Of a DNA stretch of 64,000 nucleotides, positions 1-64,000 are shown piece by piece. Below the pieces are notes generated by a model that was not told where the DNA came from, did no database searches, and saw nothing but the letters and a program-made list of their open reading frames with translations. How positions within the stretch are numbered: position 1 is the stretch's first letter; each line of letters opens with the position of its first letter. The position numbers and the translations under genes are program-made. Source of the stretch: Acidobacteriota bacterium (GTDB lineage Bacteria > Acidobacteriota > CAIWXX01); NCBI GenBank assembly GCA_040755995.1, contig JBFMAF010000016.1:32001-96000 (forward strand), in the 5' to 3' direction.

Positions 1-1
1 C

Positions 2-493
2 CTCCCCTTCGCCGGCTTCGGCGCGCTGCTGACGCTGCTCGTATTCCGGACCGACCTTTCGATCTACGCGTTCGTCGGCGTCATCATGCTCGTCGGACTG
101 GTCAAGAAGAACGGCATCATCATGATCGACTTCGCGATCGAAGCGCAGCGAACCAGGGGCCTGGCGCCCGTCGATGCCATCTACGACGCGTGCGTCGTGC
201 GCTTCCGCCCGATCATGATGACCACCATGGCGGCCCTGATGGGCACGCTCCCGATCGCCATGGGCTTCGGCGCCGGCGCCGAGAGCCGGCAGCCGCTCGG
301 CCTTGCCGTAGTCGGAGGACTGCTCTTCAGCCAGTTCCTCACGCTGTTCGTGACACCGGTCTTCTATCTCTACATGGAGTCCTTCCGCAACAGACTGCAC
401 CGCTGGTCTTCCCGTGGCAAGCCGGAGCCGGAGATCGAGGAGCGGGAGCGGTCGCGGGAAGAAGAGCTCCAGGCGGCATCGCGACGGAACTGA
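2..493 (+). CDS. RND efflux transporter permease (MdtB/MdtC/AcrB family), C-terminal part; 5' end outside window
   Basis: Frame open from base 2 (LPFAGFGALLTLL...GVIMLVGLVKKNGIIMIDF...RFRPIMMTTMAALMGTLP...LTLFVTPVFY), matching canonical AcrB/Mdt C-terminal motifs. Confidence 0.93.
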   Translation, partial: LPFAGFGALLTLLVFRTDLSIYAFVGVIMLVGLVKKNGIIMIDFAIEAQRTRGLAPVDAIYDACVVRFRPIMMTTMAALMGTLPIAMGFGAGAESRQPLGLAVVGGLLFSQFLTLFVTPVFYLYMESFRNRLHRWSSRGKPEPEIEERERSREEELQAASRRN

Positions 494-705
494 GCGGTCC
501 GCGTGCGGCGGATCCGTTCACACCGGAGCCCGCGCCGACCAGGTCAAGGACGATGCCGCCGCTCCGCGGAAGCCGATCGATTCCGCCGCGGCCCCGGAGC
601 GGTTCGGCTCCTTGCCCAGGCGGCTGCTGACGCCGATGGCGCCGATGGCGGGGTCGCCTCGTCATGGCCCTCCGATTCATGTATGATCGATCTCGATGGT
701 TTCAC

Positions 706-939
706 ATGACAGCCATACGGGTCGTCTTCGACGAGCAGCTTCTTGCGTTGCTCGACCGTGATCCTGCGGTGCAACGCGATGGGCGATCCGCTGTGCTGCG
801 CCGGGCGGCGGCCGAGTACCTTCGCCTCAGCCGCGCACGGCGGGTGGACAGGGAATACGAGAGGGCCTATCGAGATGCCTCTGGCGTAGCACCGGAGTTC
901 GCGGGATGGGAGGACGAGAGTTCATGGCCGGGGAACTGA
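706..939 (+). CDS. Ribbon-helix-helix (CopG-like) antitoxin-type protein, orphan
   Basis: MTAIRVVFDEQLLALLD...RSAVLRRAAAEYL...YERAY...WP; RHH pattern typical of antitoxins paired with MazF/PemK; no toxin follows. Confidence 0.7.
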   Translation: MTAIRVVFDEQLLALLDRDPAVQRDGRSAVLRRAAAEYLRLSRARRVDREYERAYRDASGVAPEFAGWEDESSWPGN

Positions 940-3650
940 ATAGCGCTGTTCCACTCATCGCCCTCTGCCTGCTAATGACGCCGGGTCTCTCTCGCTCTCA
1001 GAACCTCGTGACCAATGGCGGGTTCGAGAACGGAACCACAGGATGGGAGGGCGGCCTCATCGACAAGACCAGCCCGCACTCAGGGAAGGCCTGCCTGCGC
1101 GTGGACGACGACAGCCCCCGTGAGGACATCGCGGCCTACACACCCGGCATCATCCCGGTCACGCACGGGCGCGCATATCTGTTCGAGGTCTGGTGTCGCT
1201 GCCCCCAGGACGATCAGGAGCTGCTGGTCTCGCTCAACCAGTACGACGGGAGTGGCGACTGGATCAGCGGCAACAACCAGGACTTCGTGGTCGTGCCTGG
1301 CACGACCTGGAAACGGTTCCGCATTGCAGTCCGCGCATTCCACCCGGACACCGCCGGCCTGGCCATCTTCCTCAGGCCGGTCCTCTGGACCGAGTCGGGC
1401 GATCTGACGGGAACGGCCTGGTTCGACGATGTGCGATTCACGGAGCAGGCGATCGAGGCGGAGGTCCGCGGGGTCTGGATCAAGAAAGACGGGGGCGTCG
1501 CAGCGTGGCTTTCGCCGGTCGAGCAGAAGGTGCGGCGCGATGCCGTGCTGGACCCGTCCGCCGGTGCCCGGAAAGAAATCGCAATTGCAGCGGCCGCCGG
1601 AGAATTCGAGCCCTTCCAGCTGGTGCTTGCCCCCCGATCGAAGGACGAGGTGATCGAGGTCTCGCCGGGCGATCTGCGCGGGCCCGGGGGTGCTGTGGTC
1701 GCCGGCTCGGAACTGAAAGTCCACGAGGTCGCCTACGTTAGCGTCACCCAGCCGACCGACGTCGCATCCCTCACCGGCTGGACCCCGGACCCGCTACCTC
1801 TGTTCCGCGCGCCGTTGCCGCTCACTCCAGGCGCGCAGCAGCCGCTATGGTTCGACGTCCACGTGCCCTCCGCAGCGACGCCGGGCGAGTATCGCGGGAC
1901 CGTGCTCATACGATTCAGGTCGGGTGCGCGCGTCGTTATCCCTGTCCGCCTGCGCGTATGGGACTTCGACATGCCGCGTGAGCGGCATCTGCGCACGGCC
2001 TACGGGCTCTGGCTCGATCTGATAGACCGCTACCATCACCTGGGGAACAGCGTTGACAAGCGCCGGCGGACCCTCAGGCTCTATCTCCGCGACTTCGCCG
2101 ATCACCGGATCAGTACTTACAACCCGTTCGGCGACGACGGGTTCGAGGTGTCGGTGCCCGGCTGGAACTGGATGGACGGGAAGATCGTCCCCGATCCGGA
2201 CGCGCCCGGGTTGGGAAACTGCGTTCTCGAGGTGAATGACGATGACTCGGAGGTCGCGGTATCGGTCCGATCCGAGATCGCTGTCGCGGTTCGGCACGGC
2301 GTCGGCTACGCGCTCCGCTGGCGGGCGCACACCGACGGTGCTCACGATTACCTCGTCTCGGTCAACCAGTACGACTGGAAGAAGCGCTGGATACCCGGCC
2401 ACAACATCGACTTCCAGAGGACAGGAGCGGGAGAATGGCAGTCGGGCTCGGCCGAGGTCTCCGCCGGCGAGATCACACGATCGACGGCATTCCTGCGTAT
2501 TCACCTCTACGCGCGCCGCTGGACCGAGGAAGGAGAGCTTACGGGACGCACCTGGTTCGATGACGTTGCGATGGTCGAAAGCGGCACCACTGCCAATCTC
2601 GTCGCAAACGGCGACTTCCAGCTCACGCCCGAGCAGGCCGAGATCCGCGTCGATTTCTCGCGATTCGACCAGGCGGCGGAGTACGCGCTCGACGAGCTGG
2701 GTTCCGACTCATTCATGCTAGATCTGCCTCACTTCGCCTCCGGCTGGCTCGGCGAATACTACCTCCCGCGATTCCTCGGTTACGACTGGGGGACGGCGGA
2801 GTACGAGGCGGCGTTCGGCCGCATGCTCAGGATCATCACCGACCACCTGGCGGCCCGCGGCTGGCTTGACCGCGCCTACACATACTGGTACGACGAGCCA
2901 GAGCCGGAAACGTACCCGGTCGTAGTGGAAGGGATGCAGATCCTGCATCGTGCCGAACCAAGGCTGCAACGGCTGCTGACCGAGCAGTTTGAGCCAAAGC
3001 TCGCCGGTCACGTCGACATATGGTCGCCGGTCCTCGACTTGTTCAGACGGGATTGGGCGCAAGAGCGGCAGGCAGCGGGCGAAGAAGTCTGGTGGTACGT
3101 TTGCACCGGGCCGAAGGCACCGTACCCCAACGACTTCATCGACCACCCGGGCATAGAACACCGCATCCGGTACTGGATGGCCTGGCACTACAAGGTGCAG
3201 GGAGACCTGTTCTGGCAGACCAACTACTGGACGTGCGACGAGGTCTTCCCTCGATCGAAACCGCAGGATCCGTGGATCGATCCCCAGAGCTACAACTCGG
3301 ATGGCGTGTGGGGAAACGGGGACGGGCGCCTTCTCTATCCTCCGCGCAACTGGAAGGATGGGAAGGAACGAATCGAGGGTCCGACGCCGTCGATCCGATG
3401 GGAGCTCATACGCGAAGGGATCGAGGACTACGAGTACTTCTGGCTGCTCAAGGATTGCGCCGACCGCCTCGAACGACTCCACAAAGCACCCGGTATCGTC
3501 CGCCGCGCACGCGACTTGGCCGCGATCCCCTCGAGTGTGTTCAAGTCAACAACTGAGTACACGGACGACCCCGTCCTTCTGCACACCTATCGCCAGTCTG
3601 TGGCCGAGACAATCGAGGACGCAATCCGCGCCATGGGTGCCGGGCGATAG
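924..3650 (+). CDS. Secreted glycoside hydrolase, GH123/DUF4091-like, with two CBM4/9-like domains
   Basis: Signal-like N-terminus; NLVTNGGFE...WFDDV carbohydrate-binding repeats; GEFEPFQLV, YWYDEP, WWYVC and GNGDGRLLYP..PSIRWELIREGIEDYEY (DUF4091) motifs. Confidence 0.8.
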   Translation: MAGELNSAVPLIALCLLMTPGLSRSQNLVTNGGFENGTTGWEGGLIDKTSPHSGKACLRVDDDSPREDIAAYTPGIIPVTHGRAYLFEVWCRCPQDDQELLVSLNQYDGSGDWISGNNQDFVVVPGTTWKRFRIAVRAFHPDTAGLAIFLRPVLWTESGDLTGTAWFDDVRFTEQAIEAEVRGVWIKKDGGVAAWLSPVEQKVRRDAVLDPSAGARKEIAIAAAAGEFEPFQLVLAPRSKDEVIEVSPGDLRGPGGAVVAGSELKVHEVAYVSVTQPTDVASLTGWTPDPLPLFRAPLPLTPGAQQPLWFDVHVPSAATPGEYRGTVLIRFRSGARVVIPVRLRVWDFDMPRERHLRTAYGLWLDLIDRYHHLGNSVDKRRRTLRLYLRDFADHRISTYNPFGDDGFEVSVPGWNWMDGKIVPDPDAPGLGNCVLEVNDDDSEVAVSVRSEIAVAVRHGVGYALRWRAHTDGAHDYLVSVNQYDWKKRWIPGHNIDFQRTGAGEWQSGSAEVSAGEITRSTAFLRIHLYARRWTEEGELTGRTWFDDVAMVESGTTANLVANGDFQLTPEQAEIRVDFSRFDQAAEYALDELGSDSFMLDLPHFASGWLGEYYLPRFLGYDWGTAEYEAAFGRMLRIITDHLAARGWLDRAYTYWYDEPEPETYPVVVEGMQILHRAEPRLQRLLTEQFEPKLAGHVDIWSPVLDLFRRDWAQERQAAGEEVWWYVCTGPKAPYPNDFIDHPGIEHRIRYWMAWHYKVQGDLFWQTNYWTCDEVFPRSKPQDPWIDPQSYNSDGVWGNGDGRLLYPPRNWKDGKERIEGPTPSIRWELIREGIEDYEYFWLLKDCADRLERLHKAPGIVRRARDLAAIPSSVFKSTTEYTDDPVLLHTYRQSVAETIEDAIRAMGAGR

Positions 3651-3707
3651 CTCACACCAGCGGTGGTTGCTGCTGCGGCCGCTGGTGCACGCTCACGGAA
3701 GTCACTT

Positions 3708-3770
3708 TCTACCCTCCACTCTCTACTCTCTACGCGAGGCGCGGCCGAGGGCGCGCGCCTGCGCCTCGTC
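3708..3770. repeat. REP-like element: (CTCTCCA)n tract plus CTACGCGAGGC palindromic arm
   Basis: Related copies at 5388-5444 (opposite orientation) and 10178-10252. Confidence 0.5.
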
Positions 3771-3775
3771 CACGT

Positions 3776-3804
3776 TTGACCCTCCGTAAGCGCTATGCTA
3801 CGCT
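3776..3804 (+). promoter_or_regulatory. Putative sigma70 promoter of the ABC operon
   Basis: TTGACC (3776-3781), 17 bp spacer, TACGCT (3799-3804) with an extended -10 TG. Confidence 0.5.
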
Positions 3805-3833
3805 TCCGATATTGTTTTTCGAGGAGGCCTGAC

Positions 3834-5387
3834 GTGTCGGACGGTGAATTCAAGGTAAGCAAGGTCAAGCTCGTGATCGTGCTGCTCGTGCTCGCCGCGA
3901 GCGGCTACGCGATCTATGTTCGGTACGTGGAGCCGCGTCTCAAGACGAAGGAAGGCCTGACCAAGATCCTCAAGACCTCGAAGTTCTCCGAGGCCGAGAC
4001 GCTGAGAGTGGCGCACAACGTCTGGTCCGGTTACAACATCAACTTCCTGATCAAGGCGCTGGGGTACGATCAGCAGGCCGGCTTCAACCTGGACGTTCAA
4101 ATCGAGAACGACCCCGACAAGGCGTACGCGATGCTGGAGGACGGCGAGATCGACGTGAACGGGACCACCATCGACATGTTTGTCGGGCAGGCCGGCAAGC
4201 GCGATCCCGGCGTGTTGCTGTTCAAGGTCGACGACTCCGACGGCGGCGACGCCCTCGTGGTCAATCGGGAAAAGATAAAAACGTTGAACGACCTCATCGG
4301 AAAGAAGGTCTCCTACGAGGAGGGTTCTCCGTCGCAGTACTTCCTGTTGTACCTGCTCCATATCGGAGGCCTCTCCGGGCGCGACATAGAGCCAAAGACC
4401 ATGCCGGTGCCGGAGGCATTCGAGAAGTTCAAGAGCCGCGACGTTGACGCGATCGTCACCTATGAGCCCTACGCTTCCCAGGCGGCAGGACTCCCCTTCG
4501 GCTACAAGCTCCTCACCACGAAAGACGCCAAGAACCTGATCATGGACATCAACTGCGCGAGCCGCAAAGCGATCCTGGACAAGCCCGACATGCTCAAGAA
4601 ATATACGGACGCCTGGTTCCGGGCCTTACGGTACATGCAGGCCAATCCGCGTGAAGCGTACGCCAAGATGGGCGAGCAGGGAGTGCAGGAGTCGCCCGAC
4701 GTCCTCGCCGAGATCTTCTCCGGGATTCACTTCACGACACTCGAAGAGAACAAGGACTGGCTGGGGCTCACTCAGGGAAAGGTCGAACAGGCCAGCCCCG
4801 TCATCAAGATCGCGGAAAAGATCTGGATGAACGAAGGTCGCCTTACGCAGCCGATCGAAGCGGCCAAGCTGGTGAATACTACGTTCGTAGAATCGATCGG
4901 CGCCGCCAAGGGAGAGGAACTGTACGCGGGGATCAAGACGACGGTCGAAAAGGAAAAGCTCGCGCCCACGGCCCCCGTGGAGAGGCCGGTCGCGCCGATG
5001 TCGTTCGATCAGGCAGAGCGCAGCGAGAAGATCGTGCAGCTGCGGGTGGACAAGATCTATTTCCCGAGCGGGAGCGCGAAGCTGGACCCGAACGCGCAGG
5101 CAATTCTGGACGGGGTCGGCGAAACGCTGCAGAACTTCCCCCACCTCTACCTGATCATCGACGGGCACACCGATGACGTGGGCGACCTGAACGGGAACCG
5201 GCGCCTGTCCCAGGCCAGGGCGGACTCGGTAGCCAACTACCTCGCCGCCAAGTTCGGCTTCGACCGCAACCGCCTGGTGCCGCGCGGCTTCGGCGAGGAC
5301 CGCCCGATCGGGGACAACGCCACAGACGAGGGCCGCGCCCGGAACCGCCGCACGGAGTTCAGGCTGGCCCGCCAGAGCGCCGGCTAG
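3834..5387 (+). CDS. NMT1/SsuA-like ABC substrate-binding protein fused to a C-terminal OmpA peptidoglycan-binding domain
   Basis: GTG start after AGGAGG; N-terminal TM anchor; DDSDGGDALVV and DAIVTYEPY; OmpA motifs IYFPSGSAKL, IDGHTDDVG, NRRLSQARA, GRARNRRTEF. Confidence 0.88.
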   Translation: MSDGEFKVSKVKLVIVLLVLAASGYAIYVRYVEPRLKTKEGLTKILKTSKFSEAETLRVAHNVWSGYNINFLIKALGYDQQAGFNLDVQIENDPDKAYAMLEDGEIDVNGTTIDMFVGQAGKRDPGVLLFKVDDSDGGDALVVNREKIKTLNDLIGKKVSYEEGSPSQYFLLYLLHIGGLSGRDIEPKTMPVPEAFEKFKSRDVDAIVTYEPYASQAAGLPFGYKLLTTKDAKNLIMDINCASRKAILDKPDMLKKYTDAWFRALRYMQANPREAYAKMGEQGVQESPDVLAEIFSGIHFTTLEENKDWLGLTQGKVEQASPVIKIAEKIWMNEGRLTQPIEAAKLVNTTFVESIGAAKGEELYAGIKTTVEKEKLAPTAPVERPVAPMSFDQAERSEKIVQLRVDKIYFPSGSAKLDPNAQAILDGVGETLQNFPHLYLIIDGHTDDVGDLNGNRRLSQARADSVANYLAAKFGFDRNRLVPRGFGEDRPIGDNATDEGRARNRRTEFRLARQSAG

Positions 5388-5444
5388 CGAGGCGCGGCCT
5401 CGCGTAGCGAGTGGAGAGTGGAGAGTAGGGAGTGGAGAGTGGGG
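5388..5444. repeat. REP-like element (GCGAGGCGCGGCCTCGC palindrome plus GAGTGGA tandem tract)
   Basis: Inverted copy of the element at 3708-3770. Confidence 0.55.
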
Positions 5445-5544
5445 GACGCGGTGGGCGGACATGGGCCACTTCACCGCGTCCGCTACGAACTGGAACGGCC
5501 CTGAGGCTGAAACGAACTTTTGAACTATCGATAGGAGGAACCAA

Positions 5545-6519
5545 ATGAGAAGGAGCATGGTGGTCGTTGCCATTGCGCTCGTCGTAGCGACGGTTGTGTT
5601 CGCCCAGTCCAAGCCGGCGCTCAAGATCGCGTTCAACACTTGGGTTGGCTACGGCCCGCTGTACATCGCGCAGGACAAGGGATTCTTCGATCAGCTCGGA
5701 ATCGAGGTCCGGATGACGAGGATCGAGGATACGGCGAGCAAGGGCGCGACGCTCAAGGCCAAGCGCCTTGACGGAGTGGGCACCACCGCCGACTCGCAGG
5801 TCATCGCCGCGTCGCAGGGAATCCCGGGGATCATCTGCCTGGCGATGGATGAGTCGGCGGGCGCCGACGGGGTCATCGCCGTCAACACCGTCGCCAGCGT
5901 GAAGGATCTGAAAGGGAGATCTGTGGCGGTGCAACAGGGCTTCGTCGGACACTTCTTCCTGCTCTACCTGCTCGACGAGGCCGGACTGAGCCCGAAGGAT
6001 ATCGTCGTTCAGGACATGGAGACGGACCAGGCCGGCGCTGCCTTCGTCGCGAAGAAAGTAGATGCCGCGGTGACCTGGGAGCCATGGCTCTCCAAGACGA
6101 AGGAGCGGGCAGACGCCCATGTCGTGATAACGAGCAAGGACAAGCCCGGCTTGATCGTCGATGTCCTCGCGATGCGCGACGATGTCATCAAGAACCGCCC
6201 GGAGGACGTGAAGAAGCTGATCCAGGGCTGGTACATGGGCGTCGACTACTGGAAGAAGAACCAGGCGGATGGTAACGCGATCATCGCCAAGAATTTCGGC
6301 CTGGAGACTGGAGCTGTCGCCGAAATGCTCTCCGGCGTCAACCTCTTCGACGCCAGAGGCAACCTCGACTATTTCGGCACGGCCGCGGCTCCCGGGCAGA
6401 TCTACAAGGTGGTGGCGAAGGCCAACGAGGTCTGGCAGAAGGCCGGATTGATGAAGGTCTCGGTCGATACCAAGAAGATAGTTGACGGTTCACTCGTGAA
6501 CCAGATCGGCGCGAAGTAG
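5545..6519 (+). CDS. ABC transporter substrate-binding protein (NitT/TauT, SsuA/NMT1 family)
   Basis: AGGAGG RBS; signal peptide; WVGYGPLYIA, DESAGADGVIA, DAAVTWEPWLS. Confidence 0.92.
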   Translation: MRRSMVVVAIALVVATVVFAQSKPALKIAFNTWVGYGPLYIAQDKGFFDQLGIEVRMTRIEDTASKGATLKAKRLDGVGTTADSQVIAASQGIPGIICLAMDESAGADGVIAVNTVASVKDLKGRSVAVQQGFVGHFFLLYLLDEAGLSPKDIVVQDMETDQAGAAFVAKKVDAAVTWEPWLSKTKERADAHVVITSKDKPGLIVDVLAMRDDVIKNRPEDVKKLIQGWYMGVDYWKKNQADGNAIIAKNFGLETGAVAEMLSGVNLFDARGNLDYFGTAAAPGQIYKVVAKANEVWQKAGLMKVSVDTKKIVDGSLVNQIGAK

Positions 6520-6697
6520 GCCCGGCCAGAGGAGCCTTTCGGCGGCACACGGTGGCGCGGAGAGAACCGGACGGTCGGCGCGGAACGATCTGCCTCCTCC
6601 GTTTCTCCGCGTCCCCGTCTCCCCGTGTCTCCGCGTCGGTTGCACGGTTGAAGATGGGTCCTGCCGCCTCACGCAGTAGCGCGGGCCGGGGCCTGGC

Positions 6698-7483
6698 ATG
6701 AAGATCCGCGAGCCGATCTCCCATCGGAGGTACATCGGGCTGTCGCTGGTCCCGTTCGTTCTGGTCCTGGTCCTCTGGTCTGCACTTACTTACACCGGCC
6801 TCGTTCAGCCGTTCTTCCTCCCGTCACCGACCTCGGTTCTCAGCAGTCTCTTAGACGTTGCCAGGACGGGCCAGATCTTCCGCGACATGTGGGACTCGAC
6901 CTTCCGCGTCGTCATGGCCTTCCTGATATCGGTTGTGCTGGCAGTGCCGCTCGGCATCCTGGTCGGCTGCTATCTGGTCTTCGAGGCCCTCGCCGAGCCG
7001 ATCAACAACCTGATCCGATACCTGCCCGTGGTATCGTTCATCCCGCTCTGCATACTCTGGATCGGCATCGATGACGAAGAGAAGATCGCCGTCATCTTCC
7101 TGGGGACGTTTTTCCAGCTGCTGGTGCTCGTGGCGGACTCCGCGCGTTCGGTGCCGCAGGAACTGCTGAACACCGCTTACACCCTGGGGGCGCGCCAGCA
7201 TCAGGCGATTCTCAAGGTGGTCTTGCCCGCCTGCCTGCCGCAGATTTACGACGCGCTGCGCGTTTCGATGGGCTGGGCATGGTCCTACCTCGTGGTCGCC
7301 GAGATCGTGGCGGCTACCAGCGGCGTCGGGCACTTCATAATCCAGAGCCAGCGCTTCCTCGAGACCGCCAACGTCATCGCCGGTATCCTGGTGATCGGTG
7401 TTCTGGGACTCGCCTTCGATATGTTCTTCAAGTACACTGCCCTTTGGTTCTTCCCGTGGAATGTGAAGAAAACAACTTCTTGA
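6698..7483 (+). CDS. ABC transporter permease (NitT/TauT family)
   Basis: Hydrophobic; FLPSP, EAA-like loop (ELLNTAYTLGA), GWAWSYLVVAEIV. Confidence 0.93.
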   Translation: MKIREPISHRRYIGLSLVPFVLVLVLWSALTYTGLVQPFFLPSPTSVLSSLLDVARTGQIFRDMWDSTFRVVMAFLISVVLAVPLGILVGCYLVFEALAEPINNLIRYLPVVSFIPLCILWIGIDDEEKIAVIFLGTFFQLLVLVADSARSVPQELLNTAYTLGARQHQAILKVVLPACLPQIYDALRVSMGWAWSYLVVAEIVAATSGVGHFIIQSQRFLETANVIAGILVIGVLGLAFDMFFKYTALWFFPWNVKKTTS

Positions 7484-7523
7484 TGATCCCACGACAGGTC
7501 CCCTGGGCAGGCGGGCACGCGAC

Positions 7524-8276
7524 ATGAAGCTGGAGATCCGTTCAGTCGGGAAGGTCTATGAGACGCTGAAGGGGCAGGCCGTCATTGCGCTCAAGGACAT
7601 CAACCTGGAAATCCATCAGAACACGTTCACCGTGCTCGTGGGACCCTCCGGGTGCGGCAAGAGCACGCTGCTCAAGATCGTGGCCGGTCTGGAGCGCGCG
7701 AGCTCGGGCCAGGTGCTCCTCGACGGCCGGGAGATCACCGGGCCTGGCGCTGACCGCGGCATGGTTTTCCAGGCGTACACGCCGTTCGCATGGCGCACAG
7801 TCCTGGAGAACATAACCTTCGGGCTCGAGCTGAAGAAGATCGACCGCGAGCGGGCGCGCGAAACAGCGCAGCGGTTCATCCAGCTCATGGGGCTCGCGGG
7901 GTTCGAGAATGCTTACCCGCGCGAGCTGTCGGGCGGCATGCTGCAGCGCGTCGCGATCGCGCGCGCGCTGGCCAACGAGCCGGCGCTGCTGCTGATGGAT
8001 GAGCCTTTCGGAGCGCTCGACGCGCAGACTCGCGAGAAGATGCAGGAGCTGCTCCTGAAGGTCGACCGCACGACCCGCACGACGGTGCTCTTCGTTACGC
8101 ACGATCTGGACGAGGCTCTGTTCCTGGGCGAGAAGATCGTAGTTATGGGCAAGAATCCCGGCCACATCGCCGCGGTTTACGACGCGCCGGTGACCAATGA
8201 GCTCACCGACAAGCTCGAAGACAAGTTCATCGGTCTGAAGCGCAAGCTCCTTGAAATCTTCGCCACTTTCGGGTAG
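7524..8276 (+). CDS. ABC transporter ATP-binding protein (NitT/TauT family)
   Basis: Walker A GPSGCGKST, LSGGMLQR signature, LLMDEPFGALD, VTHD. Confidence 0.96.
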   Translation: MKLEIRSVGKVYETLKGQAVIALKDINLEIHQNTFTVLVGPSGCGKSTLLKIVAGLERASSGQVLLDGREITGPGADRGMVFQAYTPFAWRTVLENITFGLELKKIDRERARETAQRFIQLMGLAGFENAYPRELSGGMLQRVAIARALANEPALLLMDEPFGALDAQTREKMQELLLKVDRTTRTTVLFVTHDLDEALFLGEKIVVMGKNPGHIAAVYDAPVTNELTDKLEDKFIGLKRKLLEIFATFG

Positions 8277-8288
8277 CGTCCTGTAGTA

Positions 8289-9134
8289 ATGGAGTTCCAG
8301 CAGCGGATTCGCAGGTCCCTTGTCAGGGCCGCGCTCAATTCCACTACCTCCTGGGTCATCATCGGCACGACGCTCGCGCTGAGCATCGGTCTTCAGGACC
8401 CGTTCATTCTGTTCTTCGGCGCAGCCGCCGAGACTCTGGCCGTGATGACGATGCTGAACAGCAAGAAGTTCACGGGCAAGGTGCTCGGGCGGTTCGAGGA
8501 GCAGCAGAATCGGGAAAAGCAGCTGAAGTTCGAGGCGATCGTGAAGCAGAGCGATCCGGAGACCCGCCAGCGGTACTTCGACATCGTGCAGAGCTCGCAG
8601 GAAATCGAACGGCTGTCGCAGGAGGGGGACTCGGCTTTCCTGTCGACGGGCCTTTCGGCGACCATAAGCCAGCTGCAGATGCTCAGGGAGAAGTCGGCGA
8701 ACCTGATGGAGAAGCGGCTGCTCATCCGCAAGTACCTGGTGAGGGTGGACCTGAGCGCGATGGAGCGCGAGTGCCAGAAGCTGGAGCGGAACGTGGCAGT
8801 GATCCAGGATCCGGTTGCGAAGAAGCAGTTCCAGCAGTCCCTCACGCTGAAGAGACAGGAGCTGGAGACGTACCGGTCCATGTTTGTCGCCTTGCAGCGG
8901 ATCGACGGCCAGCTCGAGCAGATCTCATCCACGCTCTCGTCCCTCAAGGGCAAGATCGTGCTGCTCAAGACCTCCGAGGTCACCACCGAAGGCGGCTATG
9001 ACAAGATGGGCGAGGAGCTGAAGGCGCTGGTGGGAGATGTGGAGCTCATGGAGAGCTCCGTTGCTGATGCGGCCGCCCTCGAAGCGACGGCGCTTTCCAC
9101 AAGCCGGAGGCCGCCGCAGAGAATCGTGCACTGA
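8289..9134 (+). CDS. Membrane-anchored coiled-coil hypothetical protein
   Basis: Two N-terminal hydrophobic helices then a long heptad-rich helical region; 12 bp after the ATPase. Confidence 0.75.
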   Translation: MEFQQRIRRSLVRAALNSTTSWVIIGTTLALSIGLQDPFILFFGAAAETLAVMTMLNSKKFTGKVLGRFEEQQNREKQLKFEAIVKQSDPETRQRYFDIVQSSQEIERLSQEGDSAFLSTGLSATISQLQMLREKSANLMEKRLLIRKYLVRVDLSAMERECQKLERNVAVIQDPVAKKQFQQSLTLKRQELETYRSMFVALQRIDGQLEQISSTLSSLKGKIVLLKTSEVTTEGGYDKMGEELKALVGDVELMESSVADAAALEATALSTSRRPPQRIVH

Positions 9135-9230
9135 GACGGATACGACGCCTTCGAATGACGGGCGGAGAGGCACGGAAGACGGTCTGTGCGGTCGAGGGCG
9201 ATGAGCATGGGTGAGAAGAAGGGGGTTGAG

Positions 9231-10112
9231 ATGCAGGGAGAGGGTTACTCGCCGCAGGTACTGGCGGAGCTTCTGAAGGCGCAGAAGACCGAGGTTACGG
9301 AATACTGTACCTACCTGCGCCTGGCGAAATCGGTCAAGGACTCGAAGAACGCGGAGATCCTGTTGAGGATAGGAAACGATGAGGGGCGTCATGCGGAGCT
9401 CTGGGAGAAGTATACCGGCAGGCGGCCGGGCCCGGATCGCTTCCGACTGGCATTCTACACCTGGTTAGCCCGCATACTCGGGCTTACCTTCGGCTTGAGA
9501 CTGATGGAACGCGGTGAGGAGCGGGCGCAGATCAACTACGAGCGGATCATGAAAGAGATCCCGGAAGGCCGGCAGATCCATCAGGAAGAGAAGCGCCACG
9601 AGAACGAGCTGATCGGCATGATCCAGGAGGAGCGACTGGCTCACCTTGGCTCGATCGTGTTGGGTCTGAATGACGCGCTGGTGGAGCTTACCGGAGCGCT
9701 CGCCGGGATGACCTTTGCTCTTCAGAACAGCCGGCTGGTGGCCGTGGCCGGCCTCGTAACCGGGTTTGCCGCGAGCCTCTCAATGGCCGCATCCGAGTAT
9801 CTCTCGCAGAAATCCGAAGGCAACACGGAGGGCGCCTTCAAGGCAGCGGCGTACACGGGCTTCGCCTATATCGTGACGGTGATTCTGCTGGTCCTCCCGT
9901 ATCTGCTCCTCGGCGGGCTCTACCTATCGCTCGGCGTCACGCTCATCACCGCGATCCTCATCATCGCGGCCTTCAACTTCTACATCTCGGTGGCCAAGGA
10001 TCTGCCCTTCGGCCGGCGCTTCGCCGAAATGGCGATACTGAGCCTGACCGTCGCCGTGCTCACGTTCTCGGTGGGATACCTGCTCCGAGCAACGCTCGGT
10101 GTCGAGGATTGA
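9231..10112 (+). CDS. VIT1/CCC1 family transporter with N-terminal rubrerythrin/ferritin-like domain
   Basis: DEGRHA and EEKRHE ExxH motifs; GSIVLGLNDALVE and SLSMAASEYLS VIT1 motifs; start could also be 9201 or 9207. Confidence 0.9.
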   Translation: MQGEGYSPQVLAELLKAQKTEVTEYCTYLRLAKSVKDSKNAEILLRIGNDEGRHAELWEKYTGRRPGPDRFRLAFYTWLARILGLTFGLRLMERGEERAQINYERIMKEIPEGRQIHQEEKRHENELIGMIQEERLAHLGSIVLGLNDALVELTGALAGMTFALQNSRLVAVAGLVTGFAASLSMAASEYLSQKSEGNTEGAFKAAAYTGFAYIVTVILLVLPYLLLGGLYLSLGVTLITAILIIAAFNFYISVAKDLPFGRRFAEMAILSLTVAVLTFSVGYLLRATLGVED

Positions 10113-10265
10113 TCACAGAGCAGACAAGACCGATCGTGGCCGGCGCTCTATAGGCGTCTTTCCGCACACACCACCAGGCCACTCTCCGCTCTCGACGCGA
10201 GGCGGGGCCAAGACAACCTCACATGCGTCATCGGCCTCAGGCCGCGCCTCGCCCGGCGGCGGGCG

Positions 10266-11045
10266 CTATGGCTCGCTGCGAAAGAGGAGCTGCAGCTGGC
10301 AGAGCGAGAGCCTGTCGCCGTTCTCGAGCGGGTACAGGACTCCCTGCTGCGCGAGCTTCACGCCGTTAATGAACGTCCCGTTCATTGCGCCGACCTCTTC
10401 GCTCAGAAAGAACTTGCCGTCCCGGTATGTGATCCGCGCGTGCCTGCGCGATATGTGGCGGGAGACGTCTTCGGCGGAGAGGTCGATTTCGGGACGCATC
10501 CCGGTGACGTGATCGAGGCGCCCGATCACCGAGCTCTCCTTGGTGATCGTGAAGACCCGGCCCGATCCCTCGACGACGACGCTCCCTCGGATTCGAGGCG
10601 GGACGACCTCGGGCGCCTGAGGTGTCACGAGGGCGCGCGGCGGAATCATGTCGTCGACCCCGGCGAGCGTCGCGCCGGCGGCCGCGAGCTCTTCGATCCG
10701 CCGGTTCGCCTCCCGCAGCCGCGTGCAATACTTCCGCAGCATGCGGACCGCGATCTCGGGATTCGCGCGGATCATGTCGGCGAATGTGGGTGGGTCGATC
10801 GAGAGGAGCTCGGAGTCCTCGACCGCCTCGGCCGAGGCCGATCGGGGCTGGTGCTCGAACAGCGCCATTTCCCCGAAGAAATCCCCCTTCTCGAGCACCG
10901 CGAATTCCACGCTCTGCGAGCCCACCTCCCTGAATATGCGGATCCGGCCCGAATGGATGATGTACATGTTCTCGCCCGGGTCGTCCTGGCTGAAGATGCG
11001 GGACCCCTTGGCGAAGCTCACTTTGTACTTGCTGAACTCCTTCAT
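10266..11045 (-). CDS. Cyclic-nucleotide-binding plus FHA domain protein
   Basis: GDFFGEMAL...PRSASA (cNMP); IGR...ISRRHA...NGTFING (FHA). Confidence 0.9.
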   Translation of the reverse strand: MKEFSKYKVSFAKGSRIFSQDDPGENMYIIHSGRIRIFREVGSQSVEFAVLEKGDFFGEMALFEHQPRSASAEAVEDSELLSIDPPTFADMIRANPEIAVRMLRKYCTRLREANRRIEELAAAGATLAGVDDMIPPRALVTPQAPEVVPPRIRGSVVVEGSGRVFTITKESSVIGRLDHVTGMRPEIDLSAEDVSRHISRRHARITYRDGKFFLSEEVGAMNGTFINGVKLAQQGVLYPLENGDRLSLCQLQLLFRSEP

Positions 11046-11056
11046 ATGGCCGTTCC

Positions 11057-13168
11057 TTACAGCGCGAGGTCGCGCAGGTACCTCTGCGCCGCCTCGGCCA
11101 CCGGTTTCCCGTCGTGGTTGGTGACGGTGGCGCGCGCATACGCCGCGGCTTGACGGAAGGCGTCTCCCGCTTCCTTCTTGTACCCGAGCTGCAACAAAAT
11201 TCTACCCTTGTAGTAAGCTGCCGTCCCGTCGCAGATTCCCCAATCGCCGCCGATCTGGGCCCGCTGCATCTCGGAGTAGGCTCCGGCGTAATCGTTGGCA
11301 TGCATGAGACACTGCGCGAGCAGGAAGTGCGCCACGCCGTTGGTACCTCCCTTGATCGCCACCCCCAGCTCGGCCATCACCTTAGAATATAGAATATCGC
11401 TGGCGTTGAGTGGTAGTTCCTGCGGAGACTTGCCGACCGTGACCTCGACCGCGCGGGCCGGCGAGTCTCTCTTGGCGTCCCGGACTTTGAGGGCGATCTT
11501 GTCTCCGGGTCGCGCCAAAGCGAGCGCGTTCTGCAGGTCTGCCGATGTGGCGACGACCTTGCCTGAGACCTCCAGTATCTCCTGCCCGACGCTCAGGCGC
11601 GCGGCGGCGGCCGGGCCCTCCGGAAGCATGGAGAGGACGACCGGGCCCGTGCGTCCGACCAGATCGACCGTGCGGCACCCGATCCAGCTCCGGTACATCG
11701 AGAACGGGCGGTTGAGCAAAGTGACGACGTTCTTGATCTCATCCTCCAACGGCTTTACATAGATCGACTCGACCGAAGGCGAGAGCGGTGTAGCGAAACA
11801 GAGGAAGAGGTTCTCCTGTATCCTCTCCTTCGACAGGAAGGCGACGCATGCCATCTCGGCCTTCGAGTCGGCACAGAGCTTGCTGACGCTCTCCTGGAAG
11901 AGCTTCTTGTCATCCTCCCCCTTGCCCCGGTCCATTCCCAGGAAGCTGTTCGGAGCCATCCCCACTCGCCGCAGCAGCTTGAGACCGCTGTCATGGTCGT
12001 TGAACAGGACGTTGAGGGTCGTGACGGTCGCGAGCGCGCCGGCGAGCTGCTCCTCGCGCTCTCGCGCCGTGGCCTCCAGCGCCGGCTCGGAGAAGATGCC
12101 GAGGAACACGAGGGTCGGGCGCGCCACGGCCTCCAGCGTGACGCTCTGGTTCCGCGCGACGACGATCTCCTGCCTGTACTTGCCGGCGGGGAAAGAGACT
12201 TCCACCGTGTGGGCGCCCGAACAAACCTTCGCGTTTGTCACGGGCAGCCGCCCCAAGGAAGTCCCTCCGTCGAGCGTGGCTTCGCCGGCCGCGCCGGAGG
12301 TGATGGTGAGCGTTCCGGTGCTGGATTCGAGCTCGATCGTTGGTATTTCGAGATCCTGGATGGACTCGATGTTGACGGCGCGCACGGTGGGTTCATAGCA
12401 GGGGCGCTTGAGCTCGAGGATATGCCGTCCGAGCGTGAGCCCGTCGATCAGGAGCGCTCGTGAGACGTCTGCCTCCCCTGGCGGTGTCTTGCCCGCCGCC
12501 TGGCCATCGATGGTGACCTCCACCTCGGCCGGCTTCGTGGTGACGCTGAGGGAGGCGGCGGTACGCACAAGCGGATAGGCCCTGATCAGCGTCTCCTTCG
12601 AGACCACCGTGATATCCTCGGTGATCTCCTGGAAGCCCTTCCGGCTCACCCGCATCTTGTGCGCTCCGGCCACCACCGGGAGGTCGATGAGGTTGGTTGC
12701 GCCGATCTCACTGGAGTCGAGATACACGGTGGCTCCCTGAGGCTCGGTCGTCACGCGCAGAAACCCGACGATGTTCTTGCGGAGATTCTCGAACAGCCCG
12801 TAGAACTTCGGAGACACCTCCGTCCGATTGATGGTGTAACCCGGGTCGATCGCTATGAGCGAGCGGAGGTCGGCGTCGCACGAGGCGTCGTCCCCGCTGT
12901 TGAAATGCGCGCGGGCGCGGTATTCGAGCGACTTCTTCAGAAGCAGCGTCTCGTCCGGCGATCGACCTTGCTTGCCAAGGAGCGCGTCCATGATCTTGTT
13001 GAATTCGGGGATGCACGCAGGCTGGTTCGGGGAATCGAAGATTTCCTTGGCGGTGGAGAAGACGCCCTGGAGCGTCGCCATGTCCATGTCCGCCTCCTGC
13101 GCGCAGGCGAGAGGAGGAAGAGCGACGAGCGGGGATATGAGGAAGAGGAGGCGAAGGAGCGTCTTCAT
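11057..13168 (-). CDS. Secreted PEGA-repeat, PDZ and TPR protein
   Basis: Signal peptide; VTTEPQGATVYLD and VTTKPAEVEVTIDG PEGA repeats; GPAAAARL..GQEILEVSG PDZ; C-terminal TPR; ATGA overlap with the upstream gene. Confidence 0.8.
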   Translation of the reverse strand: MKTLLRLLFLISPLVALPPLACAQEADMDMATLQGVFSTAKEIFDSPNQPACIPEFNKIMDALLGKQGRSPDETLLLKKSLEYRARAHFNSGDDASCDADLRSLIAIDPGYTINRTEVSPKFYGLFENLRKNIVGFLRVTTEPQGATVYLDSSEIGATNLIDLPVVAGAHKMRVSRKGFQEITEDITVVSKETLIRAYPLVRTAASLSVTTKPAEVEVTIDGQAAGKTPPGEADVSRALLIDGLTLGRHILELKRPCYEPTVRAVNIESIQDLEIPTIELESSTGTLTITSGAAGEATLDGGTSLGRLPVTNAKVCSGAHTVEVSFPAGKYRQEIVVARNQSVTLEAVARPTLVFLGIFSEPALEATAREREEQLAGALATVTTLNVLFNDHDSGLKLLRRVGMAPNSFLGMDRGKGEDDKKLFQESVSKLCADSKAEMACVAFLSKERIQENLFLCFATPLSPSVESIYVKPLEDEIKNVVTLLNRPFSMYRSWIGCRTVDLVGRTGPVVLSMLPEGPAAAARLSVGQEILEVSGKVVATSADLQNALALARPGDKIALKVRDAKRDSPARAVEVTVGKSPQELPLNASDILYSKVMAELGVAIKGGTNGVAHFLLAQCLMHANDYAGAYSEMQRAQIGGDWGICDGTAAYYKGRILLQLGYKKEAGDAFRQAAAYARATVTNHDGKPVAEAAQRYLRDLAL

Positions 13169-14661
13169 TTGAGCACCCATATGCCGGCGGACTTGTCGTC
13201 CCACACATAGATCTCACCGGAGTCGGTGATGGCCATCTCCCTCGGCGCGCGCATGGTGGGGACCACGCACTGGTACAGCAGCTTTCCGTCTCGATCGAAG
13301 ATGTGGACGGCGTGGAGGTCCTTGTCGAGAACGTAGAGGTGGCCGAACGCGTCGAAGCGAATGCGCGAGGGTGACTGGAACGCGTAGCCCGGCCCCTGAC
13401 TGGCTACCGTAACGACCAGCTTGCCTCGCCGGTCGTAGATATTGATCTTCTTTTCGCGCTTGAAGAGCAACGCGATCCGGTCGTACAGGTCGATCGACAT
13501 TGCCTCGACACCCCCGTCCAGCGACGGGGCGTAAACGGAATCGAAGCCGAAGCTGCTGGTGTAGTGGAGGACCTTTCCGTCGCCCCCTTCCAGCAGATAA
13601 AAGTCCCCGTAAGATGTGCGGAAGACGTCCCGGGCCTTCTCCACGATCTCGCTCTCACGCTTCGTCCCCTTCAGGTACGACAGCGGGCGGAAGGTGTCGC
13701 GCGCTGCGATTCCGGTGGAGTCGGCCACGTAGTAGCCGCCGCCCGAATCGATGAAAATCCCGGCCGGCTCGCGCGCGTTGAACCCGCCGGTGACCCGCAG
13801 GTCGCTGTCGATTGTGCGAATCCGCTGTGCCTTCGGGTCGGAGAAGTAGAGCAGCTGGTTCGAGTCGAATGCGAGCCCGGCGCAGTCCTCGACGGGGGTC
13901 GTCCCCTTGATGGTAGCCAGGGTTTGGTTCTTGAACATTCCCGCCGGATCGACTCTCGGCTGGTAGTAGAGCCGCCAGAGCAACGAGTTCCAGCGCAGGG
14001 CAACAGCTGCTTCCGATTTCTTCGGATAGAGGTCGCGCTCTCTCTGGATCTCCAGCATGGCTCGCTCGACCCTGCCTCGGAAGAACATCGCCTTGCCGAG
14101 CGCAAGCTGCGCACCCGGAGCTGCGGTGCCGAGCGGGTAGTCGGTCGTGCAGCGCTCGAGGTAGTCTGAGGCGGGCTCGTAGTGCTGCAACCGGATCTCC
14201 GTTATCCCCGCCTGGTAGAGCGCCTGCTCGACCGCTGGACTACTCGGGTAGAACTGGACGGTCCGGAGGAAGTTTGCAAGCCCGTCCTGTAGCTGCTGTT
14301 CGCTCGTCGCGGATTCGGTCAGCACCAGTCCTTTCCACAGGTAAGCATCCGCCGCAGTCTCCTTCCCCTGGAACTCCCGGATGATCCTCTCGAATTGCTC
14401 GGACGCTTTCTGAGGCGAACGCTCGACCCTGAAGTAGTACTTCCCAAGTTCGAGCAACGCGTTGTCGGCGTACGTGGACTGGGGGAAGGAAGAGAGCAGC
14501 GACTGGAAATCCTGGATCGCCTGCTGGTATAACTTCTCCCCCATCAGCTTGAGCCCGTTGAGATAGAGCTTCTCCGCCATCGCCTCCGGCGGATTCTGCT
14601 GGGCGAGGGAGACCAGTGGAAGAAGCAGCGAGAGAATAGCCGCGCGCAGACTGACTTTCAT
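13165..14661 (-). CDS. Secreted TPR (BamD/YbgF-like) plus NHL beta-propeller protein
   Basis: Signal peptide; FPQSTYADNALLELG-type TPRs; FQSPSRIRFDAFGHLYVLD NHL repeats. Confidence 0.82.
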   Translation of the reverse strand: MKVSLRAAILSLLLPLVSLAQQNPPEAMAEKLYLNGLKLMGEKLYQQAIQDFQSLLSSFPQSTYADNALLELGKYYFRVERSPQKASEQFERIIREFQGKETAADAYLWKGLVLTESATSEQQLQDGLANFLRTVQFYPSSPAVEQALYQAGITEIRLQHYEPASDYLERCTTDYPLGTAAPGAQLALGKAMFFRGRVERAMLEIQRERDLYPKKSEAAVALRWNSLLWRLYYQPRVDPAGMFKNQTLATIKGTTPVEDCAGLAFDSNQLLYFSDPKAQRIRTIDSDLRVTGGFNAREPAGIFIDSGGGYYVADSTGIAARDTFRPLSYLKGTKRESEIVEKARDVFRTSYGDFYLLEGGDGKVLHYTSSFGFDSVYAPSLDGGVEAMSIDLYDRIALLFKREKKINIYDRRGKLVVTVASQGPGYAFQSPSRIRFDAFGHLYVLDKDLHAVHIFDRDGKLLYQCVVPTMRAPREMAITDSGEIYVWDDKSAGIWVLK

Positions 14662-14668
14662 GCGCCGC

Positions 14669-14697
14669 ATTATATACCAATTTGCGGCGCTTGTCTG
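14669..14697 (-). promoter_or_regulatory. Putative promoter producing a leaderless transcript of the TPR-NHL operon
   Basis: Minus strand CAGACA-N17-TATAAT, ending 7 nt before the ATG at 14661; no Shine-Dalgarno. Confidence 0.5.
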
Positions 14698-14848
14698 GCC
14701 CAGTCGCCACGACTGCGAGACAAGCGGCCAGAGCCGGCCGCAGGTGCAGTGACGGCGCGCACAGCCGCACGCCCCGGCCGTCTCAGGGAGCTAGTACACA
14801 TCCGGGTCGAAGGGGTCTATCAGGATGACGCTGGTGATCGATGGAGGC

Positions 14849-16786
14849 ATGATGATGCGTAGCAACGGATTCAAGCACATCCTGGGGTGTCTGCTAGTCG
14901 TTGCCGGCGCGCCGCTGGCGACGCAGGCAGCACACCACTGGGCGCGTGTGATCGGGGGAAACGGCAGCGATATACCGCGTTCGGTGCAGCAGACGAGCGA
15001 CGGAGGGTACGTTCTCGCAGGGATTACCTGGGGAAGCTTCGGCGGCGACCAGGACGCGTGGCTGGTGAAGCTGGATGCGTCCGGTGTCGTCAGTTGGCAG
15101 AAGACCTTCGGAGGCGCCGGATCGGACTGGGCGAGGTCTGTGCGGCAGACAGCAGACGGCGGCTACTATCTCGGCTGCTACAGCTTGGCGTTCGGCAACG
15201 GCGTCGAAGCCTGGGTGCTCAGGCTGGACTCGGCCGGGAGTGTTGTGTGGCAAAGGACCTACGGGGGGACATCCGACGACTATCTGGACTCGTTGGAAGT
15301 GACGGGAGACGGGGGTTGCGTTTTCACAGGAGACACGACCAGCTTCGGTGCCGGGGGGAGCAATGCATGGGCCGTCAAGCTCTCCCCCGACGGGACCGTC
15401 AACTGGGCGAAGAGGAGATACGTGGACCAGAATGAGTCGGGAGTCGATATCACGCCGGATGGGAGCGGGGGATACGCGATGCTGGCTGACGCAGCGGGAG
15501 GCGGCGGAGACAGAGACGCATGGTTCACGCGGCTGGATTCGAACGGGAACTTCGTCAACAACACCAGGCATCTGATCGGATCGATCCGAAGCGAGGTGCC
15601 CCAGGCGATTGATCGCTCCGGCGACGGCGGCTGGTATGTGTCCGGCTATGTGCCAGTCCCCGGCAATGCCAATGATGGACTCCTCATGAAACTGAACTCC
15701 ACCGGCAGCCCGGTGTGGCAGAAGCACGTAGGTGGGCCGGGTGACGACCACTTTCGCGCCGGGCAGTCAACGTCAGACGGCGGATACGTGGCCGTCGGCG
15801 AGTCGAACAATAACGGCATCGACGCCGACGATCTGTGGGTCGTGAAGTTCGACTCCTCGGGCAGTGTCGTGTGGCAGAGAACATATGGCGGCGTGAGTGG
15901 CGAGTCCGGAGCCGATATCTGCCAGACCAGCGACGGAGGATACGTTGTCGCTGGCGAGACCACATCGTATGGCAACGCCAAGGAAGTATTCATTCTCCGA
16001 CTCTCACCGAACGGAGAGATCGACCCGTCATGCGGCGGGCTGATCCAGGATCCGGCTCTCGCCTCGGCCGACTGGGGCGTGAGTGATGACACCGGCTTCA
16101 CGAGTTGGACCGCGAACACGACCGTCACTGTCGCAACTCCGGCATATGCCACGAACAACACGAACGCCGGGAACACGGTGCTCTGTGTTTCCACGTGCCA
16201 GGTGAGCTGTTCCGCGACCGTGCCCGCGGCCGGTGTCGCGGGCAACGCTGTTGCGTTTCAGGCGAATGCCACCCTGGTGGATTGCGACGGGCTGAGCGTT
16301 TCCTACTCGTGGACCTTCGGCGACGGCGGCAGTTCCGCCGCGCAGAACCCGTCGCATATCTACGGCTCAGCAGGCACCTATCCGTGGACACTGACTGCCA
16401 GCGGTCCGGGCGCGACACCTTGTCTGCAGTCCGGCTTGATCACGATCTCAACCACCGCGATGCCGGATCTCACGGGCACATGGACAAGCGTCAAGAAGAA
16501 GCGCGGCAAAGTGAATGCGAAGCTCAGCTCCCAGAACACTGGGTTGGGTGAAGCCGGGAGCTTCACCGTGAAGGTCTATTTCTCCAACAAGGTCACGATC
16601 GGCCGGAAGTCGAAGCTGCTGAAGACTCAGGCAGTCTCCTCTCTTACCCCGGGCGGCAGCGTCCTGATCGCCGTCAAGGCCACCCCGACGCGCAAGCACA
16701 AGTACATCGTAGCGGTCGTAGACTCCGCCGGAGCCGTCGCCGAGACAAACGAGGCCAACAACGCGATTGCCAAGACGCTTCCTTGA
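14849..16786 (+). CDS. Secreted beta-propeller repeat protein with PKD and CARDB-like C-terminal domains
   Basis: GGAGG RBS; signal peptide; repeats QTSDGGYVLAG...WLVKLD..G.V.WQ.TYGG; YSWTFGDG PKD; AVVDSAGAVAETNEANN CARDB. Confidence 0.85.
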   Translation: MMMRSNGFKHILGCLLVVAGAPLATQAAHHWARVIGGNGSDIPRSVQQTSDGGYVLAGITWGSFGGDQDAWLVKLDASGVVSWQKTFGGAGSDWARSVRQTADGGYYLGCYSLAFGNGVEAWVLRLDSAGSVVWQRTYGGTSDDYLDSLEVTGDGGCVFTGDTTSFGAGGSNAWAVKLSPDGTVNWAKRRYVDQNESGVDITPDGSGGYAMLADAAGGGGDRDAWFTRLDSNGNFVNNTRHLIGSIRSEVPQAIDRSGDGGWYVSGYVPVPGNANDGLLMKLNSTGSPVWQKHVGGPGDDHFRAGQSTSDGGYVAVGESNNNGIDADDLWVVKFDSSGSVVWQRTYGGVSGESGADICQTSDGGYVVAGETTSYGNAKEVFILRLSPNGEIDPSCGGLIQDPALASADWGVSDDTGFTSWTANTTVTVATPAYATNNTNAGNTVLCVSTCQVSCSATVPAAGVAGNAVAFQANATLVDCDGLSVSYSWTFGDGGSSAAQNPSHIYGSAGTYPWTLTASGPGATPCLQSGLITISTTAMPDLTGTWTSVKKKRGKVNAKLSSQNTGLGEAGSFTVKVYFSNKVTIGRKSKLLKTQAVSSLTPGGSVLIAVKATPTRKHKYIVAVVDSAGAVAETNEANNAIAKTLP

Positions 16787-16899
16787 GGGGCGCGGAATGC
16801 GCCCGTGCATCACTGCGCGACTGCGCGGTGTCGAGGGTGCTGCGGCCACCCGCGAGCTTCACACTACCGCACGTTCGAGACTATCTCGGCATATGTTAG

Positions 16900-17052
<153 letters not shown>

Positions 17053-17164
17053 AGCAGCGTCTCATGCGGGCTAGTCGGCTGGCGAGTGACTCCAGCTGGG
17101 GATTGGAGCCAATTCCCACGTCTCAATTCGTCGCGCTCACTGGAACTTGCAGCGGAGGAGCGCG

Positions 17165-17494
17165 ATGACATATGGCACCCAGAACCAGGCAGCCCACGAC
17201 CCATGCACCGCCTGCTCGAGTCTGAGGGACAAAGAGTACGCTTTTCAGAAATACGGCGCGGAAGAAGACAACACCTACTTGCCGGCTGCCGCCGGCGACC
17301 TGAAAGTGGTGCGTGATTTCCGACCGTACGACAGCCGGAAGCTGCAACTTCGGCAGTGTTCCCAGTGCGGTACCTACTACCTCTACAGGACCGACTACGA
17401 GTACCTGGTCAACGGCAGCGAAGATGAGGAATTCCTGACGCGACTGACACAGGAACAAGCGGCTGAGTATCTGAGCCAGACGCCACCGGCTTGA
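17165..17494 (+). CDS. Small hypothetical protein with two CxxC pairs (possible zinc binding)
   Basis: GGAGGA RBS; CTAC and CSQC motifs. Confidence 0.7.
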   Translation: MTYGTQNQAAHDPCTACSSLRDKEYAFQKYGAEEDNTYLPAAAGDLKVVRDFRPYDSRKLQLRQCSQCGTYYLYRTDYEYLVNGSEDEEFLTRLTQEQAAEYLSQTPPA

Positions 17495-17551
17495 TCTCAG
17501 CGGCAAGCACGATCATCAACATCGCCTCAGGCGAACTGCGCCCCCCACCCC

Positions 17552-17650
17552 ATGAGTTCCGTCACAGTGGGAGCTCACAAGGACGAGGTCAAGCCTACGA
17601 CACCAGCAAGGCCACCATCAGCTTTCAGCCGGGCAATCCCCTCCCGGCAC
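17552..17650 (+). pseudogene. Frameshifted DUF1801/YdhG-like fragment
   Basis: MSSVTVGAHKDEVK, frameshift, then YDTSKATISFQPGNPLP, resembling the DUF1801 C-terminal motif (YxTSKGTIRF..D.PLP). Confidence 0.55.
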
Positions 17651-17699
17651 GAACAGCAGTGCCACCGGATGTTTGGCCACAGGACGAAGGCACCCGCCG

Positions 17700-17810
17700 C
17701 CGTCACCGAGGCTCGCCGACGAGGACGAAGGGGGCCCACGAGCACTGTCGGCCGCGGCGACTCGTCGATCTCCGTCACCGAGGCTCGCCGACGAGGACGA
17801 AGGGGGCCCA
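17700..17810. repeat. 39-bp exact direct repeat duplicating the 3' end of the CHAT gene
   Basis: ccgtcaccgaggctcgccgacgaggacgaagggggccca at 17700-17738 and 17772-17810. Confidence 0.9.
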
Positions 17811-20600
17811 GTAGAGGGGTGACTCGTGGATCGGATGGCCGGATGGAGTGCGCAGGGCTCCGGCTCGCAGCGCCGCCAGTGTGGCGAGCTGGGCGGAGCG
17901 CAGGGCGCGAGTGCGGTCGCCGCCGCTAGCAAGCTCCCTGTAAAAACGCTCCATCTGGAATTGCGCGACGACGTCGGCCACACGCCAGAGGCTGACCAGG
18001 GCACTGCGCGCACCCGCGACCAGCAAGGCTCGCTGGAAGCCGAGCACGCCGTCTCCTGAGAGCCGCCCGACACCGCTTTCGCAGGCCGACAGCGTCACCA
18101 GATCGGCAACCAGCCGGCTCGACTGTATCTCGGTCATCGTCCACCGGCCGTCGCGTGCGGCCGGGTCGCTGGTCGCATTCGGCCCCTCAGAAGGCGCCAG
18201 GACTACGCAACTTTCCTGCGGCCTGTCGTCGCGCATCAGAGCATGCGTCGCAAGATGCAGGACTGGCGCCCCGGCCGCGAGCCGGCGCACCTCGGGCTCG
18301 ACCGCCTGCCGGCCAGTGAGCATGACCGCCGCGCCGCCGCCCAGCGCCTTGGCGACTGCACGCGCTTCCTGCTCCGCCCCGGGCAGCGGATCGAGCGGTC
18401 GAGCTCGCCCCGGCACAGCCGGCATCTCCGGGTTGCCGACGACCAGAACCGGTCCCGACGCCTCGGCCCTCCCCCGCTCCCGGCCGGTCCACGCCAGAAT
18501 GCTGAGAGCTGGCACGTAGCTCAACGCGTGTCGCTCCACAAGATACTTCCCACTCGCGTCCAGCAAACTCGCGAAGGAGACCAGAAACAGCCGGTCGTGC
18601 GGAACTATCGTGACGACGCGCTCGGGGTCGCTCGGGAGCCATCGCGCGACGGGCTCGACGAGCAGCCGGTCCAGATCACGCAGCGTCGCGCGGAGCGCGG
18701 CGTCAGGATCCGCCGGAATCGGCTTCCCGGGCTCCGGCTGCACCTCGCGTCGCAGATCGCCGACCAGCTGTTCGAGCCGCGCCGGCGCGAGCGGGGAAGT
18801 GGCGACATGGAGCGCGCCATCCGGACCGATCACCCACGCGAACAGGCGGCCATCGCCCACGAAGTACTCTACCGCGGTCGCTCCGCGCTGGCGGACTTCA
18901 CCGATGAGCAACGCTGCGGGCGGAACCTCGACGTGGCGCGGGCTCGGCGTGGCATCTGCAGCCTCGGCGCCGATGGCGGCCGCGATGGCAGGATCGCTCG
19001 CCTCTGCGGTGCTGGCGAACAGGTCGAGCGACGCGCGGGCCCGCGCGCGCTCCGCCACCTCCAGCGCCTCGATCACGAGCCCGGAATCGACCAGCAATCC
19101 GACGGCCCGCGAGTAGACAGCCTGCCTGCCGGCGATCTCTGCGCGTTTCGACCGGTCGGTGGGGACTCCTTCGGCGCGGAGCTTCTCGATCGCCGCGAGC
19201 GCCGCCCTGAGATGGTCGAGCGCCTCGCGCCGCATGTCAAAGGTGATCTCGACCTCGGCCAGATCGTAGTAGGCGTTCCAGATCATCTCGAGGTTCTCGG
19301 TGGCGCGCGCGGCATCGACCGCGCGGTGGCCGTCGAGCAGCGCCGACTCGCGCTCCCCGCCGCTCGCTTCGAGTCGTGCGAGCCCGCCCAGCGCCATGCT
19401 GCGGTACGGCAGATCGATCCGCTCGGCGACCTCGATCGCTGCGTGGAAGAGCTCGCGCGCCCGCTGTGGCTCGCCGACGTTGACGCTTGCCCGCGCCGCT
19501 TCGAGCAGAAACCAGGCAGAGGCCCGCCAGTCCTCCAGCCGCCGCCAGATCGCGAGCGCCTCGCGGTAGCGAAGGAGCGCCTCGGCCGGGCGATCCAGCT
19601 CGGCGGCCAGCTGGCCGAGCCGGGCGAGTATCCAGGCCTCGCCGCGCGGATCGCGCTGCTCGCGCCGCGCCGCCAACACCTTCTGGAGCTCGCTCCGCGC
19701 TTCCTCATGCCGGTCCAAGCTGCGTAACGCCTGGGCGCGAAGATACCGCCCCCAGGCCAGAGAGGCCGGATCGCCGCCGGGCTCCGCGGCGGCCGCAACC
19801 GCACGCTCGGCCGCGGCGAGAGCGTCGTCGCCGCTGCCCTGTATCAGGAACACGACGGTCACGTTGCAGAGCACGCGCGTCTTGCCGCTGGCGCTCCCCA
19901 GTTCCTCGTAGGTACCCAGGGCCGCGTGGTAGTGATCGAGCGCCATGGCCAGGAATCTGCGGTCGAGGTTCGCGAACGCGATATCCTCGTGGGCGAGCGC
20001 CGTGCCGCGCCGGTCGCCGGCTAGCTCAGACAGCGCGGCAGCGCGGCCCGCGCGGGCGATCGCCGCATCGTAGTCGCCGCGCTTGACTGCGATGCGGCCG
20101 AGCAGCCGGAGGGCTGCAGCCTGTTGGACTCGATCGCCGGCCTGTTCCGCCAGCACCAGGGCGCGTTCGCCGCGTTCGCTGGCGGTCGCGTAGTCCGGGC
20201 GCTTCCACGCCGCGTGCCCTCGCTCGATCAAGACGATCGACTCGCCGACCGGATCGCCCAGTTCCGCGCTCCGCCGGGTTGCCTCGGCGTAGCGCGCCTC
20301 GGCCGCTTCACGCTCGCCTTGCTCGTCGAGGGCGGCGGCGAGCCGGGCCAGTGCGGCGACTTCGAGCCGCCCGTCGCCCGCCGCGCGCGCCCGCTCGAGA
20401 GCCTCCTCGGCGACCGTACGCGCAAGCCCGGCTCCAGAGGCGATCAGGAGATCCTCAGCCTGGTCCAGCAGCTCTGCAGTGCTCGGCGCGGGCGCGTCCG
20501 GATCGGCTTTCAGCGGAGCGCCGGGGCCCGGCAGGAGGGTTGCCGGCACCAGTGCAGCGAGAATGACAGCGACGATGATTCGCGCGCCGGTGCGGCTCAC
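17775..20600 (-). CDS. TPR-repeat CHAT-domain (caspase-like) protease
   Basis: Signal-like N-terminus; many TPRs; LHLATHA (His) and VTLSACESG (Cys) catalytic motifs; SLWRVAD; YWAPFVLVG. Confidence 0.92.
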   Translation of the reverse strand: MSRTGARIIVAVILAALVPATLLPGPGAPLKADPDAPAPSTAELLDQAEDLLIASGAGLARTVAEEALERARAAGDGRLEVAALARLAAALDEQGEREAAEARYAEATRRSAELGDPVGESIVLIERGHAAWKRPDYATASERGERALVLAEQAGDRVQQAAALRLLGRIAVKRGDYDAAIARAGRAAALSELAGDRRGTALAHEDIAFANLDRRFLAMALDHYHAALGTYEELGSASGKTRVLCNVTVVFLIQGSGDDALAAAERAVAAAAEPGGDPASLAWGRYLRAQALRSLDRHEEARSELQKVLAARREQRDPRGEAWILARLGQLAAELDRPAEALLRYREALAIWRRLEDWRASAWFLLEAARASVNVGEPQRARELFHAAIEVAERIDLPYRSMALGGLARLEASGGERESALLDGHRAVDAARATENLEMIWNAYYDLAEVEITFDMRREALDHLRAALAAIEKLRAEGVPTDRSKRAEIAGRQAVYSRAVGLLVDSGLVIEALEVAERARARASLDLFASTAEASDPAIAAAIGAEAADATPSPRHVEVPPAALLIGEVRQRGATAVEYFVGDGRLFAWVIGPDGALHVATSPLAPARLEQLVGDLRREVQPEPGKPIPADPDAALRATLRDLDRLLVEPVARWLPSDPERVVTIVPHDRLFLVSFASLLDASGKYLVERHALSYVPALSILAWTGRERGRAEASGPVLVVGNPEMPAVPGRARPLDPLPGAEQEARAVAKALGGGAAVMLTGRQAVEPEVRRLAAGAPVLHLATHALMRDDRPQESCVVLAPSEGPNATSDPAARDGRWTMTEIQSSRLVADLVTLSACESGVGRLSGDGVLGFQRALLVAGARSALVSLWRVADVVAQFQMERFYRELASGGDRTRALRSAQLATLAALRAGALRTPSGHPIHESPLYWAPFVLVGEPR

Positions 20601-21031
20601 CGGACGCCCCCGGAGAGCGTCACCTCATGTCGCGTAGTGGAGAGCTGCCACGGCATTGACCTCTCCTCGTCCCGCAGCTCCCTCACACCATCATAGACCA
20701 TGAAATACGCGTTTTGTACCAGGCGATCGACTCGGCGTCTTGTCCATCCACTTGGATCCAACCCTGAGACTATTTCTAGGCAAGGCAGCGGCATAAGTCA
20801 AGGAGTTCGCTTGATTGAGCCAAGAGCGGAGTGATGATCGTCACAGGGGTCATGGTACTTCAGCGTGGCGGCTGAGTCTTACTCATCAGGATGCGCTAGT
20901 TGGAGCGTGTCAGGAGGATTCGGTAGTGGCGGCTCGGGATGGCGTGGGGCGAACGGTCGCGAGTGCGCTCGCGTCCTTGCTCTTCTCGCCCCGAGCGCCG
21001 AAGGTCGTCGATACTCCGGCGGAGGGTTATC

Positions 21032-23317
21032 ATGGGCACAAAGATGCGTGCGCTCTACCTGGTCTTCGGACTGGCTGCGACCATTGCCCCGGGCATGGCT
21101 GCGCCGCCCGTCCTGCACTTTTCCGACCTCACGAGTGGCCCGAGAACCGGCAATTCGGATAGCTCCGGAGGCCGCACTCCTGGTCGTGACGGCGCGATCG
21201 TCACGATCTGGGGAACCAATCTCGGGAGCAGCAGGGGAAGCAGCAAGGTCTACTGCAACGGTGTCGAGGCCGCGTCGTACTATTCGTGGGGTGACGCGAC
21301 GTCGCCCGCCAACCTCTCGACCTACCACAAGATGCAGACGATATCGTTCCAGGTGAGCCAGAGCGCTCAGAACGGCTTGGGGCAGATCTGCGTGGTCGTC
21401 GACGGGCTGCAATCCAACGGTCTGCCGTTCACCGTGAGAAGCGGCGGGATCTTTTTCGCCAAGACCAGCGGCAACGACGGGACGGGCAGCGGCAGCTGGG
21501 GCAGCCCCTGGCGCACAATAGTGAAGGCCAAAGACAGCCTCTCGCCAGGCGACATCGCCTACATCTGCGACGGTGTCAACCAGACGACGGAAACGGATGT
21601 CAGCGCCTGTGTGAACCTGGATACCGACGGGACGGCTGGCACCCCCAAGGCTCTCGTCGTGTATCCCGGGGCGAGATCGTATGTGGGGAACACGTCGATC
21701 GAGCGCGCCTTCCATGTATGGAACGGGCAGAAAGCGGGCTACTCGGTGCACTGGGTGGTAGCCAAGTTCGACATCACGACCGGGGCAGTCGGCGTCAACG
21801 CGCAAACCGGCTTCCGCGTCGTGGGCAATCACATCAGGGCGCCCAACGGCGACGGCATGGATGGCGCGATCTACTGCGTCGGCAGCGACGTCTTCGCGCT
21901 CGGCAACGAGCTCGAGAGCGTAGGAAGCGCGCAGTGCAACAAGCTGTATCATACGATATACGTGACGGGGGTAAGACAGGACGGCGGCCCGCGGGCGCCG
22001 ACGGAGCGCAACCGCGAAGTTGGCTGGAACTACATCCACGACAACCTGGCGAACCGGGCTATCAACATCTACAGCGAGCAGGACTACTCGGCATACATCC
22101 AGCAGCACCGCATCCATGACAACGTCATAGTGAACCAGCGTGGCGACGGGATTCTGCTGGGCTACTACGTCACCGCCGAGAACTGGATCTACAACAACCT
22201 GATCGTGCGCGCGGGGCTTGGGCCCGAATTCAGCGATCCCTCGTACCATACCGGGATTCGCATCAACACCGGGCACGAGAGCGTCGCTTCGACTGTAGTG
22301 CATTGCTACAACAACACGCTCTACGGTTGTGGCTGGGCCGGGGCGGCTTACGACGGTGAGACCGGCGGCATACTCGTCAGCCCGGAGGCGCTCGCGATGA
22401 GCGGTGTCAGCTTCCGCAACAACATCGTCTACTCGACCGGAGAGCCCTACATGGCAGGGGAATCGGGCGCGATTCCGCCTGGAGATGGGCGCAACTGCTG
22501 GTTCGGGAACGGGGCCGCTCCGGGCTGGGACGCGGGAGCGGTGAACGCGGATCCGCTCTTCGTGAATGCAGGCGCGAACGATTTCCGGCTCACATCGGGC
22601 AGCCCTTGCAGGGACACCGGTGTCGACCTGTCCGCGGTAGTCGCCAGAGACATCCTGGGCACTTCCAGGTCTCAGGGCCCGGCGCTCGACATCGGGCCGT
22701 TCGAGTTCATCGATGAGGCGCCGGTGTGCCGCGTGAGCTGTTCGGCCAGCGTGCCCTCGGTCGGCCTCATCGGGGCTGCGGTCGCTTTCCAGGCCACCGC
22801 ATGGTTGATCGATTGCCCAGGCGGCGAAGTTGCCTACATGTGGGAATTCGGGGACGGCGACACAGCAGCCGCGCAGAATGCGTCGCACACATACGGCTCG
22901 GCGGGCACTTACTATTGGACGCTGACGACCACGGCCCCCGGAGCGCGTACATGCTCGCAATCCGGCTCGATCACGATCTACTCGACCGCGATGCCGGATC
23001 TCACGGGCGCCTGGACGAGCGTCAAGAAGAGGCGCGCCAAAGTGAATGCAACGTTCTCTTGCCGGAACACGGGGATCGGTGGCGCGGCGGGTTTCATCGT
23101 GAGAGTCTACTTCTCCAACAAGGCCAAGGTCAGCCGCAAGTCGACGCTCGTCAAGACGCAATCTGTCCCGTCACTTGCCGCAGGCGGCAGCGTGGCAGTC
23201 AAGGTCACTGGCACCCCGTCGAGCAAACACAAGCACATCATAGCAGTCGTGGACTCGACCGGTGCCGTCGCCGAGGCGAACGAGTCCAACAACACAGTCG
23301 CCGCCCCGCTCCCTTGA
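21032..23317 (+). CDS. Secreted IPT plus right-handed beta-helix protein with PKD and CARDB-like tail
   Basis: GGAGG RBS; signal peptide; GAIVTIWGTNLG IPT; GNDGTGSGSWGSPWRTI; beta-helix repeats; WEFGDG PKD; CARDB tail. Confidence 0.85.
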   Translation: MGTKMRALYLVFGLAATIAPGMAAPPVLHFSDLTSGPRTGNSDSSGGRTPGRDGAIVTIWGTNLGSSRGSSKVYCNGVEAASYYSWGDATSPANLSTYHKMQTISFQVSQSAQNGLGQICVVVDGLQSNGLPFTVRSGGIFFAKTSGNDGTGSGSWGSPWRTIVKAKDSLSPGDIAYICDGVNQTTETDVSACVNLDTDGTAGTPKALVVYPGARSYVGNTSIERAFHVWNGQKAGYSVHWVVAKFDITTGAVGVNAQTGFRVVGNHIRAPNGDGMDGAIYCVGSDVFALGNELESVGSAQCNKLYHTIYVTGVRQDGGPRAPTERNREVGWNYIHDNLANRAINIYSEQDYSAYIQQHRIHDNVIVNQRGDGILLGYYVTAENWIYNNLIVRAGLGPEFSDPSYHTGIRINTGHESVASTVVHCYNNTLYGCGWAGAAYDGETGGILVSPEALAMSGVSFRNNIVYSTGEPYMAGESGAIPPGDGRNCWFGNGAAPGWDAGAVNADPLFVNAGANDFRLTSGSPCRDTGVDLSAVVARDILGTSRSQGPALDIGPFEFIDEAPVCRVSCSASVPSVGLIGAAVAFQATAWLIDCPGGEVAYMWEFGDGDTAAAQNASHTYGSAGTYYWTLTTTAPGARTCSQSGSITIYSTAMPDLTGAWTSVKKRRAKVNATFSCRNTGIGGAAGFIVRVYFSNKAKVSRKSTLVKTQSVPSLAAGGSVAVKVTGTPSSKHKHIIAVVDSTGAVAEANESNNTVAAPLP

Positions 23318-23756
23318 GTGAGCGGGAGGCACCGCCAAGGCGGGTGAAGCCAGTAAGGCGTGGCGGCCTCCAATGGCGCGGGAGAGAAGATGGGGGTGAG
23401 GCGAGGGCGATTGCTCCGCGCGTTTCATGTGCACCCTGCGCTGCCCTGGAATGCAGCAGAACCGCACGTGCGGACTTCCACTGACAGCTTGGGGCTCGGA
23501 TGCTCTGTGCCCGAACGAGTGTCCGAGTTGTGGTCTCTATCTTCCCCGGAGCACCCGTCCGGGGGCGAGACACTGGAGGCCGCTTTTCTGACCGGATCGC
23601 GGAGATACTTGCACAGTTCAGGCTAGCTTCCAGGCTGAACGCTGCTGTCGCCCGTCTCCCAACCGGCGGAGTCGCCGCCGCTGACCGCGCCGCGCACGGC
23701 GGCAGCCGCGGGACTGCCCGCACCGACGCGATAGTCGACAAGTCGCAGCCGTGAAC

Positions 23757-24560
23757 CTACGTTCGAGCACGAAACCGCGCGATGAATCCGAGGACCAGGC
23801 TATTAAATATGCCGGGCTGCTCGATCGGGAGCGCGTGGCCGGCCTTCGGTACGACCACCAGCTCGGCGTTCTGTATCTCCCGTGCAATGATCTCGCTGTA
23901 CTTGCGTGGCTTGAGGACGTCGTCCTCGCCCACCATCACGAGCGTGGGCACGGTGATTCGGTGGAGCTCAGAGGTGAGGTTGAGGCGGGAGAAGGCGAGG
24001 AGCAGCTCGCGGACGGCGTCCATGTCGAGCGACGCGAAGCGTGCCTCGGAGGCCTCGATGGCGGCCCGGTTCTCAGAGATGAATCGGTCTGAGAAGTTCA
24101 AGAAGTAGCTGGCCAAGTAGAGCGCCCTCGGGCTGTTCGCCTCCGCTGCTGCGGTCCAGGAGGCAATCATTCCCTGCAGCACGGCGTCCGATTGGCTCAC
24201 AGCGGAAGCCACAATCAGCGTGCGAACCCGCTCGGGATGGTCAATGGCGAAGGTCATGCTGACCTCGGCTCCATATGAGATACCGCCGATGTGAGCTCGT
24301 TCAATGCCAAGCCCGTCCATCAACGCGGCGAGATCGTGGGCGTGGAGAGCCATGCTGTAAGGGCCCGCCGGGTGATCCGACAGTCCCATGCCGCGGCAAT
24401 CGTACAGAAGTAAACGCACGTGCTGAGAGAGCACATCCTTCTGGTGCACCCAGCTGGCTGTTGTCATGAACACTCCGTTCGACAGCACCAGGACGGCAGC
24501 ATCCTCCGGCCCGTGGATCTCATAATACATGTCGATTCCACCTGCATGAATCATGGGCAT
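23757..24560 (-). CDS. Alpha/beta hydrolase (PcaD-like esterase/lactonase)
   Basis: YDCRGMG, GISYG nucleophile elbow, GEDD, GHAL. Confidence 0.9.
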   Translation of the reverse strand: MPMIHAGGIDMYYEIHGPEDAAVLVLSNGVFMTTASWVHQKDVLSQHVRLLLYDCRGMGLSDHPAGPYSMALHAHDLAALMDGLGIERAHIGGISYGAEVSMTFAIDHPERVRTLIVASAVSQSDAVLQGMIASWTAAAEANSPRALYLASYFLNFSDRFISENRAAIEASEARFASLDMDAVRELLLAFSRLNLTSELHRITVPTLVMVGEDDVLKPRKYSEIIAREIQNAELVVVPKAGHALPIEQPGIFNSLVLGFIARFRART

Positions 24561-24689
24561 GGCACGTCTCCATTGCATTTCTCGGTTGGCGGTACCATGG
24601 ACCGCACAGCCCGCTCGCGACGGGAGATGCTGTTCTCCGTCCCGGTCGCAAAGAACGTTGACCGCGAAGTGAATGCGTCGTAGAATAAA

Positions 24690-24706
24690 AACCTAACGTT
24701 TGGTAT
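24690..24706. promoter_or_regulatory. Putative TetR operator ACCNAACGTTNGGT
   Basis: Near-palindrome just upstream of the tetR start; similar sites at 33780-33797 and 33817-33833. Confidence 0.6.
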
Positions 24707-24712
24707 GTAATC

Positions 24713-25378
24713 ATGCAGCAAAATGAGAGATCGGAACGGAGTAGGGGAGCGGTGCTTGAGGCGGCGCTTGATCTGTTCTCCCGCCAGGGTTACCGCGGTA
24801 CGAGTGTGCGTGAGATCGCAGCGGCTGCTGGGGTCTCCACCGGCAACGTCTACCACCATTTTCCGGATAAGGAGACCATGTTCGTCGCTCTGCTGGAACA
24901 GTACTGGGAGGCGATCGACGGCCCCGACCTGCCACTCAATAAGGCGCTGGCATCCGGCCAGTTTCCGGATGACCTGGCCGCACTGGGCGAAGCCGCGCGA
25001 GAGACTGTGGAAAAATACAAGCCGTACGTGGCGCTGATTTATGTGGACGTGGTGGAGTTCGGCGGCGTCCATATCCGGAGATTCTATTCTGAGATGGCCA
25101 GGCGGTTCGAGGACTCCATGGGTGCCCGAGTGGACAGGGCTCGCGTGGAGAGACGCATCAGGCCCGGCATTTCGCCCGGCTTCGCCGCGATGTTGGTGAG
25201 TCGCGTCTATCTGAACTACTTCGCCGTCGAGATCCTCTTCGGAGTGCCAAACCACTTCGGCAAGAGCACGCCCGATGTGATCCGCGCGATCGCCGACATC
25301 TTAGAGAGGGGCATCCGCGTTCCGGAAGACCCGTCGGCAGGCAGTCCAGCCACTGACTCCAAACCCCAGGCGTCATAG
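24713..25378 (+). CDS. TetR/AcrR family transcriptional regulator
   Basis: AALDLFSRQGYRGTSVREIAAAAGVSTGNVYHHFPDKE HTH. Confidence 0.95.
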   Translation: MQQNERSERSRGAVLEAALDLFSRQGYRGTSVREIAAAAGVSTGNVYHHFPDKETMFVALLEQYWEAIDGPDLPLNKALASGQFPDDLAALGEAARETVEKYKPYVALIYVDVVEFGGVHIRRFYSEMARRFEDSMGARVDRARVERRIRPGISPGFAAMLVSRVYLNYFAVEILFGVPNHFGKSTPDVIRAIADILERGIRVPEDPSAGSPATDSKPQAS

Positions 25379-25440
25379 GCCGGGCCGAACGGTTGAGCCG
25401 GCGGGCGGTGGAGGCCGCCTCCACGGCGTTCGACACCGCA

Positions 25441-26301
25441 TCAGAACCGAAGCGACTTTGCGCGCATGAATGCCAACAATGTCGAGAAGAATACATCAGG
25501 GCGTTCAAGGTACACCACGTGGCCGGACTCTTCGACCAGCTCGAAGCGCGTGTTGGGCAGGATGCCGGTGATTCTCCGCTGAACCCACGGCGGGATCGCG
25601 CGGTCCTGGGCTCCGGCCATGATGAGAGTCGGGGTGCGAATGGCCCGGTATGCCGGCAGGTTCTGGTCGACTGAGGCGAAGAAGGGGTCCTGCGCCTCGG
25701 TCAGCCGGATCAGGCAATGCAGCCTGTTCTTGTAGCGATCTTCGAACCGCTTGCGCATAGGTTCCAGGTTCTCGCGGCCGATCCTGCGCACGAAAGCATC
25801 GCCGAAGATCTTCTCGTACATGTAGTGCGTGTAGATGTCGAAGACATCGGGGCCGCGCCGGTAGTACAAGAGCGACAGCGCCTCGTACATCTCGAATAGC
25901 TCGTCGGGCATCAGAAGGATTCCGGACAGCACCAGGGTGTGGAGGCGCTCCTGGAAGAGGCGCGCGAACTCGATCGCCACGAAACCCCCGTAGGAAATCC
26001 CCATGAGATGGACCTTCTCGATCCCAAGATGGTCCAGGATCGCCGTGAGGTAGCCCGCCATGTCCGGGAGCGAGTAGGGTATGTCGGGATCGGAGGACTC
26101 GCCCTGGCCGAGGTAGTCATACAGGATGACATCGAATTCGGGAAACACATGCGGCAAGAACGGATACCATGCCCTTGTGTGCATGGCCAGGCCGTTCAGC
26201 AGGCAGACCGCATCGCGCTTCTTCTCGCCGAAGTACTCCCAGTGCACCCGGTATTCGCCGGCCTGGATGAAGCCGTCCTGTGTCGGCTGCAGTTCACTCA
26301 C
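25441..26301 (-). CDS. Alpha/beta hydrolase
   Basis: YDYLGQG, GISYGG, GAQD, SGHVV. Confidence 0.9.
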   Translation of the reverse strand: MSELQPTQDGFIQAGEYRVHWEYFGEKKRDAVCLLNGLAMHTRAWYPFLPHVFPEFDVILYDYLGQGESSDPDIPYSLPDMAGYLTAILDHLGIEKVHLMGISYGGFVAIEFARLFQERLHTLVLSGILLMPDELFEMYEALSLLYYRRGPDVFDIYTHYMYEKIFGDAFVRRIGRENLEPMRKRFEDRYKNRLHCLIRLTEAQDPFFASVDQNLPAYRAIRTPTLIMAGAQDRAIPPWVQRRITGILPNTRFELVEESGHVVYLERPDVFFSTLLAFMRAKSLRF

Positions 26302-26329
26302 GTCTACCTCCTCACCTCAACAATGGTCC

Positions 26330-27868
26330 TCAGCCTCGCCCAGTCTGCAGGTGCCTCTCGCGGAGCTCCCCCTTCAGCACCTTGCCGTAAGGCGTGCGAG
26401 GAAGCGAATCGAGGAACACGAATTCGACCGGGATCTTGAAGCGCGCGAGCCTCTCGCCCAGGAACGTCCTGAGGCTGTCCGCGCTCGGCCGATCCTCCGT
26501 GCTCGCAACCACGAACGCCACCCCCACCTCCCCCCACCTCTCATCGGGCACGCCGACAACCGCTGCATCCATCACGGCCGGATGGAGCAGTAGCTCGTTC
26601 TCGACCTCGGCCGGGTACACGTTCACACCGCCGGAGATGATCATGTCCTTCTTCCTCCCGGCGATCCAGAAGAACCCGTCGGCATCGCGTTTGGCCAGAT
26701 CGCCGGTGTGGAACCATCCGTCCGGATCGATCGCTTCAGCCGTGGCCGCCGGGTTGTTCCAATACCCGCTGCAGACATGCGGCCCGCGCAACAACAGCTC
26801 GCCGACTTCGCCCACGGGCACCTCATCTCCGTCCGCCCCGGCCAGGCGCGCCTCCGTGAACATCAGCGGCTTCCCAATGGAACCGATTTTGCGAGTGGAC
26901 TCCTCGGTGGTCATCGAGAAGCAGTTCACTCCTACCTCGGTGAGACCATACCCCTGCTTGAAGACGACGCCCCTCCGCTGGTACGCATCCATGATGTAGA
27001 GAGGCAGAGGCGCCCCGCCTGATATGAACCATCGCACATGACTCAGATCCACCGTCTCGAACTCCGGCGACTCCATCAGCAGCTTCCAGATCGTCGGGAC
27101 TCCCAGCACAACCGTGCACCTCTCGGCCTGGATCTCCCGCCAGATCTCTGAGGAATCGAAGCCGCGGTGGAGGACGATAGTGCCGCCGATCGCAAAGATC
27201 GGCACCAGAAATGCGCCGAGCCCGCCTGCGTGATACAGCGGAGTGAAGATCGGACTGACGTCGTCCGCGCGAAGCTGCCAGCACATCGCCGTGTTGAAGC
27301 CGTTCCAGGTCACCATGCGATGAGGTATCATCACGCCCTTGGGGCTGCCCGTCGTGCCGCTGGTGTAAAGAAGGCAATAGATGTCCTCGACACCGCATCG
27401 CGGAAGCGTGGCTGATGAGCCCCGCCCCTGCTCGACCAAATGGGCGTGCCGCACGTCCGATTCGTCAGCGGGCTCGTCCAGCGCTATCCAGCAGCGAATC
27501 GCCGTGGCCTGTTTGAGCTCGCGTACGGCGTCGCGGAATGCCCCGTCGTAAGCGAGCGCGGTCATCCCGCTGTCTCGCGCTATCGGCTCCAGCTCACGAG
27601 CCGTCAGCCGCGTTCCCAAAGGCACCAGCACCACGCCGGACTTCCCCGCCGCGAAGAACGCATCGAGGAACTCGACCCGGTTGTGCGCGAGTATCCCGAT
27701 CCGATCCCCCTTCTTCAAGCCAACCACATCGAGCCATGCACGCGCACAAGAGGCCGCACGCTGGTCGAGCTGGGCGTATGTGAAGCGTTCGCCTGTCGGC
27801 ACGTAGACGAGGGCGGTCTTCAGAGGCGTGAGGCGCGCCCGCTCGCCGAGAAGGTCACCGCGCAGCAC
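26330..27868 (-). CDS. Acyl-CoA synthetase / AMP-dependent ligase
   Basis: YTSGTTGSPKG, GYGLTE, WFHTGD, GRKKDMIISGG, GKVLK; GTG start inferred. Confidence 0.93.
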   Translation of the reverse strand: MLRGDLLGERARLTPLKTALVYVPTGERFTYAQLDQRAASCARAWLDVVGLKKGDRIGILAHNRVEFLDAFFAAGKSGVVLVPLGTRLTARELEPIARDSGMTALAYDGAFRDAVRELKQATAIRCWIALDEPADESDVRHAHLVEQGRGSSATLPRCGVEDIYCLLYTSGTTGSPKGVMIPHRMVTWNGFNTAMCWQLRADDVSPIFTPLYHAGGLGAFLVPIFAIGGTIVLHRGFDSSEIWREIQAERCTVVLGVPTIWKLLMESPEFETVDLSHVRWFISGGAPLPLYIMDAYQRRGVVFKQGYGLTEVGVNCFSMTTEESTRKIGSIGKPLMFTEARLAGADGDEVPVGEVGELLLRGPHVCSGYWNNPAATAEAIDPDGWFHTGDLAKRDADGFFWIAGRKKDMIISGGVNVYPAEVENELLLHPAVMDAAVVGVPDERWGEVGVAFVVASTEDRPSADSLRTFLGERLARFKIPVEFVFLDSLPRTPYGKVLKGELRERHLQTGRG

Positions 27869-28784
27869 CAGGGCTCCCTGCGGCCTCAAGAGCCGCCTGC
27901 AGCGCCTCCAGCAGCGCCTCGGGGCACTCCTGCTGGGGCACATGTCCGCACTTCGGCACCATGCGCAGCCGCACGTTGGGGAGCTCCGCCCGCATCCTCT
28001 CGGCGTACTCGATCGGCATCAGCCGATCGGAAGCACCCCAGATAATCGCAACCGGCGTCTTGATCTCAGAGAGGCGCCCGTCCAGCACGTACCGCTCCAT
28101 GTCCTGCGCCGCTGCCGCAAGCCTCGCAATCGGTCCCTCCCTGGCCAAGCGAATGACGTCATCCAGCACGAAGTCCGGAATCGGCGGGCTCGACGGATCG
28201 CGCAACGCCTGCATGAGTGTGCGAGCTTCTTCCCGATTGGCGGGCTGAAGAGTCACTGCAGAGTGCTCGCCGCGCAGCGCTCCACCGTTCACCAACAGGA
28301 CCTGTGCGACTCGTGCCGAATGCGTCTGCGCATAGAGCGTCGCGACCCATCCACCCAGAGAGTTGCCTGTCAGGGTCACAGGTTCACCTGGCGAAGCCTT
28401 GTCGAGGACCGCCTCCAGGCCGGACAAGACGACACCCACAGGCAGAGGGCCGTCCTCGGGAGCGCTCTCGCCGTGTCCGGCAAGATCGGGAATGATCAGC
28501 TTGTACTGGGAGAGGAGCGCCGGCGCAACCTTCGACCATGTGCCGGCCTGATCCCCCGCGCCGTGCAGCAGCACGGTCGGACGGCCCGAACCGCCCTCCC
28601 AGTAGACCTGCGTGCCCACCGGCGACTGCACGGCGCTCCTGGTGAGGCCGGCCTTCGCAAGCGCCTTCCGGCTCTGCCACGCGTACACTTCGAGCGGTCT
28701 CTTCCAGACGTACAGTCCACCGCCGACGGCCGCCACCAGGACCGCCGCCCCGAGTCCCAACGCCACCTTTGCCCAGACGCTCAT
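27855..28784 (-). CDS. Membrane-anchored/periplasmic alpha/beta hydrolase (esterase/lipase)
   Basis: N-terminal TM; LLHGAG, GNSLGG, WGASD, CGHVP. Confidence 0.88.
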   Translation of the reverse strand: MSVWAKVALGLGAAVLVAAVGGGLYVWKRPLEVYAWQSRKALAKAGLTRSAVQSPVGTQVYWEGGSGRPTVLLHGAGDQAGTWSKVAPALLSQYKLIIPDLAGHGESAPEDGPLPVGVVLSGLEAVLDKASPGEPVTLTGNSLGGWVATLYAQTHSARVAQVLLVNGGALRGEHSAVTLQPANREEARTLMQALRDPSSPPIPDFVLDDVIRLAREGPIARLAAAAQDMERYVLDGRLSEIKTPVAIIWGASDRLMPIEYAERMRAELPNVRLRMVPKCGHVPQQECPEALLEALQAALEAAGSPGAAR

Positions 28785-28821
28785 CTTACCTCCATTCAGC
28801 CGGCCCGCTCTGCCGATGCGC

Positions 28822-29829
28822 TCAGGCCACCTCACCCATCCGGAACGCCGCGGCCGCCTGGTTGTATCCGACGCCTGAGCCGACGAGCACCAGAAGCTGG
28901 CCGGGGCGCACCAGGCCGCGACGCACCGCGTCATCCAGCGCCATCGGAATGCACGCCGAGCCCGTGTATCCCCATTGCTCCATGATCGTGTGCGTTCGTT
29001 CCATGGGTAGCCGCAGATCCTGCATCACGAGCTCGATCGAAGGCTTGCGCACCTGCGTGAAGATGATGAAGTCGATGTCCGAAAGGACGAAGTCGCCATC
29101 CTGCGCGATCCGGCGCACGAGGCGCGGCCATCCCTCGTGGTTGACTTCCGGCGGGTAGCGCTGGAGCATCTTCACAGTTGTTCTTCCGGCGCTCACGGCC
29201 TCCTTCGTTGCCGGCTCATAGGTGCCTCCGGCATAGAGTCCCCAGTGGGCGTGATATGAGCCGTCGGCCTGCGATGCGGCTGCGACGAAGCCGGGTTGCT
29301 CGGACGGCTCCAGCACCACCGCGCCCGCTCCGTCTCCGTAGAAGAAGACCATCGGGTCATCCGGGTCGGCCAGCTTGTGCATCAGGTAGACCCCGATGAC
29401 CAACACAGTCCGTATCGCCCGATTGGTCGATATGATCCCTGCTCCGCAGGCCAGGGCTGTGGGGAACGAGGCGCAGGCACAGCCGATGTCGAATGTGCCG
29501 GCGTTCTTTGCCCCGAGCTTGTGCTGCAACACCACCGAGGTGGCGGGGGTGATATAGTCGGGCGAGTCGGTCCCAAGGATGATCAGGTCGACGTCGGCGG
29601 GCGATCGGCCTGCTCGACTCAGCGCCTGCTGAGCTGCCGGCAGTGCCACATCGGAGGTCGCCCAGGAGTCGGGTGCCCAGAAGCGGCTACGGATGCCGCT
29701 GGACAGCTCCATCTTGTCGACGAACTCCGGGAAGCGCGAGTTGAAACGGCTGCGCAGTTCGTCGTTGGGAACTTCACGCTCGGGCAGGTAGCGCCCCGTC
29801 GAGACGATTCTTGCATGACGCGGTGCCAT
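28822..29829 (-). CDS. 3-oxoacyl-ACP synthase III (FabH)-like protein with non-canonical active site
   Basis: FabH fold motifs (CACASF, YGDGAGA), but the HQAN site reads TQVR and the GNT site reads GYT. Confidence 0.88.
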   Translation of the reverse strand: MAPRHARIVSTGRYLPEREVPNDELRSRFNSRFPEFVDKMELSSGIRSRFWAPDSWATSDVALPAAQQALSRAGRSPADVDLIILGTDSPDYITPATSVVLQHKLGAKNAGTFDIGCACASFPTALACGAGIISTNRAIRTVLVIGVYLMHKLADPDDPMVFFYGDGAGAVVLEPSEQPGFVAAASQADGSYHAHWGLYAGGTYEPATKEAVSAGRTTVKMLQRYPPEVNHEGWPRLVRRIAQDGDFVLSDIDFIIFTQVRKPSIELVMQDLRLPMERTHTIMEQWGYTGSACIPMALDDAVRRGLVRPGQLLVLVGSGVGYNQAAAAFRMGEVA

Positions 29830-29838
29830 GGTTTCCTC

Positions 29839-30624
29839 TCAGGTCCCCATGACCAGGCCACCGTCCACCGAGAGGACGGCTCCGTGCACGAAGGAGGCGG
29901 CGTCCGAGGCGAGCCATACGAATGCAAGGGCAATATCCTCCGGACGCCCCAGCCGGCCCATCGGCGTGTGATCGGTCATGTTCTTGAGCACCTTCTCGGG
30001 CATGGACCTCAGTATTTCGGTGGCGATGAAGCCCGGGGCCACGGCATTCACGCGGATACCATGGCGCCCGAGCTCGCGGGCCCACGTCCGAGTCATGCCG
30101 ACAACAGCAGCCTTAGTGGCGACATAGTTGGTCTGGCCGAAGTTACCGTATAGCCCCACCACAGATGAGGTGCTGAGAATTACGCCGCGCCCGGCCGCGA
30201 TCATGTGGGGCGCCACGGCTCGCGTGCAGTTGAAGACCCCCTTCAGGTTGACGCTGACGACCGCGTTGAACGCGTCGTCAGTCATCATGCCCTGGACGGC
30301 TCCGTCCTTGTACTTCACGAGCAACGCATCACGCACTATCCCGGCGTTGTTGATCATCACGTCGATCCGGCCCCACCGCCGGACAACCTCGGCCGCTGCG
30401 GCTTCCACCGCGCGCGGGTCGGTCACGTCGACTCTGGCGTAGACCGCCTCGCCGCCCGCGGCCCGCGCGGCTGCGACCAGCTCTGCGGGATCGGCCTCGC
30501 TGACATCCCAGGCGGCGACCCGCCCGCCCTCCTCGGCGAACCGCATGACGGTCGCGCGCCCGATGCCGGCGGCTGCGCCCGTCACTACGATCACTCGTTC
30601 CTTCAGCCCCGTTTCGATACTCAT
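29839..30624 (-). CDS. SDR oxidoreductase, FabG/acetoacetyl-CoA reductase-like
   Basis: TGAAAGIG, NNAG, GNFGQTNYVATK, VNAVAPGFI. Confidence 0.93.
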   Translation of the reverse strand: MSIETGLKERVIVVTGAAAGIGRATVMRFAEEGGRVAAWDVSEADPAELVAAARAAGGEAVYARVDVTDPRAVEAAAAEVVRRWGRIDVMINNAGIVRDALLVKYKDGAVQGMMTDDAFNAVVSVNLKGVFNCTRAVAPHMIAAGRGVILSTSSVVGLYGNFGQTNYVATKAAVVGMTRTWARELGRHGIRVNAVAPGFIATEILRSMPEKVLKNMTDHTPMGRLGRPEDIALAFVWLASDAASFVHGAVLSVDGGLVMGT

Positions 30625-30740
30625 CTGACCATCTCTCCTCTTGGTGCCCGTCGAGCCCGCGTACACGGGCTGTGAGGGTCGTACCCGTGCCCGATTGCCT
30701 GCCCGTCGGGCACCGATACGATTGACTGGATGCGCCTGTC

Positions 30741-33512
30741 CTAAAACGTCAACTTGAATCCGAGCTGGATCTCCCTTGCCCGCAACGTCGCTGAGTAATT
30801 CCCGAAGTTCGGGTTGGGCACGTATGCAATGGTGGGATTGGTGATTGTCGGCCCGCGCAGGTACATCGCGGAGTCCACCGAATTGACGTCGTAGTTGACG
30901 TTGTTGAAGAGGTTGAACCCCTCGACGATCACGTCGATCCTCGCGCGGTCGCCAAACGAGACCGCCTTGGTGACGCGCAGGCTGAACTGCTTGAACGACG
31001 GGCCGTCCTCGGAGTTGCGCTTGACGCCCGGGGCGCGGTCCGAGTTCTTCCCGTCGCCGTTATAGTCGTAGCCCAGGCGGGGGTTCCACGGCATGCCGGA
31101 TCCGTACTCGGCGATCGGCGCCACCGTGATGGTCCACGGAAGCTGCAGAATCGCCGTGGCCACGAAGTGCCATCGTTCGTCCGAGCGAGCGCGGCCGTAT
31201 TCTGCCTCCATGTCGGCCGGATCGGAGGGGTACCCGTACGGGAACTCCGGGCTGAAGTCATCGCTGATGTTCTTCTTGTCCGCGACCGTGAGGAAGCCGG
31301 TGATCGTGTGCTTTCGAGCCACCGCGCCATTCATGCTGAACGTGACGGCCTTGTAGCTGGAGTGTCCGTCGTTAGTATAGGTGTTGATCTGGTCGTACGA
31401 GGTGTTGGGACGCGTATGGGTGGCGTTGCCGCTCCAGTTCTTGTCGCGTATCACGATCTCCTTCTCACCCTTGACGTAGACGGCCTCGGTGTCGAAGTAG
31501 AGACCGGTGTCACCGAGCTTGGCCGTCCACCCCAGGCTGAACTGATCGGCCTCGGGGGCGTCGAACGTGTTGTCCAGGAGAGTGATCTGCGGTTTCAGCA
31601 GGTAGCCGGTCGTGGTCGGATTGTTCGGATCGAGGATGAAGTACGGCGGGATGTTGACTCGCGTGAAGATGCGGCGCCCTGTCACGCCGTTCTGCTGCAG
31701 CTCGGTGAAGGCCGGAACCAGCAGGTAGCGGCCCGCGTAACGGCCGTAGCCGCCGCGCACGACCTGGGACCCGTCCGCGCGGATGTCCCACGAGAACCCG
31801 ACGCGAGGCTGGATGTTGTTCTTGTCACGCTTGCGCCCGTCCGGCACCAGCGGATGCGTAAAGTCTGGATTGTTGCCCCCGGTGTCGAGGTCGTAGCGGA
31901 GGCCGAGGCTGAGCGTGAGGTTCGGCTTGATGTGCCAGTCGTCCTGGAAGAAGGTTCCGAACAGAGTGGTGGGCTTTTCGACCTCGCTCGACCCGATCCC
32001 GTAGACATAGGCGAGCGGCACGGCTCGAGTGTCCGTCAGGTACAGGAACAGCCCGTTCTGGTACACGTCGATGCGCGAGATTTCGTTGATGTGAGCGATC
32101 GAGACCCCCGCCTTGAGATCGTGACGATCGCGGTAGAAGTGAATCGTATCCAGGATCTCGAACAGGTTTCCATCGCCCAGCAGGTCGCCGACGACGTTGG
32201 TGCCGGTGCGGAGGGTCGTGCCGCTGCTGAACCACTCCTCGACCCGATCCGAGTTCGTCGGCTCGTCGTACTTGCGATGGCCGACCTGGAAGCGAAGCTC
32301 ATTCAGGTAGCTCGAGCTGGGCACCCACACATGCTCGAATGTCAGGTTCCAGTTGTCTCGAATCAATTCCTGGCCGTTCGATTCATCCTTCACACCCCCT
32401 ACGCGAAAGTTCTTCTCGTTGTAGTGCTCGTAGACGAACTTCGCCGAGGCGCGTTGGGTAGAGGAGAACTGGTGGTCAAGCCCGAAATAGGTCAGGGTCT
32501 GATTGAAGGGGTGCTCGATGTCGCGGCCCAGCGGCGTGAACGCACCGCCGGGGCGGAACAGCGCGATGTTGTTCTCGTCGATGTACTCTGCCGACGCGAA
32601 GAAGTGTGTCCGGTCCTTTACGATCGGACCGCCCAGCGTGAAGCCGAACTGCCCGCGACTGAAAGGGAGGCTCTCCTGCTCGAGCTCGCCCTTCGAACGG
32701 AGCTCGTCGGCGCGATAGAAACCGAAGACCGACCCCGAGAGCTCGTTAGTGCCGCTCTTGGTGACTATCGAGAGAGCTCCACCGGCCGAGCCGCCTACCT
32801 CCGCGTCGAAGCGGTTCGTGATCACGCGGAACTCGCGGATCGCATCCTGCGAGAAGCGGGTGCGGGAGAGGCCGAGCGCCTGGTCTGTCAGGTCGACGCC
32901 GTCCACGAGGATGGTCGACTGGCTGGCGTTGCCGCCCGAGCCCAGCACGGGGCCGCCCGAAATGAACCGGAACTCGCCACGCTCCCGCTCCACCCCAGGC
33001 GCGATGAAGGCCAGGCGCTGGAAGTCACGGTCCGCCACGGGCAGCGATTCGATCTGCTCGGGCAGGATGTTCGTGGACGCATCGGTCTTGTACACATCGA
33101 CCAGCGGAACATCGGCCGTGACCGTGACCTGCTCCGCGACCCCGGCCTGCTGCATCTTGGCCACGACGCGCGCGGTCTGACCGACACGCAGGGTGACGCC
33201 TTCCTCCACGACCGTCTGGAAGCCCGAGAGCTCAAAGCTCAGGTCGTACGTGCCCGGCGGCACGGCCGAAATCGTTACTGATCCGGAGATGTCGGTCGTA
33301 GCCGTGCGCTGGAGACCCGTCTCCTTGCTGTTCAAGACCACCGTCACTCCGGGAATCGGCAGCTTGTCGTTGTCCTCGGCGCTCGCTTCTACCGTGGCCG
33401 TGTGCAGCTGAGCCCAGGCGCTGGTGGCACCGAAAACCAACAAGATGGCAAGTGGTGCCAGCCCGACCAGTAGGCGCAGTCGGTTGGCTGTCGATCCTCT
33501 TCTACTCCGCAT
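30741..33512 (-). CDS. TonB-dependent receptor (Oar-like, with N-terminal carboxypeptidase-regulatory-like domain)
   Basis: GGAGGAG RBS; signal peptide; VTKSGTNE, FFQDDW, LSLGLRYD; C-terminal IQLGFKLTF. Confidence 0.93.
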   Translation of the reverse strand: MRSRRGSTANRLRLLVGLAPLAILLVFGATSAWAQLHTATVEASAEDNDKLPIPGVTVVLNSKETGLQRTATTDISGSVTISAVPPGTYDLSFELSGFQTVVEEGVTLRVGQTARVVAKMQQAGVAEQVTVTADVPLVDVYKTDASTNILPEQIESLPVADRDFQRLAFIAPGVERERGEFRFISGGPVLGSGGNASQSTILVDGVDLTDQALGLSRTRFSQDAIREFRVITNRFDAEVGGSAGGALSIVTKSGTNELSGSVFGFYRADELRSKGELEQESLPFSRGQFGFTLGGPIVKDRTHFFASAEYIDENNIALFRPGGAFTPLGRDIEHPFNQTLTYFGLDHQFSSTQRASAKFVYEHYNEKNFRVGGVKDESNGQELIRDNWNLTFEHVWVPSSSYLNELRFQVGHRKYDEPTNSDRVEEWFSSGTTLRTGTNVVGDLLGDGNLFEILDTIHFYRDRHDLKAGVSIAHINEISRIDVYQNGLFLYLTDTRAVPLAYVYGIGSSEVEKPTTLFGTFFQDDWHIKPNLTLSLGLRYDLDTGGNNPDFTHPLVPDGRKRDKNNIQPRVGFSWDIRADGSQVVRGGYGRYAGRYLLVPAFTELQQNGVTGRRIFTRVNIPPYFILDPNNPTTTGYLLKPQITLLDNTFDAPEADQFSLGWTAKLGDTGLYFDTEAVYVKGEKEIVIRDKNWSGNATHTRPNTSYDQINTYTNDGHSSYKAVTFSMNGAVARKHTITGFLTVADKKNISDDFSPEFPYGYPSDPADMEAEYGRARSDERWHFVATAILQLPWTITVAPIAEYGSGMPWNPRLGYDYNGDGKNSDRAPGVKRNSEDGPSFKQFSLRVTKAVSFGDRARIDVIVEGFNLFNNVNYDVNSVDSAMYLRGPTITNPTIAYVPNPNFGNYSATLRAREIQLGFKLTF

Positions 33513-33779
33513 AAGCTCCTCCCCCTGACCCTCGTCAGGCATGAACTGTTGTATACATTTCAAACAAGGCGCCGCCTCGGATTCCTGAGGCTGTCCTGCC
33601 CTAACCTCCCGCACATAGACCAGAATCGAGCTGGAACGGCACCGATCGACGGAGGTGGACAGCCGATATCCAAGGGCCGCCGAAGTACGTGCGAGCATTG
33701 TGTTGTGCTCACGCATGCCAACCGCGGTTCCGGGCAATTTGGCTCCCTAGTCCCCACCATAGGCGCCCCAAGCGAATAG

Positions 33780-33839
33780 ATACCGAACACTCGCTATGTT
33801 TCCAGAGTCAAATTTAATACCGAACGTGCGGTTTGTCAA
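33780..33839 (-). promoter_or_regulatory. Sigma70 promoter of the TonB receptor operon with two TetR-type operators
   Basis: Minus strand TTGACA (33839-33834)-N17-TAAATT (33816-33811); operator-like ATACCGAACGTGCGGTT fills the spacer; second copy at 33780-33797. Confidence 0.65.
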
Positions 33840-33951
33840 GTGCGAGAGCGAGAGCGAGCGATGGCGGAATTCCGAAGCGGGTACGTCCTCGGCAAGCCTG
33901 ATGGTGAAACAGACGCGGCCGGGAGAACCGGCTAGGGCACGCTCTCGCGGC

Positions 33952-34833
33952 TCAGGCGAAGCCGTGTTTGCCTAGCGCCACCTGCTCGTAGAAGTCGATC
34001 CCGGCGGCCGTGATGCGTGCATGCGTCGGGTTGGCGGGAGGCGTCAGCTCTATTCCGCCGAGCTCGGCAAGGTAGACGAGCTCGGGCAGCAGCGCGCGCT
34101 GTTCGTACTCGATCGCCTGCGCAATCGCGTCAAGGCCGATCGGGTTGAAGGCGCTCTTGCGCCAATGATCGTACAGGACCCCAAGCAGAGCGCGCCGGCG
34201 CGAAGTGTCGAACCCGGGCTTGGGCCGTGCAGCGAATACCGGCCCAGGCAGCGGGAAAAGAGCGCGGCCGGCCACCGGGTTGATGAGCATGGCGAAGGCG
34301 ATCCAGAGTGAGATCGCGCCGAGGCCGACGGTGAACAGGGCGATAGGGATGTCGAGAGCGATGGTGCCGGTGAGTCCCTTGATGATGCGGCAGACGTACA
34401 GCAGGTCGATGTCGAGAAGGAAGGCGAGAAGAAGCGAGCTGAAGTAGCCGAAGCCGTACGTGAAGACGACAAAGACGATGAGAAAGCAGATCTCGGCCGC
34501 GAGGATCACGCGCGGGTCCGGGACCATTCCGCCCGCCAGCGAGTCGAGAACCCAGTAGTTGAACAGCCAGTTGAAGGTGAACGCAGTGAACAGGGTCCCG
34601 CCGAAGAGGTTGTGGTTGGCGAAGTTGAGCATGCCGGCGAGGAACTGGCAGCCGGCTCCGAACAGAATGCAGTACACGGCCGCGGTCTTGAGGGAAGCCG
34701 TCGTCAAGCTCATTCCGAAGGCGATCGGGGTCAGGGCCGCACATCCGATGGCGAGGCCGATCAGACCCATGGGAGTCGGCTCGGCGAACGGCTCGTGCGG
34801 GCGTCGCGGACCTATGTCGATGCGCTTGATCAA
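33952..34833 (-). CDS. GPR1/FUN34/SatP (YaaH) family carboxylate transporter with C-terminal extension
   Basis: EPTPMGLIG (variant of NPAPLGL), QFLAG, NLFGGTLF; six TM helices; TTG start after GGAGG. Confidence 0.78.
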   Translation of the reverse strand: MIKRIDIGPRRPHEPFAEPTPMGLIGLAIGCAALTPIAFGMSLTTASLKTAAVYCILFGAGCQFLAGMLNFANHNLFGGTLFTAFTFNWLFNYWVLDSLAGGMVPDPRVILAAEICFLIVFVVFTYGFGYFSSLLLAFLLDIDLLYVCRIIKGLTGTIALDIPIALFTVGLGAISLWIAFAMLINPVAGRALFPLPGPVFAARPKPGFDTSRRRALLGVLYDHWRKSAFNPIGLDAIAQAIEYEQRALLPELVYLAELGGIELTPPANPTHARITAAGIDFYEQVALGKHGFA

Positions 34834-35525
34834 GATTACCTCCCTTGAGGTTCGAGTCTCAGGCCGTCCGGCCCCGCGGGTCAGACGGCGCAGTCATCGG
34901 CAGGATGGTATTTGCGCGGCGGGAGGGTGTCAAGCGGGGTTGCGGCGGGCGAGAAGGACTTATCAGGCATGGCGGCACCCCTGTGTACAGGGAGGGGGAG
35001 CGGTGCCACGGCACGATCCCCCGGAAGCTCGGCGCCGCTTCAGCTATGTCCCATCGTCAAGCCGCTAAGGAGCCCATCCAAGATTTGGGAGGTCGCGCTG
35101 TGCCGATGCCGTTTGCCCGTATTGATTGGATTCCGGGCTGCCTTCGTAATGCGTGTGCGGGCGCCCTGTGGCCGTCGGCATCGGATCGTATACGTAAGGG
35201 CGACCCTGTCCGAGTGGAGGGCGTGGCCCGCGACCAAACACCACTCAGTGGTCCCCACGGCCGTCGCCATTGGTGTCCATCAGGAATGGCCAGGCTTGCC
35301 GGGCAGCAGGCTGTGATCATGACGCCGGTCCTGTGCCGCGTCTGCGTGGGAGCGGAACGAGCCGGCATCGATCTGCATGGCCGGCCGTAGCCGCGTATCA
35401 CGCGGCGAGGCACGGCGGTATCCAAAAACCCGGGGAAAAATCAGAGGCAATTCGCGGCCCGGCTGCCGACATGCTCGACTGCAAGTCTGGAACGGCTGCG
35501 GAGAGGGGGTGGCTTGAATCGTCTG

Positions 35526-36923
35526 CTATCGGTTCGTCGAGCTGCGATCGAGGAGAGGGAGCTGTGGGTCGAGCGTCCCGCGCTTGTACGTAGCTGTATA
35601 GAATGGCGTCAGGTAGTGCTCTCCCTTCTCACGAGAGGTGAAGTACTTCGCGACTAGCGACATCCATGCCAGCTCGGCCTGCGTGAAGCTCTTGTTTTTC
35701 ACCATTATGAAGGCGATCTTGAAGCTCTTCGGCGAGTCCTTTGCAGCAGGGATGCGCGGCCCCCCCGCTTCGTCCATGAGCTCCTGAATGCTCCAGGTCT
35801 CCACCTGCCCGGCCGTCACGCGGTCCGGGTTGCTGTAGTCCGGCTGGATCAGCCGATGCACGGGCTTGACCTTCCCGGGCGGTGCCAGGCCCATCAGATA
35901 CAGGTCAAGCCACGAGTAGCGCTCAGTAGCGGGATCCGCAGGTACGACCCGCCACGTGCCGTCGCCGTTGCCACAAAGATGGCCGGAACGCGATCCGGCG
36001 AACACAAAGCTCGACATCTGCCCCGCGACGTCGGTGTTCTCCTCCCAGTGCACGCCGTCCGACAACCCTATCTCACTGCCGAAGTCCCATGCGGACCAGG
36101 CGTGGCCGACCTCGTGGTCGAGGATCGCGCCGTAGCCGAAGCTGTGATACACCATCGTCCTCAAGCGTCCGGCCGAGAAGAACTTCGCAGTGTCGTCGAA
36201 GAGCTGCATGCCGATGTTCTGTATCTCGTTCTTCGCGGGCACTGCATAGGGCACGTTCTCAGCGTAGTTGCGATTCGGGTCGTAGATGCTGCCGGCCGGC
36301 ATCACGACGACGAAATCGAATACGTCGCCGAACACACTGTAGAGTCTCTGAAATGCGCCGAATGCGGTATCGCCGCACTTGACTCTCGCCAGCGGGATCT
36401 TGCCTCCAAGCATCTTCCCCGTAGGATCGACCATGCCCACGGCACACTCGGTCGCGTAGACGTCGGACGCGAGCCTCACGGATTGGAACACCTGCGACTT
36501 GTCAACGATTCCGAGCGACGGCGCCCATCCGTCGACAAGCTGCGTCGTGCCGTCAGTCTTCTTGATCCTGACATAGACCCCCGTGATTACGTGCGTTCCT
36601 CCAAACCAGAGATGGATACTCGTCTTGCCCAGCGTGTCCGTCGTGATTCCGTTGAGCGTGTAGATCCCATCACGGGCGGTCTTGTCACCGTGCGTGCCAT
36701 CGTCGAACATGTCGGGCCATGCTCCGTTCGCTCCCTGCATCTGTACGCCGGTGACATCCGTCTTCGTCGTCGCCACACGCAGCACCGTGCTGCTCGCGCC
36801 GTCGTTGTATATCACGTTCGGGTCGAAAGAGGCGTAGAGGAACGCACCGGTGCGCTCTGCTCGAGCAACCTGAGTGAAGCCGAGAGCTGCTACGGCCGCG
36901 AGCGCGAATCCTATCTTGTGCAT
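35526..36923 (-). CDS. Secreted zinc metallopeptidase-like protein
   Basis: Signal peptide; MFDDGTHGDKTARDGIYT module; HEVGH (HEXXH) followed by HW; LDLYLMG. Confidence 0.78.
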   Translation of the reverse strand: MHKIGFALAAVAALGFTQVARAERTGAFLYASFDPNVIYNDGASSTVLRVATTKTDVTGVQMQGANGAWPDMFDDGTHGDKTARDGIYTLNGITTDTLGKTSIHLWFGGTHVITGVYVRIKKTDGTTQLVDGWAPSLGIVDKSQVFQSVRLASDVYATECAVGMVDPTGKMLGGKIPLARVKCGDTAFGAFQRLYSVFGDVFDFVVVMPAGSIYDPNRNYAENVPYAVPAKNEIQNIGMQLFDDTAKFFSAGRLRTMVYHSFGYGAILDHEVGHAWSAWDFGSEIGLSDGVHWEENTDVAGQMSSFVFAGSRSGHLCGNGDGTWRVVPADPATERYSWLDLYLMGLAPPGKVKPVHRLIQPDYSNPDRVTAGQVETWSIQELMDEAGGPRIPAAKDSPKSFKIAFIMVKNKSFTQAELAWMSLVAKYFTSREKGEHYLTPFYTATYKRGTLDPQLPLLDRSSTNR

Positions 36924-37021
36924 TTGAACACCCCCACGATTGCGGTTAGAGGGTCGAAGCCCCAGCCTATATAGACCATGCTATCCGCGTTTTGTACCAA
37001 TCGTGGCGGGCGATAGGCGCT

Positions 37022-37070
37022 CTACTTGAGATGCTTGAGCTGGGCCGAGTCGGTCGAGAGGATGAGCCAG
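37022..37070 (-). pseudogene. hflC 3'-end fragment
   Basis: Near-identical to 41463-41511 (WLILSTDSAQLKHLK*). Confidence 0.85.
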
Positions 37071-37072
37071 CT

Positions 37073-37223
37073 CCCGTTACTTGCGGCGGGCGGCAGCGTG
37101 GCACTCCAGGTCAAGGCCACTCCGTCGAGCACGCACAAGCACATCATAGCGGTCGTCGACTCGGCCGGTGCCGTCGCCGAAGCGAACGAGGCGAACCACG
37201 CCATCGCCAACGCACTCCCTTGA
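37073..37223 (+). pseudogene. 3' fragment of a CARDB-tail secreted protein gene
   Basis: Highly similar to 23167-23317, including the downstream TGAGTGAGCGG. Confidence 0.85.
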
Positions 37224-37442
37224 GTGAGCGGCGCCAGAGTGACGGTTGTACCGCTCGGTTTGGCCCACCGCGCACTCAGTTGATTAGATGCCGGACGCGA
37301 GCTTCACGGCTGGGAACAGCTGCGACTTGTCGCCAATGCGCTCCCTTGAGTGAGGGGCGTCACAGTGCTGATTGTTCCACTCACCCTCGCTGGTACGTTC
37401 TCGCCGCCGGGCGGTCTTTCCAGGTGACAAGGAGAGAGGACG

Positions 37443-38744
37443 ATGAAGATCAATTCCGGAACGCAATTCCAGGCCAGCGTGGATCCCGCCAACGGCAGCT
37501 CACGCGGAGTCCAGACCGGAAAGACCGGCCAGGCGCAGGGGAGGCCAGCAACGGCCAGGTCCGAGCCGGCAGCCGGTGTCGCCGCGCGCGACATCTTCGA
37601 ACGGTCTCAGGGAAGGACTTTCCAGCAACTAGTGACGACCCCCGGAACCGGCCTGCTTGTTGGAAAGAGTGACTTGCCGGAAGCCACAGTGCACCACGAC
37701 GCCTCCGGCGGAAGACCGAAAGGGGGCTTCGATCAACGTTGGGTAGATCGATACAAGGTCCTCGAGGACTGGAGGAAGCGTTTCGAGAACACGATCATTA
37801 CACCGGAGAACCGCGACGAGCAGGAGTCGCTCCGGTTCATGATCCAGAATCTCGAGAGAGGCCTCGGGCTTGAGCCCGGGCAGAACGCGGTCGTGAACGG
37901 GGAAACGGGTGAATACATCATTGGGCCTTCCCAGTCCGGGACCGGCACTCCGCATCAGGCGTTTGACTTCAGGAACCTCGAATCCTTCACTCATCCGACT
38001 GGAGGGGGAGGTGCCGGTATCGGGCCCCACCCCGGCCAGGGGGCGACACTGACGGGTCTCGGCGGCACCGGTGGAGGAGGTGGAGGAGGCGTTGGCGCTC
38101 CCGGAGGCAACTCCAATGCGAACACCGCGGGCGGGTTCTTCGGAGGCGGAATCTGGCGTGAACCGGGGTCGGCGCATGGCCATGACCCGAGCTCGAATCG
38201 AGGTCATACACCCCAAGGGCCGGGCCAGCCGCCTGCCGGTCATGATACTCCGTCGACTCCTTCGCACCCTTCGTCGCCGGGCCAGGCACCCAAGGTGGAC
38301 CGTGACAAGGACAAGGCCATCAAGGTGCACGACACGGGTGGTGAATCTCCGACCACCAAGGACACCATGACCGTCGTGGACAAGCTCATCCGCTCGTGGG
38401 ACCAGCCGGAGTCTGAAAGCGGCGAAGGGCTGCCACCCGCCGACGAGACTCGACACGGTGGCGCGCGCGGCTCCGACATTGGCACACACCGACCCGAAGG
38501 ACTTCGAGGGATCACCCAACAGGAGATCGACCTGTTCGGTCCTGCTATCAGGAAGGAAACCGGACCCGACGACAAGGACCGGCCGGAAACCGGCAGCACG
38601 AGCGGCAGTCAGGCTCCGGGCGATCTGGGCGATGACATCGGTGGACGAGGGATAAGCTCACTGCGGAGGGGCGGCGGTGGTGAGGCAGGACCTCTCTGGA
38701 AGGACCTGCGCGTGCTCAACCCGATCGATCCGTCGAAGGTCTAG
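37443..38744 (+). CDS. Gly/Pro-rich, largely disordered hypothetical protein
   Basis: GAGGA RBS; 433-aa ORF; its C-terminus is conserved in a second copy at 40273-40329. Confidence 0.72.
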   Translation: MKINSGTQFQASVDPANGSSRGVQTGKTGQAQGRPATARSEPAAGVAARDIFERSQGRTFQQLVTTPGTGLLVGKSDLPEATVHHDASGGRPKGGFDQRWVDRYKVLEDWRKRFENTIITPENRDEQESLRFMIQNLERGLGLEPGQNAVVNGETGEYIIGPSQSGTGTPHQAFDFRNLESFTHPTGGGGAGIGPHPGQGATLTGLGGTGGGGGGGVGAPGGNSNANTAGGFFGGGIWREPGSAHGHDPSSNRGHTPQGPGQPPAGHDTPSTPSHPSSPGQAPKVDRDKDKAIKVHDTGGESPTTKDTMTVVDKLIRSWDQPESESGEGLPPADETRHGGARGSDIGTHRPEGLRGITQQEIDLFGPAIRKETGPDDKDRPETGSTSGSQAPGDLGDDIGGRGISSLRRGGGGEAGPLWKDLRVLNPIDPSKV

Positions 38745-38820
38745 GCGCTCAGAATCCCACGGGATCGACAATTCGCCAGCGGGCGTACGTGTCGACACAG
38801 AGGTACTTCTTCGCGCCTGG
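38688..38820. repeat. Duplicated segment: end of the Gly-rich gene plus an internal hflC remnant
   Basis: Matches 40273-40405 (offset 1585); the part after the stop codon matches hflC 42086-42154. Confidence 0.85.
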
Positions 38821-39200
38821 ACTGAGCGTCGTCGGACCGCTGACCGGGTTGAGGTCCCGGATCGGACCAAGCATCGCTTCGCGGTGGCAGGAGCCTCGAA
38901 GCTCCCGAACAGGGCTACCCTCCCGTCGTGATCAACCGTCGATCCCCACAACTTCGCCGCCGAACGCGCCCATCTTCCGTCCCCGGGGCGGAGGATGGGT
39001 CCATGTGCTTCCACTTCCATGCTGGTGTTACTACCCCAGTAGTAATTCCGACACGCAGTCCGAAAAGCGACTTCCTGTGTCCTCAATAGCTGGCCCGAGA
39101 ACGTGGGATTCGCGGGCCGCATCGGTTGTTTTCAAACAGTGCCGCCGAAGAGAGAGGGTTATCTTCCCGACGAGCAGAACGCCGGACGCGATGTGGCGTG

Positions 39201-39956
39201 TCAGGGCAGCTCCAGCGTTCGCAGCCACATGTAGAAGTCAGCCGTTGTGAACAGCTCGTTGGTTTCGTTGTCCAAGCTCTGAATTTCTGCGACATAGCCG
39301 ACATACGGTGCGATCCAATAGTATCTGATGAAGGACCAGGGTTCAGAACCTCCGAAGCTGATCTTCACCTGAACCATCGCCGAGTCATTGAATGTGCCGG
39401 CGCCGACGATCACCGTGCCCTTGGCGACGACCCTCGTGACGACGGTCATGGGAATGCTCCCTTCGGAGAAGACGAGTGATGTCCGTTGAGTAACAGCCTT
39501 TCCCACCTTCGCGGGGAAGAAGAAGAGCCGGAACTTCGGTGCAAAACTGAAGTTCTCATCGGCATCGCCATTTGTATTCGACATCCCGTAGAAGTAGAGG
39601 CCGGCCGGAGTCTTCTTCAGAAAGCTGCATACCTTATCTCCACCGGGCTTGACTACTTGCAGAGCCACGGCCGCATCCGGGTAGTTGCCACCGTTGTACG
39701 CCTGGGACTTGTCGATCCACGCGCTGGCGACGGTCGCCATCCTGGGACCGCCTGTCAGGTCCCAGGGCGGACTGAAAGTCAGTGTGACAGGCACGGTGAT
39801 ACCGCTGGTATTGGAGTACCAAGTTCCCTTGATTCCAATCGTCACGGGGTAGTGGCCGGCCTTGATCGTGACGTTGGGGGAGCCTGGCCAGGCAGAGTGG
39901 GCCATCGTGCAGATGAACAGAATGGCCGATACGGCTGAAAGAGCTCGCTTGTTCAC
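39201..39956 (-). CDS. Secreted beta-rich hypothetical protein
   Basis: GTG after GGAGG; signal peptide; GTVIVGAGTF...YWIAPYVGYV pattern. Confidence 0.72.
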   Translation of the reverse strand: MNKRALSAVSAILFICTMAHSAWPGSPNVTIKAGHYPVTIGIKGTWYSNTSGITVPVTLTFSPPWDLTGGPRMATVASAWIDKSQAYNGGNYPDAAVALQVVKPGGDKVCSFLKKTPAGLYFYGMSNTNGDADENFSFAPKFRLFFFPAKVGKAVTQRTSLVFSEGSIPMTVVTRVVAKGTVIVGAGTFNDSAMVQVKISFGGSEPWSFIRYYWIAPYVGYVAEIQSLDNETNELFTTADFYMWLRTLELP

Positions 39957-40334
39957 GGGGACACCTCCAATCATGTGTTGCGCCGCGTTGCGAACAATGG
40001 CACTCTACACCACTCCCCGTCACAGCGCACACCTCTCCTGCGAAGCACGAAGCATGCCTGATCTCTGCGGCCTCGACGCTCCCGCACGGTCGTCGGAATC
40101 AATAGGTTGGCAATCGTGCGACCTCTCATGCGTGGATGTCATTCCGGACGTCACTATCAAGCGCTTTATCAACTGTCAAGTTGCTTCTCGGTTTCTGTCA
40201 AGCTGGCGCACTGTGATCCTTGTCCTTGAGATGTGCCCGCGTGAGGTGGTTCGTCTCGTGGGCAAGGAGACCGGACCTCTCTGGAAGGACCTGTGCGTTC
40301 TCAACCCGATCGATCCGACGAAGGTGTAGGCGCG

Positions 40335-40450
40335 CAGAACCCCAGGGGATCCGCGATTCGCCAGCAGGCATACGTGTCGGCCCAGGTGTACTTCTTGTCC
40401 TTGGTGAGGACTTGGCCGGCATGGCCTTGGGCGTTGTTGACCCGTTCCGA
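40335..40450 (-). pseudogene. Fused hflK/hflC remnant
   Basis: 40416-40448 resembles hflK 42566-42597 (ERVNNA); 40335-40410 resembles hflC 42086-42157 (TKDKKY.W.DTYA.WRIADPLG). Confidence 0.7.
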
Positions 40451-40736
40451 GCCGCTCCTTGACTTCTTCGAGGGGCAGTATCCGGCGACGATTCACGAGG
40501 TCCTCGGTGCAGCTGAACCTGGCGAGAATTCCGGCGAGGTCTTCGCGCACCAACCCGGATTCCGACGCCAGGTTCAAGCCCTGGTCTCGTACGTTGGGCG
40601 GGCCTGAGCGCGCTCCAATGCATGGCTGGGAATTCAGACAGCCACCATCGGGTCCGACTCTCGCGGCCCTACTGCCGATATGCTCGTTCGCGAGTCTGGA
40701 ACGGCTGCAGCGAGGGGGGGTGGCTCGAATCGTCTG

Positions 40737-41363
40737 CTATCGGTTCGTCGAGCCGCGATCGGGGAGAGGGAGCTGTGGGTCGAGCGTCCCCCGCTTGTAC
40801 GTGGCGGTATAGAACGGCGTCAGGTAGTGCTCCCCCTTCTCACGAGAGGTGAAGTACTTCGCGACGAGCGACATCCAGGCCAGCTCGGCCTGCGTGAAGC
40901 TCTTGTTTTTCACCATCATGAAGGCGATCTTGAAGTTCTTCGCCGAGTCCTTTGCAGCAGGGATGCGCGGTCCCCCCGCTTCGTCCAGGAGCTCCTGGAT
41001 GCTCCAGGTCTCCACCTGCCCGGCCGTCACTCGGTCCGGGTCGCTGTAGTCCGGCTGGATCAGCCGATGCACGGGCTTGACCTTCCCGGGCGGCGCCAGG
41101 CCCATCAGATACAGGTCAAGCCACGAGTAGCGCTCGGTAATGGGATTCACTGGCACGACCCGCCACGTGCCGTCGCCGTTGCCATGCAGATGGCCGGAAC
41201 GCGATCCGGCGAACACAAAGCTCGACATCTGCCCCGCGACGTCGTTGTAGATGACATTCGGGTCGAATGATGCGTAGAGGAACGCACCGGTGCGTTCTGC
41301 ACGAGCAACCTGAGTGAAGCCGAGAGCCGCTATGGCCGCGACCGCGAATCCGATCTTCTGCAT
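40737..41363 (-). pseudogene. Internally deleted paralog of the 35526-36923 metallopeptidase
   Basis: Near-identical N- and C-termini; in-frame 771-bp deletion removes HEXXH (465 aa to 208 aa). Confidence 0.85.
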
Positions 41364-41462
41364 TTCGACACCCCCACCATCCCGATCTGCAAGCCGAACA
41401 CCCAACCTGTATAGACCACCCCATCTGCGTTTCGTACCAATCGTGGCGGGCTATGCGCGGCC

Positions 41463-42383
41463 CTACTTGAGATGCTTGAGCAGTGCCGAGTCGGTCGATA
41501 GGATCAGCCAGGTGTTCTGGTCGAGGCCGGCCTGGAGTGTTTCCAGCGATTTCAGGAACTGGTACAGGTCGGGGTCCCTGCCGTAGGCCTTCGCGTAGAT
41601 CGTCGTGGCCTTGGCGTCGGCGGCGCCCTTTATCTCCTGAGCCGTTCGGTATCCCGCGGAGGAGGCTGCGAGCACGTCGCGCTCCTTCTGTCCTCGAATC
41701 TCGGCCGCCTTGCCCTGGCCCTCCGACCTGCTGCGTTCCGCTATGCGCTTCCTCTCCGAGATCATCCGCTCGAACACTTTCTGCTGCACGGTCTCGACGT
41801 AGTTGATCCGCTTGAAGCGCACGTCGACAAGCTCCACACCGAACTGCGGCGTGATCGCCGCGGCGTTCTTGAGGATCTCCTGGGCGATCATCTCGCGTCC
41901 CGTGGTGATCTCGGCCATGGCCTCGGCCGAGCCGATCCCGGCGAGCTCCTCGGTTACTTGGAACTCGCGGTTGCTGGATCGGACGATCTCGATGAGGTCG
42001 TACTTGGCGACGGAATTGCGCGTCGCGCCGTCGACGATATCATCCAGTCGGCTCTGGCCTCCGCGCTCGTCGCGCACCGCCTTGTAGAAGCCCAGAGGGT
42101 CTGCGATTCGCCAGCGGGCGTACGTGTCGACCCAGATGTACTTCTTGTCCTTGGTGGGGATTTCGTTGGCATCGCCGTTGAACTCGAGCCAGCGCTTGTC
42201 AAAGCGATGGACATCCTGGATGAAAGGCAGCTTGACGTGCAGCCCGGCGTTGGTGATGGCGCCGCTGACGGGCCGGCCGAACTGCGTAATGATCACCTGC
42301 TCGGTTTCCGAAACGGTGTAGACCGACGACCAGAGGAGAATGAGGACCATCAGCCCACCGAATGCGATCGGTACCTTTTTCAT
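41463..42383 (-). CDS. hflC: FtsH protease modulator HflC
   Basis: SPFH domain; TKDKKYIWVDTYARWRI, RMISER, YGRDPDLYQFLKSL. Confidence 0.95.
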   Translation of the reverse strand: MKKVPIAFGGLMVLILLWSSVYTVSETEQVIITQFGRPVSGAITNAGLHVKLPFIQDVHRFDKRWLEFNGDANEIPTKDKKYIWVDTYARWRIADPLGFYKAVRDERGGQSRLDDIVDGATRNSVAKYDLIEIVRSSNREFQVTEELAGIGSAEAMAEITTGREMIAQEILKNAAAITPQFGVELVDVRFKRINYVETVQQKVFERMISERKRIAERSRSEGQGKAAEIRGQKERDVLAASSAGYRTAQEIKGAADAKATTIYAKAYGRDPDLYQFLKSLETLQAGLDQNTWLILSTDSALLKHLK

Positions 42384-43405
42384 TCCTTCACCTCCCTCTT
42401 CTCACCATCTAGTTGGAGTAGCGGGATGATGCCGCGTGCCGCCTCGTCGATGACCAGCTTGCGTCCGAGCTTCGGGAGCAGAGTGGCCATGGTCTCCAGG
42501 TACAGGCGCTTGCGTGTCACGTCCGGCGCCTTCTTGTATTCCTCGTACAGCGCATCAAACCGCTTGGCGTCGCCCTCGGCGTTGTTGACGCGTTCGAGTG
42601 CGTAGCCTTCGGCGGAGCGCACGGCCTGCTCGGCCTCCCCCTTGGCGCGCGGCACGGCCATGTTGTACTCCGCCCAGGCCTCATTGATGGCGCGCTCCTT
42701 CTCCTGGATCGCCTGGTTCACTTCGTTGAAGGCGGGGCGCACGGGATCCGGCGGGTTGACGTCCTGAAGCACGAGCTGCTGGATCTCTATCCCTATGCCG
42801 TAGAAGTCGCAGAGCCTCTGCAGCTCCTGCTTCGCGTCGAGCGCAATCGTCTCGCGCCCGATGGTGATGACCTCGTCGACACTGTGGTCGCCGACGACCT
42901 TTCGAACCGCCGCCTCAGACATGTATCGAAATGTTTCGCGTTGGTCACGGATGTGGAAGAGGTAAGCCCTGGGGTCCTTGATGCGGAACTGCACGATCCA
43001 TTCCACGACCGCGACGTTGAGGTCGCCCGTGAGCATGGTCGATTCTCCCACGGTTTCCTCGGATGCCGGCGCGTACTCGGTCGACTTGCCCGCGAACTGG
43101 GTGCGGAAGCCGAACTCTTCCTTGAGCTGGCGCTGCACAGGCACCTTGATGACGCGCTCCGCCCCGAACGGCAGCTTGAAATGCGGGCCCGGATCGGCCG
43201 TGCGGACGTGTCTGCCAAAGCGCAGCACAACACCCACCTCGTCTGGCTCGATCTGGTAGTAACTGGTGAAGAGAAGCAGCAGCACCACGAAGCCTATAAT
43301 GAGGCCGCGTATGAGCCGCCCTGTCATGCGAGGCACGCCGGGGATGCGGATGTGCGCCCGGCCTCCTCCGATGTCGATCGGTTCGTCGCTCCAGGCTCTC
43401 GCCAT
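42380..43405 (-). CDS. hflK: FtsH protease modulator HflK
   Basis: AAGGAGG RBS; MLTGDLN, PPDPVRPAFNEV, APDVTRKRLYLET; ATGA overlap with hflC. Confidence 0.95.
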   Translation of the reverse strand: MARAWSDEPIDIGGGRAHIRIPGVPRMTGRLIRGLIIGFVVLLLLFTSYYQIEPDEVGVVLRFGRHVRTADPGPHFKLPFGAERVIKVPVQRQLKEEFGFRTQFAGKSTEYAPASEETVGESTMLTGDLNVAVVEWIVQFRIKDPRAYLFHIRDQRETFRYMSEAAVRKVVGDHSVDEVITIGRETIALDAKQELQRLCDFYGIGIEIQQLVLQDVNPPDPVRPAFNEVNQAIQEKERAINEAWAEYNMAVPRAKGEAEQAVRSAEGYALERVNNAEGDAKRFDALYEEYKKAPDVTRKRLYLETMATLLPKLGRKLVIDEAARGIIPLLQLDGEKREVKE

Positions 43406-43529
43406 CGATTTCCTCCTTCGATTACTGGTCAGTATACCTTCGATCCGGCATCGAGCCAAAGCCAGATTGAACTGCGACTCCAGAGTTGCCGTTCAGCCAG
43501 CGGCCTCGAGGGGTCGGCCGCGCGCGAGG

Positions 43530-45740
43530 TCACCCGTGCAGGCGGTCGCGCCGGATTCCGGCGACTGCCAGATGGATGACGAAGGCGACGAACAGGCGGA
43601 CGTCGCGGACGAAGTTGTACGCGAAAAGAACAGGGTTTATTCGGAACACCTTCCCCCGCTTCAAATTGGCTATGGTCCTGTCCCAAAAGCGCGCCAGCGG
43701 TTCTCGGCTGGTGGTCCGGGGCGAAACGACACGCACCGCCTGCCGAGTGGCAGACTTGACGAACGACGCAAGCTTGGCTTTCATCCTGCTCGCCGAGGTC
43801 GTGCAAGCCTTGAGTCTCTCCTGTACCTCGATCTGTTGTTGAATCGCAGAAATGTGCTCTGCGATCGACGTCAGCGCGCGCTTGGCGTCGAACTCGCGCA
43901 TCCTCCTCAGCATCAAATCCAGGTGTTGCCGGAATTCCAAAGCATCCTTCCCCCTGAACTGGTGCAGAGTATCGATGAGCCACTGGCGGGCGTCGCGGTA
44001 ATCGATCCCGCGGATTTGGATGAGCAGATTGGCGACGCGGTGCTGGAGCTCCTTGACGAACTCGATTCTCTGCCACGCCTGGCGGCGCGTCTGCAGCCAG
44101 ACCTCTTCCATCTCGAAGAGCAGCCGCCAGACGCCGCGAGCGTGGCGTATCCACTCCGGGATCCTGCGCTTCAAGTGCGCCCATCGCCCATCGACGGCGT
44201 ACCCGGGCCGGCGATCCGTTCTGTCCTTGATCCGGAAGAAGCCCGAGATCATCGGATGCTGCCCGTCGATCAACGCGTTCTTGTACCAGAAGTAGTTCTT
44301 GAGGATGTCCCAGTACGTGCCGCGGTGCGCGCGGAACAGCACAGCCTCCATGTTCTTGGGGCCGTAGAAGCTCGCCCACGCCTCCCGGTACGTCCGTTCG
44401 AGCTCACCCGGCGGGAAGTTGGGATGAGGGAAGGTCTCGTGAAAGGAGTCGTATTTGTTGTGGTCCGAATCCATCGCATCACCGCGTTCGACCATTCTCT
44501 TGTGGTCGAGGGATCCCGGCAGCGGGACCAGGATGAAGAAGGAGGCCATGTCGACCTTGACCTCCTCCGCAAGCCGCCGCACATCCTCACGCACCGACTC
44601 CGGCGTGTCGTGCGGAAATCCGACGATGTATCCTACGTGGGTGAAGATGCCCGCATTGTGCCAGGCCGCGATCAGGTTCTTGAAGTCCTCGACCTGGTTC
44701 TGCGTCTTGCCCACCGCCTCGAGATTCTTCGGATTGATGCTCTCCATGCCGATGAACACGTTCGAGCAGCCGGCCTCCTTCGCCTTCGCGATGAAGCCGG
44801 GGATCTTGTACGACTGCACGTCGACCTGCATCATGAACTGGAGCTTCATGCCCTCGTCGCGCCGGAGGCGGACCAGCACGTCCATGATCGCCTCCCAGTT
44901 CTTGTTTCGGGCGAAGTTGTCATCGGTGAAGAAATAGAAGTTCACGCCCATGGCATGGTAGTCGTGCCGAATCCGCTCCTCGATCAGCCCCGCGCTCCGA
45001 TGCCGCATCTCTCGCCCCTGGACGTTGATGATCGTGCAAAAGCTGCAATCGAACGGGCAGCCACGCCCGGCATCGATGGTGCCGAACTTGCGAAACACGA
45101 ATCGCCTCATGTAGTCGGACGGAACCCTTGGGATCGGCTGGTGCGTCAAGTCGGGTTTCCGTTTGGAGAAATCGTAGATCGGAGGGAGGCGATCGTGGAG
45201 CGCGTCACGCAGGATGGACTCCCACGAATCCTCCACCTCGCCCCTCACCAGCGTGACTCCCTGGTCAACCAGCACCTGCATGTGGTCCGGGAGATGCTCC
45301 ATGAGCGCGAGCCAGCCGGAGACGTGAAATCCTCCAATCAGCACCGGCAGTCCGTGCGTCCTGAATCGAAGCGCGAGGTCGCTCGCACGCGGGAACTGGT
45401 TGGTCTGCACACCGGCAAGCGCGATGACCGTGAGGGTGTCCGATCGGCGCCGAGCCCTGCGAGCGATGGCATCTACGTCGACCTTCTGCACGGTCTCGTC
45501 CAGGATCGTCATCTCGATCGATAGAGATTCGCCAAGCGCATGGCCGGTCCGCAGGTCGTCAGTGAGACTCGCGAGGCAGGCGAGCGTGTTGCTCGGCAAC
45601 ACCCCCCGCACGTACCGGATGACGTATCCGTCGTCGTCATACTTCGACGGCTTGATGAGATATACGTGCAGCCGCCGGATGCCCTGCCGCGCCTGGCCGT
45701 CGCTGCCCTCCGGGAGATGTCCCCCGCCTACTAACGGCAT
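43530..45740 (-). CDS. B12-binding-domain radical SAM protein with long C-terminal extension
   Basis: IKPSKYDDDGY, LIGGFHVSG, GRGCPFDCSFC, FTDDNF, FIGMES; start uncertain. Confidence 0.88.
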   Translation of the reverse strand: MPLVGGGHLPEGSDGQARQGIRRLHVYLIKPSKYDDDGYVIRYVRGVLPSNTLACLASLTDDLRTGHALGESLSIEMTILDETVQKVDVDAIARRARRRSDTLTVIALAGVQTNQFPRASDLALRFRTHGLPVLIGGFHVSGWLALMEHLPDHMQVLVDQGVTLVRGEVEDSWESILRDALHDRLPPIYDFSKRKPDLTHQPIPRVPSDYMRRFVFRKFGTIDAGRGCPFDCSFCTIINVQGREMRHRSAGLIEERIRHDYHAMGVNFYFFTDDNFARNKNWEAIMDVLVRLRRDEGMKLQFMMQVDVQSYKIPGFIAKAKEAGCSNVFIGMESINPKNLEAVGKTQNQVEDFKNLIAAWHNAGIFTHVGYIVGFPHDTPESVREDVRRLAEEVKVDMASFFILVPLPGSLDHKRMVERGDAMDSDHNKYDSFHETFPHPNFPPGELERTYREAWASFYGPKNMEAVLFRAHRGTYWDILKNYFWYKNALIDGQHPMISGFFRIKDRTDRRPGYAVDGRWAHLKRRIPEWIRHARGVWRLLFEMEEVWLQTRRQAWQRIEFVKELQHRVANLLIQIRGIDYRDARQWLIDTLHQFRGKDALEFRQHLDLMLRRMREFDAKRALTSIAEHISAIQQQIEVQERLKACTTSASRMKAKLASFVKSATRQAVRVVSPRTTSREPLARFWDRTIANLKRGKVFRINPVLFAYNFVRDVRLFVAFVIHLAVAGIRRDRLHG

Positions 45741-45951
45741 GTCCGTATTGTGATCGGCCTTTACGCCGATGTCAATAGAAGCTGCACAATTCCTATCCTG
45801 GTGCAGCGTTCTTGAAACCGTGGATGCTGCGTGAACGCGAATCGATACTTCACCGGCGGTCCCTTCAGCCAACGCCGTCCGCCCCAAGCGCAAAGACCGC
45901 CGATTCGCGTCGGGGTCCGGGAGGCGAGATCGAATATCTCTGCCAGGCCCC

Positions 45952-45999
45952 TTGACAAACCGTGCGTCCTGCTTTATATTCCTAGTGTTGAAGTAGGAT
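45952..45999 (+). promoter_or_regulatory. Sigma70 promoter and autoregulatory Rrf2-type operator
   Basis: TTGACA (45952)-N17-TATATT (45975); ATTCCTAGT-N5-AGTAGGA at 45978-45998. Confidence 0.7.
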
Positions 46000-46003
46000 A
46001 AGG

Positions 46004-46444
46004 ATGCTGAATGTAAGCTATCGCACAGAATACGCCATACGGGCGCTGGTGACGCTTGCTGAGCACTGGGAGAAACCGCCGGTGGGTCTGAGCCGCATCG
46101 CCGTGCAGAAGGATGTTTCGTTCAAGTACCTCGAGCAGCTCATGATGGCTCTTCGGAAGGCCGGCTTGGTGAAGGCGATGCGAGGCAGGACGGGCGGCTA
46201 CAGTCTCACTCGGCCGCCCGCAGCGATCACGCTGGCAGAGGTGCTTGACGTGCTTGAAGGACCGGTGCAGATAAGGGACTGCGCTCCCAGCGATCACGCG
46301 TGCAAATTCTCAAAAGACTGCTTGGTGAAGTATCTGTGGAGAGAGATGGAACGCTCGCTCGTGACAATTCTGAAAAACCGAACCCTGGCCGACCTCGTGC
46401 CGGGAAACGGTAACAAAGCGCGTGCGGGCGTGGCGAAGGCTTAG
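46004..46444 (+). CDS. Rrf2 family regulator (IscR/CymR-like, three Cys)
   Basis: YAIRAL, YLEQL, RGRTGGYSL, LEGP; C..C..C cluster. Confidence 0.95.
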   Translation: MLNVSYRTEYAIRALVTLAEHWEKPPVGLSRIAVQKDVSFKYLEQLMMALRKAGLVKAMRGRTGGYSLTRPPAAITLAEVLDVLEGPVQIRDCAPSDHACKFSKDCLVKYLWREMERSLVTILKNRTLADLVPGNGNKARAGVAKA

Positions 46445-46871
46445 CGGGCATCGAACACGGGTAGCGGAGCGGAGCTGTGATGGAAGGGTGGAGGACGGGT
46501 GACAAGGCGTCACGAGGTATTAGATTACAACTTGTTTCGAAGGGTGAAAGCGAGGGGTTCGGATGACCCCACTGCCCCTGGGTGGTGGTCCGGGTCACCA
46601 ACGGGCGTTGGATGATTAGAAACAGGGCACCATCCGGAAATCCGAGTCCCCTCGCTGGATCCCATAACGAATCTAGCACATTCTTCCCATAAAGGGAATA
46701 GCCGCTGGCTCTGCGGCTCTGCGGTCCTGCAGGCGCGCAACGGATTTGGGGGGCGACGACTCTTACCCATCAATGCGCGCGCTTACCGGCTCGCTTACCC
46801 GAGTAGAGCAGGACGGGTACGGTTACGAGTCGAGGCCTCGCCAGATCCGTCAGGCACCCTGGTGAAGCCGC

Positions 46872-47237
46872 TCAATACGCCTTCGGTCGGAGATTCACAA
46901 ACAGGGACAGACAGAGCGCAGCGAAGAAAACCGCGCAAGTCAACGCATCCACAGCGCCAGGATCGGTATTGGCGCCCGTGACGGAGTCAATCATCAGCTT
47001 CACGAAGGAAGCCGGTGTCGCTGCCAGCCCCAGTTTCTCGCGAACCTGCCAGTGCCAGTCAGTCCAGAAGCAGTAGCCCAAGCCGAAGCAGAGTCCGAGC
47101 CCGAACCACGAGAATGCGATGACCAGCAGGAGGATGAGATGAACCTTGCGGGTCCTCCGGAAGGCCCACCCTGCAAGGACGAACACGATCATGCAGACGT
47201 GAGACGCGAAGAAGAAGTAGTCAAGAAGGCGGTACAA
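46872..47237 (-). CDS. DUF2784 family membrane protein
   Basis: FFASH..FVLAGW...SWFGLG...GYCFWTDWHW. Confidence 0.75.
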   Translation of the reverse strand: MYRLLDYFFFASHVCMIVFVLAGWAFRRTRKVHLILLLVIAFSWFGLGLCFGLGYCFWTDWHWQVREKLGLAATPASFVKLMIDSVTGANTDPGAVDALTCAVFFAALCLSLFVNLRPKAY

Positions 47238-47310
47238 GAATACTCCCGACCTTCGAGGAGGATATGTGCGAGGCAACGTCGAGTCAAGCGCGCGCGGCCG
47301 ACCGGGCCAC

Positions 47311-47405
47311 CCGCAGATCTGGCGGCTGCCAGATGTCAGAATACCGGCGTACACCGATTGATTTTCATCTGCGTAATCTACCTGAATCTGCGCGATCTGC
47401 GGATT
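47311..47405. repeat. ATCTGCG-type intergenic palindromic repeat
   Basis: ccgcagatc...atctgcgtaatct...atctgcgcgatctgcgg; similar tract at 62020-62057. Confidence 0.5.
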
Positions 47406-47548
47406 CCCCTCCGCGCGTCGCCATGGACCCCCCAACTTTCGATGGATGCACTCGGCGGAGCACAGTCGATTGCGCCGGCACTGATGTCGCTGATAGAATC
47501 GCGGCGTCGTTGGCAATCTACGGAGATCGCAATCGGAGGAACAACCCC

Positions 47549-47935
47549 ATGCCACTGGCAATTGACGTAGTGAGGGCGTCGAGTCCGGGGGGTCCGACCG
47601 TCACGGTCGCGCTTCGCGGGCGGCTCGACTCAGACACCGCTCCACAACTGGAAGCGGCGTTGAAACCCGTGCTGGAGTCCTATGTAAGGCACGTCATCTT
47701 CGACCTCGCGGAGCTCCAGTTCATCAGCAGCGCCGGGATTCGCGTCTTCATTCTGGCGCGCAAGCAGCTGAAGCCCCCGGACTGCACGCTCTCCATGAAG
47801 AACCTCCAGCCGCAGATCGCGAAGGTGTTCGAGATCATCAAGGCCGTGCCGGGCTTTCAGATCTTCAAGGATCAGGCAGAGCTCGACGAGTACCTTGCGG
47901 CGATGCAGGAGAAGTACACCAGGCCGGGAGAATAG
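47549..47935 (+). CDS. STAS domain anti-sigma factor antagonist
   Basis: GGAGGA RBS; GRLDSDTAP, FDLAELQFISSAGIR. Confidence 0.92.
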   Translation: MPLAIDVVRASSPGGPTVTVALRGRLDSDTAPQLEAALKPVLESYVRHVIFDLAELQFISSAGIRVFILARKQLKPPDCTLSMKNLQPQIAKVFEIIKAVPGFQIFKDQAELDEYLAAMQEKYTRPGE

Positions 47936-47991
47936 TGCAGGTCGAGCCCGAGGGCCGCGGCAGAGCCCGTTAGCGGCCGGGGCTCGAGGGA

Positions 47992-49146
47992 TCAGTCCAG
48001 GGCTTGCGCGAAGTCGTTTATCAGGTCCTCCACGGCCTCGATGCCGGTAGAGACGCGGACAAGTGAATCACTGACACCCATGCGACGGCGCGCTTCGGGC
48101 GACAGGCCGGCGTGCGACGTGGTGGCCGGACGGGTGATCAGCGTTTCCACACCGCCCAGGCTGGGCGCCTGGATCGGGATCCTCGCGCGCGAAATGAATC
48201 GTTCGGCTGCTTCGAGCCCGCCGCGCAGCTCGAAGCTCAGCATACCGCCGAAGAGGTCAAAGAGCCGGCTGGCCCGCGCGTGTCGCGGGTGGCTCTCGAG
48301 GCCCGGGTAGCGCACCTCTGCGACGGCGGGATGCTGCGCTAGGAAGCGCGCAATGCGCCCGGCGCTTTCGCTCTGGCAGCGCACGCGCAACGCAAGGGTC
48401 TTGAGGCCTCGCTGCAACAGGAATGCCGCGTGCGGGTCCAGCGAGCCGCCCAGGTGGTTCAGCCGGTGCTTGATCCTCTCTACGAGCCGAGCGCTGCCGA
48501 TCACCGCCCCCGCGACGATGTCGGAATGCCCGTTGAGGTACTTGGTGCAGCTGTGGACCGACAGGTCGAATCCGCGCTCGACTGGACGGAAGCCAACGGG
48601 TGTCGCGAAGGTGTTGTCGATGATTGACACCAGACCGTGCTCGCGTGCGAAGGAAACCACGGCTTCGAGGTCGGCGACGTCGAGCAGCGGGTTGGTCATG
48701 GTCTCGACGTAGACGGCCTTCGAGTTCGGCCTGAGGGCGTCTTTCCAGCTCTCTTTGTCGTCGCAGTCGATGACCGAGTATGACAGGCCGAAACCGGCGA
48801 AGTCTTCGGTGATGAAACTGTGTGTGCCGCCGTAAAGGCAATTCTGGGCGAGGAGATGGTCGCCGGCTGAGAGCACTGTCAAGAGCGTTGTCGTGATGGC
48901 AGCCATGCCGCTGGCGGTCACAAGGGCCGCGTCGGCACCCTCCAGCGCTGCAAGCTTCGCGTGCAGGGCGAGGTGATTGGGCGTGTTGTTCAGCCGGATG
49001 TAGCGTAGATCGTCGTAGCTCGATTGCCCTTGGTACTCGTATGTGGAGCTCTGGAAGATCGGCATGCTCACCGCGCCGTGGATGCGCGGCCTCGGTTCTC
49101 CCTCGTGAATCAGCTTCGTCTCCAGCCGTCGTTGCGATTTCTCCAT
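47992..49146 (-). CDS. Cys/Met metabolism PLP enzyme (cystathionine gamma-synthase/lyase family)
   Basis: SGMAAI, DNTFATP, HSCTKYLNGHSD, SLGGVET. Confidence 0.94.
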   Translation of the reverse strand: MEKSQRRLETKLIHEGEPRPRIHGAVSMPIFQSSTYEYQGQSSYDDLRYIRLNNTPNHLALHAKLAALEGADAALVTASGMAAITTTLLTVLSAGDHLLAQNCLYGGTHSFITEDFAGFGLSYSVIDCDDKESWKDALRPNSKAVYVETMTNPLLDVADLEAVVSFAREHGLVSIIDNTFATPVGFRPVERGFDLSVHSCTKYLNGHSDIVAGAVIGSARLVERIKHRLNHLGGSLDPHAAFLLQRGLKTLALRVRCQSESAGRIARFLAQHPAVAEVRYPGLESHPRHARASRLFDLFGGMLSFELRGGLEAAERFISRARIPIQAPSLGGVETLITRPATTSHAGLSPEARRRMGVSDSLVRVSTGIEAVEDLINDFAQALD

Positions 49147-49299
49147 TGTTCCTCCTACTGGCCCGCCGATCATCTAGCGAAGCAGCCTGCCCGTCAAGCG
49201 TCCGAGACGGGCCGAGATCAACGCCGGATCGTGGGCGCCCTTCCCGCTCGTCGAATTCGCCCGCTGGCCAGCGTCGCGATGCTGCGCGGGCCACGTGGC

Positions 49300-49620
49300 T
49301 CAGTCCACTTTCACGTACACAGGCGAGCTTGTGGATCGCACGGTGACGTTGCCCGACGCGTCTGCTTGCAGTGTCGTCGTTCCCGTTCCGAGCATGTCCG
49401 TCTTCGTGGCTTGACTCGCAGGAGCTATGTTGATCTTCACGTTCCGCTCGACCACTTGCTTGAGCCTCGGCGGGTCGGACTGATCGAGGCTGCTCATCAG
49501 CCCGAAGTCCTCCGGGAGGCGCGTCTTGCTGAACAGCTCATAGTAAACCCACCCTCTTAGATTCAAATCCGGAGTGCGAGCGACGATGAAGGTCTCCGCC
49601 ACCTGTTCAGCGTGCGTGCT
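49300..49620 (-). pseudogene. Probable C-terminal fragment of a hypothetical (hydrolase-like) gene
   Basis: Coding-like 100-aa frame ending SSPVYVKVD*, without a convincing start or RBS. Confidence 0.35.
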
Positions 49621-49667
49621 GGGTGATGTTCTCTGTGTCTGGATTAGAGTGCTGCAGAAGCCCGTCC

Positions 49668-51035
49668 TCAGCGCTCGGAGGCAGACGGCTCGTAAGCTCC
49701 CATGTCATGAACCGCGACGCCGTCGCCGTCGCCGTCCTGGGGTCGAGGACTTCCCTCGAAGTCGAACGACGGCGCCCGCGATGGAGATCCGCTGTCCCTC
49801 GCTCGGGAAGCAGCTTTCAGGTGAAAATCTCTTCTAGCGGGGTTCACGAACTGGGGATCCGCCTCGACGTAGTCGGTCCCACGGACCTCGGTCTCCTCGC
49901 CCGTGTACCTGTCGATCAAGTTGTGGTCCACGGTAACCTGGCTCTGCGGCGCGCTGACTGCAATCTGGAATGCAGAGTTCTTGCTGCAGATGTTATTTCG
50001 GACGACGATGGCCTTCAGATCCGGATTGGGGCATGTAATTCCCCCGCCCCATGGGATGCCGTTCCCCCAGGTCGTGTTGTTGATGATCTCGATTCGCCGG
50101 ACGGGTCGAGACGGTCCGGCTCCATAGTCGGAGAGCTCAATGCCACAGTAGCCGTTCCGATAGACGATGTTGTTGTAGATGCGGACGTCCTCGTTGACAC
50201 CGCCCATCTCGGATGCCACCGTGATTCCGCTGTCTTTTATCACGTCGTGGACCCGATTGCCGTAGATCTCGATGTGGTGAGTGCGGTTCTCCCATGCGTC
50301 CACGTAGATCCCGACCGCCGTTGTGTGGTGCACATCGTTGCCATATACCTTCCCGTACGATGAGCCGTCCTTGACGCAGATCCCCTCTTTCTCCACACTC
50401 CTGGGCACATGATGGACGTGGTTGTTCCGGACCTGGAACCTCGTGGTGCCCACGATGGAAATAGACTCCTGCATGCCTCCCGAGCACGCCTTCGACACGT
50501 CGTTGCCGTCTACGTCGATGTCCGAGCACGACCAGACCCCGATGCCGGACGATACGGTCTTCAAGGTGCGATTCTGCGAGAGCGTGATGTAGCTGGAATC
50601 CTGCACGTAGAAGCCGGCGTACCCGGCGTTTGCGATCTTGAGCCCCGAAGCGACTATGTAACGCTTGCCCAGGACGTAGAAGAGGCCCTCGTCTTCCGGC
50701 ACATGGATCCCTCTTCCGTCCAGCAGCGGAGCCTCGCCGGGGTACGCGGCGTAAGTGATCAGGCTGCTTGCGCCGTTGCCTGAGTTCCGTGGCAGCACCC
50801 TTGTCCGATACGTTCCCGCTCGTATGTACACCGTGTCTCCCGCAGCGAGCGTATCGGCCGCCTTCTGGATTGTGCGCCAAGGACTCGAGATGGTGCCAGG
50901 ATTAGAATCGTTGCCATTCACCGACACGTAGAATTCCCCCGCTCTCGATGGCGCTGCAAAGGTCGCGGCACAGATCGCAACGCCGAATGCGATCATCATC
51001 GGAGCAGGCCTCGCCGAAAGCCTAGCGTGATTCAT
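49668..51035 (-). CDS. Secreted right-handed beta-helix (DUF1565/pectin lyase-like) protein
   Basis: YVSVNGNDSNPGT..PWRTIQKAAD..GDTVYIRAGTY; beta-helix repeats; PRPQDGDGDG..DMGAYE tail. Confidence 0.88.
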   Translation of the reverse strand: MNHARLSARPAPMMIAFGVAICAATFAAPSRAGEFYVSVNGNDSNPGTISSPWRTIQKAADTLAAGDTVYIRAGTYRTRVLPRNSGNGASSLITYAAYPGEAPLLDGRGIHVPEDEGLFYVLGKRYIVASGLKIANAGYAGFYVQDSSYITLSQNRTLKTVSSGIGVWSCSDIDVDGNDVSKACSGGMQESISIVGTTRFQVRNNHVHHVPRSVEKEGICVKDGSSYGKVYGNDVHHTTAVGIYVDAWENRTHHIEIYGNRVHDVIKDSGITVASEMGGVNEDVRIYNNIVYRNGYCGIELSDYGAGPSRPVRRIEIINNTTWGNGIPWGGGITCPNPDLKAIVVRNNICSKNSAFQIAVSAPQSQVTVDHNLIDRYTGEETEVRGTDYVEADPQFVNPARRDFHLKAASRARDSGSPSRAPSFDFEGSPRPQDGDGDGVAVHDMGAYEPSASER

Positions 51036-52203
51036 GGCTCTCCCCTCCATCGAAGGTCCGAAACGATTCGTCGCCCGCATGCCTCCCGCGACTCTCCAGA
51101 ACCCGGCCCAGGACCTCCAGCGCATCCGGAAAAGACCGCCGTCCCAGGCCAATCCGAAAATGCCGGCCGGGCATGTCGAACATCGATCCCGGCACAACCA
51201 GGACATCCTGCGATTCCAGCGCGTGATGGCAGAATTCCTCGACCGGCTCGGGCCCAACCCAGCGCGGGAACGCCGTTGATCCGGCCCGAGGCGGAACCCA
51301 GCTGAAGAGTGCCGGATGCCGGGAGAAGAACAGGGTGGCATGGACAATGTTGCTTTGAATAATCGCCAGATTGCGTGCGGTGATCCGTTTTCCCGCGCGC
51401 AACGCCATCAGCGCCAGCACCTCGCTCGGCGCGCTGTGACAGATCGTCGTGTAGTCCTTGAGCTTCAGCCACTGAGCCATGAGGTCGCGCGATTGCGTGG
51501 CGAGCCACCCGATGCGCAGCCCCGCGAGACCCTGAGTCTTCGATAGCCCCGAAAGCGAGACGCCTCTCTCGAAAATCTCGGCGACAGCCGGCAGACGCTG
51601 AGACGAGCTGTACTCGAGGCCGCGGTACATCTCGTCGGAGAAGACGCAAAGGTCGTGCTTGCGCGCGAGAGGCAGGACTGCATCGAGGACCTCACGCCGG
51701 GGCAGATAGCCTGTCGGGTTATGCGGAAAGTTGATGATGAGCAGCCGAGTCCGCGGAGCGAGGAGGCGCGCGAGATGGTCGATGTCCGCCTCCCAGCCCG
51801 CCTCGCTCTCCACCATCGGCCACAACGCCACCTCGCACCCGATTCCGCGCGCGATCTCGTGGAGCGACTGGTATGCGGGTGCTATAGCGACGACGCGATC
51901 CCCCGGCCTGAGCAAACTGAGCATGGCGATGAAGATGCCCTCTTCGGGCGTCAGAACCAAGATGCTCTCCGCTGAGAGCGCGGGATACAGCCGGGCGATC
52001 TCGGCGCGCAGCACCGGATGCCCCTGCGACTCGGTGTAGCCCAGCGTCAGGTTCTCCCACAGTGCCCGGCACTCATCGTCGGACAAAGCGAGCAGCTCAC
52101 GTTGGCTCAGACTCTCGCAATCGGAGGGGCTCAAAAAATAGCGGGCCCTGAACTCATGCTCCGCAAGGAAGCGTTCGAGCTTGAAGGGATTCAAATCCTG
52201 CAT
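51022..52203 (-). CDS. PLP-dependent class I/II aminotransferase
   Basis: NFPHNPTG, SDEMY, LSKTQGLAGLRIGW. Confidence 0.93.
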   Translation of the reverse strand: MQDLNPFKLERFLAEHEFRARYFLSPSDCESLSQRELLALSDDECRALWENLTLGYTESQGHPVLRAEIARLYPALSAESILVLTPEEGIFIAMLSLLRPGDRVVAIAPAYQSLHEIARGIGCEVALWPMVESEAGWEADIDHLARLLAPRTRLLIINFPHNPTGYLPRREVLDAVLPLARKHDLCVFSDEMYRGLEYSSSQRLPAVAEIFERGVSLSGLSKTQGLAGLRIGWLATQSRDLMAQWLKLKDYTTICHSAPSEVLALMALRAGKRITARNLAIIQSNIVHATLFFSRHPALFSWVPPRAGSTAFPRWVGPEPVEEFCHHALESQDVLVVPGSMFDMPGRHFRIGLGRRSFPDALEVLGRVLESRGRHAGDESFRTFDGGESHESR

Positions 52204-52445
52204 GATGGAATCCTACCGGATACCGAGGCAGGTCTCAACGCACCTATGCCATCCGTCCGACGTGTACATGCATTTCGCGGTTCGACTTTGGAAGCCTCGC
52301 AGTTGTCATAGAGCGCATGGCGGGCACCCGGCCGAGGGCGTGAGCCCAGTTCGCCGACTGAGCAGCCCGCCACGCTGGATCGCCCCGGGTCCAGCCGTGT
52401 GATCCGCGTCACACCCGACTGGACGCGGTGCCGGGAGCGGCCTAC

Positions 52446-52470
52446 AATTCCTAGTAGGGGAGTAGGAATT
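52446..52470. promoter_or_regulatory. Rrf2-type operator upstream of the cupredoxin gene
   Basis: AATTCCTA-N9-TAGGAATT perfect inverted repeat; core identical to the site at 45978-45998. Confidence 0.65.
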
Positions 52471-52494
52471 GAACCTGAACAGAAGGACCGAGTG

Positions 52495-54261
52495 ATGATG
52501 ATGAGAAGAATCGCTCTCGCCACTTTGAGCATGCTCGCCGTACCAGTGCTCTACGCGCACCAGACACTGAAGACTCTGACACTTTCTCCGGATTTCAGCG
52601 AGGTCGCGGGGACGCCTCGCATGGCGACGGACACTACCCAGCGCCAGTGGGCGGTCGCGTGGCTTCAATATGGGAGCCCCGTCAAGATCATGGGGCGCAT
52701 CGTGAAGCCGGATGGGAGCCTGAAGCCGCCCAAACTGCTTGCATCGTCAGTCGAGGAGTTCGAGCAGAATTTTGACCTCGCATACGGCTTCGTCGATCGC
52801 ACCTATCTGCTCGTCTTCGAGAATGCTGCCGGATTGCAGGTCCAACGGCTCACGAAGGACCTGGCGCGGAAGGGGAAGCCGATTCTGATCGAGGCGGGAA
52901 CTGAAGGAGTGAATCCGAGGATGGTGTACGATCCCACGGGCAATCGATTCCTGGTGATCTGGATCGGCAACCAGGATGGAAGCGAGCGCAACGCGCTCAG
53001 AGGCGCGGTGCTGGCCTCGACGGGCGTGCCCACTGAGCCTGCGCACACGCTGGCCCTCGCTGCGAAAGGACGAGCGTTGGCCATTCCGTCGGTCGTGCGC
53101 AACGAAGAGACCAACAACTTCACGGTTCTGGTCGTGGAGAAGACCGGCACGGCCGGACGGTTTCTGGGCTTCACTGCCAGGCCCGATGGATCGCTGCTGC
53201 GCTCGACGCCGATTCAATTTCAGGGCATGACCCCGGGGCTCAGCGCCATTGGCGCCTCGGCGTACTCCGAGAGCGGGTTCGGGTTTGCAGCGTGGCTCGA
53301 CCGGGGCAAGCTCAAATACCGAAAGGTCTCGCCGACCGGCGGCCTGGCATCGGGCATCAAGACGGTGGCGAACGCGGCCGACAGCAGCAGCTCCGAGGTC
53401 TCCTTTGTGTACGACGGATCCCACGACGAATTCGTTGGGGTCTGGACCAAAGCCAACGGGGCGTACGCTGCGGGGCTGGCCGAGGCATCAGGCAAGGTGT
53501 CCGACGCGCCGTTTCAGATCGCCGCGTCGGCGCTGAGCCAGTCTCTCCATCCTGCACTATCGATCGATCAGACATCTGGTCGACTGTTTGCAATCTGGGA
53601 GGACAGCCAGGCCGCGTCGAGATCGGCCATCGCAGCCGCCACGAAGTACAGGGTACGAGCTGCGCTGTTCGCCAGGGAGGCGCAGGGTGCCGTCGTAGAC
53701 GTCTCCGGCGAGGACAACGTCTTCGCGCCGTCTACGGTCAATATTTCGCCAGGCGACACCGTGAGGTGGACGATGACCGGCAACAATCCGCATACGGTGA
53801 CGAGTGGAACGCCTTCATCTTCCCCCGGTACGCTGTTCGACAGCGGCACGCTGACCAAGGGCCAGACGTTCCAGTTTCAATTCACGACTCCGGGAACGTA
53901 CCCGTACTTCTGCCGAATTCATGGCGCAATGATGTCCGGAACGGTCGTAGTGGGCGGGGGGCCTTCGACGAAGCAGGTCTCCATTGGAGACGGCTCCTTC
54001 GCTCCAGCCTCGATCTCGGTGGCTGCCGGGTCCACCGTCACGTGGAAAATGAGCTCGACCATGCAGCACACGGTAACCAGCGGCTCTCCCTCGTCGTCGC
54101 CCGGGGCGCTCTTCGACAGCGGCACCTTGAAATCCGGCGATGTCTTCAGTTTCCGATTCACCGACGCCGGAACATACACTTACTACTGCCGCCTGCACGG
54201 GGACGGGATGTCGGGTACGGTGGAGGTCACATCTTACGACGGGGGTGGGGACCCGTATTGA
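52495..54261 (+). CDS. Secreted protein with a beta-propeller-like N-terminus and two C-terminal cupredoxin (plastocyanin-like) domains
   Basis: Signal peptide; two type-1 Cu sites: PHTVT...YFCRIHGAMM and QHTVT...YYCRLHGDGM. Confidence 0.88.
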   Translation: MMMRRIALATLSMLAVPVLYAHQTLKTLTLSPDFSEVAGTPRMATDTTQRQWAVAWLQYGSPVKIMGRIVKPDGSLKPPKLLASSVEEFEQNFDLAYGFVDRTYLLVFENAAGLQVQRLTKDLARKGKPILIEAGTEGVNPRMVYDPTGNRFLVIWIGNQDGSERNALRGAVLASTGVPTEPAHTLALAAKGRALAIPSVVRNEETNNFTVLVVEKTGTAGRFLGFTARPDGSLLRSTPIQFQGMTPGLSAIGASAYSESGFGFAAWLDRGKLKYRKVSPTGGLASGIKTVANAADSSSSEVSFVYDGSHDEFVGVWTKANGAYAAGLAEASGKVSDAPFQIAASALSQSLHPALSIDQTSGRLFAIWEDSQAASRSAIAAATKYRVRAALFAREAQGAVVDVSGEDNVFAPSTVNISPGDTVRWTMTGNNPHTVTSGTPSSSPGTLFDSGTLTKGQTFQFQFTTPGTYPYFCRIHGAMMSGTVVVGGGPSTKQVSIGDGSFAPASISVAAGSTVTWKMSSTMQHTVTSGSPSSSPGALFDSGTLKSGDVFSFRFTDAGTYTYYCRLHGDGMSGTVEVTSYDGGGDPY

Positions 54262-54730
54262 CTTCTCTCCCGACGCGTACCTGATCGGCGAGAGACGGCG
54301 GAAGGGACGAGGTCTGCGAGCGTCCCTTTCGCCTTTCCCACTCCCGGCACCTTCGCCGTAATACCCTGTTGCCCGGCTGGCGAACCGCGATCAGCACAGG
54401 AACGATCCATGCGAGGGCATCGGTTAGCCGGCGGGAGCCTGCTCCTTGCGCCGCCACACGAGCCATGCCGACCGCAGTCTGCCGATAACGAGCGACACAA
54501 CACCCGCGAGCAGAAACGTCATGTCTCCCGTCATGCGAACCAAGTGTTTAACATCGGCGACCTCCGTCCCGTTCCCGACTCGGGCATTCGCACCCGCGGT
54601 CAGGGCTCGGTGGAGAAACTCCGCTTGGCGTCGGGGGCGTGGGTGGAGTAGAATCGCCCCCAACGAAAGGGACACCCACCGAGCGGTGCGCGCCGAGGCC
54701 TTTGCGCACCATGGGGTCAGGCAACGCCGG

Positions 54731-55705
54731 ATGATTCAAGACGGGCTCGTCGAGTATCTCATGCCGCTCAGAACTGTGCCGAAGAACTTTGCCCGACTCG
54801 ACACGCAGCGCCTGATGCTCCAAGACCGCGTTCGCGTGGCCGCACTGCAACGGGCGATCACCGCGGCTGTACAGCCGGGCGACGTGGTGCTCGAGATCGG
54901 AACGGGAACGGGCCTGCTGGCGATTCTCGCGGCACGCGCCGGTGCTCGCAGGGTATACGCGATTGAGATGACGGAGATGGTGGAGGTCGCGCGCGAGATG
55001 GTGCGCCGAAACGGCCTGGCGGCGCAGATCCAGATACTGGAAGGCGTGTCGTTCGAGATCGAGCTACCGGAGCGTGCTGACGTGCTGATCAGCGAGACCC
55101 TGGGGCATCTCGGCATAGACGAGGGCATCGTGCAGACCGTAGCTGATGCGCGCCGGCGCCTCCTGAAACCTCACGCGCTCCAGGTGCCCATCAGCCTCGA
55201 CATCCTGCTTGCCCTGACAGCCGATCGCGCAGCGCAGAATCGCGAGCTGGCATTCTGGCGCCAACCGCTCGCAGGTGTTGACTGCAGCGCCGCTGCCGAC
55301 GCCGCCGCCGGCCGCGTCTACCTGCGACGCGTCATGGATAGCGAGTTGCTTTCACATCCACGGATCGTAGCTCACATCGACCTGACCACGGCAGAACAGC
55401 CGCCCGCTGTGTTTGGTGCATGCCTCGCCGTCTGCAGGGCCGGCGAGGTGAGCGGAATCGCAGCCTGGTTTGAGTGCCAGCTCTTCGACGACGTGCGCCT
55501 CATGTCGCGAAGCACGTCGAATTGGTACCCGGTCCTCTTCCCGGTCGACCCGCCGCTTGCGGTGGCCCCGATGGAGGAAGTCCGGAGCTGCATCACCGTG
55601 CGCGAGCATCGAGGTGAGGCAGCATGGTCATGGTGTGTGCGCGGCGTCTCTGGGGAACGCAGGTGCGGGCGCTGTGATCTACCTGACCCCGGACAGCTGT
55701 CTTGA
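54731..55705 (+). CDS. Protein arginine methyltransferase (PRMT)-like SAM methyltransferase
   Basis: MLQDRVR, VLEIGTGTGLL, VYAIE, double-E loop ISETLGHLGIDE, AAWF, SNW (THW-like); start 54731 or 54761. Confidence 0.85.
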   Translation: MIQDGLVEYLMPLRTVPKNFARLDTQRLMLQDRVRVAALQRAITAAVQPGDVVLEIGTGTGLLAILAARAGARRVYAIEMTEMVEVAREMVRRNGLAAQIQILEGVSFEIELPERADVLISETLGHLGIDEGIVQTVADARRRLLKPHALQVPISLDILLALTADRAAQNRELAFWRQPLAGVDCSAAADAAAGRVYLRRVMDSELLSHPRIVAHIDLTTAEQPPAVFGACLAVCRAGEVSGIAAWFECQLFDDVRLMSRSTSNWYPVLFPVDPPLAVAPMEEVRSCITVREHRGEAAWSWCVRGVSGERRCGRCDLPDPGQLS

Positions 55706-55846
55706 GGTGGAAGAACTTCGGTCGACGACGCCTATCAATACGATCCGGCCAGGTGCAGAGAGAGCTGGCAACAGGCTGTTCGAGTGTGCGAGAATAGGGG
55801 CAGGAGAGAATGCCGATCGGGGGCGGAATCTGCCCGCGATGCGAGG

Positions 55847-56947
55847 ATGAGATCCTACACATGGCCCCAGGCCGCCGTCTGGGAGACGACCCTGGCGTGC
55901 GACATGCGTTGCCGCCACTGCGGATCTTACGCGGGGCGTGCCCGCGCCGAGGAGCTCCCGACCAGGGTGACGCTCGACCTCTGCGACCAGCTCATAGACA
56001 TCGGTTGCTCGCGGGTGATCCTCTCCGGCGGCGAGACCTTTCTCAGGGAGGACTGGGAGGAGATCGCGACGAGGCTCTTGAGGGGGCGGTGCGAAGTCGG
56101 GATCATCTCGAACGGTTTGATGCTGGGCACGGGCTCTGCTCTGCTGGATCGGCTCACGAGTGTCCGCCTCGAATCGGGAGAGATCACGGTCGGCATCAGC
56201 CTGGACGGCCTGGAAGAGACTCACGACTCGATCCGCGGGATGCCGGGAAGCTTCAGGGCTGCGCTCAGGGCCGTCGACCTGCTCATGGAGCGTAGCATCG
56301 CTGTCGTCGTGCTGACGACGGTGAATCGAATGAATCTGCTCGACCTGCTCCCTCTGCGCGACGAGGTCATATACCCCCGGCGACCTTATGCGTGGCAGGT
56401 TCAGACATCCAACTATTACGGGAGAATGAGGGCGCACCCGGAGTGGGTGCTGGCCGATGAGGACTACATGGAGCTTGCCGAGATTCTGGCGGAGTCCCGA
56501 CGGCTTCGCCGATCGGAGCCGAGGACGGACCCGGCGGATTGCATCGGCTACTACGGGATACTCGAAGGCGATCTGCGGGAAACACCCTGGAACGGCTGTC
56601 AGGCGGGGCTCCGCTGCGTCGGCATCCAGAGCAACGGGAACGTGAAGGGCTGCCTCTCGCTGATCGACGACCGGTTTGTCGAAGGGAACATCCGCGAACG
56701 ATCGCTCCTGGAGATATGGGACACGCCTGGGGCGTTCGCGTACAACCGCGAGGCGGACCCGGGGCGGCTGGAGGGCCTTTGCGCCGGATGCGAGCACGGG
56801 CGGAAATGCCATGGCGGCTGCCGGTCGTCTGCACACTCTCACACGGGATCGCTGTACAGCGCTCCCTATTGCCTGTACGGTTTCCAGAGGGCCCGGCCGA
56901 GCCCATCGCTTGCCGGGGTAACGGGATGCGAGCCAGCAATACAGTAG
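55847..56947 (+). CDS. Radical SAM/SPASM peptide maturase, splicease (PlpX)-like
   Basis: AVWETTLACDMRCRHCGS, SLDGLEETHD.IRG..GSF, AWQVQ, IGYYG, WNGCQAG...GNVKGCLSL, CxxCxxxxxCxGGC...PYC. Confidence 0.88.
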   Translation: MRSYTWPQAAVWETTLACDMRCRHCGSYAGRARAEELPTRVTLDLCDQLIDIGCSRVILSGGETFLREDWEEIATRLLRGRCEVGIISNGLMLGTGSALLDRLTSVRLESGEITVGISLDGLEETHDSIRGMPGSFRAALRAVDLLMERSIAVVVLTTVNRMNLLDLLPLRDEVIYPRRPYAWQVQTSNYYGRMRAHPEWVLADEDYMELAEILAESRRLRRSEPRTDPADCIGYYGILEGDLRETPWNGCQAGLRCVGIQSNGNVKGCLSLIDDRFVEGNIRERSLLEIWDTPGAFAYNREADPGRLEGLCAGCEHGRKCHGGCRSSAHSHTGSLYSAPYCLYGFQRARPSPSLAGVTGCEPAIQ

Positions 56948-56956
56948 GAGGGCACC

Positions 56957-57298
56957 ATGAAAATCTCGAGTCATCAGGCGGCGGTCACAGCGATCAAGAC
57001 CGCACTGACCGGCAAGACCGCAGCCGCTGGAAAGGCGAAGCGGAGCGAGCCACTCGCCACGCTCAAGAGGGCCGGCCCGGCGGACGTGTCCAAGATCTTC
57101 TCGCGAAAAGTGGGCGGGCTACCGGCGGATGCCCCGCAAATCAAGATGATGTACGGCCTCCCCACCATGCCGGCCGACAAGCTCCCTGGCCCCGTCCTGC
57201 GGTATGGCCTCATTCCGCATCTGCAATCGCAGCAGCCCACAGAGCCGCAGATCATCATGAAATACGGGATCGCCCCAAAGCCAGGTTCCAATGAATGA
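56957..57298 (+). CDS. Putative RiPP precursor with three X-Y-G sites
   Basis: AGGAGG RBS; start 9 bp after the rSAM stop; cores QIKMMYGLP, PVLRYGLIP, QIIMKYGIAP. Confidence 0.8.
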   Translation: MKISSHQAAVTAIKTALTGKTAAAGKAKRSEPLATLKRAGPADVSKIFSRKVGGLPADAPQIKMMYGLPTMPADKLPGPVLRYGLIPHLQSQQPTEPQIIMKYGIAPKPGSNE

Positions 57299-57316
57299 CC
57301 GTGGGGGAGTCACGCC

Positions 57317-57589
57317 ATGAAGACGCAGCAGCCTGAACTGCAGTTCCGGGTATTAGACAGAGTCGTGGCCCAGGGCCGGACACGGCTCGAGAGCATGTTT
57401 CGCGAGACCATGTCGGACCTCTCACAGCTTTCGCGGGAATCGCTCGACGATGAACAGCGCCACGAGCTGGATAGTCTGCTCGATGCGTACCGTCTCGTCG
57501 AGGAGCTCGTCATGGAACTGGTCTCTCTCAAGGAGGACCTGATGCTCAGAGCGAGATCGGAATCCGGGAGGGTCAGATGTCGCACCTGA
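57317..57589 (+). CDS. Small acidic helical (coiled-coil) hypothetical protein
   Basis: GGGGAG RBS; 90 aa; overlaps the next gene. Confidence 0.7.
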   Translation: MKTQQPELQFRVLDRVVAQGRTRLESMFRETMSDLSQLSRESLDDEQRHELDSLLDAYRLVEELVMELVSLKEDLMLRARSESGRVRCRT

Positions 57590-57999
57590 ACATCCAGGCA
57601 AGTCCGGAAGAGGTGCTCGTCCTGATGGAAGCCAGCATGCTCTTCTACGCCCGATGCGAGTACGAGAAAGCGGAGAAGGTCCTTCGAGGCGCCCTCGTCA
57701 TGTCACCCGGCAATTCTGATATCTACGCCTGCCTGGGGGCTCTCTATCACGCGCAGGACCGTCTGGATGAAGCCTACGAGTGCTATGAGCAAGCGCTCAA
57801 GGGATGCCCGTCGGAAGAGTGCGCGCGGAGCAACCGGGCCACGCTTCTGATGCAACGAGGCAAGGCCGAGGACGCGATCCAGGAGCTCAAGCGGGTGATC
57901 CAGGAGCACGATCCCTCCAACCCGGTCGTCGAACGCTCGAAGGAGCTCCTAAAGGTGGCCGAGTCGCTTGTCACGCGGAAGACAGGGGCCGCCGGATAA
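57577..57999 (+). CDS. Stand-alone three-TPR protein, SycD/LcrH-like chaperone
   Basis: GGGAGG RBS; 140 aa; YEKAEKVLRGAL..P...YACLGALY..Q....EAYECYEQAL. Confidence 0.75.
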   Translation: MSHLNIQASPEEVLVLMEASMLFYARCEYEKAEKVLRGALVMSPGNSDIYACLGALYHAQDRLDEAYECYEQALKGCPSEECARSNRATLLMQRGKAEDAIQELKRVIQEHDPSNPVVERSKELLKVAESLVTRKTGAAG

Positions 58000-58179
58000 C
58001 ATGTGGCTATCGGGTCTGCTGTAGGACCGAGGGCGCGTCCGGGCGGCACTGGGCTGAGGGCGGGGCCGCGTCGCCGTCCGAACCGGCCGGAGCACGATGT
58101 GCCCGACCGCGATCCTGGACAGCCAAACCGCCCCGGCCTATACTTGAGTCATCATAGAGGATTCCGGGGAGGTGGACTC

Positions 58180-60633
58180 ATGAGATGCAATTCACTCCTC
58201 ACCGTGGCTCTGCTGGTTATGGGAGCCAGCATTCTTTCATCAGGCGATAACCGGTGGACATGCATCGGTCCGTATGGCGGCGACATTGGCAAGTTCGCGT
58301 TCCATCCGTCGCTTCACAATCTAGTTTTCGCAAGCGGGGATACTGGGCTGTTCCGAAGCGCGGATGGTGGGCGCAAGTGGGAGCGTGTGCATGACTCGTG
58401 GGTGGTGGGAGACGGCACCGAGCCGAATGTGCGCATACACCCCGCAGACGGAGCGCGGGTCTTCCTGGCAGATGACCGTCTGTATGTCAGTAGTGACCGT
58501 GGAACCACATGGCAGCTGATATCACGGGAGCCGTTTCCGGAGCGGGCCTCTGACTTCGAGATGGATCCGTCCGACCCGAGTGTCCTGTACATACTCACAC
58601 GGCTTCACGGAGTGTACAGGAGCACGGACGGCGGAGTGACGTGGGCTCCGAGGAACTCCGGATTGGACATCCCCGCAGGCCGTTTTGCCGCCAGACCTCA
58701 GTTGGAAATCAACCCGACTGGCGGCAACACGCTCTATGTCTTGCTGCCAGATCACAAGATCTTCAAGACGACTACCGGTGGTGCTCACTGGAAGCGCATG
58801 GATAAAGGAATCGATCCCAGCTCGGACGGAAGAGCGCTCATGATCGACCCTTCGAATACAGACTTCCTGTACACAGCGGGCGAGGCTGGAGTATTCAAGA
58901 CCACAGACGCCGGAATGAACTGGGCCAAGGTCCATGACGCTGCCACATGGGGACTCGCAACAGACCACGGGAGACCCAATTCTGTCTACGCAGTGAGGCT
59001 GTCTGAATTGCTCAAAACCGTCGACGGGGGCGCCACCTGGACATCGATCGACCTGGATCTCTCTCATGCTACCGTTGCCGGCGTTCATCCCTCCAAGGAC
59101 AATCTCATCCTAGTCGGAGAGAAACTGGGCATCACCCGGTCCACGGACACGGGTAAGTCATGGCATGCCGTGAACGCAGGCATTGACAACTACCTGGCAA
59201 CCCGAATGGCCTATACAGAGAGTCCTGTGAAACGACTGTTCTGCGTTGCGTCTGCCGCCCTCTACGAGAGTCAGGATGGCGGAAGAAACTGGGCGCTGTC
59301 TTCACTTTCCGAGGAAGGTCGGCTTGTGATCGACCTGCAGGTTCACGCTGCAAACCCGCGGCTGATTTTCGCGGGGTTGGGCGTGACGACCGAAATCCTC
59401 GCCCTGAGCCGCGACGGCGGCTCAACATGGGAGTTCGGAGCTCCTATCCGCAAGACCGGGTGGTGCCATGGTGTGGCGATAGCACTCGACCCGCGTGAGG
59501 AGAGCATTGTTTACATGGCGGTCTGGGAAGATCGCGAGAACGCTCCACGCATAGGACGCGGAGTGGCAAAGAGCACGGACCAGGGGCAGACCTGGCGATT
59601 CATGAACGCAGGGCTCTCGGAAAGGTATGTAACTGCACTCGCCGTCGATCCGAGACGTGCCTCGGTACTCTTGGCCGGCACAGGCGATCTGCACGGCCAG
59701 GGCGTGGCCACCGGCCAGATATTCAAGACCACAAACGGCGGAGCAACATGGAAGAAGAGCAGCACTGGTCTGGCCGAGGACGAGGTTCTGGTGTCGGCGA
59801 TCACGTTCGACCCGGATGATTCCACAGTTGTTTACACAGCCACAGGTTCCGGTGTGTACAAGAGCAGCGATGGCGGTCGAACCTGGGCGCTCAAGACAGG
59901 TCCGCTGGGCTGTGCTTTCGTGCAGCCTCTGCCGGCAATGCCAAAGACCCTAATGGCGGGCAGGTCCGGCAGCCTCCTGATCTCGATTGATCAAGGTGAG
60001 TCCTGGACGGCCTTCGATTCCACTGGCCTCGGCCCCTTCGGCATGAACGACTTCATGCTCGACCCATTGGACTCAAGCCGCTACCTCATAGGCACCAACC
60101 GCGGAGTCTTCTCATATACCCGGAAGGGTGCTATTGGGGGTCCTGTCATCCAGCAGCTCTCGCCTGACGCCGGGAGAGTCGGTGACTCCGTGACGATCAA
60201 CGGGAGCGGATACGGCCAGCTCCAGCTGGACTCGAAAGTGCGCTTCGGATCAATCGATGCCGGCGTCGCGCAATCGTGGTCGGACGAGAGCATCAGAGTG
60301 ACGGTGCCGTCTGGCGCCCGCACCGGGGCGGTAGCGGTCACGGTACTTGGCAAGAAGAGCAACGCTTTCGGCTTCATCGTCATGCCGGCCACCGGGAACA
60401 TAGAGCCCACGGGCGGCCCGGCCTCAGGCGGCACACGCGTCACGATCCTCGCCCCATCGGGAACCTCGGGCACACAGTTCAACGTGCTCTTCGGCTCCAC
60501 CCTCGCCAGGAATATCGGTTTCGTCCAGCCGAATGTTATCACGTGCGAGAGCCCACCTGGCTCGGGCACGGTCGAGGTGAAGGTGACGAGCAGCGTGACG
60601 AGCACGACCGTGGGCCAATTCACGTACTACTGA
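58180..60633 (+). CDS. Secreted BNR/Asp-box (VPS10/Ycf48-like) beta-propeller with two IPT/TIG domains
   Basis: GGAGG RBS; signal peptide; many S.DGG.TW repeats; GDSVTINGSG and GPASGGTRVTI IPT domains. Confidence 0.88.
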   Translation: MRCNSLLTVALLVMGASILSSGDNRWTCIGPYGGDIGKFAFHPSLHNLVFASGDTGLFRSADGGRKWERVHDSWVVGDGTEPNVRIHPADGARVFLADDRLYVSSDRGTTWQLISREPFPERASDFEMDPSDPSVLYILTRLHGVYRSTDGGVTWAPRNSGLDIPAGRFAARPQLEINPTGGNTLYVLLPDHKIFKTTTGGAHWKRMDKGIDPSSDGRALMIDPSNTDFLYTAGEAGVFKTTDAGMNWAKVHDAATWGLATDHGRPNSVYAVRLSELLKTVDGGATWTSIDLDLSHATVAGVHPSKDNLILVGEKLGITRSTDTGKSWHAVNAGIDNYLATRMAYTESPVKRLFCVASAALYESQDGGRNWALSSLSEEGRLVIDLQVHAANPRLIFAGLGVTTEILALSRDGGSTWEFGAPIRKTGWCHGVAIALDPREESIVYMAVWEDRENAPRIGRGVAKSTDQGQTWRFMNAGLSERYVTALAVDPRRASVLLAGTGDLHGQGVATGQIFKTTNGGATWKKSSTGLAEDEVLVSAITFDPDDSTVVYTATGSGVYKSSDGGRTWALKTGPLGCAFVQPLPAMPKTLMAGRSGSLLISIDQGESWTAFDSTGLGPFGMNDFMLDPLDSSRYLIGTNRGVFSYTRKGAIGGPVIQQLSPDAGRVGDSVTINGSGYGQLQLDSKVRFGSIDAGVAQSWSDESIRVTVPSGARTGAVAVTVLGKKSNAFGFIVMPATGNIEPTGGPASGGTRVTILAPSGTSGTQFNVLFGSTLARNIGFVQPNVITCESPPGSGTVEVKVTSSVTSTTVGQFTYY

Positions 60634-60700
60634 TCCGGCAGACCCTGGAGGCGCCGGTCGACAGCCGCGGTTGACCCGGCCTGCCCCTCGATATTCGACG

Positions 60701-61912
60701 CTACGACAGCCCGAAATTCCGCCGGGCAAGCTCTGCTATGCTCTGCCCGATGCTGATCGATGCCGTGGCGGCGGGTGAGGGTGCATTCAGAACGTGGATC
60801 ATCCGGTCCGCCTCAGCTATTCTGAAGTCATCTAGAAGGTTGCCTGCAGCATCGAGCGCCTGAGCCCGGATACCGGCACCGCCCGGCCACAGGTCGGGCG
60901 AATTGAGGTCCGGCACGAGCCGCTGCAAGGCTCGAACGAATGCGCGCTTGCTGGCGGAGCGATAGAACTCCCCCGTGCCGACCCGCCAGTACCTGACGGC
61001 GAGGCGCCAGAAGCCCGGATAGAGTACCGTCTCTCCGAAATCCCGTAGCGAGAAGCTCCACTTCTCATATCCTTCCCGCTTGAACGCGAGCACCGCGTTG
61101 GGACCGGCTTCGATTCCCCCAGAAATCCTCCGCGTGAAGTGCACGCCGAGAAAGGGGAATTTGGGATTGGGGACGGGGTACACCAGGTGCCGCACGATAT
61201 CGCGACGCTCCGGACCGATCTCGTAGTACTCGCCGCGGAACGGCACAATGCGAACATCCGGAACGAGGCCCGCGAGCCGCGCGACGCGATCGCTCTGTAG
61301 ACCTGCGCAATTCACCAAGAATGAACAGGCGACGGCGCCTGCAGTGGTTTCCACCACGAGCCCGCCCTGCTCGCGGCAGATGCCGGTGACGCGCGCAGCG
61401 GTTTGAATCTCGCCGCCCGCCTGCCGCACGACGCCTGCATATCCCCTGGCGACCTCGACGTAGTCCACGATGCCGGTCTCGGGCACGAGCAGTCCCGCCA
61501 CACCTGCCACGTTCGGCTCGCGCTCTCGCATCTCCTCCGGCCCCAGGCGGCGCAGGCCGACCAGCCCGTTGGCACGCCCTCGACGTGCGAGTTCCTCCAG
61601 CGCCGGTAGCTCTGTAGCGTCGACGGCCACCACCAGTTTCCCGCAGCGCTCGTGCGGGACGGCGTGTTTTCGGCAGAAGCTGTATAGCGCCTTGCGGCCG
61701 GCGGCACAATGCTGCGCTTTGAGCGAGCCCGGCTTGTAGTAGAGCCCCGCGTGGATCACGCCGCTGTTGTGCCCTGTCTGATGGGCGGCCAGTGTGTCCT
61801 CCGCCTCCAGCACTATCAGCGACGAATGCTGGGAGGAACCGAGCGCCATCGCCGTGGCCAGGCCCACAATGCCGCCTCCAACGACGGCGACGTCGAACTT
61901 CATCGCGCTCAT
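60701..61912 (-). CDS. lhgO: L-2-hydroxyglutarate oxidase
   Basis: GGGIVG, HQTGHNSGVIHAGLYY, PFLGVHFT, NAPSPAATAS. Confidence 0.93.
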   Translation of the reverse strand: MSAMKFDVAVVGGGIVGLATAMALGSSQHSSLIVLEAEDTLAAHQTGHNSGVIHAGLYYKPGSLKAQHCAAGRKALYSFCRKHAVPHERCGKLVVAVDATELPALEELARRGRANGLVGLRRLGPEEMREREPNVAGVAGLLVPETGIVDYVEVARGYAGVVRQAGGEIQTAARVTGICREQGGLVVETTAGAVACSFLVNCAGLQSDRVARLAGLVPDVRIVPFRGEYYEIGPERRDIVRHLVYPVPNPKFPFLGVHFTRRISGGIEAGPNAVLAFKREGYEKWSFSLRDFGETVLYPGFWRLAVRYWRVGTGEFYRSASKRAFVRALQRLVPDLNSPDLWPGGAGIRAQALDAAGNLLDDFRIAEADRMIHVLNAPSPAATASISIGQSIAELARRNFGLS

Positions 61913-62147
61913 CTGCTCCCGTCAAGGTACAAGCCTACCATCGGATTCCCAATTTGGAAATCCGGATCTCGGACCTGCGCCTGCGCGCGCGACGGCCGCC
62001 GCCGTGCAGAGCTGGTACGATCTGTGGAATCTCCATGATCTGCCACATCTGCGGTTTCATCTTGCGAACTCTGCCCTGCCCGATGCTCGATGTGTGAAAT
62101 CGTCACGGAGGTGTGCGAGAATGGAGCAGTCTAGAGAGGTGACCCGC

Positions 62148-62876
62148 ATGGGCAGTGCGAGCGTAAAGAAACGCGAGGCGGTGCTGCTGCTTTCCGGCGG
62201 GCTCGACTCTTATACAGCCGGCGCCGTCGCTCGTAGGCGAGGCTGGGGCCTGGTTGCGCTGACCGTCGGGTATGGGCAGAGACACTCTGTCGAGCTGGAT
62301 GCGGCGAGAGCGGTTGCTCGCGACCTCGGCGTAGAGCATCACTACTTCCAGACTGTCGACTTGCGAGCCTGGGGCGGATCGGCGCTCACCGGCCCGGCGC
62401 GCGTCCCCAAGGGAGGGTCGATCGGCCGATCGATCCCGGCCACGTATGTTCCGGCGCGGAACACGATCCTGCTGAGCCTGGCGCTGGGACTGGCCGAGGC
62501 CCGCGGGTTGTGCGACATCATCATCGGAGTGAACGCGCTGGACTACAGCGGATACCCGGACTGCCGCCCCCCCTTCATCCGTTCATTTCAGCAGACCGCG
62601 AACCTTGCCACGAGAGCAGCAGTCGCAGCCGGAGTCAGATTCCGCATACAGACGCCGTTGATACGCATGACAAAGGCTCGGATCATCCGGACCGGCCTGC
62701 GCCTCGGCTGCGACTATTCGCTCACATGGAGCTGCTACGATCCGCAGCGGCGAGGGCGGCGGCCCGTACCCTGCCTGCGGTGCGACAGCTGCCGGCTCCG
62801 GGCCAAGGGATTTCACGAAGCGGGGGTCCCCGACCCGCTTGAACCGCGTGAGGGCGCCGACAGGAAGCGACCGTGA
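62148..62876 (+). CDS. queC: 7-cyano-7-deazaguanine synthase
   Basis: SGGLDS, YGQRH, TYVPARN, DYSGYPDCR, TWSCY, C..CDSC. Confidence 0.96.
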   Translation: MGSASVKKREAVLLLSGGLDSYTAGAVARRRGWGLVALTVGYGQRHSVELDAARAVARDLGVEHHYFQTVDLRAWGGSALTGPARVPKGGSIGRSIPATYVPARNTILLSLALGLAEARGLCDIIIGVNALDYSGYPDCRPPFIRSFQQTANLATRAAVAAGVRFRIQTPLIRMTKARIIRTGLRLGCDYSLTWSCYDPQRRGRRPVPCLRCDSCRLRAKGFHEAGVPDPLEPREGADRKRP

Positions 62877-63141
62877 CTACTTCCTCCATGGCACGCCATC
62901 CAGGGTTGGGTCGTCTTGTGTTACCCAACCGCGCAAGTTAGAATCAGTTCTGAGAAGTGGGCCCCAATTCCGCGACGGAAAGGATGGTATTCACTTCACA
63001 TGGTCGGGCAGAGCTCTTTCCACTGCACCGTGGTGTCGAACAGTCCAGAATCAAGGGCGTGCTGACCATGAGCGACGACAGGAGGCCGAACAGCTGCGCA
63101 TCCATCCGAACCGTCGTGAGTCTCGCTGCAGAGGAGGGGGT

Positions 63142-63972
63142 ATGGCGATCATAACCATCTCGAGAGGCTCTCATACCCGCGGCAAGGAGGTGGCCGAGCT
63201 GGTGGCACGCCGTCTGGGATACTCGTGTATATCACGCGAAATACTGCTGGAAGCTTCGGAGCAATTCAATGTTCCGGAGATAAGACTGCAGCACGCAATA
63301 CGTGACGTTCCCTCATTCTTCAAGCGCTTTTCTTCCACGCAAAGCAGATATGTCGCGTATATACAACTCGCTCTGCTCAGGCACCTCTTGCAGGACAATA
63401 CGGTGTACCACGGGCTGGCTGGCCATTTCTTTGTTCAAGGTATCTCGCATGTGCTCAAGGTCAGGATCATCGCCGATATTCAGGATCGGATCGCGCTCGT
63501 AATGGAACGGGACAAGATCTCAGCCAAGCAGGCTGAACGGCTTATCATCAACGTCGACCGGCAGCGGAAAAAATGGGGCCTCAATCTCTACGGAATCGAC
63601 ACAACGGATAGCCAGCTCTACGATCTGGTCATCAACACGGCCAGGTTTTCGATCGAAGATGCCGTTGATATCATCTGTCACACTGTCCAAAAGGATGCCT
63701 TCCGCGCGACCACTGAGTCCCGCCGGGAGATGGAAAACCTTGTCTTGAGAGCAGAAATCAATGCCGTGTTTCAGGAAATGCATTTCAATGTCCCGCTGGA
63801 AATCCACGTCAGTGACAGCATGGTGACACTGAAAACACCGGTGGAATACTCACTCGACAAGAGTGTCGCCGATGAGATTGAGGCCAAGGTGAAATCGCTG
63901 GCCGGCGTTCGCGAGGTCAGGATTCTCGGAGCGTCGCGAACGGTTCATACCAATCCATTTCACAACATATAG
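63142..63972 (+). CDS. Cytidylate kinase-like family protein with C-terminal BON-like domain
   Basis: GGAGG RBS; MAIITISRG..G.EVA..VA..LGY, YHGLAGHF, YDLVIN. Confidence 0.85.
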   Translation: MAIITISRGSHTRGKEVAELVARRLGYSCISREILLEASEQFNVPEIRLQHAIRDVPSFFKRFSSTQSRYVAYIQLALLRHLLQDNTVYHGLAGHFFVQGISHVLKVRIIADIQDRIALVMERDKISAKQAERLIINVDRQRKKWGLNLYGIDTTDSQLYDLVINTARFSIEDAVDIICHTVQKDAFRATTESRREMENLVLRAEINAVFQEMHFNVPLEIHVSDSMVTLKTPVEYSLDKSVADEIEAKVKSLAGVREVRILGASRTVHTNPFHNI

Positions 63973-64000
63973 CAAGGCGCTACCTCAGACCCCCAGACCG

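Follow-up and report, generated by a model that had tools for sequence, protein, structure and literature searches.

Within a window of 64,000 nucleotides from the genome of an uncultured Acidobacteriota bacterium, we found a conserved unit of four genes (Table 1). They encode a radical SAM/SPASM enzyme (rSAM), a protein with YG repeats, a helical protein and a protein with TPR motifs. This unit may well be an RRE-free splicease cassette that is wired to the non-flagellar type III secretion system (T3SS) of the cell and supplies a splicease-armed, T3SS-chaperoned cargo. The combination of a splicease-related enzyme, a repeat substrate and a copy of a T3SS chaperone pair suggests that a chemically armed peptide goes to the injection machine and not to an ordinary peptide exporter.

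Table 1. Features of the cassette region (positions within the window)
Feature	Position	Strand	Remark or basis
Sigma-28-like motif copy, 1 mismatch (weak)	54462..54488	+	242 bp 5' of the PRMT-like gene; possible promoter
PRMT-like SAM methyltransferase gene, 324 aa	54731..55705	+	local accessory, outside the conserved cassette
Sigma-28-like motif copy, 2 mismatches (weak)	55768..55794	+	52 bp 5' of the rSAM start
Radical SAM/SPASM enzyme, 366 aa, splicease-like, own clade	55847..56947	+	family scores and tree
YG-repeat precursor/cargo, 113 aa	56957..57298	+	XYG sites; homologues 3' of the rSAM in 10/10 close loci
Three XYG sites of the precursor	57149-57157, 57200-57208, 57260-57268	+	within 56957..57298
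Helical hairpin protein, 90 aa, YscE/CdsE-like small co-chaperone	57317..57589	+	fusions, AF2 model, profile, complex model
Three-TPR T3SS-type chaperone, 140 aa	57577..57999	+	YscG/CdsG-like position and partner, SycD-like core; profiles, trees, complex model

The sequence-only reading had described five co-oriented open reading frames, the last four nearly abutting, and the layout agrees with this (intergenic distances of 141 bp, 9 bp and 18 bp, then an overlap of 13 bp). The five-gene set stands as a local arrangement; the conserved unit comprises four genes. As also described, the genes called at 44-75 kb include no evident protease, ABC exporter or PqqD-like gene (by sequence starts); the library scans of the neighbourhood covered the five cassette-region genes and 58180-60633 only.

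To assess conservation, we surveyed the neighbourhoods of 94 loci. The cassette is present in all ten loci with an rSAM identity of at least 50%, which form six independent groups besides the window, and YG proteins lie beside the rSAM as the sequence-only reading had predicted. It occurs in none of the 53 loci of lower identity that have at least 1.2 kb of sequence downstream. In seven of the ten close loci a single gene encodes the YG protein and the helical protein as a fusion, with the helical part as the C-terminal domain of the precursor; the TPR gene directly follows the helical gene in all ten. No PqqD-like gene was found in the cassette loci, and no exporter or peptidase lies beside the ten close loci as far as their sequence was read. 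The helical profile was found neither in two other genomes of the class nor, in a search without a positive control, in 401 Myxococcota genomes.

The PRMT-like gene has been added locally and was ruled out as a core member, as it lies beside the rSAM in none of eight homologous loci with at least 2.2 kb upstream, and the query used did not find it in three cassette genomes. Its product scores just under the cut-offs of PF17286 (27.9/30.3 bits) and PF22528 (25.3/27 bits) and carries SETLGHLGIDE at residue 121 and NWYP at residue 264, which we take to resemble the double-E and THW loops of PRMTs. A paralog (64%) is encoded on contig C32 in another context. The enzyme would be optional and may methylate Arg residues of the cargo.

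The rSAM motifs occur as first quoted (AVWETTLAC at residue 10, with C18/C22/C25, WQVQ at 183, IGYYG at 233, WNGCQAG at 248 and KGCLSL at 267). PF04055 and PF13186 score above cut-off and the Cys set is present, which identifies an rSAM with a SPASM domain. Of the two checks proposed for the enzyme, the profile search returned matches to TIGR04103, TIGR03913 and TIGR04133, but all under cut-off (214/725, 189/592 and 171/425 bits). The phylogeny placed it among YG-associated splicease-like enzymes and apart from six other SPASM enzymes of the same genome, but in a separate clade (SH-aLRT 99). This clade belongs to a 36-row group (94) that holds one TIGR04103 and one TIGR03913 member, and it falls outside the clade (100) that holds TIGR04103/TIGR03913 members; the rows of this tree include no experimentally tested enzyme, and two wrongly extracted and 13 redundant or long rows were left out. 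Identity to TIGR04103/TIGR03913 members is about 35%, and their WQIQ..MGN and NNxGYYG are replaced by WQVQ..YYGR and DCIGYYG. A PDB sequence search found no splicease structure, and a scan of the genome contigs for relatives returned distant rSAMs only. Scott et al. 2022 (Chem) listed 939 predicted systems (number from PMC10533398), which may already include this clade. The tree, the motifs and the neighbourhood survey speak for a splicease-type enzyme that is paired with a multi-YG substrate; that the enzyme splices is inferred from its family.

The putative substrate likewise fits its initial description: it starts 9 bp after the rSAM, and its sole Tyr residues (66, 83 and 103) lie in M-Y-G, R-Y-G and K-Y-G. 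Since Gly follows Tyr genome-wide with a probability of 0.08, three of three would arise by chance with a probability of about 0.0005. At least three YG occur in 22 of 2753 called small proteins, and among these 22 only the 113-aa protein has just three Tyr. In nine precursors with 26 XYG sites, X is Arg (14), Lys (6), Met (3), Val, Ile or Phe, so that Arg or Lys takes this position in 20 of 26. Every repeat Tyr is followed by Gly, in the context hydrophobic-X-Y-G-hydrophobic-x-P. A single-sequence search with the precursor returned only itself. It matches no NCBIfam or Pfam family and has neither a Nif11 nor an NHLP leader, which bears out the earlier statement on Nif11; the helical protein gave no RRE match and does not qualify as a PqqD-like Y protein.

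Judging from its family, the rSAM would probably excise tyramine at X-Y-G and leave alpha-keto-beta-residues, mostly from Arg or Lys, which would suit the inhibition of trypsin-like proteases. The low family scores, separate clade, limited identity and altered motifs would also agree with another Tyr chemistry on the YG repeats (cross-linking, cleavage or another rearrangement) whose product is not a spliceotide. We consider this unlikely, given the invariant Gly after the repeat Tyr, the similar context of tags with established splicing, PIRPLYGLPI among them (PMC10533398), and the presence of YG precursors in sister groups of the rSAM clade as well.

The accessory set of the cluster, with the PRMT-like enzyme and the TPR chaperone, had been called unrecognised. 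We read it otherwise: the helical and TPR proteins form a pair that resembles T3SS needle co-chaperones, and the PRMT-like gene lies outside the unit. The two proteins look like a duplicated needle-chaperone pair (YscE/YscG-, CdsE/CdsG-like), a likeness that is newly drawn here. Over 67 columns, the helical profile matches the small protein of the T3SS operon of these bacteria (E 2e-4; hhalign probability 46%, or 19% without context pseudocounts), and this small protein is encoded directly 5' of a TPR protein with the same N-terminal signature as the cassette TPR. Against the CdsE-position protein of the genome itself the profile reached E 0.004, compared with 0.32 for a needle-like control and 0.28 for an SctX-like control; the helical domain as a needle subunit or SctX is thus unsupported by the profile. 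The modelled helical-TPR heterodimer scores 0.74 and the best control 0.13, where the mark used was reached by 116/157 solved pairs and 2/215 mismatched pairs, and resemblance to solved pairs may lift a score over it. Between runs, at least 94% of contacts coincide, with a partner pLDDT of at least 75. In the model the interface comprises TPR residues 2-42, and YscE binds YscG at the corresponding N-terminal TPR region (PMC13466201). Fold searches with the helical model were nonspecific (no Foldseek match at E <=0.001, with EscE at rank 2 and E 1.1; best VIA-align Z 7.5; atlas scores 0.76), and those with the TPR model (Foldseek, VIA-align) returned generic TPRs.

The TPR protein had been labelled SycD-like. 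Profile and fold scores favour this label: TIGR02552 reaches 41/105 bits (33-61 of 105, under cut-off, in five cassette TPRs) and CdsG (NF052304) 23.5/170 over the full profile, a cassette TPR profile scores SycD-like paralogs (83 bits) above G-position paralogs (61 bits), and SycD is the best natural Foldseek match, while the matches listed include no YscG. The partner, the gene order, the N-terminus and the tree instead favour YscG/CdsG; the tree split is 90/98, and AU tests leave other groupings standing (p 0.13, 0.32). No translocator-like gene neighbours the cassette TPRs, as would mark a class II SycD/LcrH chaperone. The client is also not a needle subunit, as the cassette contains no needle-like gene. 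Needle chaperones bind the C-terminal needle helix and are usually not secreted (PMC13466201), whereas EscE and EsaH are secreted (PMC9426511); unfused precursors have no C-terminal needle helix.

Spliceases are activated through a helix by PlpY and by the RhaA leader, and artificial fusions of PlpY to the precursor are functional (PMC11414181). By analogy, and in line with the natural fusions in seven of ten loci, the helical protein could be a PlpY-type activator next to an incidental TPR. This is improbable, as the TPR gene accompanies the helical gene in every close locus, the two model as a heterodimer, and a T3SS operon that has no splicease contains homologues of the pair. Based on the models, the helical and TPR proteins very probably associate as a YscE/YscG-type heterodimer that is a copy of the T3SS needle-chaperone pair. 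The pair would hold the precursor, covalently where precursor and helical domain are fused.

A non-flagellar T3SS was detected in 4/4 cassette genomes compared to 22/401 genomes in the phylum, a comparison biased by kinship, as the four genomes represent two lineages and the count leaves out loci L025, L028, L029 and L031. SctN scores over cut-off in 4/4 and SctV in 3/4 of these genomes; no secretin was found in the T3SS stretches read. The precursor N-terminus (MKISS) resembles a T3S signal, and a T3S-like N-terminal pattern, defined post hoc, occurs in 8/9 precursors compared to 4.3% of genes. The T3SS-type, sigma-28-like promoter motif RCAAY-N15-YCGATAA lies in exact form 5' of the cassette in L019 and L029, and is missing, even with two mismatches allowed, in 8/11 loci and 4/7 groups. 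Its copy 5' of the PRMT-like gene is the only match with at most one mismatch in the window, where 0.82 are expected by chance; of 5931 called genes, 12 are preceded by a site with at most one mismatch and 175 by one with at most two. Sigma-70 scans were uninformative.

Alternatively, the T3SS-derived pair might serve in the cytoplasm as a co-opted scaffold on which the precursor is presented to the rSAM, as an RRE substitute or stabiliser, with a product that is not a T3SS substrate. The cassette has no PqqD-like gene and is distant from the T3SS operons (on another contig in genome G000, about 45 kb away in G017), the promoter motif is absent from most groups, and the co-occurrence with the T3SS could stem from the origin of the pair alone. 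We regard this as rather unlikely in view of the likeness of the precursor N-termini to those of T3SS-type genes, the lack of an adjacent exporter or peptidase in the sequence read and the exact promoter motif in two unrelated loci. In the same genomes, a further RiPP-type maturase (TIGR03975) is combined with SycD-like TPRs and with cargo of low complexity, which likewise speaks against a scaffold.

The YG protein could also belong to the T3SS itself, as a structural or regulatory component in modified form (an alternative subunit associated with the needle, or a chaperone decoy), and not be a delivered inhibitor. It occupies the client position beside a needle-type chaperone pair, and these genomes encode several long paralogs of needle-like type that come with TPRs of their own; the helical domain is nevertheless unlike needle-like proteins, and at least 18 of 22 T3SS-bearing relatives have no cassette. 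Such a role is very improbable.

On the reading as a secreted cargo, the N-terminal signal would, with roughly even chances, direct the modified protein uncleaved through the T3SS; such a route would account for the missing leader peptidase and ABC exporter. Somewhat more tentatively, we propose that these bacteria arm a T3S substrate with spliced alpha-keto-beta-Arg/Lys warheads and deliver it by a dedicated, duplicated needle-chaperone pair, with the injectisome as the exporter of a RiPP-type modification pathway, and that the lineage has several enzyme-plus-chaperone modules of this kind, the cassette being one.

Little is known of the cargo that free-living bacteria export by a T3SS. The native products of spliceotide pathways, and what they do, have been termed elusive (PMC9811515, 2022). 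The cassette offers a candidate for both, with the prediction that an intact protein bearing several ketoamide warheads exits by type III secretion; if true, a needle-chaperone pair was re-used for a new client. The compact splicease clade, which may accept Arg or Lys at X, could be of use in protein labelling and protease-inhibitor design.

Among known systems, RhaX/RhaA, RcsX, RasX and type I PlpX/PlpY/PlpA share with the cassette the wider rSAM/SPASM group, an adjacent precursor and repeated XYG in a similar context, and the binary systems also work without a stand-alone RRE (PMC11414181, PMC11626197). Unlike in these binary and type I systems, the cassette enzyme belongs to a separate clade, Nif11/NHLP leaders and double-glycine sites are absent, X is mostly Arg or Lys, and a helical and TPR pair, often with the helical domain fused C-terminally to the precursor, links the cassette to the T3SS. 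In the GDL-motif/DUF1843 systems (TIGR03913; L111, L112), a YG-type site also precedes a C-terminal helical region in one polypeptide beside a related rSAM; in contrast, their precursors have about 60 aa and one site, no TPR accompanies them, and the cassette helical profile did not match these loci. With the class III co-chaperones YscE/YscG, CdsE/CdsG and EscE/EsaH, the pair shares a helical hairpin gene directly 5' of a three-TPR gene (PMC13466201, PMC9426511), the modelled contact on the N-terminal TPR motif and homology to the pair in the T3SS operon of these same bacteria. It differs in its gene neighbours, which are a modifying enzyme and a YG-repeat protein in place of a needle subunit, in the frequent fusion of the small subunit to the client, and in a TPR core that scores nearer SycD. 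Lastly, the needleless T3SS* of Myxococcus xanthus is likewise non-flagellar, belongs to a free-living bacterium, has no secretin in its cluster and has largely unknown effectors (PMC12075869); in contrast to it, the genome of the window carries a needle-like gene, an SctI that scores over cut-off and, on contig C25 and separate from the cassette, a gene set in E-F-G-type order.

We observed a cassette of four genes, encoding a radical SAM/SPASM enzyme (rSAM), a YG-repeat precursor, a helical protein and a TPR protein, that is conserved in gene content, carries gene fusions and co-occurs with type III secretion systems (T3SS). On re-reading, the five plus-strand genes of the sequence-only reading, their spacing and their motifs were all borne out. 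The window covers G000:C16:32001-96000. Among 94 surveyed loci with a related rSAM, 10 had at least 50% identity, 53 had lower identity and at least 1.2 kb downstream, and 31 were too short to judge. The order rSAM, YG-repeat protein, helical domain, TPR occurs in all 10 close loci, and the helical gene in none of the 53. These 10 loci form six independent groups (L020, L021, L026, L027 and L088 are near-identical); the helical profile was derived from them, and the window's helical protein alone recovered nine. Precursor and helical domain are fused (193–208 aa) in seven loci from three groups and in two proteins without genomic context (P0126, P0132); the window, L025, L028 and L029 encode them as two proteins. 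The PRMT-like enzyme had been counted among the accessory proteins and has to be dropped: its gene is absent from all eight homologous loci having at least 2.2 kb upstream, was not found in three cassette genomes with the window's query, and is present in the cassette-free genome G029.

Coordinates of the cassette, its surroundings and related loci
Feature	Location	Strand	Remark
Cupredoxin protein	window 52495-54261		588 aa, secreted; two cupredoxin-like repeats at C-terminus
Degenerate motif copies	window 54462, 55768		
PRMT-like gene	window 54731-55705	+	upstream of rSAM
rSAM/SPASM	window 55847-56947	+	
Precursor	window 56957-57298	+	113 aa
Helical gene	window 57317-57589	+	
TPR gene	window 57577-57999	+	
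Beta-propeller protein	window 58180-60633		817 aa, secreted; sortilin/Ycf48-like repeats, C-terminal IPT-like domains; downstream of cassette, not kept in homologous cassette loci
Transposase pair	L026:2272-3403		immediately 5' of cassette rSAM, replacing upstream region of L020/L021
PRMT-like paralog	L011:7877-8839		bacterial, 64%; behind 1386-aa TPR-rich protein
PRMT-like homologue of G029	L184:1483-2469		48%; adjoining amino-acid permease
Sister-clade rSAM	L030:882-3715		then 189-aa protein (one MKYG site) and second rSAM; without chaperone pair
Split non-flagellar T3SS (L116, L117, L159)	G000:C10:29800-46200, G000:C25:14116-18712		includes FHA-domain proteins, needle-like gene in E-F-G order, SctI, FliA-like sigma
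B12 rSAM modules	L160:4453-8081, L161:4062-7131, L162:2129-9456		family f17

All three Tyr residues of the precursor lie in X-Y-G motifs (X = M65, R82, K102), which has a chance of about 0.0005 given a probability of 0.08 for Gly after Tyr in the window's genome, G000. At least three YG motifs occur in 22 of 2753 script-called small proteins, and only the precursor among these has just three Tyr. Nine precursors contain 26 YG sites, with Arg (14), Lys (6), Met (3), Val, Ile or Phe as X. Splicing of R-Y-G would yield a keto-arginine unit, as in cyclotheonamide-type serine protease inhibitors, and the spliced product would inhibit proteases. The XYG context is similar to that of spliced tags, e.g. 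PIRPLYGLPI (PMC10533398). A T3S-like start M-x(1,2)-I-[SGNDPQR], picked post hoc from the precursors, occurs in eight of the nine versus 4.3% of genes.

The rSAM has Radical_SAM and SPASM domains above cut-off. In a tree of 45 rows, left from 60 after 15 redundant, long or incorrectly extracted ones were removed, the enzyme falls in an 18-row clade (SH-aLRT 99) nested in a 36-row group (support 94). This group includes a TIGR04103 protein from Nostoc (L110), accompanied by a Nif11 precursor and a small gene downstream, as well as a TIGR03913 protein from Azospirillum (L111) and rSAMs adjoining other YG-repeat peptides; six further SPASM enzymes of G000 lie outside. The best NCBIfam matches (TIGR04103, TIGR03913, TIGR04133) all score far under cut-off, and a clade of TIGR04103/TIGR03913 members (support 100) excludes the cassette rSAM. 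Other Tyr chemistry would accord with these scores and the separate clade; group membership and the substrate point to splicing. As the tree holds no experimentally tested splicease, we infer splicing from kinship and substrate, and consider it likely that the enzyme splices the precursor at its XYG sites. Spliceases free of a Y protein are already known in diverse bacteria (PMC11414181, PMC11626197, PMC10849128, PMC9811515, PMC10373908, PMC11002830). Splicease-like rSAMs also adjoin peptides with tandem DVYK(A/S)G(T/G)xYGT repeats (L056, L059, L071, L075, L081, L084) and lipoprotein-like precursors in which a CxxC..CPFC motif at the N-terminus is combined with 2–5 YG repeats (L050, L051, L060, L063, L083, L087, L093).

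The helical and TPR proteins resemble T3SS chaperones. In the T3SS operon of family f17, a 113–116-aa helical gene lies immediately 5' of a TPR gene whose product shares an N-terminal signature with the cassette TPR (KLNIRVTQDEIQFLME versus HLNIQASPEEVLVLME). For the cassette helical profile, this helical protein gave a 67-column match (E 2e-4, probability 46%; second run E 1e-3, 19%); a 91-aa helical protein of G000 also matched (E 0.004), and the needle-like (E 0.32) and SctX-like (E 0.28) controls did not. The AF2 model of the cassette helical protein is a hairpin, for which Foldseek placed EscE of the EscE/EsaH complex at rank 2, but with E 1.1; other fold searches were unspecific. The helical protein might instead be a PlpY-like activator (PMC11414181); its predicted partner is the TPR protein. 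The modelled heterodimer scores 0.74 versus 0.13 for the best control, passing a mark that 116 of 157 solved pairs and 2 of 215 mismatched pairs attained, where a pass may reflect likeness to solved pairs; contact agreement between runs is at least 94% and partner pLDDT at least 75. The modelled interface, TPR residues 2–42, leaves the client groove free and is the part at which YscE binds YscG (PMC13466201). The cassette and G-position TPRs share one branch (90/98), but alternatives were not rejected by AU tests; together with a cassette TPR profile favouring SycD-like paralogs (83 versus 61 bits) and SycD as top natural Foldseek match, this speaks against an unambiguous class III assignment.

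Of the 401 phylum genomes sampled, four contain the cassette. SctN is above cut-off in all four, and SctV in three, versus 22 of 401 overall (counts cover the sampled genomes and not four metagenome loci); since the four represent two lineages, this co-occurrence is not a statistical test. G000 has a non-flagellar T3SS, with SctV, SctN, SctR, SctS and SctL above cut-off on contig C10. On C25, where needle labels were given by eye, the order is FliA-like sigma gene, long needle-like gene, SycD-like TPR, 91-aa helical, 84-aa needle-like, CdsG-like TPR and SctI (above cut-off), of which the 91-aa helical, 84-aa needle-like and CdsG-like TPR genes match the Chlamydia cdsE-cdsF-cdsG order. Secretins are present elsewhere in the cassette-related genomes and none lies within the T3SS stretches read, which leaves outer-membrane passage unexplained. 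For comparison, the T3SS* of Myxococcus xanthus is needleless and likewise has no secretin in its cluster (PMC12075869).

In the proposed mechanism, the helical and TPR pair would bind the precursor as client, and cargo fused to the small chaperone subunit would be tethered to the TPR. Whether the T3SS exports the modified precursor we regard as evenly balanced. Needle-type chaperones are usually not secreted (PMC13466201), although EscE and EsaH themselves are in Edwardsiella (PMC9426511). Alternatively, the pair could serve as a cytoplasmic scaffold. The YG protein could also be a structural T3SS part, in keeping with its chaperone-like neighbours. Among titles and abstract beginnings we found no link between a RiPP-type maturase and T3SS chaperones (Scott et al. 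2022 may include the enzyme clade); one candidate paper concerns a YscW homologue adjoining ATP-grasp enzymes (PMC8939145). There is a fair chance that the cassette represents a new principle, the export of modified cargo by an injectisome.

L160–L162 represent a second enzyme-plus-T3SS-chaperone module: a low-complexity protein and T3S-type promoter motif, then a TIGR03975 maturase (B12 radical SAM RiPP type, 622/282 bits) and a SycD-like TPR. L162 further has a second B12 rSAM and two methyltransferases that look borosin-like.

Seven out of ten sequences upstream of f17 T3SS-type genes, compared by eye, yielded the motif RCAAY-N15-YCGATAA. Seven genomes have 12, 14, 14, 8, 8, 1 and 1 copies, versus 1, 1, 0, 0, 2, 0 and 0 for the reversed motif, and the sole G000 copy lies in the C25 needle cluster. 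A T3S-like N-terminus follows 7 of 20 further sites read; the motif is thus over-represented at such genes without being confined to them. It is missing at 8 of 11 cassette loci, is exact upstream of the cassette in L019 and L029, and is degenerate in the window. The motif is a route to listing candidate T3SS substrates of these Acidobacteriota. At 8–14 copies per genome, it marks many low-complexity genes in G017, G064, G035, G101 and G029 (L163–L182).
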